A stretch of DNA of 64,000 nt from Anolis carolinensis (taxonomy: Eukaryota). The translations under genes were made by a program, and so were the position numbers. The notes beneath the pieces were generated by a model. It worked only from the letters and a program-made list of their open reading frames with translations. It had not been told where the DNA came from and ran no database searches. Within the stretch, counting starts at the first letter, position 1. Each line of letters begins with the position of its first letter. The stretch is taken from positions 191,162,897 to 191,226,896 of the forward strand of contig NC_085845.1 in assembly GCF_035594765.1 (NCBI RefSeq). The letters are read 5' to 3'. Shown piece after piece: positions 1 to 64,000 of the stretch.

Positions 1-182
1 AGTCAGACTCAGAGTAAATACATACTCACACTTTATTTCGAAACGGATTACAGGAGAAATGCAACGGAATGCATATTCAATTATCTGCAATGTGATGAAG
101 TCTATAGTCACAATTGTTTACTTTCTTTCCAGGTTTTGTATCATTGTCATCGTTAATGGTTGACATGATAATTTGTGGCATA

Positions 183-390
183 TTGTTGTTGTATGCCTCC
201 AGGTCATTTCTGACTTATGGCAAACTTATCATGGGGGTTTCTTAGCAAGATTTATTCATTGATGTTTGCTCCGGCCTTTCTCTGAGAGAATATTATCTGC
301 CAAAGTCACTCAGTGAGTTTCCATGGCCGAGAGAAGATTTGAACTCTGGTCTCCAAAGCCTTAGTCCATTGTTTTAATCACTACACTATG
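183..390 (-). mobile_element. tRNA-derived SINE with RTE-like (CAA)n tail, degenerate
   Basis: Reverse complement matches the plus-strand copy at 7931-8144: B-box-like GAGTTCAAATCT, CORE-like middle, tail ...GGCATACAACAACAA. Confidence 0.7.
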
Positions 391-1360
391 TAATGTAACT
401 GCATTGCTTTCCTGGAAACATTCTTTCCAAAGCATCATGACTACATGAAGTTCTGCAGGAACTACCATAGCCATCCCTAAAAATGAACACAAAGGTATGC
501 ATTATTAAGAAGCAACTAATTCAGGGCAAGCGACAGTAAAAAGAGTCTTAAATATTTAAAGCACCTAGTCAAAATATGATTGAGTAAAGAAACGTGCAAT
601 AAAGAAAACACCATTAAGGCTCCCCCCCCCCCCCGACCCCATTTCACCATCAACAAAAATCATGAACTGAATTTTTTAAGAGACCTTAAATTTACATCTT
701 ATGCCTAATTATTTCCTCATTAGAGAGTGTATATGAAAGGCAGTGCTAATTTCCATTATATATTATTCACTCTTGGATTGCTAATGATTTCATGCCTAAA
801 GTACAGTACATCCATAATAAAAAGTAAACTACTTGCTGTTCATTAGTTCTTCTGAATGGTTTCAAAATGCACACAATAGCTTGAGGTGCTGCACAAATTT
901 GTTGCTAGCATTTTGTCTTTTGCAATATTTGCATACAAATGGTATCTTTTATTCTTTCTTGCATAATTAATTTTATGCCCTAATATCTTCTCGACAGAGC
1001 CTCACCTTTTGAGATCTTTGCAACCCAGTCATTCCCATCTCTTAAATTCTTCCTTCGCTTTCTCATAAAAGGAATTTTGAGGTGTTTGTCAACACTTTAC
1101 TTCTTATAGCCTCTAAACCACCAAAAGGACAAATGGCTGCAAATCATAATACCATGTCTAGTGCAAGATCATAATCTTTCCAGATATCAATTCCCAAACC
1201 AAGCACTGGAGCACCTAGCACAAAGTTTTATATTTTTACAACTCCAGCACTTCTCAAGACATTGTTGAACTACAACTCCCATCAACTGGGCCAGTACATC
1301 CAGCCATGAATGTTAGGAATTGCATTTCAATACCAGTCAATATTTCATAGATTAAAACTA

Positions 1361-1614
1361 GGAGCCCCCGGGGCGAAATGGATTAAACCCTTGTGCTGGC
1401 AGGATTGCTGATCGAAAGGTCGGCGGTTTGAATCCAGGGAGTAGGGTGAGCTCCAGTCTGTCAGCTCCAGCTTCCCATGCAGGGACATGAGAGAAGCCTC
1501 TCAGACAATGGTAAAACATTTGGGCATCTGCTGGGCAACATCTTTGCGGACAGCCAATTATCTCACACCAAAAGCAACTGGCCGTTTCTCAAGTCGCTCC
1601 TGACACACAAAAAA
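1361..1614 (+). mobile_element. SINE with Sauria-like tRNA head and Vingi-derived body/tail (contains HDV-like fold)
   Basis: Head GGAGCCCCCGG..., B box GGTTTGAATCC, body GGGACATGAGAGAAGCCTC...CTGGGCAAC, tail GCTCCTGACAC-An; homologous to 8965, 42968, 56868 and 62062 copies. Confidence 0.85.
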
Positions 1615-1691
1615 TAGATGAAAACTGAGACACGTGTGGCCAAGAAACATCGATGTATGGTCAGGATAGTAAAAGTTACTAATGAGAAATA

Positions 1692-2014
1692 CAGTAGAGT
1701 CTCACTTATCCAACACTCGCTTATCCAACGTTCTGAATTATCCAACACATTTTTGTAGTCAATGTTTTCAATACATCATGATATTTTGGTGCTAAATTCA
1801 TAAATACAGTAATTACTACATAGCATTACTGCATATTGAACTACTTTTTCTGTCAAATTTGTTGTATAACATGATGTTTTGGCGCTTAATTTGTAAAATC
1901 ATAACCTAATTTGATGTTTAATAAGCTTTTCCTTAATTCCTCCTTATTATCCAACATATTCGCTTATCCAACATTCTGCTGGCCCATTTATGTTGGATAA
2001 GAGAGACTCTACTG
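1692..2014. mobile_element. Tc1/mariner (Tigger/pogo-like) MITE, 323 bp
   Basis: TIRs CAGTAGAGTCTCACTTATCCAAC / GTTGGATAAGAGAGACTCTACTG, TA on both sides (1690-1691, 2015-2016), subterminal TTATCCAAC repeats. Confidence 0.92.
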
Positions 2015-2079
2015 TAAGACACAAGCCACAAAGTGGTTACATGAGCTAGCTTTTGCCCAAGTCTATTGGAGAAGAGAAG

Positions 2080-2295
2080 AGCAAGACTAGACTCCATCTT
2101 CTCCTCTTCTCTCTTCTTCTCTCCTACTTTTGCATTTTGAACTCAGTTTGTAGTAACTGCAGCAAGCCAAGGATGAAGAGGAAAAGTAGAAGGAAGACAG
2201 CAAAACAAGGACATTTTAAAAGGATCTGAAACAGTGGGACAACAGGGGATTATTCAGGCGGACTATCCCTGCATAATCAAGATAGTTGGCCAGCT
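2080..2295 (+). repeat. Old interspersed repeat (probable DNA transposon remnant)
   Basis: Shares motifs TTGAACTCAGTTTG, AGTAAGC/AGCAAGC and GGACATTTT with 32518-32722, 52780-53035 and (reverse) 36430-36690. Confidence 0.45.
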
Positions 2296-2651
2296 TCTGT
2301 TTTCAGAAAATGATAAGAAGTTACTTCCCGTTTCAGTTTCTGAGATTTTGTGTATGCTGTTGTTTCCATGTGATGAGAATTTACATGAGATAATCTGCCA
2401 CTCCAAAAACAGCATAAACAAAAATGTGAGCTTTTTCAGAACATCTCCATTTTGTTTATTTGTTTTGCAAAACAATGTTTGAGTGTGTAGCAGATTTAAG
2501 CAGGTAAGGGGCAATGAGGAGGAGGAAAAAGAAAAGAGGAGAAAGAGGAAACTCTGATTTGTAGCTATGCTAATTCATGCTCAATACATAGAATTAAAAT
2601 GGACTGCACCTCAAAACAGGAAATGATTAACTCAAGGCATAGTATCCCTGA

Positions 2652-3671
2652 TGTTGTAGCCGAGCCTGCTCCTGAGCTGTCAGAGTAGCCTGAGATTGGG
2701 CCTGTTCAGCCTGTGATTGTCCCTGCTCCTCACTCCATGATTGTTCCTGCACCTGACTTGTCAAAGGACTCTGGGTTTAGGCCTGAGGTTCCTATGCATC
2801 TAGAGTTGGAGGAAACTGCTGTCCCAGGCCAGCCAGAGTTTGACTTGAAGTATTCTGGGAACAGGCACACAATGGTTTCATGCCGGCAGCTTGAACCGTA
2901 TTCCTTGAAGGAGTCAAGGTCAGACGTTCCTTTGCCAGATGGGCATTCTAGTGAGGATTCTAGCTGTGATAAGGCTAATGAGCTTGACAGAAAAAAAGCA
3001 ATTTATCAGCAGAGAAGAGAAAGGGAGGAATTCAAGCACAGTAAGTTATTGTTATTGAGAAAGAATAATGAGCAGACTTCCCATGTGAGAAGAGGCCTTG
3101 AGTTTATACTTAAGAGCTGCTTTCTGTGAGAGATTCAGAGGTGGTAACTTTGCTCATCGAGAGAGAGATCTCTGCTTTATGCTTCAAGAATCCTGTTCCA
3201 TGTTCCTATGGACTTCCATGTCAATTTATGCAGCTTTGTGCCTTGAGTCCCATTCCAGTCTTTGTCCTTGCTATTGAGGATTTGGATTATCCAGTTATTG
3301 ATCTTGTAAGTTTGCAGTTTGGATTTCCTGCTTCAGTCAAGATTCTGCCTTGAGTTCCAGCATTGACCCTGTCCCTTGGATTAATTTTGATGTTTGATTC
3401 CTGCATTCCAGTTTGATCCTGTGCCTTGGACTAATTTTGATACCTTGTTTGGACTAATTTTGATATCTGGTTTGGACTCTGATCTTCTGTGTGATTTTTG
3501 TAGACTCTTGCTTCAAGATTCTCAAGTATTTGTACCTTGTGGCCTTATTTCATTGACTTTGAACTTTGATTTGCTACTGCTTGCATATAGTCTTCAATGA
3601 ACAGCTTGCTTTGCTTATATTCTGGGGCTCCAGTGTGTTTTGAGGTGCCTCTGCAGCCTAGGGGTGGAACA
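2652..3671 (+). mobile_element. Solo LTR (Gypsy/Ty3-like), 1020 bp
   Basis: Begins TGTT, ends AACA; perfect 5-bp TSD CCTGA (2647-2651 and 3672-3676); degenerate polyA signal near 3595; reading frame runs from LTR nt 2 (2653-3129, one TAG). Confidence 0.9.
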
Positions 3672-5079
3672 CCTGAAAAGCTTCTGTGGTGCTTTTCCTG
3701 CTCACAGAGGTAAGATTTATAATGCAATTGTGATAATTAACGGTCACAATCTCAAATCAGTTTGGGAAGAACAAAACAGGAATCATGAGCTCAAATACTA
3801 CAGTGACATCATGTGGATTCCCAATAAAAACAGAAGGAGCAAAGTATGGTAACTCCAGATGTAATAGCTAGTATGAAAACAATGTCGTCTTGACATGTAA
3901 AATGAATTTCAGATCATGTAGACTTAGTCAAAATCGTTAAGCATAGTTTTGTTTCTTAGGATGCCTGTTTTTACAGTCATTAGCGAAATCAAAATGAATT
4001 TCTACCAGATAATTGTATTCCTGTGAGCCTCTGGTAATTAGGACAAATGCTCCATTGCTACATTTCTCCTTTTGCCAATTAGAACAAGCCAATTAATTCT
4101 AATTTGCAGAGTGTTTTGGAAAGAAAGGGACTATTGGAGAGAATACTGAAGTTCTGAGAGCAACAAGGTCAGCAAAGAACCTTAAATTGAGCTGAAAGGA
4201 ACAATTTCCATTGTCCCAGAAGTGTAAATCTAAGAAATTGCTATATATTTGAATACTAGTAAATGTTGGTGGTGGTTGCCACATTTGATGATGTAGTTCT
4301 CAAGTTTTGTTGAAATAACCAGATGGCATTTCTGCTCTGGATTATTTGGTGGTAATTCCATTCTCCATCATCTTTTACAGGAACATTTTGAAAATCGAAG
4401 TATATGAGTGGAGGCAAGTGGACACAGGAGAGACTACAAATGGGCAATTCCCAGAACCAAGTGTGGAGCCCTGCTGTGAGTATTCTAGCTTCTTTGTTCC
4501 AGTCTGGAAACACCTAGGAGCAACAATGACATGCTGAATATTTTCTATGCGCATTCAGCAAGCCTTGTGCTAAATCATATTGCTCAAACCTTTTTGGGAT
4601 ATTAGAAAGCACTTGCAACATGTGATCATTTTAAACAGGAGTCGTAAAAATGCTGTGAAGGGAAAACTCTCAATGGGTTCTGTAGTTCCTTTGTGTTAAT
4701 AATTGCTAAATTATTATCATTTAATAGGGTAAGAAGAAACACCTTGAAAATAGTGTGTGAACTTTTCCCGCTGGGGAGAAAAGAAACACATTTTCTACTA
4801 ATTCTCATTAGTATCCCATTGCTTATATTGACAGTTCATGGAAGAAGTGTGCACAAATGTAGGACATAATGTCTAGACCTTTCTCCTCATCTATGTCATC
4901 TGCACAGTTCTCTTCCTGCACACAGAGGTGTTTATTTCATACCTATACACCTGTGCATGTTTAGTGTTGTTATCTTACAGATGTTGATGTATCACATATA
5001 GGATGCTGTGTGAAAGCAAATAGCCCATAAAAGACTTGAATGGAGTTAGCAGTTCTGCCAAAACCACCAGATTCTAGGT

Positions 5080-5341
5080 CAGCGTTTCTCAACCTGAGGG
5101 TCGGGACCCATGGGGGGGGGTCACGAGGGGGGTTCAGAGGGGTCGCCAAAAATTAGTATTTTCTGTTAGTTGTGGGGATTCTGTGTGGGAAGCTTGGCCC
5201 AAATTCGATTGTTGGTGGGGTTCAAGGGGCTCTTTGATTATAGATGAACTATACATCTCATCCAAAATGTCAAGTTCTATTTTCCCCAAACTCCACCAGT
5301 GTTCAAGTTTGGGCATATTGAGTATTTGTGCCAAGTTTGGG
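5080..5341 (+). mobile_element. Non-autonomous hAT (Charlie-type) element, one end only
   Basis: Terminus CAGCGTTTCTCAACCTGAGGGTCGGGACCC of the CAGxGxTTCTCAAC class; second terminus not found. Confidence 0.7.
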
Positions 5342-6489
5342 ATGACAGACAGATCTGGGATGAGAAAGGATAGATATTGGCTTCAGGCACCTAGGGTTAT
5401 GGACCCACACCCAGAACCTGGAGAATGACCCAAATCACACACAAGGCTTACAATTGAGGTGATGAGCAGTGAAGGGTTCAGGTCTGCGCTCAGTCCATTT
5501 TCCATCCTCTGTTCCCACTAATAGGCATTTGTTTCTAGTTTTGGAACAAAAGGCTGTTGGGAGTTCAAAAGAGGTGGTTTGGATGGTATGGATGACATAG
5601 ATTCAGTAAACTCTTCCTCCATGAATGGTGCCACCACAGACTGGCCATGACAGCCATCAGCCTTGGCGCATAAATAATAACGGCTCTACAAAAGGCACAC
5701 AACATGTCGGAGATATTTGTGAAAAGTAGACCCCTATTTATATCTAGCTAGCTACAAATACAGCCGCATAACAGTCATCAACTTTGCAGACAGTATTATC
5801 ATCTTCAAAGTTCCATATACAAACTATTTTCAAACAAAGGAATGACTCTTGTGTATTCCTGAGTTTTCTGATAAAAGGAGTTACCTTGCTTCTTGCAGGT
5901 GACATATTTCAGATACTGAGCATATTTCTACAACTGGTAAACTCTGAAATCCCTGAAGGTCATATTTGAGAGGGAGGGCGCTTAAAGAGCAGACCTGAAT
6001 ACTGAAAACCTTTTTAGAACACACATTCACGTGTGGCTGCGCATCCCAGGAGGAAATAGATATGTGCAGCTACCAAAAAGACGGGGAAAGGAAAAAGAAA
6101 TGCTTCTTATGTATCTCATTTCAAGGTCTGTCCTTTTTTATGTTGGCAAAAAACTCATAAGCTCGAGACAGTCTAAGAGGGTTTTTTATAAAGAAAAAAA
6201 GAAAAGAGAAAGATGAACCTGCGGAATTGTAGTCCAGCACAAGAATTAGTAAAAAGAAAGCATCTCATGACAGTGGGGCAAGGAGTGCAGCTGTGTTTCC
6301 GCTCAGATTTTAACGGAGCTATCCAACATACTGAACTCTCTGCCTCCCCCGCCCCCAAGTCACCCTATTTGGTTCACTGCCTTGGGTGTTGTCTGTACAG
6401 GTGAATTTTCCTGGTCCGTAGTGATCACGTTAACATCATACAAGTCCTTATTAAACTGAGGTGAGAACAGCATTAAGAATCACACATTT

Positions 6490-6580
6490 CATAGAATCAT
6501 AGATTAATAGAGTTGGAAGAGACCTCATGGGCCATCCAGTCCAACTCCCTGCCATGCAGGAACACAGAATCAAAGCACCC
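6490..6580 (-). mobile_element. CR1 LINE extreme 3' end
   Basis: Reverse complement of the CR1 tail (GGGTGCTTTGA...GTTGGACTGGATGGCCCATGAGGTCTCTTCCAACTCTA...ATTCTATG). Confidence 0.85.
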
Positions 6581-6729
6581 TCTATGCGAGGCCACACCAC
6601 TGTTAAAGTGCACTCCTGCCATGATCACACGTGCTATACTTTGCATTATTTCTGTCCACTCATTTGTGGCTGTTCCAGTTTTTTTCTCCTTCTCATGCAT
6701 GCAAGTATATGCATTATATGGTGATAGGG

Positions 6730-7063
6730 AATGGCCATGTATAAATATGTGAGGGGGAGTCATAGGGAGGACGGAGCAAGCTTGTTTTCTGTTGCCCTGG
6801 AGACTAGGATATGGAACAATGGCTTCAAACTACAGGAAAGGAGATTCCACCTGAACATGAGGAAGAACATCCTAACTGTGAGAGAGAGCTGTTCAGCAGT
6901 GGAACTCTCTGCTCCGTAGTGTGGGGGGCTCCTCCTTTGGAGGCTTTTAAGCAGAGGCTGGATGGCTATCTGTTGAGGGTGCTTTGAATGCAATTTCCTG
7001 CTTCTTGGCAAGGGGTTGGACTGGATGGCACGTGAGGTCACTTCCAACTCTATGATTCTATGA
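6730..7063 (+). mobile_element. CR1 LINE 3' fragment
   Basis: Encodes [12 protein letters not shown]...[14 protein letters not shown] (CR1 ORF2 C-terminus) followed by 3' UTR and ATTCTATG tail. Confidence 0.93.
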
Positions 7064-7930
7064 AATGCTGGTACACAAAGTTGCACCCATAACGATAAGC
7101 AATTATAAGTACAAACACACCTTTAAAAACAATGGTAACGGTAACTGCACAAATGCTCAATTAAAAAGTACCGTTGGTTGCATACCAACTGCATGCATTT
7201 CATGGTGAAAGGGGTCCCATCTACCTGTGCCACTAAATGCACCCAAAACCCCACACTCTGGTTCAGACTAGAAAAGTGCAGAGTTAACTTGGATTTAAGT
7301 TCCCAGGGTGGAAATGACTGAATTAGATTTGCCTGCGCAGATAATGTCTTGGATGCCTCATTTAAAATATAGATTAAAATCAGGGTTGGTTTACCACTGA
7401 GATGACATAGAAGTAACCATCATCCACAGATCAAGTGTGCAAATGCCTGCAATGGTGGCTGGCTACTCTGTCCCATTACATATGAAGCATAAGATGGAGA
7501 AAAACCATTCTTAGAGCAAAACGATTAAGCAGAGGTTATAAATTTCTTCCTATTTTTGACTTACTTCCAGCTACTTTTCTCACCAGGCAAATCCATATTA
7601 GGTTCAGGTGACTTACTGGGTCAGGGAAAAAAGCACCAGGGTTTTTTGATTCACAGGGACAATGATGCTTGCTATCTGAATTTCACTCATATGTTGCTGT
7701 TTCATTTGACCTTAGCTGCAGGCCTCACAACTAGAGAAGCCCCAAATCATATTTAAAAACTGGCAACTGAACAGCATCCACCATCTCACCTGAGGGTGCT
7801 AGGCTAGTTTTAGTGGCATGTGATATACAGAATTATGTTTGGTGTATATCAGTGTGACTGCCCCACTGATCTACCAACTAGGTAGTGTCCTAGCCTAACA
7901 AAACGAAGTGTGATGAATATGAGCAAACAC

Positions 7931-8144
7931 GCGCAGTGTGGTGGTTTGAGCCTTGGACTGTGACTCCGGAGACCAGGGTTTGAATTCCCACTCAGCCACA
8001 AAACCCATTGGGTGACCATGGGGAAGCTGCACTCCCACAGGCTCAAAGGAAGGCAATAGCAAACCTTTCCCCCAGAAAACCCTGGGATAGGTTCGCCTTA
8101 GGATCACCATAGGTTGGAAATGATTTGAAGGCATACAACAACAA
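7931..8144 (+). mobile_element. tRNA-derived SINE with RTE-like tail
   Basis: A/B boxes (TGGTTTGAGC; GGGTTTGAATTCC), GGAAGGCAATAGCAAAC motif, tail GTTGGAAATGATTTGAAGGCATACAACAACAA. Confidence 0.8.
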
Positions 8145-8499
8145 GGTCTGGTGAGATTTTTGGTCACTATTTATATCTAGACTGATTTACTTTTCTTTTT
8201 AAGCCAGAACTGAGTATCTGGGCATATGTGATAAAAAGTTGGGTAGCTCACATCCATAAGCACACATACACCGTCACCCAGCTGTTTTAAATTGAGTCAT
8301 CTTCTCTTTCTGCTTGGCCAACATACTCGGTTGATTTAACAGTGATACATAAGTTCACCTAATCTCCCAAGTTCTTTGCAAACAAATCAAATATCAAAAA
8401 TTCAAATAGATATTCTTTGTCTTACCATATAAGCTGAATGGGAACACTTTTTTCTCTTTCACTTTTTCAGAGCATCTATACTAGGTGGTCCTAAATCTT

Positions 8500-8929
8500 A
8501 TAGTAACCTATGGATGTGAGAGCTGGATCATAAGGAAGGCTGAGTGAAGGAAGATAGATGCTTTTGAACTTTGGTGCTGGAGGAAAATGCTGAGAGTGCC
8601 TTGGGCCGCAAGAAGATCCAACCAGTCCATCCTCCAGGAAATAATGCCCGGCTGCTCACTGGAGGGAAGGATATTAGAGGAAAAGCTGAAGTATTTTGGC
8701 CACATCATGAGAAGACAGGAAAGCTTGGAAAAGATCATGATGCTGGGGAAAATGGAAGGAAAAAGGAAGAGAGGCCGACCAAGGGCGAGATGGATGGATG
8801 GTATCCTTGAAGTAACTGGCTTGACCTTGAAGGAACTGGGGGCAGCAACAGCCGACAGGGAGCTCTGGCATGGATTGGTCCATGAGGCCATAAAGAGTCG
8901 GAAATGACTGAATGAATAAAGAAGAAGAA
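8500..8929 (+). mobile_element. RTE-BovB clade LINE 3' fragment
   Basis: ORF 8587-8907 LRVPWAARRSNQSIL...KLKYFGHIMRR...GKRKRGRPRARWMD is the typical BovB RT C-terminus; tail GAGTCGGAAATGACTGAA. Confidence 0.93.
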
Positions 8930-8964
8930 AGCTTATTTAAAGCTATTTTGAACATATTTCACTA

Positions 8965-9203
8965 GGAGCTGCAGTGGCGCAATGGATTAAACCCTTGTTT
9001 CGGCTGAACTGCTGACCTAAAGGTTGGCAATTCAAATCCATGAGACGGAGTGAGCTCTCATCTGTCAGTTCTAGCTCACTTGCAGGGAAAGAAGAGAAGC
9101 CTCCCAGCACATCCGGGCATCCCCTGGGCAACGTTTCTGTAGATGGCCGATTCTCTCACACCAGAAGCAGCTTGCAGTATATTTGCTTCTGACACGATTA
9201 AAA
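8965..9203 (+). mobile_element. SINE with Vingi-derived body/tail (HDV-like fold)
   Basis: B box variant; GCCTCCCAGC...GGGCATCCCCTGGGCAAC...GGCCGATTCTCTC; tail GCTTCTGACACGAT; TSD AACATATTTCACTA / AACATATTCCACTA. Confidence 0.85.
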
Positions 9204-10067
9204 AACATATTCCACTAAGCTGTGTGTGTGTATTCTTCTACATATACACACATAGGTATTTATCTGGGAGAAATATGTATATAGATATGTATACCTCTTA
9301 TGTTTCCATTGAGATGCTACACTAATAAGGTTATTTTGTAAGCACAAAAGTTTTTGTTTTCAGATCCTGCATTACAACTCGACTCTTTCATTTTCAAAAT
9401 TATGAACAGTAATGTCATGTTATTAAAAATATCTAATCTTGACGGTATTAGGGTATGCAAAACAGAAAGGAAATCACCAAAGGCTTTCAGCTCTAGGTCA
9501 AAGGAGCGTTGTTTGTCTCTTATTAGCATGACGAAGTGAAGTCTGCAATTATATTAGAAGTCTGGTTAAGGCATAATTAGTAGGGAGCCTGTGCATTTGC
9601 AACTACCATAGTTCTCACAGAGCAGCACATTCAAACTGCAGTCTCATAGAGAAAATGTTCCCTTTAGTATGGATTTCTGTCTCCCAAGAAAGACAAAATA
9701 AGATGGAAGCTTGTTGTGCTCGCATTTGTTTCTAAAACTTTTTGAAACTCTTCTACTTTAATTGCAATTAGATCCATAGCATTTTTACAATACTGGTCTC
9801 AACATGTGTGGTAGTTTTTTTATTTGTTGGAGATGGGAAGACCTCTTGAAGGTAGGCATGGTGGAAGGATGAATGGGGGGAATTTGTATGTGTCTCATGA
9901 TATATGATGTTAGGATTTAAAACCTGCAGTATGTGAGAACATTAAGCTGAAATGTGGCCGGTGTCATTGTTATAGGATTCTGCTCTCCAAATGAAATCAT
10001 GTTCCCCAAACTTCTCAGACCTCTAGCATTATAGTAACTTCAGTTGAGCATTTAGAAATATCATAAA

Positions 10068-10209
10068 GGCCCCTTCTACACTGCCATATAAAATCCAGAT
10101 TATCTGCTTTGATTATATGGCAGTGTAGACTCCTATAATTCAGTTCAGAGCAGACAATGCATCTTATCTGCTTTGATGATCTGGATTATATGGCAGTATA
10201 GAAAGGGCC
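10068..10209. mobile_element. PIF/Harbinger-type MITE
   Basis: TIRs GGCCCCTTCTACACTGCCATATAA / TTATATGGCAGTATAGAAAGGGCC; family recurs several times in the window. Confidence 0.8.
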
Positions 10210-10575
10210 ATAGACATCCAAAGTAAACAGTGGGCAAAGTTATCAAGGGAAAGCAGAATAATTCTAGGTTTGAAGAATTTTAGTAAGACCATGGAAACCA
10301 TACGAGCAGTTTCATTTGCCCATCTGTGGTTTCAGGGGGAAATTATCTTTCTAGGAATTTGTTAGGTCCTTCAGGCAATTATATGGTTTGCATCCCCCAG
10401 AGATTACCATCAAGCCACCCAGGACAACTCCATAATATGCTGATGTGAGAAGTTAGCTACTTTCATGATGTTTGGTTATCTCCTCGATTTCAGGTAACTG
10501 TGATGCAACCAGGAAAATACTTCCTGTGGCTATATAGGTCTTACTGCATATCACTCTCTGCAAAGCTAGACATTT

Positions 10576-11023
10576 GGGGCCGGGCTGTGGCACAGGCTGT
10601 TGAGCAGCTGCAATAAATCACTCTGACCATGAGGTCATGAGTTCGAGGCCAGCCCGTGGCGGGGTGAGCACCCGTCAATTAAAAATAAAAAAAATAGCCC
10701 CTGCTCGTTGCTGACCTAGCAACCCGAAAGATAGTTGCATCTATCAAGTAGGAAATAAGGTACCACTTATAAAAGTGGGGAGGCAAGTTTAACTAATTTA
10801 CGACCTGGAATGAGGAAGTGCCGTCAAAGTGGATGATGAAGCAGCTGCTCCCCCTGTGGCCAGAATCGAACATCCCCTCAGAAGAAGGTTAAATTGCCTC
10901 TGCGTCTGTCTGTCTCAGTCTCTGTTTGATGTGTTTATGGGCATTGAATGTTTGCCCTATGTGTGTATAATGTGATCCACCCTGAGTCCCCTTCGGGGTG
11001 AAAAGGGCAGAATATAAATACTG

Positions 11024-11058
<35 letters not shown>
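10576..11058 (+). mobile_element. Anolis SINE2-like element (tRNA head, L2-type tail), long form
   Basis: Head GGGGCCGGGCTGTGGC, B box GAGTTCGAGGCC, tail CCCTGAGTCCCCTTCGGGGTGAAAAGGGCAG...(TAAA)n shared with L2 3' ends in this window. Confidence 0.9.
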
Positions 11059-12379
11059 AATTGAGAGCTGAAATTTATTTGGGGAGCAGAATTCTCATTT
11101 GCAGGGAAAATGCCCTGCTTTTGCTTCCCACCCCCCAACTTCATATCTGGATTCTGCCTTTGACTACTCAGCTCTGATCTGGAGATTATGGGAAAAGAAA
11201 TCATGACAGTAAGGGAGCCTCTTTGTGCCAGTAGAACAGAGGAGTTCCCTTGACTCAGGAACCCAAGTGCCTTGGGTTGGTTTTGAAATAGCAACTTGTA
11301 AGCCTGTCTATGTACTGTGTACATGTTTTCAGAAGCAGCTACACAAAAGTAGCAAGTAAGTCACAAACATAATGTGTAAACTGAACCTCAGTGTGCATTT
11401 TTTATTTGTTCCAGTTGTATTGGTTCATCTTAAGCTCCGCATCCTGCCCCACCTTTACTCAGACACAGTCTTTAATCTCCAACTTCTTTGCACTGAAATT
11501 GACCCCTCCGACTGGAACAGGGACATGAGAACACACTGCGAGTTCAAACAGATGAGGTTCTGCATAATAAGTACATGGACTTTCTCTCGTCTCTTTTCCT
11601 TAATTCTTTTGCCTGGGAGCTTCCACTCTGAGAAGATGGAAATTTCACGGAGTGATGGATAACATACCTTAGCCTCTTAGTGTTTCCACCCTCTGAGGAA
11701 GAAGCAAGAATGAAACCCTTTGCCTACTAAATTCAAATCAATGCTATTTCACAGCCTCCCAAAGCCCAGCTTCCGATGCTGAGATCCCAATCTAAACCCT
11801 TCTGTATTTTTATTCTGAAATACAAAGCCCAACAATGTTCACTGGGTAGAGAATTAGAAAACAGTGACTAACAATGTGAAAATAATTCTTGTTCTGAAAT
11901 TTCATCTCTGGAAAACCATCTTCATTGTCTTCATTGGGACAAGCAGAATATCTCTCCTCCCAATATTGTTTCTTCCATCACGGGAGAGAAAATCTTCCAT
12001 CTCAATGGCACTTTGGAATGAGACTTTTATATTTATACTCAAGTGCTCTACAGCTCCTCCTCCAGGAAGATGGAACTGACCAATCAGCAGGATAGATATA
12101 TTTAGGGGAGGAGCCTGTGCAAAGTACCAGGACCTGACGTCCTAGAAGGCAGTCTAGACCCAACTATATAGCACATATTCCTGTCTTTCACAGTAATATC
12201 ATTATTTTGTCAGTTTTCAGCCACTAAACTCTAAGTAAGCCAAAAACCTGATAATTACATAGTCATAACAAAAGATCACAACAATAATTCTCAACAAATA
12301 TAAGTCATATTCAATGCACTCAACACATCTGAACAATGCCTTGTGATTTTCTGCTACTAACTGAGCATTCCTATGATGC

Positions 12380-13058
12380 TAAATGGCTCCGCCCCAGTTT
12401 ACCTGTCCAAATGCATCTCCCTATACAAACCACTACGAAGACTAAGATCCGCTGGGAGGCCTTGCTTTCAGTCCTGCCACCATCACAGGCATGTTTGGCA
12501 GGGACAAGAGACAGGGCCTTCTCAGTGATTGCCTCCCAGCAATGGAGCTCCCTCCCTGGCAAGATTAGATCAGCCCCCCCCCCCCATGTCCTTCAGAAAT
12601 ATGGTAAAGACCTGGCTGTGGGACCAAGCCTTTGGGGCAGTGCAATGAGGCAATAATAGGAAACCTACTCTGCTCACCTGAGCCAGCATGGTGTCCTGAG
12701 TTGGTTTAAATAGCTAATTGTATAGTAGGAATAACTGATTTTAATATTTGTGTATATTTATAATTACTTTATGTCCTGGCATGGAGTGCTTGCCGTTTAT
12801 TTATTTATTTATTTACAGTATTTATATTCTGCCCTTCTCACCCCGAAGGGGACTCAGGGTGGATCACATTGCACATACAAAGCACACATTCAATGTCATA
12901 ACACAGAACAGAGACAGAGGCACGGGCTGACCTCGAACTCATGACCACTTGGTCAGAGTGATTTGTTGCAGCTGGCTGCTAACCAGCCTGTTGTGCTCCG
13001 CCCTGAGTTCCCTTTGGGGTGAGAAGGGCAGAACATAAATGTTTTAAATAAATAAATA
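12380..13058 (+). mobile_element. L2 LINE 3' fragment interrupted by a SINE
   Basis: Translation includes L2-type AGTRDRAFSV...WSSLP; resumes after the SINE with CGCCCTGAGTTCCCTTTGGGGTGAGAAGGGC and (TAAA)n. Confidence 0.85.
12796..12989 (-). mobile_element. Anolis SINE2-like, short form, nested in L2
   Basis: Reverse complement of the 49201-49438 type. Confidence 0.85.
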
Positions 13059-13149
13059 CATGATTGCCGATGGCCCGGAAAGTACACAACACCTAATTCA
13101 TATGAATTTTACCTGGTCCACACATACTGGCTCTATCTTAAATAAGTGG

Positions 13150-13620
13150 CAACCAGGCTGAACAAATTCAGTTTCCTAAACCGCTCCTCATAGGACCTGG
13201 CCCTTAGCATTTTGGTCACCCTTCTCTGGACATACTGAATGAATTGTTTATTGTACTAGCCATAGGCCATGACATCAGTAATATACAACCTTTATAAGCA
13301 CTTTCCAATATAAACATTAAAACTTATTAAAAAAATTAAAACTAGCTCTTTAAAATTATGATAACAGCAACATAACAATGACAGTGTCTGATTTGTATCA
13401 TCCCAAACCATCACCATTTCCATTTCTGACCTCAAGTATGGAATTTGCTACTTTAGCTCTGATCTTTTGGTCTGCAATTGCAAATGTGGCAACCTTTAGT
13501 GTTATATTTTTGGAATAATCTGCTAGCAAGTCACAGATCACAGCAGATTGTTGCCATTGTTCCAGCTTCAATAATATCCTTCTTTACTCTGGTGTCCAGA
13601 ACTGGACACAGTATTCAGAT
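13150..13620 (-). mobile_element. Degenerate CR1 pieces (about 13150-13234 and 13590-13617) flanking an unrelated LINE-like 3' end
   Basis: CR1-like CCGCTCCTCATAGG...CTTCTCTGGAC and GTCCAGAACTGGACACAGTA; insert starts with reverse tail TTGTTTATTGTACTAGCCATAGGCCAT. Confidence 0.5.
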
Positions 13621-14684
13621 TACTTTCTTAAGAGTTGATCATTGACCTCAACTGTTGATTGTTTTTTCAGTGGGGTGTCTTGACATATCTAAATACGCTT
13701 TCATGTGTAAGACTGATACATTTGCTATTATTCTTTACACCCCTACCTAAGATAGCAGTTGATATGGAGGTCCCATACCCTTCAAATACAAGTCTCCTCG
13801 TGAGGTTCTAAAGATCACTATATGCTTCAAGGCACAAGTTAAAATGGTGATACTGATCAGAAAATGCCTGATTCATATGCACTCTGCAAGACACAAATGG
13901 AGATTATGCTTCAGTTCCACACAACGCTAGTACAAATAGAGCACCAACACAGGGGAGACCAATTTAATGAGCAGTTAACATCTAGTCATAATGCTCCTTT
14001 CCAGCAAAGTACTAAAGAAATAGGAGAAAGGCCTGTGCAATGACTCAGTTCTTGTGATTTTGATATTCACGCATCCACCAACTTTACAAATTGTGGGGAC
14101 CCAGGTTCCAGTCAGGAGTCTGTATGTGCAGGTGGATGGTTGAATGAAAGGGAAACTCCAAGATTTTTTTCAAGTCCATATAATGAAACTTTAGCAACAA
14201 ATCAATATGTCAGAGAATTGTGGAGCATTTCCTAACCTTGCTGGAGGCGTTCATCCGCATGCCCGACTACTTACTGCCTTCACTTTTTAATGCTGCCTTG
14301 GTGATTTTTTTCTCATGCTTATTGCAAGCCCTCCTTACAAGTATGAGAAAGCACTGAAGAATACAATTTTGGAAGGAGTGGGAAACATTTGTATTTTACA
14401 TTTGCTTTTGACAAAAAATAAAGTACTCTCATTATAATCATTGGTTAATTCTTTTCAATATTATTTTCCCTTTCTCTGTGCCAAAAAGATCAGCAGGTAC
14501 TCAGAGCAAGTCATCGCTCTAGACGCTGCATTTAATATAATTATAAAGAATTCAGCTGCTTTTCATCTGGCTGGCAGAGCGCTTACGGTATAAGAATATT
14601 TGTTGGATTTTTACATTATAAAAATTTCATGGCAACATTTAGGGGCAAGCTAGATAAAGTATTCAGTATGTTGTGTTGTCGCCC

Positions 14685-15256
14685 AAATAGGAATCAAGGA
14701 ACATGAAAGGCACTGCAGACTAATTCAATCAGAGAAATCAGCCATAGCAGAGCACCTGATGAACCAACCTGGTCACTGCATATTATTTAAGAACAGAACA
14801 ATGCTGGACCACTGTAACAACCACCATGTCAGACTACACAGAGAAGCCATTTCAATAGAAAGGAGGAAACCATAAAATGAATAAAATCTGGCTACCAGTA
14901 TTTTTAAAAAAATCTAAAATCAGGACAGTAAATAAATAACAACACTCAGAAAACAGGAGAATTCCAGTCAACAATCAGGGCCAGCTAACACCTCCCAACA
15001 AAGGATTCCCCCAGGCAGGAAGCAGCCAGGCTATTCAATGCTAATGAAGCTGGCCAATTGCACCATTCACACTTGTCCCAGGCAGACAAGAGTTCTTTCT
15101 CCCACCCTAGACATTCCACAGATATATAAACCTCCCTCGTCTAGTTTCCAATATACCTCGCAAGCTCTGAGGATGCCTACCATAGATGCGGGTGAAACGT
15201 CAGGAGAGAATGCTTCTGGAACATGGTCATACAGCCCGGAAAACTCACAGCAACCT
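14685..15256 (+). mobile_element. Penelope-like element (Poseidon type) 3' part
   Basis: Translates to RIKEHERHCRL..EKSAIAEHLMNQPGH...RLHREAI (GIY-YIG endonuclease C-terminal half); terminal repeat carries a hammerhead core. Confidence 0.9.
15163..15206 (+). ncRNA. Minimal hammerhead ribozyme motif (Penelope-associated, degenerate)
   Basis: CTGAGGA (15167-15173), stem II GCCTAC/GCGGGT with mismatches, GAAAC-GTC with predicted cleavage after C15201. Confidence 0.7.
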
Positions 15257-15348
15257 GTTCAGTATGTCTTGGAATTTTGCATCTCTATGTAACTAACAGC
15301 CAATGACGAGGTAATAATTTACAGAATTTCTGCAGGTTCCTGACACAA

Positions 15349-15411
15349 TCCTCCTCCTCCTCCTCCTCCTCCTCCTCCTCCTCCCCCTCCTCTTCCTCCT
15401 CTTCCTCCTCT
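15349..15411. repeat. (CCT)n microsatellite
   Basis: Direct inspection. Confidence 0.95.
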
Positions 15412-16999
15412 CTAACAGGGAAGATTCCCCATTTCTACCTACTAGACATTTTCTCCCAATAGAAGTAGTAGTTTCAGAAGGACAATCATTGTCTGGCCTG
15501 CAATGAAGGTGGGAAGACAAGGTTGCTAAAGTTACGTTTTGGACTATGATTCCTAGAATAAGCACAGCTGGATTGACTGCGAGGTTCTCAGAAGTAGAGT
15601 ATCCAAAAAGTAACTTTTCAAAGCTCTACAAAAGGGATTTACTGGTCCCATCTGCTGAGATCTTGATAAGTATGGCACATATACACACAAATACACCCAC
15701 TGTGATTTTCATTTTTAAAGACAAAAACTTCACATTAAATACAAAGGTATTTAATGCACGATCTAGATTGAGAAATCCGTGGTTACCTTTCATACTTGGA
15801 GAGAGCATTTGCTTTGCCATTGACCAACAGCCATCTATATCAACAAGTTCCAAGTTCAAAAGAGAACAACAGAGTCTCAAACCGATTCTGTTTGAACTGC
15901 TTAACAAAAGCCACAAAGGAATGTTCCCATATTTTAGATGACGAAATGGCACCAGCGAATTGGCTGTGATCTCTCCACATTTGACTGAATCAAGGACCTT
16001 TTTATCGCTTTTTTTCTTCTTCTCAGCTTCACCCCTGTTGAGTGATCTTGATATGAAATCCAAACATTATCCATGGTTTACTTCCAGCCTGGGCCTGGTT
16101 TGCTGAGATTAAGAATGAAGAAAGGCACAACTTTTTTTTCTAGCAGCACGTCCTATTTCAGAGCAATTGAAGCAGACGCAATCAAACAAGTTTCTTAATA
16201 TCTGAGGATCCTGGAGAGCAAACATAATAATTTAAAGATAATTAAATTTTGAAATGTACAAATAGTGGGATTAGATATTTAAGAATCAAAACTGCAAATC
16301 CGGACTTGACCCCTATTGCTAGTCCAAATTACAATAGACCGACTGTATCAGTGGGATTTGCCTACTTCTTGACTCATGATTCAATAAGTAATTCAGTAGG
16401 TCTATTCTAACTGAAAATGACCAATAAAATTTAAGCCTATATTTTCCAGTTGACAAAAAGCAATGGCCACATCCATATGGAACAGGACCACCGAGATTTC
16501 CTGCTCTCTTTTTGCCGGGCAAAGTGAAATTCTGAAAAACTTCAATTTCGAAAATGCACATTAAATATAGTCACTCTCAAAGAACTATATTTTATTGAAA
16601 CCCTGATGTTAAACAAGCTAAGATATGAAATAATCTTTTGATTGAGTCTTCTTCCCAATATTGCAACCCACAGTTTTCCAAATGGGAAAGAAGCCTGAAG
16701 CCCATCCTGCTTTGTTGTCATATAAGGGGAAACATGTTTCCTGATCCTTGCCGATTGGATCATATGTGGACAACATGACGGTTATTGACAACACGCTAAT
16801 AGGAGTAGTAATGAATTTACTCTGGGAGGTTTTTTTTTTCTACAGAGCTATTGAAAATCTTGAATCTTTTTTTTGAAGGTAGCTTGAGGATTAAAGTGCA
16901 GACTAAAACCCAGAATGGATTTCTTGTCCCATCACCATAGAAACTATATATTCAGGTTTTGCTATTTTCACTTTTGAGTGCTCTATCTGATGTATCTTA

Positions 17000-17663
17000 G
17001 GGACCTTCCATACAGCCATATAACCCAGAATATCAAGGCAGATAATCCACAATATCTGCTTTGAACTGAATTATCTGAGTCCACACTGTCATATAATCCA
17101 GTTCAATGTCAGCGTGCTGGAAGAAGCAAAGACCACCAGCATTGAAACAATGCTCCTATGCCATCAACTCCGCTGGACTGGCCACGTTGTCCGAATGCCG
17201 GATCACTGTCTCCCAAAGCAACTACTCTACTCCGAACTCAAGAACGAGAAACGTAATGTTGGTGGGCAGGAAAAGAGATTTAAAGATGGGCTTAAAGCCA
17301 ACCTTAAAAACTGTGGCATAGACACTGAGAACTGGGAAGCCCTGGCCCTTGAATGCTCTAATTGGCGGTCAGCTGTGACCAGCAGTGCTGCGGAGTTCGA
17401 AGAGGCACGAATTGAGGGCTTAAAGGAGAAACGTGCCGAGGAAGGAGCGTCAAGCCAACCCTGACCGAGACCGCTTTCCATCTGGAAACAGATGTCCTCA
17501 TTGCGGGAGAACATGCAGATCAAGAATAGGTCTCTTCAGTCACCTGCGGACACACCCCCAAGGCCCTATAACTGGAGGACCATCATCCTCAGTCTACGAG
17601 GGATCGCCTAAGTAAGTATAATCCAGTTCAATGTGGGTTTTATATAGCTGTGTGGAAAGGGAC
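17000..17663. mobile_element. Harbinger-type MITE split by an RTE insertion
   Basis: Left GGGACCTTCCATACAGCC and right GCTGTGTGGAAAGGGAC termini; the two halves match the intact copy at 58648-58786. Confidence 0.85.
17110..17616 (+). mobile_element. RTE clade LINE, 5'-truncated
   Basis: LRWTGHVVRMPD...KRFKDGLKANLK and CPHCGRTCRSRIGLFSHLRTH zinc finger; (TAAG)n tail; 18-bp TSD TATAATCCAGTTCAATGT (17092-17109, 17617-17634). Confidence 0.95.
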
Positions 17664-17684
17664 ATAGATACACTGGGATATGCT

Positions 17685-18598
17685 TTACTTACTTACTTAG
17701 GCAATCCCTCGTAGCTCGAGGATGATGGTCCTCCAAGTGTAGTGTCTTGGCAGTGGATACGTAGGTGGCTATGGAGATCTATTCTTGACCCGCATGTTCT
17801 TCCCCAGTGAAGACATCAGTTTCCAGATGGAAGGTGATCCCAGTCAGGGTTGGCTTGACACTCCTTCCTCTTAAGATGTTTCTCCCTTTCAACCTCCATT
17901 TGTGCCTCTTCAAATTCTGCAGCACTGCTGGTTACAGCTGACCTCCAGTTAGAGCGCTCAAGGGCCAGGACTTCCCAGTTCTCAGTGTCTATACCACCAT
18001 TTTTGAGGATGGCTTTAAGCCCATTTTTAAATCTCTTTTCCTGTCCATCAGCATTACATTTCCTGTTCTTGGGTTGGGAGTATAGTAACTTCTTTGGGAG
18101 ACGGTGATCAGGCATTTGGACAACGTGGCCAGTCCAACAAAGTTGATGGCGTAGGAGCATCGCTTCAATGCTGGTGATCTTTGCTTCTTCCCGCATGCTG
18201 ACATTTGTCTGCCTTTCTTCCCAAGAGATTTGCAGGATTTTTCGGAGGCAACGCTGATGGTATCTTTCCAGGAGCTGAGTGTGACGTCTGTAGACAGTCC
18301 ACGTTTCGCAGGCATATAGCAGGGTTGGGAGAACAATAGCTTTATAAACAAGCATCTTGGTATCCCTATGGATGTCTTGATCCTTGAATACTCTCTGCTT
18401 CATTCAGAAAAATGCTGCACTCGCAGAGGTCAGGCGGTGTTGTATTTCAGCGTCAATGTTGACTTTTATGGAGAGGTGGCTGCCAAGGTAGTGGAAATGG
18501 TCAAAATTTTCTGTTACACCATTAAGCTGTATTCCTGGCATTGCAGAGGGATTGGGTGATAACTGCTGGAAGAGCACTTTGGTTTTCTTGATGTTCAC
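17685..18598 (-). mobile_element. RTE clade LINE, 5'-truncated
   Basis: ORFs 18404-18616 (NIKKTKVL...FHYLGS) and 17816-18403 (TKMLVYKAIVLPTLLYACETW); reverse (TAAG)n tail. Confidence 0.95.
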
Positions 18599-19039
18599 AG
18601 ATACAGACATGTACACTACCCTATGCTAACATACATATACACCTATTCTGCTTCTCCCCATATCATATCCTGCTGAAAATGTTCAGGAAAGAGAGAGGCT
18701 TTAACTTCCCCTCTCCTATTGCTCCCACATTTCTGGGTGGGAGAGTAAAGACTTCACTACCACAGCAATCTACAGCAGGATCAGTTGGGATGTGGGCAAC
18801 CTTTAACCTTGTCTCCATGCTTATGATTGAGATCTATACCATTGGGAACAGGTTAAATTCTCCTTGGACCCCATCTTGATGTAGTTCACCAGAAAGAGAT
18901 AAAAGTTGCTCTTCTCAAGGAAATAATAGTGTGGATGGCTCTCTTCACAAAGCTCCATTCCCAGAATTCCTGGTCCTGTTGGAAAACTGTCTGGAGCCAA
19001 TGACCTTGAGTCCTCTGGTCAGAGTGAAAACTATGTAAA

Positions 19040-19150
19040 AAAGGTAAAGGTAAAGGTTTCCCCTGACGTTTTGTCCAGTTGTTGGTGCTCATCTCCATTT
19101 CTAAGCCAAAGAGCCGGCATTGTCCATAGACATCTCCAGATCATGTGGCC
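19040..19150 (-). mobile_element. Sauria SINE 3' fragment
   Basis: Reverse of (ACCTTT)n tail and GGCTTAGAAATGGAGATGAGCACC, as in 25159-25489. Confidence 0.85.
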
Positions 19151-21627
19151 AAAAACTATGTACAACAGGTTTTTTTGGACTGTAACCCATGGCATCCTCA
19201 AACAGCTAGGGAATTGTAACATTTACTGGACGTTGCAATGCATTTCAATTTGGATGGCTATATGATGTTGGTAATTTCAGTTAGAATAAGCCCACTGAAT
19301 CAGTTGCTAAATGATGAGACAACACATGTAAATGATTCCACAAATCTATTCTGCCTAGAACTGAAATTCAGGCCTTATCCTACAAAGAAATGAGAAGAAT
19401 GGGAGTAAACCTGTATCTTCCAACATTTCATAGGTTTGACCAGGATATGCAGCTATGCAATATAAGAACATGGTCAAAATGACAATCAATGTTGCATCAA
19501 TCTAAAATATTTGGTTTAAATTCTTATTTCTCTGTTAGAGCATGTTGTTGTAGCATGATATTTTGCTGAAGCTCTTATTACCTTTTTAATGTAAAAATCT
19601 CAGAACAAAGACCAGTGATCTCTTTACACGGGCTACTGGAATTGGCACATCATGATAAATCCAGCAACTGCTATTGGGGGGCATGAGGGACCCATCGTCC
19701 CATGCCCTGCATTGTCCAGCTTACCAGGAAGCTGATCCCACAGGAGGGAGCGTCAACTCCATTGCTTCTGGTGCAACACAAAAAACATCCTGTGTTGCCG
19801 CCGCAGCAGTATATGCCACTTCCACACTAGTTGACCCACAGAGCCCTGCCAGATGTTCCTCTGCAACGCGAGATGAGTCAACTAGGGCTGAACCGGTGTA
19901 TGCTGCTGAAGTAAGCCCCGTCTGAAAAGGTCAGAAATTCCATTCAGTTTCCTGGTGCATCATTTGGTTTGGAGAAATAAAAACACCAAGAATTAACTTG
20001 GGAATTTAGCATAAAAATCCCATTATACAACTCTGGCAGTACTGAGGAGGGCTCCAAAGTATTATCAATTTACAGTGTTGACAGCAGAAGCTTGGGTGGT
20101 GAGAAGGAACTTGTGTTAAATTTGAGCTGGATGCTAGAACAACAAGATATATCTGTACACTTGCAGAAAAGGTTTGTGGGATAAAGGAGAGCAGGACAAT
20201 GATGAATGGAATTTCATTTTTAAGACCATGATAAAAGTCTGGGCTATACTTACAAAGAACTTATCATCCAGTAAGTACAATGTCTTTGGATTTTCATAAA
20301 GCCTCTGCCATAGATAGAATCAAGCATGTTTCCCCGTGTAGAGTAAAGGTACCTTGGTGATACTCTCTTTATTAAAAACACCTGGGAATACATTTATAAC
20401 TTAGGATGGCATGGAAAGCAATAAAGTATGCCCACCACTACATCCAATTTGCCTAGCAGCTGGAGAAATGTCCAAATTGTAAAAGCCACAGCCAAGATTA
20501 CACACCAAATCTCATCCAGGAATTCAGGTAAGGGTCCTCATTCAAAGCTTTAGAACATCTTAATGGAAATTCTACACTGTAAGAGCAAATAGAAGAGGAA
20601 ATGTCTGAGAAGCAAGTACTTCAGAAGAACAGAGAAATTATATTTGTAGTATAAGAGCCATTGATTTAGTTACATGTAATGCATAATAAGATTTCACACA
20701 AACGGTAATATTCTTCAGCTACTTCTTTTTTTAAAAAATTGCTTATTATTGGAACAGGGAAATGCTCGCATTGTCTAGCAATAAGGGCAGATTGTATGCA
20801 TATGGAGGAGAGAAATAATAAGTTGGTAATCCCCCAAATGGGATTTGGGGTATGGTATGTTTTTTAATCAACCCACAGTCCATTTTTCAACAATATAAAA
20901 CAGAGGGAAAGATAATAGGCAAGTAGTTGTTGTGATTATTTATGCCTATGACTCGCAATCTGTATTGTAGGTAGGTATGGGTTCATAACTATAGATGTGA
21001 TGCCTCACTATTTTTTTCTCAAAGATATTCATGACTAATTTCAGTACTTTTCTTCCAATGCAAGAAAATATTTTAAAATCACGCAGATTACTTGGTGTTT
21101 TGTGACAAAGGTGATCCATATAGGCCTGAGCTTAAGGACTAAATAGAAACACCTTGACTTATTTTTTAAGGTCGCTAGAAGCTAGCGTGAGCTAATATTC
21201 AAGTCCCTTAAAGCTGTAAAAATATTGCTAATTACATCACCTGCATAATAAGTATGTGCATTAGTAAAATGTGCACCTACCAACTCTGAATTTTTGTTAA
21301 AATGTTAGAAGGTATTGGCAAGAACATTTGTCTCTTTGAAAACTTGGCCAGATATTAGAGATGCTGAATGATTATTTTTCTTCTTCACAATTGGCAGTGT
21401 GTTTCTTTCTTTGATGCATCATAGGTAAGTGCAGATGCTGACAAGGGACATGAAAGGTTGGAATGGGGTTAGAAAACCTTTGAAAATGTATTTTTCAGGA
21501 AACCTGAAAGATAGGGGTTTTTTTTTCAGATTTGAGACATATCAGCACAGAAGTTTTTAAGAGATTTAAAATGCATTCCTTCTTGGGAAAACATGGGAAC
21601 AGTTGCTATGCGAAGAAGGCAAAGTAA

Positions 21628-21777
21628 GGCCCCTTTCACACAAATGAATAAAATCCCACATCATCTGCTTTGGACTGGAATATATGGCAGTGTAGACTCG
21701 GATAACCCAGTTCAAAGCAGATATTGTGGGATTTTCTGCCTTGATATTCTGGGTTATAGGGCTGTGTGGAAGGGCCC
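21628..21777. mobile_element. PIF/Harbinger-type MITE
   Basis: TIRs GGCCCCTTTCACAC / GTGTGGAAGGGCCC with TAA on both sides (3-bp TSD). Confidence 0.87.
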
Positions 21778-22085
21778 TAAAACAAAACTTTAGCACAAGA
21801 ATAAGGCATGTGTGGCCCTCCAGATGTTGTTAGACTACAATCCTGTCATGCCCGCTGTTGGTGGCACTGGTTAGAGCTAATGGGAGATACAATCCCATCC
21901 TCTCTTTAACAGAATTCTTAGCACCAGGAGACAATTCTTGGGGAAAAGTGATGGGAAGGTGTGATTGAACCACTATATTGCACAAGCCTAATGACCTCCT
22001 CACATGAGGTCCTTTTCGATGACATGCACCAGTTTGCCAATAGTTTTATGACAGAGCCCAGCAACTCCCATCCCACAGCATAGAC

Positions 22086-22221
22086 CAGTGGTTCTCAACC
22101 TGTGGGTCCCCAGATGTTTATGGCCTTCAACTCCCAGAAATCCTAACAGCTGGTAAACTGGCTGGGATTTCTGGCAGTTGTAGGTCAAAAACATCTGGGG
22201 ACCCCAGATTGAGAACCACTG
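22086..22221. mobile_element. hAT MITE (136 bp, near-palindromic)
   Basis: TIR CAGTGGTTCTCAA; 8-bp TSD GCATAGAC / ACATAGAC. Confidence 0.9.
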
Positions 22222-22549
22222 ACATAGACCAACTTCCAATGGGACTCTGTCGTACAAGTATTGGTAAATCGGCACAGGCCACTGTGGCAGCAACATGGGA
22301 GGCTTCCCATATTGAATAGAAGTCAACAGAGGAAAACCAGGTGGCCAATGCTCCCCGTGAGATGGGGATTTGAGTGAGTCTGGTGACACGGGGCATGGGG
22401 TGATGTCCCCCGATGGGCACTGTCAGATTCGCCACAGTGTGTGGCAATTCCGGTGGCCCATTTGTTGAAGTCGCAAGACCTGGAAGTTCAACCATGAAGG
22501 TCTAATTTCTCTGTGATAGCTGAACAGTGACTAAAGCTGATAGCATGAA

Positions 22550-22893
22550 AATCATGTAATTTGAAAAGGGGTTCATGGCAAAAAGTTCTGTGGATGTCCT
22601 GGACTGACAAAATATCAAATGAATGGATTCAAGAGAAAATTAAGCCCAAACTCTACCTTAGAGCCAAGATTACTAAAATGGAACTGTTGTGCTTTGAAAA
22701 ATATCATGAGAGGACATGGCGCATTAGAAAAGAGAATAATGCTCAGTAAGGTAGAAGTCAGTAGAAAAAAAGGAAGACTGAATTCCAGATAGACCACAGT
22801 CTAGGGTCTACATGACCAGAGTAGGGTGGCTGAGGATAAGTTGAAGTTGACAGCAATTAACAACAACAGCAACAGCAATAACAACAACAACAA
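22550..22893 (+). mobile_element. Old RTE-BovB-like LINE 3' fragment
   Basis: Degenerate homology to 8500-8929; (CAA)n tail. Confidence 0.6.
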
Positions 22894-23662
22894 AAAGATA
22901 GAGCTTTAGAAGAGTTCCAGACAAGAGGGCCCCTGGCACCATATCGCCAAATGCATTTTACATTTTTATGGGATGAAAAAGATGTGCTGGGGTAAAGAGG
23001 ATAGGCAGGTTGCAAAGGTCTCTTCCTACACAAATATAGTCCTCTATTATCATGCCAACATGCTACAGAATCCCAGGATTTTCAGCTTAGAACGCAGTAA
23101 TTAGAATTCTCAGCCAGAGAGTTCAACAAACTTCAAAGCCCAAAATTCCATAGCACGCAGCCATGGCAATTATCATGGAATTACCATGTTTTGTATGAAA
23201 GAGCCAAACAACATTAGTCACCATCTCAATGAAATATGTACCCACACTCCAGTTCTAACAGTGAGCCAGGATTGTTGCATGGGATAAAGCTTTTTCTGCA
23301 GTGGTTGTTTTTCTTGATAAAGTACATTTCCAGAATTGATTGTGAAATATGAACACAGTTTGCACATCAGTCCAGATGCTTTTTCTGATTATGGCTGTGC
23401 TTCAGGGTTTCACAGTGGAAAGATTAATATAAAGTTGCAGATTCAGTTCCTGGCATTTCCATTTCTTAGATTCTCAACTACCAAAACCAAGAAAAATAGC
23501 TGCATGAGACATATGAAAATTGTTCTCATTAAAATTAAAATACAGTTAAGATACCATATCCATGCCAGACTGTAGTTACCTGAAGCTGCAAATTGCTAAA
23601 TACCATTACATTGCCATGTCCAGTCCCAGCATACCATAGAGTTACATTGGAGGACTTAAGAG

Positions 23663-23797
23663 CAGTGGTTCTCAACCTCTGGGTCCCCAGATGCTTTGGT
23701 CTTCAACTCCTGGAAATCCTAACAGCTGGTAAACTGGCTGGGATTTCTGGGAGTTGTAAGCCAAAACACCTGGGGACCCACAGGTTGAGAACCACTG
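23663..23797. mobile_element. hAT MITE
   Basis: Same family as 22086 and 32371; TIR CAGTGGTTCTCAACCT; TSD only partly matching. Confidence 0.88.
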
Positions 23798-24024
23798 ACC
23801 TAGAGATACCTACAAATTTGCTATGCTACTCAATGCAACTGTGTGGTGCTTTCTGCGGGAATCATACCATACATTTCATTGGAGGACCTAAGAAATTCCT
23901 AGAGAGATTATTTCCCTCTACATGTGGGTGAGCAGAAATACATTGGTCCATTTGTTGTGGATTCAGCTACCGCAAAAGCTGCAGGTTTGTGGGCATAGCG
24001 TATCTAGCTTCCCAGAAGGCCAGA

Positions 24025-24778
24025 TGAGGAACAGACTGTTGGAAGATAAAATCAGAGGTTTATTTTTACTGGCCAGAAATGATGTCAGTGGAGAAGGCAC
24101 TCCAAAGAATTGACATGCCACAATTGCAAATACAGAGCATGTTTATTACATTTTGACCTCTGCACTAGCTTCTGATTGGGCCAGGAAGTGTCTGGTTAGA
24201 ATTTGTTCCTTGGTTGGGGATTCCTTTCGATGTCATCACTGGTTGGTCTTTGCTGTGGTAGAAAACTTTAATAAACTCTCATTGGATTACTTCAAAGAGT
24301 CTGTTTAACAATCCACCCCTGAGAGGAGCATGATTGAGAAGGAATGTGGTGTGGTGATCAGTAATGGGCTTAATGTCCTGGTTCTGTTGGTGACAAACAA
24401 TGGGTTGAGACCTGATAAACAATGGGTGCTTTAAGATAATAGCCATGTCAATGGGTGTCTTAAGGATGAGTTGGGCTGGGGCAAGGGAGAGGAATCATTC
24501 CCATCAATAACCCATATTGTATCAGGTGAAACAGGAAAAGAACCCAGGAGGCTATGATGCATTGTGTACTCCCCCCAAGCCTTCCAATTCATTGCAAAAG
24601 GAATATGATAATTTGGAGAATCATTTCCTGGAGTCCTAGGAGTGGTGAAGCAACATGCAAAAGGAATTTATGAGGGGTTATCACAGCGTGAAAAGAAAAA
24701 GGCAAAGCAAGTGTGTTGTATGTCCTCATGGAACTGCGCCTCATAATTCATATTTTTGGGACTGGTTTTTCGATAACA
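24025..24778 (-). mobile_element. Solo LTR (ERV-like), about 754 bp
   Basis: TG...CA termini; reverse AATAAA near the left end; several reverse CCAAT boxes; flanks CAGA/CACA (4-bp TSD with 1 mismatch); ends homologous to 29484-30180. Confidence 0.65.
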
Positions 24779-24924
24779 CACATTTACCAGGGTCCTATTT
24801 TAATAGCATAACAAGGCTAACTTCTTAGAAATTTATACGTGATAAAAGAGATGTATTTTCACCAGAAAATACAGTCAAGCCTGTGGTAGAGGAGGAAAGA
24901 AATGTCATTGCTTTCTGGATGAAA

Positions 24925-26035
24925 TAATCAATCAATCAATCCAACTTTATTTATATCCTGTCCCATCTCCCCATGGGGACTCAGGGCAGCTTACAACATG
25001 AAGGCAGCATTTGATGCCTCAAAAATAATCAGCAATAAATTGAACAATAAATAAACAATATAAGCATTCTATCATAAAATAAATCATAATAAAAACCAAT
25101 AAAACATTTTCCGCAACAACAATAAAACGGGTTAAAAGCCATATCCATAGTTAAAAAGGCCCCCCTGGTAGCACAGTGCATTAAAGGGCTGAGCAGCTGA
25201 ACTTGCGGACCAAAAGGTCCCAGGTTCAAATCCCGGGAGTGGAATGAGCACCTGCTGTTCGCCCCAGCTCCTGCCAACCTAGCAGTTCGGAAACATGCAA
25301 ATGTGAGTAGATCAATAGGTATCGCTCCGGTGGGAAGGTAACAGCACTCCATGCAGTCATGCCAGCCACATGACCTTGGAGGTGTCTACAGACAACGCCG
25401 GCTCTTCGGCTTAGAAATGGAGATGAGCACCAACCCCCAGAGTCGGTCACGATTGGACTTAATGTCAGGGTGAAACCTTTACCTAACCTATAGTTAAAAA
25501 GCCATACCCAGAATTAAAAGCCACATCCATAGAGGTTTTATTTTTATATTTGGTAAAGCCAGATCTTCAACCCTTCGGGTCTTCATATACCTGGGAGCAT
25601 AGGTAAGTTTTTAATTGCCATTCTAATCTCCTTCGGGAGAGAGTTCCAGGGGCGAGGGGTGATTACAGAAAAGGCCCCCTCTCTCGTCCCCAGTAGCCAG
25701 GTTTGGGATGGGGGTGGGATTGAGAGGAGGGCCTCCCCAATGAACACAATATCCAGGCAGGTTCATACAAGGAGAGGCAGTTGGTTGGGTAGTCTGGACC
25801 TGAACCGTTTAGCACTTTAACAACCAGCGCTTTGAATTTCACCTGGTAGCAAACTGGAAGCCAGTGGAGCTGCCTTAGCATGGAAGATGTTCTCTCCCTG
25901 TATGGCACTCCTGTTAATAACCTGGCTGCTGACCTCTGGACCAGCTGACGCTGCTGAGCACCCTTTAAAGGCAGCCCCACATAGAGCATATTGCAGTAGT
26001 CCCATCAAGATGTAACTAAGGCATGTACTACCATG
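24925..26035 (-). mobile_element. L2 LINE 3' fragment with nested Sauria SINE
   Basis: ORF 25663-25989 LYVGLPLK...LVQRSAARLLTG...LRQLHWLPV (L2 RT C-terminus); reverse L2 tail at 24945-24996. Confidence 0.9.
25159..25489 (+). mobile_element. Sauria SINE, full length
   Basis: tRNA head with B box GGTTCAAATCCC, characteristic body, BovB-like CAGAGTCGG..., ACCTTT tail; TSD ATAGTTAAAAAG (25147-25158, 25490-25501). Confidence 0.95.
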
Positions 26036-26163
26036 GTCGAATTTTTGAATTACCTTTTGGTAAACTTATTTTTGAAATGTCATGGCACCATGCTAATTTT
26101 GGACCTTGCCAAAATATTATGTGAGAAAGTTATTGCCCTACATTTCCCACCTTTCCCAATATG

Positions 26164-26310
26164 NNNNNNNNNNNNNNNNNNNNNNNNNNNNNNNNNNNNN
26201 NNNNNNNNNNNNNNNNNNNNNNNNNNNNNNNNNNNNNNNNNNNNNNNNNNNNNNNNNNNNNNNNNNNNNNNNNNNNNNNNNNNNNNNNNNNNNNNNNNNN
26301 NNNNNNNNNN
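26164..26310. other. Assembly gap (147 N)
   Basis: Run of N. Confidence 1.
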
Positions 26311-26485
26311 NAATCAAATGATACAACATAGCAATTTTCAAATTGAGATTGGTACCATGGAAAATGAATCTGTTGTTTACCATGGAATATAGTGAATGAA
26401 TATACAATAAGTGATCAATCAAATAATACAACTTAGCAATTTTCAAATTGAGATTGGTGCCATGGAAAATGAACCTGTGTTTACA
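26311..26485 (+). repeat. Imperfect direct duplication of about 69 bp, period 106 bp
   Basis: AATCAAAT...AGCAATTTTCAAATTGAGATTGGT.CCATGGAAAATGAA starts at 26311 and 26417. Confidence 0.9.
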
Positions 26486-27574
26486 AGTGAAAGTGAACCA
26501 ATTTTACAACATCACTTTTTTTTCAGTTTGAAGCATACATTATTTCATCTTTCTAGTGGTGATAATAATCATGCAAGGAGTTCTCATAACAAGTAGGAGA
26601 ACTCACAAAAGAAGGAAAGCAATGAAGGAGCCAGCCTAATCTCCCTAAGCAGAAAGTTCCAAAATCTGGAGAAACCACCAAGAAGTCCCTTTCCCTTGGC
26701 CTCACCAAATGAGTGTGAGAAGGTTGTGGCATCTGAAGATCTTAAGAGCTCAAATGAGCTCATGAAGAAAAATATAATCCTTCAAATAGGAGAGCTTTGT
26801 AGATGATTGAAAGTACTTTGAATTGTGCCTGGTAGACTAGAAGCCAATAGACCTTCACCAAGGTGTCTCAGTATTTTTCAGTATTAATCTATGTCTATAA
26901 CGAAATGTTGCGAGATCAAGAAGATATGAGCCTGCACTATATCTTCCTAGATATACCTTCACAATGATTTACACTGTCTTAATGCTCATGAGCTTACTAT
27001 TTCCTTTTTCTTTTTAGTTTGCATTATAAGGCTGAAGCTGTTGCTCAGCTTCGTCTTGCCTGTTGAAATGCCAGGGATGATTTAACACATCTCATGCATG
27101 CAGCGAGCCTCTTTTTCAGCCCAAATGACAGCTAAGCTACAGATATATCTGTCAAGTCATTCACCTCCAAGTGGCATACCCAGAGCTTGATATAAGCATC
27201 TGCCACTTTCTCTTGCCAGAGGTGTATACGCTTCAGAGGCAGGTGAAATCGGAACTTTATCACTGCAAGCAAACAAGACAAACAATAAAACTGGAAACAT
27301 ATCGGAGGGATGTCAGTACTGCCATTCTTCATTTTAGGTGCAAGATTTTGTTCCACTCAAATTAATGCCCAAGCATCTAATGATCAACAACTCTCAGTAT
27401 GTCTGCCCCCACCCTTCCTTGTTTTGTAAAGAAACCATTAGTTAAAAAACACAGCAGTTGAATGCCATACCAGTGAATGAAGAAAATCCCCAGGTATTCA
27501 GAACACGAATTGATCCTGGATAACACACAAGTAAAACTACTTTTGGTAGTGTAGTGGTTTGATCATAGCCAAAA

Positions 27575-27772
27575 TATCTGATATTGGGCGCTATGCAGGT
27601 CAGCCCTAGTTAGTACTTACACAGGAAAACAATGACTACCAGGTGAGTAAGTTAAATTTCAGAGGAAGGAACTGGAGAAACCACCTCTGTATATTCCTTG
27701 TCTAAGAAAACCGTATCATATTCATGAGATCACCATAAGTCAAAAAGCAATGTGAAGAACATATACACATAC
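27575..27772 (+). mobile_element. 5S rRNA-derived SINE (SINE3 / 5S-Sauria-like), degenerate
   Basis: TCTGATATTGGGCGCTATGCAGGTCAGCCCTAGTTAGTACTT aligns to the 5S rRNA internal promoter region; followed by RTE-type GAGGAAGGAACTGG..AAACCAC and CACCATAAGTC tail. Confidence 0.75.
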
Positions 27773-27799
27773 ATAGAGGGTTTACGGAATCATGTGAAT

Positions 27800-27939
27800 T
27801 GTAATTTTACAAGATCTTTAGCCTTCTTTGCCAAAGAGTACTGTTGCCTCATCAAACTAGAAATCCCACAATTCCATAGCATTGGGCAATGGCAATTAAA
27901 GTGGTGTCAAACTGCATTAACTCTACATTGCAGATGCAC
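27800..27939. mobile_element. Half copy of long-TIR MITE family (see 50075-50302)
   Basis: TTAAAGTGGTGTCAAACTGCATTAA.TCTACA.TG.AGATGCAC terminus. Confidence 0.75.
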
Positions 27940-28136
27940 TGTCTGACCATACCACTTTCTCTTTCTTTCCAGCTGTGGCCACTTCCTATATCCTTCCCAG
28001 CTCTTTCCCAGAAATTGCTCTCAGTTCTTCTCAACCTTTTTCCTCAAGATGTTTTGCACTTCACCTCCCAGAAGCCTCATTGATAAGAAATTCTTGGAAA
28101 TAGAGTCCAAAACATCTGGAGTACTAATGGTTGATA

Positions 28137-28301
28137 GCCCATTCACACAGCCATATAACCCAGAATATAGGCAGATAATCCACAATATCTGCTTTGAACT
28201 GGGTTATCTGAATCCACACTGCCATATATTCCAGTTCAAAGCAGATGCTGTGGGATTTTCTGCCTTGATATTCTGGGTTATACGGCTGTGTGGAAGGACT
28301 C
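28137..28301. mobile_element. Harbinger-type MITE
   Basis: CACACAGCCATATAACCCAGAATAT ... ATATTCTGGGTTATACGGCTGTGTGG inverted ends. Confidence 0.85.
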
Positions 28302-29249
28302 TTAGATGAAACCAGGGAAAAGATCTATTGCCTCCAGGTAACAAGGCTGACATAGCTTTTTCCAGCATTAACTCCACAGTTATGACCTTACAAAACTATT
28401 AACAAAGACACTATATATGGTCAGTAAGCTAAAAGTCAACCATTCAACAAAGAGATAATGAGAAGAAGCAGTTCCATCAAAGGAGGGGAACAAAGAAATA
28501 TGTTTCAGTATAATCATAAATCCATTCAAATGCAGGAATAATCACAGCTGTGAGTTAATGATCTCCCTCAGCTTTTTGACTTCGATTTTATTTAGTTCCA
28601 GAAATATTGTGTCAGGTTATTTTTATGGATAAATTGAATGCATAAACTGTATGCACACACACTCGCAATTCTAGCAGTTCTTTCTAGCACCCCATTAGGT
28701 ACATCTCTCTGCTTTATTTCCCATTGTAAAACACGGCCACTGAAGAGTGTAGAATATCAACTGAAAATGCATGTTCCAAAACTATCTGGAGCACAATGCT
28801 GCAAGTTTCAACTGAAGCAGGACATATTCATTATTTCCTAATTTATACATCTTTTTCTACAGTAGAGCTTTCTCCAACAGTGATTACTCCTGAACTTTAT
28901 TATTATATTTTCCATTTTCAACAAGTGCCCAGGACAGCATACATTTTTAAGAAGGGTTAGATAACCCAACAAGGCAGTTTAAACCCAATCAAAATAAAAA
29001 AGAACAAGACACAAGGACTGAAAGTAGCATTTGAAATACACCCATTAGAGTCAAATAAGACTGGGGAATTTGAATAAAATAAGAAGGGTTAACCTAATGT
29101 GGAACTAACGAAGAGAAGCAAAGTGAACACTCAGGGGTATGTTTGTCATAATTATAGCACTGCGTTCACAGAGAAAGCCACTCTCCCAATAAGGAGATAA
29201 AGAATACTTGCAAATTTTGTCACGTTCGACTGAATGGATCAATAAGCAG

Positions 29250-29337
29250 AGGGATCTCATAGCACCTTTGAGACTGACTGAGAGAAAGAAGTTGGTAAAG
29301 TAAGCTTCCATAGACTTAACTCTATTTCATCAGTTGC
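29250..29337 (-). mobile_element. Penelope-like (Neptune-type) terminal fragment with hammerhead relic
   Basis: Reverse strand reads CTGATGAAATAGAGTTAAGTCTATGGAAGCTTA...CAGTCTCAAAGGTGCTA; homologous to 56642-56728. Confidence 0.6.
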
Positions 29338-29483
29338 AAGGAATGAAGTGCCCAGAAACAAACATGTATGAGCAAGCTGTAGTGTAAATAGCAATAAAAA
29401 TGCAAAATCTATGGGTAGTGTGATGGATTTGTTATGTAATTTCAGCTCCCCCTGGAATTATACGTTCGGGGCATAGCTTCCAA

Positions 29484-30180
29484 TGAGGAACAGATAGGTT
29501 GAAGGCAAAATCAGAGACATTTATTCTCCTTGGCCAAAGAGGATGTCATTGGAGTCTGCACTCCAAAGACTGGCATACCTTAATGGAAAATACAGAAATA
29601 TTTATAGCACTTTGACAGATCTCCAAAACAAAAGCACATTGCCACGCTATCTTCTGTTTGGTACAAATGTTGCTCGCTAGGATCTGCCATCTCATTGGAG
29701 GAGATGCGCATCCGCTTTTGACTCTGATTGATTCCAAGGTGAGGCAGGAAATTTAATAGTCATTGGTGAATTTGAAGGCTTGCATCTGTCTGTGAGTCCT
29801 CCCAGGAACAAGATGCACTCAAAAAGGAATGCAGCTGGAAAAGAGTTAATGGGTCTTAATGCCCCAGCTTGAACAATGGGTACCAACTGGACAGACAAAA
29901 AGGTGTTCAGGGTGTTGGCATATACAATACAGACCTCATGGAAGGTGGTGTGGTGCAACACAATAGATGAAGACTTTTCCAAGGTATTGTAGAGAGATTA
30001 TGCTAAATGTGTGGTTATATTGAGGTCTGGAGTGTAGGGAAAGGTTAGGCAATGTTCAAGGGAGAAGTTCATCAAAGGTTAGCTTAGAATTATAACAGAG
30101 GTCAACATGTGCTGACTGTCTATCCCAATGGAGTCACAGACTCTGAGGTTCATATTTTTGAGGTTGAATTTTCGATAATA
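29484..30180 (-). mobile_element. LTR (ERV-like), related to 24025-24778
   Basis: Same left end TGAGGAACAGA...AAAATCAGAG...GCACTCCAAAGA and right end TTCATATTTTTG...TTTCGATAA; no clear TSD. Confidence 0.6.
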
Positions 30181-32370
30181 GATTAACGAATTCAAATTTA
30201 ATGCTGGTCAATGGGGGAATGAAAGCATGAGGGGGAAATGTTCACTAAAGCCAAGATACGTACGAAAGTAACAATATGAATGGTGTAAGCAGTCACTGGA
30301 ATGTAGTTTGATGGTAGTTGGGGCCCAAAAAGAAGATGGGATGAACTTGCCAAGGAGGTCCTCATAAAGCTGAGGTGTTAAGTAGTGTCATAATATAGTG
30401 TGCCAGGAATCCATTGTCTCCTTTCAATCCACTGTTGATCTACTGGGATTTGTGCCTATATTCCAGTTTTGCTGTTTCTCTTTCCAATCTCTATTTTAAG
30501 ATGTTTTGTTCAAGCACTGCTGTTCTGTGGTCTAAGTGTATAGAGAAACTGTAGAGTTAATGCAGTTTGATACCACTTTAACTGCCTTGTCTCAACACTA
30601 TGGTAACTTCTCATGGCAACCATTCATTTCAATAGGGTTCCCTCTGATCCATGGTTTCTTGTTACCAGAGTAAGTTCAAAAACATGCCCCTTGTAGATAC
30701 GGGTTGTATGTCCGTTTGTTACATCATTCCTTCAAATGTTGCAAGAATTGTTAAATATTCTATTCCTTGGATCACAAGGGAGGGGAAATTATCTTTCCAG
30801 CAATAAAGTATGTATTTTAGCATGCAAATGAGCATAACAAATCCACTTCTGATGTCCATGTGTTAATTTCCAAAAACATAGGTAGATACATGTCCCTGAA
30901 TATCAAGGTAGATACTTTCCAATACCAAACAGACTCCTACCGGTATGATTACTTCTTCTAAGCTCCATGTAGCTCAATGGGACTTATGTCAAACATGCTT
31001 AGGATTGAGTTATCAAAGAACATACGTAACATCACTGATGAAACCGCTGTAGAGAAAAGTCAGACTAATTTTAAAACATGAAAAAAATCTATTTTTTTAT
31101 TCCCAAGGTGATGGCAATATGTTAACAATACCAAAGATCATCAATGTCTTTAAAACAGTAGCTCTGTAGGGAGTTTCTCTCTTTCAGGATTGCACAGTCA
31201 GTCAGAGAAGGGGGAACACCTTTGGACTTTATTGGCAACAAACTCGCCATCATTCGTCTGTCTTGCTAAGGCTGCAAAAAATTACATGATTCAAATGAGT
31301 GCTTATAGATGACTTCAGCTGGTACCTAGAAAACTGACAGCACAACTTTACACACTATATATTTAGAATATCTACTGAATGGCTAATAATTTTGATATAT
31401 GTCTTATATATCCTGCTTTGACAGGATAATTTCTTTCATGCCTGAGTTTCAGAGAAACTCCCTCAAGAGATATAAGAGTATAAAAAATATAACAACAAAT
31501 ACCTTGAGTTAAATAAAATAAACCCCGGTTATGATAAAACACAGGTCTGCAATAAATATCTTAGCAAAAGTGTTTCCCCAATTGTCAATCTCAAAGCAAA
31601 AAAGGAGTGTTAACTGGAGATTATGAAACTGGATTTGTGGGTCTTTATAGTCTCAAACAGTTTCCAGAAAAGGTAGTATCGAGCTCTCACAATCTTCTAA
31701 ATCTAGAGGCCATCAGATGTTTCTACATTACAGCTTTCATCTGTTCCATTCAGCACAGCCGATGCTGAGCATTATGGGATTTATAACCCTCAAGCATCTG
31801 GAGGGTCATTCTTGCCCACCCTTTTATCCATAGGGTAAGAAACACTAATGGCCAGACCTAATTCTCAGAATAACCACTATCCGATCTTAACTAATTACTA
31901 ATCCTTGTTTGACAAACAGTTGTTCCCTTGTGATGAATAAATGATGTCTTATTTCTAGTATGACTATTTATCTGTCTAGGAAGTGTTGTAGTGGAAGACA
32001 GTTAATATTCTGAATGACCTGCACTTTTAAATTATCAAGGATGTCAGCTCCCTTGTTCCTTCCAAGTTTAGCTGTAATCTCCCATTTCAGTAAGAATAAA
32101 TGGAAATATATTTTCCTCAGTAACTCAAATTTTTGCAGGCTATCTCCTGTTGCGTTGCAGGAAAAATATTAGACGGTTGCCTTGGTCTTTTTGGAAGCTA
32201 AGAGCCATTAGTCTTACAAAAGACCTATTTGTGGAAGTGAATTAGATACAACTGGTTTGTTGAAGCAGCAGCTCCTATAGTTTAGCATTTTCTATTTCCA
32301 AATGGCAAACGTAATTAATGAAGACAAAATAGGATAAGCTGCAGCAGTTTGCATTTTCCTGAGCCTACAG

Positions 32371-32505
32371 CAGTGATTCTCAACCTGTGGGTCCCCAGAT
32401 GTTTTGGCCATCAACTCCCAGAAGTCCTAACAGCTGGTAAACTGACTGGGATTTCTGGGAGTTGTAGGTCAAAACACCTGGGGACCCACAGGTTGAGAAC
32501 CTCTG
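32371..32505. mobile_element. hAT MITE
   Basis: TIRs CAGTGATTCTCAACCTGTGGGTCCCCAG; perfect 8-bp TSD GCCTACAG. Confidence 0.93.
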
Positions 32506-33547
32506 GCCTACAGGGAATGACAAGATTCCCTCCTCCTCTCCTTTCCTCACTGCTGAACTATTTTAACAATTTGAACTCAGTTTGCACACATTGAAGTAAG
32601 CTGAGAACAAAGCAGGGCAGTGGAAGAAGGAGAGGGAAACTGGGACACTGTCAAAGAAAAATGGAATGGCCACAGATTAATTGAGACTCTCCCTGAAAAA
32701 TCAGGACACTTGGAAGGCATGGGCCCTAGCTTTATCGCAATATGTAATAAAATACCAATATGTAGAAAAGAATTTCATCCATGGCACTTAACTGCCAATT
32801 TTTCTCCTGCTCAGCATTGGAAAAGCAGACATTATTGGCTTCTCTGAAGCACAGTGCATGTGTGAATAAACTTAAAAGAAGAGGCCTGTCAGCACCTTAG
32901 GCAGAATATGACTAGTAGAGGACAACTTTATTCTCCCTGCGGCTGATGACGGCAGCATGTCAGTAAATTTTGGTAACACTCTCTCTTCTTGCTGAACCAT
33001 GTCCTCCCCGGAAGCAAGGAGGCTCTCCATCTTGCCTTTAAAGTTAGTCTCCTGCTAAAAAATGTCAACATGAAGGTCTCAGTAGCTGATGGTTACTTAT
33101 TCAGGGTTTGTTTCATAATCCTTTATAGTAAGATATGATTCAGTGCTAGTCCAGCATTATGAATCTCAGCAAGTTTCTTCAAGTACTATGTAAGATTGGC
33201 AGGAGAAGTAGAAGGGGGGAAGTAAGAGAGAAAGGAAATGGAATCTGATCGCATTGCAAATCAGGCCACGCTTGGCACGAAGAGAACTTATTTCAGGAGA
33301 GTTGCACACAGTGACAATGTAATTAAGAGTCCTGTCGGAAGTAATGAACATTATTTGCCTACTTCGAGGTTGTTCTTTCAATGGGAGGCATAGCTTAAGG
33401 ATGATGCTATGAATTTCATTCTGCCAAAAATTAATTGGCAGGGTTATATGATCTGGGAAGAATCCGCAAGAGCAACTGAAGGAAGTGATGACTTGCATCC
33501 AGTAATTGAATCCACTCTAGGTTTTAAGCTGACCTTTAAAGGAGCTA

Positions 33548-33935
33548 TTTTGGTTAGACCTCACCTAGACTATTGTGTCCAGTTCTGGGCACCACAATTC
33601 AAGAAGGATATTGGCAATTGGGAGGTGCCTGAAGGAGGGTGTCCTAAAGGGTAAAAGGTCTGGAAATAAAACCCTAGGAAATGTGGCTTAGGGAGCTGTC
33701 TTGGTTTAGCCTGGAGAAGAAAAGGATGAGATTTGACATGATGGCCATGATTAAAGGTTTTGAAAAGATGCTATATTGAAGATGGAGCCATCTTGTTTTT
33801 TGCTGCTTCAAAGACTAGGACACAGAGCAATTGATAAAAACTACCAAAAAAAAGATTTCATCTAAACATCAGAAAAAACATTCTGATTGTAAGAGCTATA
33901 CAGCAGTGGAATATACTGCCTGGGAGTGTCATGGA
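33548..33935 (+). mobile_element. Old CR1 LINE fragment
   Basis: LVRPHLDYCVQFWAPQFKKDI motif of CR1 ORF2 followed by decayed CR1 3' sequence. Confidence 0.85.
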
Positions 33936-34444
33936 CCACGTCTTCATATTGAGAGGGGAAAGCATGGGTGACAGCCCCTTTAGGAGTTGAGAATTGCCCC
34001 TCTTATATCCTCTTATATCCTCAAGAGTCCCATTTTGAGTTCTGTCTCCCCATCACACATATAGAAACTTAAGAACTGGCAATACATTCATCTTACATTC
34101 ATCACACTGTCAATATTACTTTTTTGATCAGGAGAAACAACAATATCCAAAAACCAAGAAATCCCTTGCCCTGCCCAAAGCCCCTTACATTAGGATATAG
34201 GTGTCTGCTGACAGCTGGACAATAAAATAAGATGGGAGACTTTTGATGGTTCCTATCCCACCTGTTTTTCACAGGCCAGCAATCATATTCAGAAAGGGTT
34301 CCCTCCTTTCTGGACATTTCTGCCTCTTTTCAACCCTGGAACATGTGATTAGCTCCGTGCCTCTCCATGCTTGAAAAGAGGCTGACGTGTCCTATGAGGG
34401 GGAAATTTCTCAAACCATCTGTTCATCATTTCATTAAAAATGAT

Positions 34445-35188
34445 CTAAGGTCATAACACAGACTTTTCTTTAAACCACATTTTTTTCCATTTTGTAATTC
34501 TATGTTGTGCCTGACATTTTGTGCCCATTTAACCATACGTTTGCTATATCAGTTCTGTTTCCATCTTCAATAATACTTTACAAATTTTTCCAATAAGGTG
34601 TTCTTCATTAGTACATAATTCCTCTACAAAATCTGATTGTTCTCTTTCAAATCCAGCATTTTTACTTTCTAATGTAAATCTTTTTTTCAGTTCCCTGTAT
34701 CCATACCACTGTAGCTGAAGTCCTGCATCCATCAGTTTATCTTGAGTTTTAAATTGTTTTTATCATCTTTGTATATTATTAAATCTCTGTATATGATCCA
34801 TTGTTCTCCTTTATTCTTATCTAATTTATAAAAAACTTCTTCTGTTGAAATCGATAGTAGCTTTTTGGACATAATTTAATTTTGTACTTATTCCATATCT
34901 TTAGTATGGATCATCTTATAAAATGGTGATGAAAGTCTGCAGGTGCTTTTGCTTTTTCTTTTTCATACCATATATAGGTGTGCCATCCAAAATGTAGATC
35001 ATGGCCTTCTACTTTTAACAATCTCTCATTTTTTACAGTCATCCAATCTTCCATCCAAACTAGTGCACATGCTTTAAAATACAATAGCACCAATCCTCCC
35101 CTTTACTTTTCATCTTGAAAAATTAATTTTGATTCTAGGCTTCTTGCCTTGCCATATGTATTTGGTTATATCTTTTTTCCATTTCATC
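34445..35188 (-). mobile_element. L1-clade LINE ORF2 fragment
   Basis: LYFKACALVWMEDW...LLKVEGHDLHFGWHTYIWY; A-rich coding strand; homologous to 51235-52120. Confidence 0.85.
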
Positions 35189-35573
35189 TTTGGTGAAAAG
35201 TCCAGATCTCACTGGATCAAAAGAAGCAGTCTAGTTTGAGGAATTTTCTTCAGATTGCTGAAGAGGAAGAACTTTGCCCTTTCTGCTGACTAGTAGTAAT
35301 CTCCCTTAGACTTTAAGTACAGGCATAGTTTGGCTAACAAAAACACACCCTTTTCACAGGCTTTTTACACCTGTTCCATCCCCACCTTTTCTTCTTGTCA
35401 TCTTTCTAGTGTTATTATTTTAAGCAATACTGGCACTGAGAGGCTGATGAAGAAGAGATGCAATGCTCTATGACACATGTCCTCAAAGGGCTAAGAATAT
35501 CTTCTTTTCTCATCCCATTATCTATACTTTTTTTTCCTTTTGGAGATGCCTAGTTAACAAGGAAAGCCAAATA

Positions 35574-35642
35574 CAGTTGGCCTTCCACATTCAAAGCAGT
35601 TAGGGGCACAGGAACCCTATGAAAGTGGGAAAACCATAAATA
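35574..35642. mobile_element. Tc1/mariner (Tigger-like) MITE end
   Basis: TA-CAGTTGGCCTTCCACATTC terminus; second end not found. Confidence 0.45.
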
Positions 35643-38600
35643 GAGTGGAGACGCAGCAAGGCTTCCTGGAGAGCTCCCCAGACTTGTGAAGACAGCGAGT
35701 AGGGCAGCTTCCCGAAACCAGGCCCCACAGCAGCCCCCCAATCAACCCAAAGTTGGCTGCTACCACGCACATGCTCACATGATGCCCCCATGCTTTGGGA
35801 AAAAAGAAGGAAATGAGCAATCACTACCATGATCTCTCCCTCCTGAAACCTGGAGCAGCAGCATGCACATCTGCACAATAACCTGAACCTCAGGAGGAAA
35901 GAGGGGAGAAGTGATCACAAATCCACTATCCTTCCTGAAGTCTGGCTGCTGTATGAATGCCATTTAATAATTTTTATTATTAAGTGACAATCCTGTTTTT
36001 TAATGTAATGTGGCCCTATCAGTCACTAATCTGGACATTCTTCAGGGCCTATAATTCTTTCTTTTCTTCTAGCTGGTGGAAATAGGAAAGCAATGACTGA
36101 ATTGCTTATACACACACACCTGTGTAAATATATTTGCATGAGCTCTAAAATGTGGTGTGGTATATAGCCTGCCAAGCTATGGCTTGTGAAGTTTTCTTTT
36201 AATTGTTCGTCATTAAATGGCAGTCATTCATTGGTCTCAAATTTCTCTTTCACCCAAGAAATAAATTTATACATAGCAGCACACATGTAATGCAAATTAG
36301 AGCATAGCAGTTATTTCGGTACACAACAACTTCTCAGATCTGCTACCTAGTTTGGAAGCATTCATTTTGTGCCTAGTCCACAAAAATAGCTTTTCCAAAC
36401 TTTCAGCATAAATACACACATAAACCATATACTCCAACTGTTCCAATTTGTCAGGGATAATTCAGTGCATTATCTATCATCACCCTTTTCAGCTGCTTTT
36501 AATATGTCCTAATTTTGCGACCCTCCATCTACTTTCCCCATTTGTTCTCAGTTTGCTTCCATTATTGCAAAAGCAAAAGTTTGCACTCCATTAATGCAGC
36601 AGAGATAAGGAGAGTGCAGAATCCTATCCTTCTCAGTCGGCATAGGCAAAAGGACGGCTGCAGCCTCTCCTAGCTTGTGTGTGCTTTAATAACATTTTCC
36701 ATCTTAGCCTATGTCCCAGTTTTCACCTGTGAAATGTGAATGTGTACAAATGTGTACATGCATCCAAGGCAAAATGAGACCAGAATAGTTTAAGCATCTG
36801 CTGGAATTTAAACACAGGGCAAGTATAGAACTATGCATTGTGTGCCTAATGCCCCAACTTTAGTCTGTAAGAAAAAAGGTTTGAAAGCAGCCAGGTGTTT
36901 AGAAAGAACCTCAGCCCAAGAGCCCAGAAAGCTGCTGCTAGCCAAAGGAGATAAACTCAATGAGCTGGACAAACAGCCTGCTGTGATAAGAGACTTTTCT
37001 ATGTACTCCTGTGTGCTTAACCAGAGCCCATTTCTGCTGTGCACTGACAGCTCCTATTAAGCAGCCACTGAAGAGTTCAAAGTAAGAGAAGAAGGCCCTA
37101 GCAATGCACCATCTCCTGAAGCAGACAGTTGCTTTTTCCCTCTGACCTGGCTATTTGTTATCTCGGGATGTGAGCGGTGAAAGGTGAGTGCTTACTCTGT
37201 CCTCAGAGAACCTAAAAGAAGCACCATCTGCCTTTACTCTTTTGGTGTTTCTTTGAAAGGGAGTGCCACAGAGCCTCTGCCACAGCCACTTTCCAACCCA
37301 GGCATTTTAAAAGGCCAAAAGAAGCAGCCCAGAAGAGTAGAAAGTATTGGCGCTTCTTTATGTTCCCCCACAATTGACTAAGCTCATGCTTTTTGCCACT
37401 CTTCATGGTAAAGAGGAAGCTTCCTTTCTTGGTAAGAATTAAGGCACAGTACTTATATTGACACATGGATAAGTCAAGCCAGATTTTGGCTACATTTTCT
37501 AGACTTATACATTAGTATATACAACAAGTCAAGCTGAGGGAAAGTGAAAGATTGATTGGCATATGATCCTCCACAGCTCAATGGGAGCTCGAACTTGAAT
37601 CACCAAAGTCCCAGTCTAATATATAATATCTATTTATTTAAGGCAGCAAATCTTACCCACTCCCAATTCCAGCTGTTTCCTCATTTGTTGAGAAATAGTC
37701 TTGCTAGATTCAGGTGACCTTATTGGCCCAAATGCCATAGAGAAGCCTTTAGGGAAGGCATCTCTACAGGATAACAGCCTTGCTGGGATAATACCACAAA
37801 GAAAACGTACATTTCTGTATTTTGATAGTGTAAACAAGTTCAGGGAGAAATTATTCCGAGAGGAGGAAAGAAACTTGAACAGTTGTCAGGCTCACCAATG
37901 TTTGTATGAGCCCTTGGAGAACATACAGAGTTCCATTATCAGTCTGCATGACCCAAGGTCATCTTTATTATGAGAAGTGACCTTTTGCTTATGAAGTTAA
38001 ACAATGTCTTGGCAAAATGTTCAAGTGAACCATTTGTATCTACTTCAAGCTTGCCTGTTTCATTGTATGGATTTAGCAATAAAGATTCTTAATTTTGACA
38101 ACCCGGTGTTGACTTTTTCTCCACTGAAATCGAGTGAAAGCTGCTGGTGCTGCTCCTGTTATTCTTGTGTGTTTAATGCAGTGTTTCATTAGCTGCAGTC
38201 AAAGAAACCCCAGATGAGAATAATATTGTTACAGCCGACAAAATGAGGAATGCACAGTGGGTTTTGCTCCATTTTCTGATGCTACCTATAGCAACCAAAG
38301 GAGCCCGTTGCAAAGTGAATGCCTTTGCTGTTTCTTTGCCACCCTCCCAGGCCCATCATTTAAAGATAATCGTTTTTGATTTAAATAGCGATGTACAAAT
38401 GTGTCAGAACTGCTGGGAGAATGTGCTGTGAACTACAAAGAGAATGCACATTTGAAAATGTCTCTCTTTAAAAAAAATTGTGACAGACAGCAAGTTTATG
38501 GCCTTCCTTATTCCTGCTACCTTGATAACATCTCTCAGATAACACAAAAACAGACATCCTAGAGCCAGCCTGGTGGTTGGAAGGTGGGTACATGGCAAAT

Positions 38601-39735
38601 TGGCACTGAACTGTTTTGGCACTGCTGCATCACCACATCACCACACTTATCTTATCCCAGGCATTCTGGGTTTTGTGGCACCTGTAATGATGATACCCAG
38701 AGTGATGAAATGACGCAAGTGAAAGGAGGGAGAAACGAGGAATTGCTCCCTCTTTTTGCCCCTTTGTTCTTCAGTTGCCTCATTGCTCAGGGTATTGTCA
38801 TTCTAGGTGCTAAATGATGACCAGTGCCATTTTCTTGCCCAGTGGGCACCACAAATTCCACAGCAACAGGGCAAGGTAGTTGCTATCCCCTATCCCTGGG
38901 CTGCCTGAGCTTGGGAAAAGTGAGATAGTGATGTTAACAGCCACAAGTGTTATCCTGAATATGAAGCGGCACAACAGCTTACACTGGCCTGAAGTCACAG
39001 TTTACTCCTGATTCACAGGGAAAATCCAAAGCAACCAGTAACTTCTGTTATCACAGTTCAAAGCCACATTAACCAACCTTGGCCTGTATCAACCCTAATC
39101 AGTTCTGTGCACCATGCAACTGCCACTGAGCTGATTTGTAGGATAAAGTGCCAGTGAAGATGCATCCCCAGAGAGGTTAGATGGACAGATTGTCTATCCT
39201 CTTTCTACAAACAAGTCAAGACTTTTCTGTTTCAATAATTATTTGACGAATGATTGTGGCTATTATAACGTGCTTAATTTGAGAGCTAGACTAAGGGAGA
39301 ACAAGTTGTAATGTGAGATAGATAGATAAATAGATAGACACACATATACACATACACATACATATTATCTTAGCTAAATTTAGTTTGGTATACTGTTCAT
39401 ATTTAATTCTCTTATATTTTTAATATGCATATTGTTGCACTTTCATATAATTAATAATGGCCTATGTTCTAAGCATCAATAAACTGCTACTACAACTATA
39501 TAATTTAATAACAATTTACCTTTTTTATTTTGTGAATTTTAACAGTGTGTTTAGCCTGTTATAAATTGACTTGAGTCCCTGACTAGAGAAATGGTGGGAC
39601 ACAAATAAATAAGATAATAACAATAATAATGTGGTCACATTACCACTTTACAAATAGATCCACACTAATCAGTAGCAGTCAATGAAATAGAGTGGTACTG
39701 GACAGACACTATTTTATTTTATTTTATTTTATGAT

Positions 39736-40146
39736 AGCTGTGGCACAGCTGGTTAGTAGCCAGCTGAAATAAATCACTAATGACCAAGAGGTCATGAGTT
39801 CAAAGCCAGCCCGGATTGGACTGAGTGCCCAACCATAAAATAGCCTTGGTCATTGTTGACTTAAGCAACTCAAAAGACAGTCGCATATGTTGAGTAGGAA
39901 ATTTAGATACCTCTTTATGGGGGGGCTAATTTAACTAATTTATGACACCATAAAAATGTCCAGCAGTGTGCGGATGAATGAGGAAGTACTCCATCAAGGA
40001 CTTGGTGTCACAGTGGATGATGAAGCAGCAGCTCCCTCTGTGGCCAGAGTCGAGCATACCCTCATGAAGCTGGAAGCTGGAAATGTTAAATTGCTTCTGT
40101 GTCTGTGTCTGTATGTTGTATGCCTAATGGCATTGAATGTTTGCCA
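39736..40146 (+). mobile_element. Anolis SINE2-like, older subfamily, tail missing
   Basis: Colinear with 10576-11058 up to GGCATTGAATGTTTGCC. Confidence 0.85.
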
Positions 40147-40805
40147 TTTCCAGTAGAAATTAAAAATTCTCCAAAAAATATCCCCCTGCTGGCCCAGCCC
40201 TGTAATTTCTCCAGGAGCAGCAGCAGTGCACCATTCATTCCTGTCAAATGTCAGAGATGGAAATCCACATTTCACAGTCCACTATTACACTTTCTTCTTT
40301 ACTAATAAAAAACAGCAAGCAACTTCTTCCCAAGCTTTTGCATTTCTTGTTCACATTTTCCCAACTCCCAGTCCCACTAAATAAAAGGAATCAATAAAAT
40401 AAAGGAAAATAAAGGAAAATAAAAAAATATTCAATGCTAGAGCAAGCTGCAAGGCAATCGGACTGAGGTACCTCTCTAGAGCCAGGATGCAACTGAGAGC
40501 AATGGAGGCACTTACCCCATTAAATTGACACAGCTTACATAAGACACGTCACTGCATTCTTCTATTCTGATTGGTCCAACAGTCAGAGCTCACAGGGAAA
40601 CCCCGTGTGACCACACGGCAGCCTGTTTGCATACCATGTGATTCCAAATAGGAGAGGAGGAGCCATGACCGGCTGCCATGTGGCCCGTTTCAGCTGAAAA
40701 AACATGGCAGCTGAGCCTTTACCATTATGACCAACTGAACAAGCCGAACAAGCCAGATTGGCTGAAGGTAACCAACCAAACTGAATCCATGCACAAGCCT
40801 ACTGC

Positions 40806-40952
40806 TCAGACTTGTAAACTCGAAGCTTTGTCTTCCTTGGCTGAGTCCATCCACCTGTAACGTGGTCTTCTTTTTCCTACTGTTTCCATTTTATCAAACA
40901 TTACCATCTTTTCCAGTGAGTTACATCTTTTTATTACATGTCCAAAGTACCA
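40806..40952 (-). mobile_element. Old RTE-BovB-like fragment
   Basis: YFGHVIKRCNSLEKMVM...KRRPRYRWMDS in reverse ORF 40806-41105. Confidence 0.7.
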
Positions 40953-41197
40953 TGGCCCCAGTGGAGTGGAAAAGCAACATATGCTTGGGTTTAATTTGCT
41001 CAAGGAATAGTGCTTCCCAATCTCTGGTTCGCCCAGAAACCCCGGCCAGCTTGTCCAACTATTGAGAATTCTGGGAGTTGAGATGCAACATACCTGCAAG
41101 ACCAAGATTTACATTTGCTTAAATAAACAGTCCATGATATTTGTCAAACTCTTCTCCAGCACCACATTTTAGATTTTTTATTAGTTACTAAATTAAT

Positions 41198-41639
41198 TTT
41201 TATTTATTATTTACAGTATTTCTCACCCCGAAGGGGACTCAGGGCGGATCACATTATATACATATATGGCAAACATTCAATGCCCATAAGCACATCAAAC
41301 AGACAGACGCAGAGGCAATTTAACCTCCTGAGGGGATGTTCGATTCTGGCCACAGGGGGGAGCAGCTGCTTCATCATCCACTGTGACGGCACTTCCTCAT
41401 TCCAACGTCATAAATTAGTTAAATTTGCCTCCCCACTTTATAAGTGGTACCTTATTTACTACTTGATAGATGCAACTATCTTTCGGGTTGCTAGGTCAGC
41501 AACGAGCAGGGGCTATTTTTTATTTTTTTTAATTGACAGGTGCTCACCCCACCACAGGCTGGCCTCGAACTCATGACCTCATGGTCAGAGTGATTTATTG
41601 CAGCAGGCTGCTCACCAGCCTGCGCCACAGCCCGGCCCC
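41198..41639 (-). mobile_element. Anolis SINE2-like, long form
   Basis: Close reverse complement of 10576-11058. Confidence 0.92.
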
Positions 41640-42709
41640 ACATTTTTATTCTAAAACTTTTAATTGCACTTTTGAGTGAGTGGGTTTCCTCCCTCCCCCC
41701 AAAAAAAGTATGCAGTAACAGAAAATGGGGGTGACATGTCCTATTCTGATACAAGTTTCTATACCATTTACTGCTGTGAATTAGCCCACCATTTCTCAGG
41801 AGTTATGAAATAAGGCTCATTTAGTTTATGTGAGTAGAAGATGAAAGCCATCTATCACCACATAGCAAACAGTAGCTGTAAGTTAAAATGTAATGCTAAA
41901 TATAGCAGGATGTAGTTAAGAAAAAAAGGTCTTTGACATTTATGATGACACAATCCCAACATGGAAAGCAGGGCTATAGGAGCTTAGAAGGGCAATGTCT
42001 CAACCAAGGAGACTTCGGTTCAAATCTCTGATCAGCCGTAAAATTTTACTCAATTCCCTTGGGCAACTCACTGGTGGAAGCATGAGATACAAAGGTAAGT
42101 GAAGACACTTACGATTTTGGTATGCCTGGAGCCTGTACATTAGCTCATTGTCTTATGAAGCACTCCATCATGGTCCATATGTCTAATAGGTTCAGACAGA
42201 TCCATCTGCATTTAGCCTGCATCAGTTTTGCATGGGTTCATTCATAAATCAGTTTCTTCTCATGCTCATGTTAATCTGTTTGTGTGTGTGTTGGGAGGTT
42301 AAAGTATCATTTATATCATTATAGAAATCAAAAAAAATATAATTACAGGCACGCTCTCAGTCCCAGAAAATGCCATGATGTGTTTGCCTTAGATTCACCA
42401 TAAGTGGGAAACTATTTGAAAGCACACAACAAAAAACAAACAACAAAGTCTATTTTTTCAGCAATATAAGTATTATCATACAATTTATAAAGACAATAAT
42501 TTTACCCTCTCTGACTAATATTGTTATTTACATCGATTAAACTAGTTTCCCTGTTGCAAAACAATAAGGAAAATAATAATAAAAGATTAAAATAAACTTC
42601 CCAAAGACATAAAATGAGAAAATTGTTATAAACCTCCCTGTTGATCTATCATTTTTGACAGTTAGTAATACAGCAATGCTATATTTTAAATCTTTTACTA
42701 AAAATTATG

Positions 42710-42960
42710 TTTCACATTTATTTATTTACTTACTTATTTAATTTATTTAATATTAGCATTATATGTTACAATATTGTACTATACCAGTATACTATAATAT
42801 TATTAGTAATATTACATGTAATATATAATATATAATTAATATTATTATATTGAATTATTATTAATATTAAATTGTATTATATTATAATATTATTATCAAT
42901 ATAATATAATATTATGTGTTTTAAAACATGTTTTAAGTGTTTTTAAAATAATATTATTAC
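42710..42960. repeat. Extremely AT-rich low-complexity tract
   Basis: Almost only A/T (TATTA/TAATA runs). Confidence 0.8.
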
Positions 42961-42967
42961 TTGATTA

Positions 42968-43713
42968 AGGAGCCCCTGGTGGTGCAATAGGTTAAACCCT
43001 TGTGCTGGAAGGACTGCTGACTTGAAGGTTGGGTTGTTGACCTGACGATTGCCAGTTCGAATCCGGGGAGAGTGCGGATGAGCTTCCTCTGTCAGCTCCA
43101 GCTCCCCATGCGGGGACATGAGAGAAGCCTCCCCCAAGGAGGGCGACTAAAATGATTAAGGGTCTGGAAAACAAGCCCTATGAGGAGAGGCTTAAAGAGC
43201 TGGGCATGTTTAGCCTGCAGAAGAGAAGGCTGAGAGGAGACATGATAGCCATGTACAAATATGTGAGGGGAAGTCATAGGGAGGAGGGAGGGAGCTTATT
43301 TTCTGCTGCCCTGCAGACTAGGACACGGAACAATGGCTTCAAACTACAGGAAAGGAGATTCCACCTGAACATCAGGAAGAACTTCCTCACTGTGAGGGCT
43401 GTTCGGCAGTGGAACTCTCTCCCCCGGACTGTGGTGGAGGCTCCTTCTTTGGAAGCTTTTAAGCAGAGGCTGGACGGCCATCTGTCGGGGGTGCTTTGAA
43501 TGCGATTTCCTGCTTCTTAGCAGGGGGTTGGACTAGATGGCCCATGTGGTCTCTTCCAACTCTACTATTCTATGATTCTATGATTCTATGATTCAAGGAT
43601 GGTAAAACATCAAAAACATCTGCGTAGCCCCTGGGCAACATCCTTGCAGACGGCCAATACTCTCACACCAGAAGCGACTTTCAGTTTCTCAAGTTGCTCC
43701 TGACATGAAAAAA
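42968..43713 (+). mobile_element. Vingi-type SINE interrupted by CR1
   Basis: Halves 42968-43140 and 43594-43713; TSD ACTTGATTA (42959-42967, 43714-43722). Confidence 0.92.
43141..43593 (+). mobile_element. Young 5'-truncated CR1 LINE
   Basis: Uninterrupted ORF 43152-43499 ([27 protein letters not shown]...FKQRLDGHL); (ATTCTATG)n tail; TSD CAAGGA (43135-43140, 43594-43599). Confidence 0.96.
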
Positions 43714-43787
43714 ACTTGATTATTTAAGGCAACATTTTAGCTTAATTGCTTTTAAATCTTGCAAGCCACTTTGAATCCCATCTTTCA

Positions 43788-43853
43788 GGAGTGCTTTAGT
43801 TGTGCATTCCTGCAAGGCAGGGGTTGGACTAGATGGCCCTGATTCTATGATTC
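43788..43853 (+). mobile_element. CR1 3' terminal fragment
   Basis: GGCAGGGGGTTGGACTAGATGGCCC...ATTCTATGATTCT. Confidence 0.75.
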
Positions 43854-44669
43854 TGTCCCTGGGAGTTTATATCATGATACACAAACCTTGGGCTTTATGT
43901 AATGCTTCTGTTTTGGCTGCTATTTTATCTCCCATATTCAAATGGTAATAGCTAATATCATCATCACCACTAGTCATCATCATCATCATCATCACCATCA
44001 CATCAGCAATGTACATTGCATTTACAAAGAGCAGCCTCCAGGAATTAATTTTGCCTGGTACCATGAATACAAAGGCTATAAGGGAGAAGCATTGCTCAGA
44101 CCTGCTTTAATGTTCTGATTTAACTTTCATACATTTCAGAGTGCAGTGAGTGGCACACGCCGACGTAGCAGCAGCCTCTTGAAGAAATATATCATGCTAT
44201 GCCCATAAAATTGTTGCCTACCCCTTTTTCACTTTCAAAGCTCAGACGTATATATAAATTTGGAACCATAAATCTGCTTCACGCTGCAATATATGATATT
44301 TCCCACTGTAAGTCTATTATGTCACCCTCTCTTCCATGGTGAACCAATTACACACCTTTAGAACTTGACAGAGCCATTTCCAACCAAACCAATAATCATA
44401 TTAAAAAACGTATTCTATATAACTTTGGTTTCTTTCTCCACATTTTTTCCAAGTAAGCTATTCAGGCCACAACCCTAGAAAGCTGTTTGCACAAATGAAG
44501 CAGGGGCGTAAAAACAGCTGGAGGCACACTAGAAGTTCCTGCCAAAACTGCTTGTTCAACTACAACAGCAAAATGAGTTTCAAACTTTTCAGTTTCTCCT
44601 TCTAGTTGGATGAGAGAGTAAGCCCAGGTACCACAATAACTTACATACAGCCAGAGAGTCTTTGCAAGT

Positions 44670-46372
44670 TGTAGTAATAAAACAATTAATGTTCCATCTC
44701 CCAGGGGTTTGATTTGCATTGTCCCATGGTTGTGGGAGATGGCACCTGTTTGCATTTTTTCCAGGGTTGCTGTAGACTCAGCAGCAATCTGACAGTTAGC
44801 CATTAGCTGAGAATTGTAACCATTCTGCAAGGCCTTTGCTGCTGAAAGCTTGCAAAGTATCCTTTTGTTCTTGAGACCGCCCCTTTTCCTGGGGATGAAA
44901 TCTCCATTTTGAAAAGCCATTTTGCCTTTTACAGAAGAGAAAAGAACTCAGTTGTGCTTGTGTGGTCAAGCTAGGCCAGTTCAGACAAGCCATCGTAAGT
45001 ACTGACCTCTTGCCTATAAAACTGGTGCTGATGTGACGCCTCTAAGCTGCGAGAGCACTGGGAACCAGACACGGAGGCCAATAAACAATCTAATATCTTT
45101 ATTAAAGAAATAAAGGAGTCAAACAAAAATAAGCAGAGTATTTAGTCCAGCAATAGACCTTTTAGGAAAGGTCAAATATAGTCCAGTAATGTGAAGTTAG
45201 ATGTCCAGTATTAGAGTTCAAAGTTTTAAATCCAATAACCGAAACACACTCAAACTTCCAAGCAGTTTGAGTGGGGAAATAAGCAAGGTCTTATTTCCCA
45301 GGTTCAATGTCCGAGGCTAGGATAACAAGGCAAGGCAAAGTTGGTAGTGGTGGAACTGAATCGCAGTCCAGACTTGGCAGGGAGACGAGATGCAACACCC
45401 GGTCTACTCGAGAGTAGCGGGCCACAGGAACTGGAGGCGATGTTGGTTTCCCAACTGACACGTTGACACCGCGATGGCCAGCCTGCGCGTAGAACTTTTA
45501 TGGGACTTCAAATCTCCCCTCAAACCAGGTGCCTGAACACTTTTTCCCAAGGGAAATGGACTGAAGACAACAACTTGCCAGATGCAAACCTCCCTGGAAA
45601 CTCTCAAGGGAATCGGATTAATTAGCGTCCTCTCTCTCCGCTAATCTCGCGCTTTTCCTCCTATTCTCCTTCTCAGAGCGGAATGTTTTCAGAAACAATC
45701 TCCTATCAAAAGGAGCACTCTCCGGGAAACCAGGCTCTGTTTCAAGGGCTTTTGTAATTAACTTTGGGCTAAAACTGTCAACAGGGAACATCTGGAAGGG
45801 AGCAGAATCTTGCTGAGTTGGCACAAACCCCATATCCTCTTCAGTCTGATCCATAATGGCTGCGGGGTCATGACTCGAGGGTCCCTGAGACATCACAGCT
45901 GAGTTCAGATAGGGGAAAACCTGCTCTTTCCAAGATAGTAACTTAGCACTGGGGCAAAGAATATCCCAGGATTTCTTTGCCATTGGAAGAAGCTCTAATT
46001 ACTTCGTCTCCAAGCTTGCTTTGAGCTTAGATAGTGAAAGACCTGCTCTTTTTGATATATCAGCTCAGGGCTAGGGTAGAGAGGATCTCAGGATCTCTTC
46101 ACCTTTGGAAGAACTTAACCCAGCAACTAAGGGGAAAAGCAAGAAAGGAACATCTGCAAAGTTTTATAAGTTGACTATTTGTATTTGTAACCTCAACAAT
46201 TTGTGCCAAGTCTGCCAAGGACTTTGAGAAAATAAAATTTTGTTTGATTGTTCAATTTGAAGTGACTCTGGTTACTGGGATTCCTGAGGTTCCAAGTAAG
46301 GCCCCCGCAGTTCACCCGGGCAAAGAAAGAAGCACATCTTAAAGCTCTAAAAGGTGCCTGGGTGTGACGACA
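44670..46372 (+). mobile_element. Older LTR-like element hosting a younger solo LTR
   Basis: Termini TGTAGT / ACGACA, TATAAAA at about 45015, AATAAA at about 46230; about 830 bp once the insert is removed; TSD only partial (CAAGT/TAATT). Confidence 0.45.
45032..45897 (-). mobile_element. Solo LTR (Gypsy/Ty3-like), 866 bp
   Basis: TGTGA...TCACA termini; perfect 5-bp TSD GCTGA (45027-45031, 45898-45902); reverse AATAAA near 45098; intact 92-codon frame from LTR nt 2 (45896-45618). Confidence 0.92.
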
Positions 46373-46809
46373 TAATTAAACCTTGGAAACTGTAGCAATC
46401 TGATGTTCTGTTTGTTGTATTGGAGATTTGCACACAGCCCTTTCCTTATGTCTGGGGCCAAAACTACCAAAACTGGAGAATTAGCACCTTTGTCTTCTAC
46501 ATGGAAATGAGCTATAGAAACTGGAAATGGGGCCAGGCTCTGAGATCTAGCACCCTATACCTAGGTGAACACTGTGAAGGTGGCCTACATGAAATGGTCA
46601 TGGAACCATGAAATGAATGCATCTGTTGCACAATGGCTAAATTACACATTTGGGAGAATGTGTATGCATGTGTGACACCATCTGGGTCTGACCATAGATT
46701 TACTTGGAAGGATTCTTGAAATGTCAGTTAACCATACCAGTTGCCAGTGCAATATATATACTGCTACATCACCTGCCTAGGTTGGCCATCCAGTCCGTAG
46801 GAGTTGAAA

Positions 46810-47333
46810 TAATAATAACAACACTTTATTCATATTCAGCCCTATCTCCCCAAGGGGACTCAGGGCGGATCACAGTACACATACACAGCAAACATTCAAT
46901 GCCATTTGGACAGACGGGACATTCAATGCCATTATCAGGCATATCACATATACAGACAGACAGCAGAGGCTATTAACATTCTCCAACTTCTGGCTTCATG
47001 AGGGTATGCTTGATTCCGGCCATAGGAGGAGCTGCCGCTTCATCATCCACTGTGACAATGGTCCTTTTTTATGGTAGTAGTTTCTTATGTTCTTCACACG
47101 CTGCTGGCAGTTTTATGGTGTCATAAATTAAGTTAAATTAGCCTCCTCACTAAACAGTATCTAGAATTCTCTACTCATAGACACAGCTGTTTTCGAGCTG
47201 CTCAGGTGGTCAGCAAGCTAGGCTATTAAATGGTCGTGAGCTCAACCCCGACCCAGGCTTTGAACCAACAACATCTCGGTCAGTGGTGATTTATTATTAC
47301 TGGGTACTAACCAGCTGCGCCACAGCCCAGCCC
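46810..47333 (-). mobile_element. Anolis SINE2-like, older subfamily
   Basis: Reverse homolog of 39736-40146 with L2-type tail; TSD TTGAAA. Confidence 0.85.
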
Positions 47334-47689
47334 TTGAAAACCTTCTTCAGCATTCCTTTCTCCAAAGCTTCCAACATCTTTGTCTTTCTCCTATGGGCAT
47401 ACTCTGGTTCATTCAAACTCTCCTTATACTACCCTGTTTGAAATTGGGCAGACTATTCCAGCATATGTCTGACCAAAACAAAGTAGAGTGACCAATTACT
47501 CCTTGTGATCTGGATACTAACTTTTATCAATATAGTTTAGAATTCTAGAGCTTGTAAATTACTTGCACTTCGGTTCCCACAGCCTCAAAACAGTGTGGTT
47601 ACTCGTCATGCTGGCTGAGGTTTTCTTAGAAATTATAAGGCTTTATCACACCTCCTCGTTGTCTTCTTGCAATTGTATTGTTTAAGCAA

Positions 47690-48300
47690 ACAGAAACACA
47701 CCTCACTGCAAATGCTCAATGCTGGTATTTTGTTGATGTTAATTACCACAGTCAGTCTGCCAGACAGCTTTTGTCCTGCACAGCACATGCATTTTAGTAT
47801 TTAGTATTTTGCCGCAACTGCAAAGTTGCACAATTTCAACATTCCTCCATTTACAATATCAGGATTGCAGCAGAAGGAGATTATCACAAAGAGAAGAACA
47901 ACAGATCAACAGTGATATTAGATTCATTGACAAGTTTTTCCTGTCAATAAAAAGAGATGATTCAATCACTAATCAAGCTCAATGTTTATACAGGGTGGCC
48001 ATGAGATCTTGCTGTAAACCTCATCAACAGGAGATATTTATCTGCCTTAATTTATGTTATAAAATCCTCTAAGGCCATTCCACGTGTTGCTGTCAATCCA
48101 AGAGTTCCCCATCATCTACTTCTGATTTCGCTCAAATCGGTGGAGAATTGTACATGCTCATAAATGGTCATATAACTTCAAAGGCATATCCAGCTGGCTC
48201 TCCTTGTGCACTGACATCATAAAAACCACAGTGATTTGTTTATTGTTTATTTATTAAAAGCATCTATTCATTACCTGTCAGCCTGCCAGCTCTCCTAAGG
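47690..48300. promoter_or_regulatory. Putative conserved non-coding enhancer
   Basis: TE-free block with clustered TGACA/TGTCA, TCATAAA, CAATAAAA and TGTTTAT motifs; conservation not tested. Confidence 0.4.
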
Positions 48301-60480: not shown

Positions 60481-61282
60481 TCCTGCCATAATTACACCAT
60501 ATTGGCCTCGCGTAATAAAGTCTCCAGAAGCCTCCAGTCATAATGATTGTGGAACACACTAGCTGGGCAGCTTCAGGAGCCACAGACTTCAAAAGTGACT
60601 TGTCCAAACTTCTGATAGCAACCTTCTGCATAGCATCCAGTGCATGAAAGGCATGTGATGAATGCTACGGCATTAAAGAAGATTGATGACTTGCTTTTGC
60701 CAATGCCAGCCAACTTACTGGTTTTCAAGCTACCAAATCATTGTTTTCACATCCAGAGAGATGTGAAGGATAAGACTTGGCACGTGGTCCGCATCTCGAT
60801 TGAGAACTCCTTAATTCAAGCAATAGCATTTAAGATTGCTATTTTGTCATTGTGTTGAATTTTTTTTAATTCACCTAATGTTCATTCTTTCCCTTTGTCA
60901 TTTGAATGGATTTGCAATTAAGGCCTTTGTTTAATTTCCTTAAAAATTTCATTCCTGTGTATATGGCCTCAGTGCAATTCCATTTTTTAATGTAATTGGT
61001 TCTCAATCCCCAGGGATATTAAGAGTAGCCCCACACATTCGAATGCAAAGTGCCATGATTCAGAACCAGCAGAGTAAAAAATTGAATGGGGTGAGCAAGA
61101 AGCACACGTTTACGATTTGGGGAACCAGCTCCTTCCAATACTTAATTCAACTTGCAAGTTCAAGGCAGAGAGAAAATCATTCTTTAAGGTATTATCTTCC
61201 ATTGACGACAATTACCACCACCATGACCATAGCTGGAATCCTGTTGAGTAGTATCAACTGAAGTACACTCATTACATCAAAT

Positions 61283-61426
61283 GTTGTTTAATTGCTTTAA
61301 TTGGATTTTTATTGTTATGTTTTAATTATGTAGGCATCGAATTGTTGCCAATTGTGTACGCCACCCTGAGTCCCTTCGGGTAAGAAGGGCGGGATATAAA
61401 TGTTGGAAATAAATAAATAAAATAAA
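61283..61426 (+). mobile_element. L2 3' UTR/tail
   Basis: GCCACCCTGAGTCCCTTCGGGTAAGAAGGGCGGGATATAAAT...(TAAA)n. Confidence 0.8.
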
Positions 61427-61547
61427 TTATGAGTTACCACAGGAGAATCCAGTTGATACCATGGCTCTATTGTAGTCAGGACTAACAACAGAATTTAGAT
61501 CCATGAATTTACATATTGTTAAATCAGTTTTATTAGAGTTGCAGGCA

Positions 61548-61555
61548 TAATAATG

Positions 61556-61601
<46 letters not shown>

Positions 61602-62034
61602 ACTTTATATTCCACTTTAGCTCCCCAAATGGACTCAGAGAGAATTACAGTACACATTTAAGGCATATCTTCAGTACCTTTTACATAATGACATACAATA
61701 CACAGACAAGGTAAAGGCCTTCCCCTTTTCATCTCCAGCGTCTGGAGGTGATGCTCAATTTCGGCCTTGGGGAGGTGCTCTTTTTCCATTTTTCCATGCC
61801 AAAGAGTCTGTTGTCCATAGACATCTCCAGTCATGTTTTGCTGGCATGTCTGCATGTAGCGAGGCGGTGCCCACTGATCTACCTGCACTGCATGCTTTCA
61901 AACAGCTAGGTTGGAAGAAACTAGGGCTGACAGTTGGGAGCTCACCCCAACTCACAACTTCGAACTACTAACCCTCCGGCCAGCAATTTTTTCCTGCAGC
62001 TAGCGGTTTAAACTGCTGCGTTACCAAAGCCCCT
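61548..62034 (-). mobile_element. Chimeric SINE: Sauria SINE body plus L2-type tail
   Basis: Reverse strand shows Sauria head and body to GGGGAAGGCCTTTACCTT, then CTGAGTCCATTTGGGGAG...GGAATATAAAG and (TTA)n. Confidence 0.75.
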
Positions 62035-62061
62035 AGCAGTGCTTCCACAGCCCATAGAGTA

Positions 62062-62301
62062 AGGAGCCCCCAATGGCGTAGTGGACTAAAGCCTCGTGAC
62101 TTGAAGGTTGGGTTGCTGACCTGAAAGCTGCCAGGTTCGAATCCCACCTGGGGAGAGTGCGGATGAGCTCCCTCTATCAGCTCCAGCTCCATGCGGGGAC
62201 ATGAGAGAAGCCTCCTGCCAGGATGGTAAAACATCAAAACATCCGGGCATCCCCTAGGCAACGTCCTTGCAGATGGACAATTCTCTCACTCCAGAAGCGA
62301 C
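62062..62301 (+). mobile_element. Vingi-type SINE (HDV-like fold at 62194-62287)
   Basis: B box GGTTCGAATCC; CGGGGACATGAGAGAAGCCTCC...GGGCATCCCCTAGGCAACGTCCTTGCAGATGGACAATTCTCTC. Confidence 0.88.
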
Positions 62302-62312
62302 TCATGTTGCTT

Positions 62313-62955
62313 CCACCCCGGAAGGGACTCAAGGTGGCTTACACATGGCATTTGTTCAATGACTTTGGAGAACATATCAAACATAGGTTTAAAATATTTA
62401 CATATTAAAATTCGTACAATGACATTAAAACCTTATTATCAGTTAAAATCATGTCATCCAAAAATCGTAGTCTAGTGCCATTCCATGGTCATTGCACATA
62501 TTACATATGTTTTTGCACTGCGCTGAGAGGCCACCACCGAGAAGACTGACACTCGTCTCTGCCAGCCATGCTTGAAAAACAGGCGGGATCGAGAGCAGGG
62601 CCTCCTCAGATGATCTTAATCTTCGAGGTGGTTCATAAGGGAAGATATGTTCAAACGAGTAAGCTGTGCCAGAACCAATTAGGGCTTTCTAGGCTAAAGC
62701 CAGTACTTTGAATTGTGTTTGGAAGCAGAATGGCAACCAGTGGAACTGGCTCAACAGGGGAATTGTGTGCTCACTGTACTCCGCTCCGGTGATCAATCTG
62801 GCTGCCGCTCATTGGACCAAACTGAAGCTTCCAAACAGTCTTCAAAGGCAACCCCACGTAAAGCACATTGCAGTAATCTCTACAGGATGTAACCAGAGCA
62901 TAGACCACCGTGGCCAAATCAGACTTCCCAAGGTAAGGGTACAACTGGTGCACAA
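62313..62955 (-). mobile_element. L2 LINE 3' fragment
   Basis: VHQLYPYLGKSDLATVVYALVTSCRDYCNVLYVGLPLK in ORF 62771-63028; reverse L2 tail at the left end. Confidence 0.88.
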
Positions 62956-64000
62956 TATCCCAATTGAAACAGTGGGATTGTCCTTGAGGTTTCTTCCAAC
63001 TTTGTGATTCTCCTGCTTTCTCTCTCATCTTATTTCAGTTGCTTCAAACTGAGTTCAAATCAGTACAGTGTCTGCTATTGTAGGCTCAAACAGCACAGCT
63101 AGTAAGGAAAAATATTTTCCAATGTGTGTAAGACAAAAGGGATGCTCCTCCTACATTCATCCTCATTTTAAAACAAAATATGCCAATACACCAGGGTATC
63201 TCCTGTTTTCAGCTGAGGATCTAAAATTGTAACTCACTGGTTTGTTTTTTTAATAAACTAGCATATGTGCAATAAGTGTTACACCGGGGGAGCAAATGCT
63301 AATTATTACAGGCAACGTATAATAACAGACTCATTTCCAGGAACTCTTCATCCTTCGATCCCCTCGCAATGCCGTCTCTTTATTTCTTTTAAGAATAATA
63401 TTGAACGGCTGAGAAGAGACATTCTCTCCTCTTTTGGATTTTATAGTTCTCTGGGGCATGCTAAGGAATGAATCAGTTATGCCCAGCATGCAAACATTAA
63501 GCAAACAGGAGAGCCATCCAAGCTATTTTGGTACATTTCCTTGATTTACATGTGATGAGCGCAAGGGGGGTGGAGAGAGCAAATGTGCTTCGCAGTTTTA
63601 AATTAGAAATGTAATATGAAAGGGAGTAGGTCTGTGCTGTACCTCAGAAGCAGGAGTTGCAAATTTGATGGATGTTTGGCAATCTCTTTTCTGATTTTTT
63701 CCCTCTGAGATAATGCTTTCATGCACAATGTACATTTCACACACTGTGATGTTTTGCAAGATGCGAAAACTTGCAATCCCATGTAATAATTGAAACCAGA
63801 CTGGGCATCATGGGTTGGCATCACCAGGCTCTTGTCCATGTTATATTCATCCAGGGATCCTATTGGTACTAAATTATACCACTATGATTTCATTTTAACT
63901 GTGATGGTTACATCCTATGGAAACCTCTATTTGGCAGTTTAGGGAAGACATTTAGAATTCTCAACCAAAGAGCTCCAGTCCCATCCCAAACTACAAATCC

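Follow-up and report, generated by a model that had tools for sequence, protein, structure and literature searches.

Can a solitary LTR in a lizard genome carry protein-coding sequence, and if so, what would the encoded peptide do? This question was raised by a sequence-only reading of 64,000 nucleotides of the Anolis carolinensis genome (hereafter, the window), which singled out a solo LTR with an intact 92-residue frame on its minus strand, opening at LTR nucleotide 2 and ending in an HMGN-like RRKSARL motif. In this study, we found that the frame is a real and constrained integrase tail, encoded in the LTR of a known type of element. Translation and the LTR boundaries agree with the frame as first described (Table 1): its C-terminal end reads ...FRSEKENRRKSARLAEREDAN* (also written ...ENRRKSARLAEREDAN), the stop lies at LTR nt 280, and ATGs occur in frame at LTR nt 5, 44 (GCCATTATGG), 65 and 107. 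Position 45897 is the T that precedes the frame, and a translation begun there gives stops. The acidic, proline-rich N-terminal part and the basic C-terminal end were also recognized; net charge is -7 over residues 1-55 and +4 over the last 30. Searches of Pfam, PDB sequences and proteins with the 92-residue tail alone returned no match. The frame is not a product of chance, because it is intact in 23 of the 30 best genomic copies, the R[RK]SxR[LI] pattern appears in at most 0.06% of shuffles for each of 10 tails, and the stop falls seven residues past the motif in families that are only 22-77% identical.

Table 1. Features of the solo LTR and of the frame that it encodes, in window coordinates.
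Feature	Position	Strand	Basis
Solo LTR of a Gypsy chromovirus, TGTGATG...CGTCACA	45032..45897	minus	866 bp, TG...CA ends and genomic matches
Target-site duplication TCAGC, 5' copy	45898..45902	minus	flank of LTR; empty-site joint with 5 shared bases
Target-site duplication TCAGC, 3' copy	45027..45031	minus	flank of LTR
AATAAA polyadenylation signal	45098..45103	minus	71 nt before LTR end
TATA-like box CATAAAAG	45495..45502	minus	LTR nt 396; same site 28-30 nt before self-priming site in 5 whole elements
Predicted transcript start / self-priming segment GCGGTGTCAAC	45462..45472	minus	LTR nt 426-436; complementary to sequence after 5' LTR in relatives
92-codon frame and stop in U3, C-terminal extension of Pol/integrase beyond the chromodomain	45618..45896	minus	in frame with chromodomain through PPT in relatives
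Spacer (residues 1-64), acidic and rich in proline, no secondary structure predicted, length varying between families	45705..45896	minus	family alignment and structure prediction
Residues 65-91, predicted basic helix with conserved R65, R73, R80, R84	45624..45704	minus	AlphaFold2 and conservation
Motif R80-K81-S82-A83-R84-L85-A86, HMGN/Dsup/Dot5-like	45639..45659	minus	translation and variants among copies

The solo state of the LTR is shown by the 5-bp target duplication on both sides. In contigs of four public runs, which are of uncertain kind and mute on transcription, position 45026 is joined to 45898 with a 5-base overlap, as in an empty site of the surrounding repeat. A multi-copy repeat of about 880 bp encloses the LTR (window 44672-46421); the contigs include its LTR-free form, and one run also joins across the whole repeat. 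Searching the genome (1.85 Gb) with the LTR gave 3219 candidates, and the 40 that were scored are all 92-100% identical. Among the 30 best copies that were fetched, a set that includes the window copy and four copies with common flanks, the 5-bp duplication is exact in 22 and carries one mismatch in six; the other two copies are truncated, and internal sequence was found in none of the 30. Exact LTR start patterns retrieved 80 copies of the window's subfamily and 124 of a second subfamily, and no same-strand LTR pair at element distance was present among the 80 and the 100 (of 124) matches listed. An inverted-repeat element, considered because of head-to-head LTR pairs 1-5 kb apart, was rejected: the three pairs examined are independent insertions with unrelated DNA between them. 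Six LTR copies with long open frames upstream were confirmed as LTR matches only. Four solo copies on C18 and C19 (L016, L024, L026, L027) share identical flanks and the duplication ACGTC, and have thus been copied within a larger duplicated segment.

The frame had been interpreted as the tail of Pol/integrase, read through the PPT into U3. We consider this almost certainly correct, as the read-through is present in related elements that retain internal sequence. One of these is L147, one of 11 matches to a purine-tract pattern, which has a truncated 3' end and keeps a short internal piece consisting of the chromodomain end, GGGGGGAGATAG and then the LTR. Here the chromodomain end leads into ...GGDS/VMSQGP (the slash marks the LTR border) in one frame, which is that of LTR base 2. 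A search with the L147 junction gave 150 scored matches, and all 30 loci fetched from them have the chromodomain, the linker, the G-D-S residues and the LTR frame. More importantly, pol is in frame with LTR nt 2 in two full-length elements, relatives rather than members of the window's own subfamily. One of them, L187, is whole, with LTRs that are 99.1% identical and the duplication TGACC, and has a Gag frame followed by a -1-shifted frame of 1365 aa. The other, L191, also whole and with matching LTRs and a 5-bp duplication, has a single frame of 1566 aa. According to Pfam, both Pol ORFs comprise PR, RT, RH, IN, SH3 and Chromo domains, and both stop inside the 3' LTR, with the C-terminal ends ...RRSARIAARQLAD (L187) and ...RRSMRIAAKQMAD (L191). 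The remainder of the 15 longer stretches fetched comprises whole but broken elements (L188, L184, L185) and partial or nested ones.

In the nearest relatives with internal sequence (7 of 17 pattern matches, with LTRs 74-83% identical to that of the window), the PPT ends in the G-D-S/V frame in all seven, and the chromodomain end is in frame in five. For the window's own subfamily, the purine-tract pattern searches yielded solo copies, L147 and these 74-83% relatives, and no PPT-linked copy above 83% identity. Because no internal region was found for this subfamily, we infer its read-through from relatives on all sides; it would have had the same tail as the related whole elements. UniRef Pol models of Anolis carolinensis also contain the tail, without comment. 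Two other sources were tried and rejected. In 30 BEL loci, Pol (with a DUF5641 end) stops before unrelated LTRs, and neither the LTR nor the frame is matched, which speaks against a BEL/Pao origin. A Gypsy family with a 1596-aa product has a short unrelated LTR and a Pol stop before the PPT. This young and abundant family, which lacks a chromodomain (L114, L120, L121; e.g. G000:C1:192408246 onward), displays a splice-acceptor-like run, TTGTGTTTAATCTTTTCCTTCCAG, directly after the Pol stop and just before the PPT, and this run may feed a spliced product into the short LTR.

The element is a vertebrate chromovirus of the Tf1/sushi type of Gypsy elements, the solo LTR itself being classed through its relatives. 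In L187 and L191, Pfam places the PR-RT-RH-IN order after a Ty3-type Gag and PF00385 above cut-off at the integrase C-terminus. The aromatic cage positions of this chromodomain, read from the sequences, are F, W and F/Y, as in group I, defined in passages of PMC3605345. The complement between the PBS and the transcript 5' end measures 10-11 nt in four of five whole elements and 8 nt in the fifth. This self-priming site lies 28-30 nt past the TATA-like box, and the two complementary partners change together between families. Tf1 is described as priming itself in this way, and self-priming has been implicated across a range from fungi to vertebrates (PMC4600332). Hence, the self-priming complement and the domain set together identify a Tf1/sushi-type chromovirus. 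The likeness to vertebrate Tf1/sushi elements, for which the UniRef entries 'Gypsy retrotransposon integrase-like protein 1' of Anolis carolinensis, Oryzias melastigma and Labeo rohita served as comparators, extends to the Gag with CCHC, the PR-RT-RH-IN-SH3-Chromo series, the 5-bp duplication, self-priming and an AATAAA near the LTR end. The anole clade differs in adding an LTR-encoded tail of 84-97 residues with an R[RK]SxR[LI] end. The comparison with the plant CRM clade made in the sequence-only reading holds for one trait only. Pol does read into the 3' LTR, a feature described for CRM group A and for certain further plant chromoviruses (PMC3059260, PMC3605345), but this is a shared trait and not membership. 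The anole clade is Tf1/sushi: its group I chromodomain is retained ahead of the PPT, whereas in CRM group A a CR motif takes the place of the chromodomain. The tail therefore extends the chromodomain instead of substituting for it in the CRM manner.

Judged from sequence comparisons, the tail is under constraint between families, the frame and the motif being kept while the spacer diverges. The fetched loci contain 115 LTR starts, of which 72 copies chosen for an intact motif were grouped into 10 tail clusters sharing 22-77% identity. A dN/dS analysis across families, as proposed for this frame, gave 0.16-0.63 in 37 of 45 pairs and saturated synonymous sites in the other 8, values that indicate constraint between families and are lowered by the choice of the set for the motif and by the protein-guided alignment. 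The LTR is also regulatory DNA in its U3, and the conserved codons could accordingly reflect constraint on a promoter or enhancer, the open frame being merely a tolerated read-through. The third-position excess is modest, as this explanation would have it, and is missing among the shared variants of the window's subfamily. However, DNA-only alignments to three subfamilies contain no net indel in the 276-nt tail versus 10, 16 and 18 in the other 586 nt, and where tails differ in length at all, they do so by entire codons, whereas indels abound in the remainder of the LTR. Moreover, third positions account for 40-46% of the differences in the tail versus 29-33% in the rest in four comparisons (21/52, 25/56, 30/70 and 32/69 versus 24/77, 39/127, 35/119 and 47/143), although these tests are weak singly (p = 0.18, 0.05, 0.06 and 0.02) and not independent. 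Families that retain the motif are nearly saturated at synonymous sites, and the distance from motif to stop is constant. The indel, dN/dS and third-position results largely refute the explanation by DNA-level constraint already, and we regard it as extremely improbable.

The motif is also preserved at the level of whole junctions. Among 58 distinct chromodomain-PPT junctions, selected by a chromodomain pattern, 39 lead into an open tail with the R[RK]SxR[LI] end (16 RRSARIA, 15 RRSLRIA and 8 others), 7 into an open but different one and 9 into a truncated or shifted one, and 3 are broken earlier. In five families, the integrases are 86-95% identical versus 40-82% for the tails. Residues F63, R65 and R73, outside the HMGN-like motif, are conserved too, R73 being absent from some rows of one alignment. 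In a tree of 27 rows with a midpoint root and one long-branch warning outside the groups of interest, all tailed families group together (100/100). Two lineages of the anole genome fall outside this clade: a second chromovirus lineage (L247-L257, L261, L273), which has a chromodomain but ends Pol at the PPT, with no tail, and a lineage that lacks both chromodomain and tail. The tail is thus dispensable for this kind of element. These tail-less lineages of the same genome are natural controls, for instance in comparisons of insertion sites. In more distant LTR families (L068:2500-3700, L119:331-621, L014/L039), we observed an acidic frame ending F-x-R-R...R-x-S-x-R-L-A, which extends the clan beyond the ten clusters.

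What the basic end does is a separate question. On balance we lean towards the view that, as its sequence suggests, the R-x-S-x-R-L/I end tethers the integration complex to the H2A-H2B acidic patch of the nucleosome. Passages of PMC12487698 describe how HMGN proteins bind this patch through RRSARLSA, with R23 and R26 as the main contacts of HMGN2, and how, in the Dsup segment RRSSRLTS, R363 and R367 are buried, R364 is loose and S365 is hydrogen-bonded. Yeast Dot5 binds it through RRSARIAT (PMC13347269, in part). Outside HMGN such motifs are described in few proteins, with Dsup and Dot5 as the cases in the portions of the literature covered (PMC12487698, PMC13347269, PMC12480509). In the anole tails, R80, S82 and R84 are conserved, as is a hydrophobic residue at 85, and position 81 is variable (R, K, Q). 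This agrees with the Dsup register, in which the first and fifth arginines are buried, the second is loose and the serine is bonded. The window's motif has the arginines at 1 and 5, the serine at 3 and the hydrophobic residue at 6 of Dsup and Dot5, and the commonest sister variant, RRSARIA (16 of 39), is the motif of Dot5. As in HMGN, Dsup and Dot5, the R-x-S-x-R-L/I stands within a largely unstructured protein. Unlike in those proteins, it stands at the end of a transposon integrase and in a predicted helical context, whereas prolines precede the Dsup segment (PPRRSSRLT; PMC12487698). The octapeptide RRSARLSA itself is not found: the window has RKSARLAE, matching at 5 of 8 positions in register; K81 stands in for HMGN2 R23 and an alanine for an HMGN serine, and sisters have RRSARLAA and RRSARIAA. 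The tail is thus not an HMGN protein. S82 presumably fits an Aurora-type R-x-S site. A release of nucleosomes through phosphorylation of the HMGN serine is proposed in PMC12487698.

The motif is short (five or six residues) and arginine-rich. RRSxR-like strings may also occur at the integrase ends of other LTR elements. With an alignment of 9 rows, AlphaFold2 predicted no structure for residues 1-64 and a confident helix for 65-91, the pLDDT lying at 85-95 in the ten-residue blocks of 61-90, the first block excepted. The predicted complex of residues 56-92 with anole H2A/H2B scored an uninformative 0.01; AlphaFold 3 also fails on the HMGN2-nucleosome complex, according to a passage of PMC12487698. 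As modelled, the helical context, together with the conserved F63, R65 and R73, is an argument against a simple transfer of the HMGN model. It would also suit a different function, in which the tail belongs to the integrase and ends in a helix whose arginine face contacts DNA (target, linker or the element's own cDNA) or another acidic partner, the likeness to HMGN being incidental. R65, R73, R80 and R84 are spaced by 8, 7 and 4 residues, roughly along one face of the predicted helix, and a Rhineura element combines an acidic read-through tail with another basic end, ...RQKRGRPVSLRPKR. Yet conservation extends to the serine two residues ahead of the last arginine and to the L/I that follows this arginine, and K replaces R only at position 81, while simple DNA binding would be expected to allow more K/R exchange. 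A helix can also bind the acidic patch, as the C-terminal helix of SMARCB1 does. We judge a DNA-binding helix unlikely.

The basic cluster at the extreme C-terminus might instead be a nuclear localization signal of the integrase or of the pre-integration complex. The classical importin-alpha signal has the pattern K[KR]x[KR], and none of the 10 representative tails contains such a run; several families have RRSxR alone, with no lysine nearby. These points make the proposal rather improbable, even if the integrases of both retroviruses and LTR retrotransposons are described as carrying localization signals (PMC3605345).

In the tether that we favour, the tail would stay on the mature integrase, the chromodomain with its aromatic cage residues would read a methyl-lysine of a histone tail, and the arginine anchor would hold the nucleosome face, with the acidic spacer supplying reach. 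The putative task, in which a short arginine anchor links the acidic patch to an integration complex or an incoming genome, resembles that of the foamy virus Gag CBS, KSHV LANA and CMV IE1, whose acidic-patch tethering is treated in parts of the viral-tether review PMC9040877. Those anchors differ in sequence and reside on Gag or nuclear antigens, not on an integrase, and in the same parts of the review retrotransposons go unmentioned.

The sequence-only reading had further suggested that solo LTRs scatter micro-ORFs for a chromatin-binding peptide across the genome. The data do not support this idea. The stop of the frame (LTR nt 280) precedes the TATA-like box (396) and the predicted start (around 426). 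Transcripts from the promoter of the LTR itself would therefore lack the frame, and only host transcription could include it. In the window's subfamily, singleton changes are spread evenly over codon positions (28/29/32), and the variants common to at least three copies (20/21/25) lack a third-position excess, a point against strong recent selection. As to disruption among copies, the frame is indeed open in 37 of 48 close copies, but this 77% is not above the 83-96% expected neutrally from stops alone, with 2-8 private changes per copy. The pooled dN/dS against the window copy is 0.38 in 35 open copies, which are not independent. From these sequence counts, the frame of solo copies is presumably a passenger that decays neutrally after insertion, and the lone window copy has probably never been made into protein.

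A possible exception is that solo LTRs provide the host with a micro-protein, or with a ready-made last exon carrying a chromatin tether, and that some copies are so used. Besides the open frames of the close copies, the ATG at LTR nt 44 is in good context, and a pyrimidine-rich AG lies just before the window copy. In addition, the RefSeq model XP_062826559.1 splices a host exon into the tail of a sister-family solo LTR that lies 173 kb further downstream. In this model, a GT donor is joined to an AG acceptor 22 nt ahead of the LTR, and the predicted 166-aa protein continues in the tail frame to its end, ...RRSARIAAKHSAD (loci L278 and L288; G000:C2:125116356 and C2:125289738). However, XP_062826559.1 is a predicted model, and a Pfam scan of 106 of the 115 window frames of at least 80 aa gave no match pointing to a nearby host exon. 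The position of the frame upstream of the TATA-like box and start, the neutral level of open copies and the unbiased singleton changes also count against host use. We consider it very improbable for solo LTRs in general, and host use of the window copy in particular is very doubtful. Several ATP13A5 gene models (P0005, P0160-P0162; UniRef A0A803T411 and relatives) also end in a sister LTR tail; the RefSeq model of the gene does not, and these models are likely an annotation artefact.

Altogether, we propose tentatively, as a possibility that we rate somewhat short of probable, that a clade of anole chromoviruses made the first third of its LTR protein-coding and evolved there an HMGN-type arginine anchor, independently of HMGN, Dsup and Dot5. 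Its integrase would be a two-handed nucleosome reader, combining a methyl-lysine chromodomain with an acidic-patch anchor on a long acidic arm, and its solo LTRs would be a store of nucleosome-binding last exons, occasionally spliced into host transcripts. If true, this would be the first two-handed nucleosome reader among LTR retrotransposon integrases within the literature searched, and would bear on how LTR retrotransposons, vertebrate chromoviruses in particular, choose chromatin. If the tail binds, the HMGN motif would have arisen convergently in new coding sequence overprinted on an LTR. The conservation of the motif across fast-diverging transposon families, together with the tail-less controls, makes the idea testable. 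Within the full-text literature searched, which included PMC3601003 and PMC3105402, we found no description of a retrotransposon integrase with an HMGN-like motif, nor any of the anole tail; the read-through may already be noted in subscription papers or in Repbase.

Beyond the anole, a profile of chromodomain and tail matched 6205 of 1.84 billion representatives, and a pattern search of the best 150 of these found the motif, after the chromodomain or alone, in a single one, an Anolis model. The tail-only profile (7988 candidates scored) retrieved at least 13 longer proteins, all named Anolis carolinensis. In Rhineura, Podarcis and Salvator, the G-D-S/G-V-M junction is read through into acidic tails, and the records examined lack the motif; the Rhineura tail ends in a different basic cluster, and the Podarcis and Salvator models may end too early. 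A Pol model of medaka (Oryzias melastigma) runs about 20 residues past a G-G-Y-V junction. Given the models of these four lineages, the read-through itself looks old, while the RRSxR end looks anole-specific on present data. In Rhineura floridana (XP_061449381.1, P0021), the LTR-encoded tail of the chromovirus terminates in KRGRP, reminiscent of an AT-hook, which suggests different chromatin-binding ends in different squamate lineages.

Follow-up and report, generated by a model that had tools for sequence, protein, structure and literature searches.

We identified, inside a high-copy SINE of Anolis carolinensis, a module attributed to the 5′ end of a Vingi LINE that is predicted in silico, at the level of the family consensus, to have the double-pseudoknot fold of HDV-like ribozymes. 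The link to Vingi comes from the published description of the element. The predicted fold is HDV-like with an additional hairpin in L3, is internal to the SINE and is without the G·U pair of the cleavage site, and the module probably no longer cuts. The SINE itself is known. The fold within it appears to be undescribed in the searchable literature: a full-text search returned no paper that links Vingi to a ribozyme or lizard retrotransposons to HDV-like ribozymes, and a search for sequence strings returned nothing relevant.

Five copies of one tRNA-headed SINE were identified by blastn and direct reading in the 64-kb window (the whole stretch of DNA analysed here), all on the plus strand. An earlier note on this DNA had listed these five copies, and its body coordinates are correct to within one base (the body of the third ends at 43664, not 43665).

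1361-1614, plus strand: SINE copy A, a complete copy including tail and A-run; body 1480-1564; no 8-nt duplication in the L3 hairpin
8965-9205, plus strand: SINE copy B; body 9083-9157; short L3 without the 5′ half of the hairpin; variant tail
42969-43714, plus strand: SINE copy C; body 43111-43664, interrupted in L3 by a CR1 3′ end (43141-43599)
about 56870-57087, plus strand: SINE copy D; remnant of the body at 56979-57034, carrying two internal deletions
62063-62302, plus strand: SINE copy E; body 62194-62287; tail cut off at 62302

Each copy starts with a tRNA-like head that has Pol III boxes; behind it come about 45 nt of C-rich linker, then the body (75-94 nt) and finally a tail that ends in an A-run. 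The body opens on the position we call +1, which is a C in all copies (1480, 9083, 43111, 56979 and 62194 in copies A to E), and closes on the last base of the P2 3′ strand (1564, 9157, 43664, 57034 and 62287). All five copies are decayed, mainly at CpG sites, and copy D is without the P2 5′ strand, P3, the start of L3 and the P1 3′ strand.

The CR1 3′ end within L3 of copy C (43141-43599, plus strand) is flanked by a CAAGGA target duplication and has a terminal (ATTCTATG)n. An open reading frame at 43152-43499 probably represents what is left of the C-terminal part of the CR1 ORF. Elsewhere in the window, positions 26164-26311 are a run of 148 N (an assembly gap or masked sequence).

The element is of the SINE2-1_ACar type, assigned by its description rather than by alignment to the Repbase consensus. 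A SINE origin from a tRNA, a Vingi 5′ region and a Vingi 3′ region was reportedly published by Kojima in 2011. SINE2-1_ACar is described as a tRNA fused to both the 5′ and the 3′ region of Vingi-2_ACar (Kojima 2015, PMC4494074), and SINE2-1_ACar and SINE2-1B_ACar are given the same tRNA and Vingi-2 origin (Kojima 2018, PMC5786205). The tRNA head, Vingi-2_ACar 5′ middle and 3′ tail described for these two Repbase elements fit the architecture of the copies in the window; no ribozyme fold appears in those papers. The earlier note had proposed just such a fusion of a tRNA head with a Vingi 5′ part and a 3′ tail, which agrees with the published origin (PMC4494074, PMC5786205) and hence is not new. 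The window itself contains no Vingi sequence and no ORF of at least 200 amino acids, and its ten longest ORFs have no Pfam domain.

Copy E, the last in the window, serves here as the reference for coordinates. Its parts outside the body, read directly, are as follows.

62063-62150, plus strand: tRNA-like head, with A box at 62074-62084 (TGGCGTAGTGG) and B box at 62134-62144 (GGTTCGAATCC)
62151-62193, plus strand: linker between head and body; its last base, the -1 position (62193), is G
62288-62302, plus strand: start of the LINE-type 3′ tail, which stops at 62302

The head contains both Pol III boxes, and ARAGORN calls no tRNA on it; it is thus tRNA-derived and not a tRNA gene. Position 62063 is the 5′ end of the family: in the DNA runs, 110-122 contigs have AT-rich loose ends there. 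The linker of copy E is short of two C that are found in copies A, C and D and in the loose-end consensus of the family. As far as CAGCTCC, the linker is common to a different tRNA-headed SINE at 25160-25480 (plus strand), which has a related linker (GAGCACC...CCCCAGCTCC) and an unrelated body. This relationship indicates that the head and linker are older than the fusion with the Vingi module. At the other end, family contigs continue past 62302 with the normal tail (as seen from loose ends) and copy E continues with unrelated sequence. No tail match was found downstream of copy E in the window, and this looks like a deletion or rearrangement at its 3′ end (62302-62420).

Since each single copy is damaged, the family consensus is needed to read the fold. 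To obtain family-majority letters, we turned to four public runs of this organism and used the contigs that are at least 80% alike to a 251-base stretch. Each run contributed 4,654-17,808 such contigs, a high copy number that accords with five copies in 64 kb. The fold elements predicted in the body, with copy E coordinates, are listed below.

62194-62200 with 62249-62255, plus strand: P1; 5′ strand C GGGGA C, in which 62194 is +1, a C
62203-62209 with 62281-62287, plus strand: P2; GAGAGAA/UUCUCUC, 7 bp
62210-62212 with 62246-62248, plus strand: P3; GCC/GGC
62213-62245, plus strand: L3; begins UCC, contains the inserted hairpin and has G 62245 as its last base
62214-62215 with 62256-62257, plus strand: P1.1; 3′ strand AG in copy E, GG in the family
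62221-62225 with 62240-62244, plus strand: L3 hairpin; GGAUG/CAUCC, loop with the 8-nt tandem duplication
62249-62255, plus strand: P1 3′ strand; AUCCCCU in copy E, GUCCCCU in the family
62258-62275, plus strand: GCAA followed by P4 (62262-62265 with 62272-62275); CGUC-CUUGCA-GAUG in copy E, 3′ strand GACG in the family
62276-62280, plus strand: J4/2; G-A-C-A-A in copy E, G-C-C-A-A in the family, with 62277 the equivalent of the catalytic C75

Copy E differs from the family majority at seven body positions, and the family letters improve the fold. At 62249, 65% of the family has G in place of A, which gives P1 a sixth Watson-Crick pair (GGGGAC/GUCCCC, 6 bp). At 62256, G in place of A (98% of the family) restores the GG of P1.1; at 62274, C in place of T (70%) gives P4 as CGUC/GACG; at 62277, C in place of A (98%) restores the catalytic C. 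The family letters at 62216, 62217 and 62219 give the start of L3 as UCCCACAA. The majority sequence thus has a P1 of 6 bp, a P2 of 7 bp, a P3 of 3 bp, a P1.1 of 2 bp (CC/GG) and a P4 of 4 bp in the canonical strand order of a nested double pseudoknot. Copy E alone has 5 bp in P1 and 1 bp in P1.1.

Throughout the family, the catalytic C precedes N-A-A and the P2 3′ strand (GCCAA in 98% of contigs); in copy E this arrangement is broken by the A at 62277. The earlier note had recognized this change of C75 to A, and the family letters show it to be private to this copy, along with the G to A change in P1.1. With these private inactivating mutations and its truncated tail, copy E (body 62194-62287) is an old, dead insertion and likely functionless. 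The by-eye consensus of the earlier note was upheld and improved by the family letters, and its assertion that every HDV element occurs in order within the SINE body holds element by element.

The SINE body resembles the genomic HDV ribozyme (Rfam accession RF00094) in both layout and letters. The elements follow in the same order (P1, P2, P3, L3, P1.1, P4, J4/2), with 6-7 pairs in P1 and 3 in P3. Letters identical between HDV and the SINE family include GCC-UCC, GGC, U-GGGCAAC and GGC-N-AA, the last with the catalytic C followed by N-A-A. The body differs from HDV in that a C faces a U in place of the G·U pair, the -1 position is G, P4 is short and no Rfam model matches at threshold.

Several observations bear on whether this likeness could have arisen by chance in a body unrelated to ribozymes. 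First, we used a core descriptor of 23 letters common to the family and HDV (GCCTCC and GGC separated by a gap, then six unspecified letters, T, GGGCAAC and, after a second gap, GGCNAA), for which 0.00 matches are expected in shuffles of the window. Across all IMG/VR viral contigs, it matched six loci: the 1,682-base HDV genome, at its genomic ribozyme, and five apparent chance matches. Second, the family majority matches this descriptor and also scores 12 of 13 P1 and P2 pairs. Among the matches listed, a score of 12 was reached by 3 of 126 descriptor-matched background loci (viral and metagenomic), and these three include HDV itself and one probable genuine HDV-like ribozyme. Finally, pairing in register occurs in 81% of cells in the window copies, vs 37-48% when the 3′ partners are slid by one to three columns; it reaches 90.5% in P2 and 100% in P3.

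Other comparisons gave weaker or null results, some of which speak for chance. Against the curated covariance models of Rfam, the window has no match at gathering thresholds. For copy E no HDV family is reported at E ≤ 10. For copy B the best of 4,227 families is RF02682 (HDV-F-prausnitzii), which aligns end to end and in the same register but sub-threshold, at 12.2 bits vs a threshold of 44. The fold of a single copy has a z-score of only -1.6. We also derived a covariance model (R1) from the window copies and ran it on 100 loci; it misses HDV, which scores 10.9 bits in the wrong place and not above noise (L002). With an effective number of 2.2 sequences, R1 contains too little variation to be other than sequence-specific, and its result is thus uninformative either way. 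A 20-letter family-specific pattern has no match in viral contigs and six chance matches in bacterial genomes.

The earlier note had looked to covariation as a check on the helices. Among the window copies this check came out negative, with 0 compensatory pairs and differences that are CpG decay. None is expected among these copies, because they differ by neutral post-insertion decay, mostly at CpG sites.

We consider chance a very improbable explanation for the body as a whole. It would have to account for 23 core letters in HDV order and spacing, for 12 of 13 P1 and P2 pairs and for P3, P1.1 and P4 besides, in a module whose described source is the 5′ end of Vingi, a LINE clade whose sister clade has a proven HDV-like ribozyme. 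At the level of sequence and predicted pairing, the body does resemble HDV, and by far more than chance would give.

In metagenome contigs, the descriptor returned, among the matches listed, chance matches and two or three unrelated HDV-like candidates. Three of these matches have a P1 of 6-7 bp and a P2 of 5-6 bp (L010:319-402, minus strand; L028:3064-3133, minus strand; L070:2099-2184, plus strand). No long reverse transcriptase ORF adjoins any of the three, and they may be genuine HDV-like ribozymes unrelated to Vingi.

A further departure from HDV is in L3, which in the SINE body holds a hairpin of 16-24 nt, vs 7-8 nt for the whole of L3 in HDV. L3 measures 25-33 nt in total (14 nt in copy B), begins with UCC and ends in the G that adjoins P3. 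Its hairpin comes in at least three lengths in the family: a 6-nt loop in copy A, a loop with an 8-nt tandem duplication in copies C, D and E, and loss of the 5′ half in copy B. The 8-nt unit (AAAACATC) occurs twice in copies C, D and E and not in copy A. L3 without the duplication is also common genome-wide, with loose ends at 62235 in 80-84 contigs of two DNA runs. Both loop forms are abundant across the genome and so mark subfamilies. The earlier note had counted the hairpin among the changes by which the ribozyme was disarmed. The hairpin is indeed present; because its length varies within the family, however, it is not a disarming change specific to the SINE.

The cleavage site departs from HDV as well. 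The C at +1 faces a U at the close of P1, forming neither the G·U wobble nor any other pair, and this is true of each of the five window copies as well as of the family majority. Variants at the site are C to T at 62194 and G to A at 62195, both of CpG type and each at about 20%, and no G at 62194 reaches 10%. The observation in the earlier note that +1 is C instead of G is therefore true of the whole family. The -1 position is likewise G in all five copies.

Work on related ribozymes gives some indication of what these letters would mean. In HDV-derived ribozymes, a G beside the cleavage site is described as required for an ‘essential’ G·U wobble (PMC1634876). HDV activity depends on the -1 letter, ranking U > C > A > G and dropping by more than 25-fold (PMC1874588). 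Single mismatches in P1 abolished in vitro cleavage in the R2 element of the horseshoe crab and in other HDV-like cases, and about one-quarter of R2 ribozymes have one or two mismatches in P1 (PMC3774820). The ribozyme of L1Tc (L1TcRz), in the sister Ingi clade, is active and cleaves 5′ of a C1 that lies in a G-C-paired P1 (PMC3185411); in trypanosomatid ribozymes, the G-C pairs of P1 are in reverse orientation (PMC4035085). A C at +1 is therefore not inactivating in itself, since L1TcRz has one. Because C1 of that active ribozyme is paired, it is the C-U mismatch, not the C, that argues for a loss of activity in the SINE.

We accordingly weighed whether the module might still be a slow or conditional ribozyme that cuts some SINE transcripts between head and body. 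Such cleavage would release headless RNAs that behave like internally deleted non-autonomous Vingi elements. The family consensus does retain the catalytic C, P1.1, the UCC of L3, P3, a 6-bp P1 and a 7-bp P2, and the L1Tc ribozyme (PMC3185411) and the mismatched quarter of R2 ribozymes (PMC3774820) set precedents for a C at +1 and for imperfect P1 helices. However, the C facing U is a mismatch, neither wobble nor Watson-Crick; the -1 G is the worst letter for HDV (PMC1874588); and single P1 mismatches did abolish cleavage in vitro, in horseshoe crab R2 and elsewhere (PMC3774820). The tRNA-like heads are kept in all five window copies. No class of loose ends at 62193-62196 is among the best-supported ones, unlike the SINE 5′ end at 62063, although counts from contigs set only a weak upper bound. 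We regard continued cleavage as unlikely. The ‘disarmed’ reading of the earlier note is plausible.

A second feature upstream of the body was considered as a possible silencer. The 3′ end of the linker (CUCC in copy E, CUCCCC in the family majority) is followed by AUG and is able to pair with the P1 5′ strand. The resulting UCCCC-AUGC-GGGGA hairpin, with -8.4 kcal/mol vs -11.8 for P1 as a duplex, is found in copy C as well as in the family majority and is weaker or absent in decayed copies. Upstream sequence modulates the HDV and L1Tc ribozymes (for L1Tc, PMC3185411), and this hairpin would form first in transcription, making it a reasonable kinetic trap. A comparable arm nonetheless arises in 3.4% of shuffles of the C-rich linker, and the hairpin is partly made of linker common to the different SINE at 25160-25480. 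The earlier note had suggested that the hairpin sequesters the P1 5′ strand; it does exist in the family majority, and its sequestering role is weakly supported, given the 3.4% chance rate and no covariation. With a partly pre-existing linker and its weakness or absence in decayed copies also taken into account, we rejected the hairpin as an established feature designed to silence the ribozyme.

Related retrotransposons provide several parallels. L1TcRz, also called Pr77, occurs in L1Tc, NARTc and SIDER elements of the Ingi clade in trypanosomatids. It is an HDV-like ribozyme that starts at nucleotide 1 of the LINE and has C at +1, as in the SINE, and it too has been passed to short non-autonomous derivatives (PMC3185411, PMC4035085). 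It differs from the SINE module in that it stays at the very 5′ end, is active and has its C1 in a G-C pair, whereas the SINE module is about 130 nt internal, below a tRNA-like head, with its C facing U. R2 SIDEs (PMC3414825) and RTE-derived SINE bodies (PMC5786205) are likewise non-autonomous and carry a LINE 5′ part that is an actual or predicted HDV-like ribozyme. In R2 SIDEs the ribozyme remains active and at the 5′ end, unlike the internal module of the SINE. In RTE-derived SINEs, the captured 5′ pieces often do not include the extreme 5′ end of the LINE, possibly avoiding the ribozyme (Kojima, PMC5786205).

Kojima also pointed out that SINEs would be truncated at the 5′ end by a working ribozyme within them, and included RTE among the ribozyme-bearing clades that he listed, but not Vingi (Kojima 2018, PMC5786205). 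In the alligator element SINE2-1_AMi, homology to Vingi-2_Gav begins at LINE position 2 (PMC5786205, Table 2). A match from position 2 fits the capture of a ribozyme-processed RNA minus its first nucleotide.

These comparisons suggest a route by which the module could have entered the SINE and spread. The layout would be that of a Pol III head and linker joined to a Vingi LINE 5′ module and a Vingi 3′ tail. The module would have been captured from about nucleotide 2 of a ribozyme-processed RNA of Vingi, or of an internally deleted Vingi; the capture may have occurred by template switching onto the RNA of a tRNA-derived SINE. In the SINE, the module retains the whole core (the C75 equivalent, the UCC of L3, P1.1, P3 and the J4/2 A-A), with C facing U where HDV has the G·U pair of the cleavage site, and with G at -1. 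The version that spread would be one that cleaves poorly or not at all. Head and tail would thus stay together on one Pol III transcript, which Vingi proteins could retrotranspose through the 3′ tail, and the fold itself would simply be inherited. We think it somewhat probable that the module is of this kind, cleavage-impaired and inherited from the Vingi 5′ end, which would let Pol III transcripts stay whole. A more specific version holds that the template switch which gave rise to the SINE took place precisely at the Vingi 5′ end left by ribozyme cleavage, and that only a junction destroying the G·U pair was survivable as a Pol III SINE; we put this forward tentatively and consider it more doubtful than true.

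The disarmed fold may, in addition, have been retained because it gives the Vingi machinery a structural handle. Under this explanation, which is the one offered by the earlier note and could hold alongside the one above, selection removed cleavage and retained the fold for a non-catalytic task, such as being recognized by Vingi protein, pairing with the tail or protecting the RNA. Two published observations are in its favour: SINE2-1_AMi of the alligator retains a Vingi 5′ fragment without a Vingi tail (PMC5786205), and gene-writing systems based on Vingi-1 retain the native 5′ UTR on their RNAs (PMC13708176). The observations, however, would fit plain inheritance by a young, fast-spreading family as well as selection; the length of L3 varies freely within the family; and no covariation is seen. 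Selective retention therefore seems to us rather improbable, and inheritance of a cleavage-impaired Vingi module remains the reading that we prefer.

The same catalytic core with and without its cleavage-site pair would amount to a natural experiment on the +1 and -1 context and on an unusual L3 hairpin, and a 5′ module that is self-cleaving or tightly folded would matter for construct design. The predicted fold also provides a possible mechanism by which the 5′ ends of LINEs turn into SINE bodies, a question that Kojima (2018) left open. If the template-switch reading is true, SINE bodies made from LINE 5′ ends would be fossils of ribozyme processing. This would help to explain Kojima's puzzle that only the 5′ regions of RTE and Vingi became SINE bodies, with Vingi then joining the ribozyme-bearing clades. 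If the fold is genuine, HDV-like ribozymes would extend to the Vingi clade and would be found inside a high-copy vertebrate SINE.
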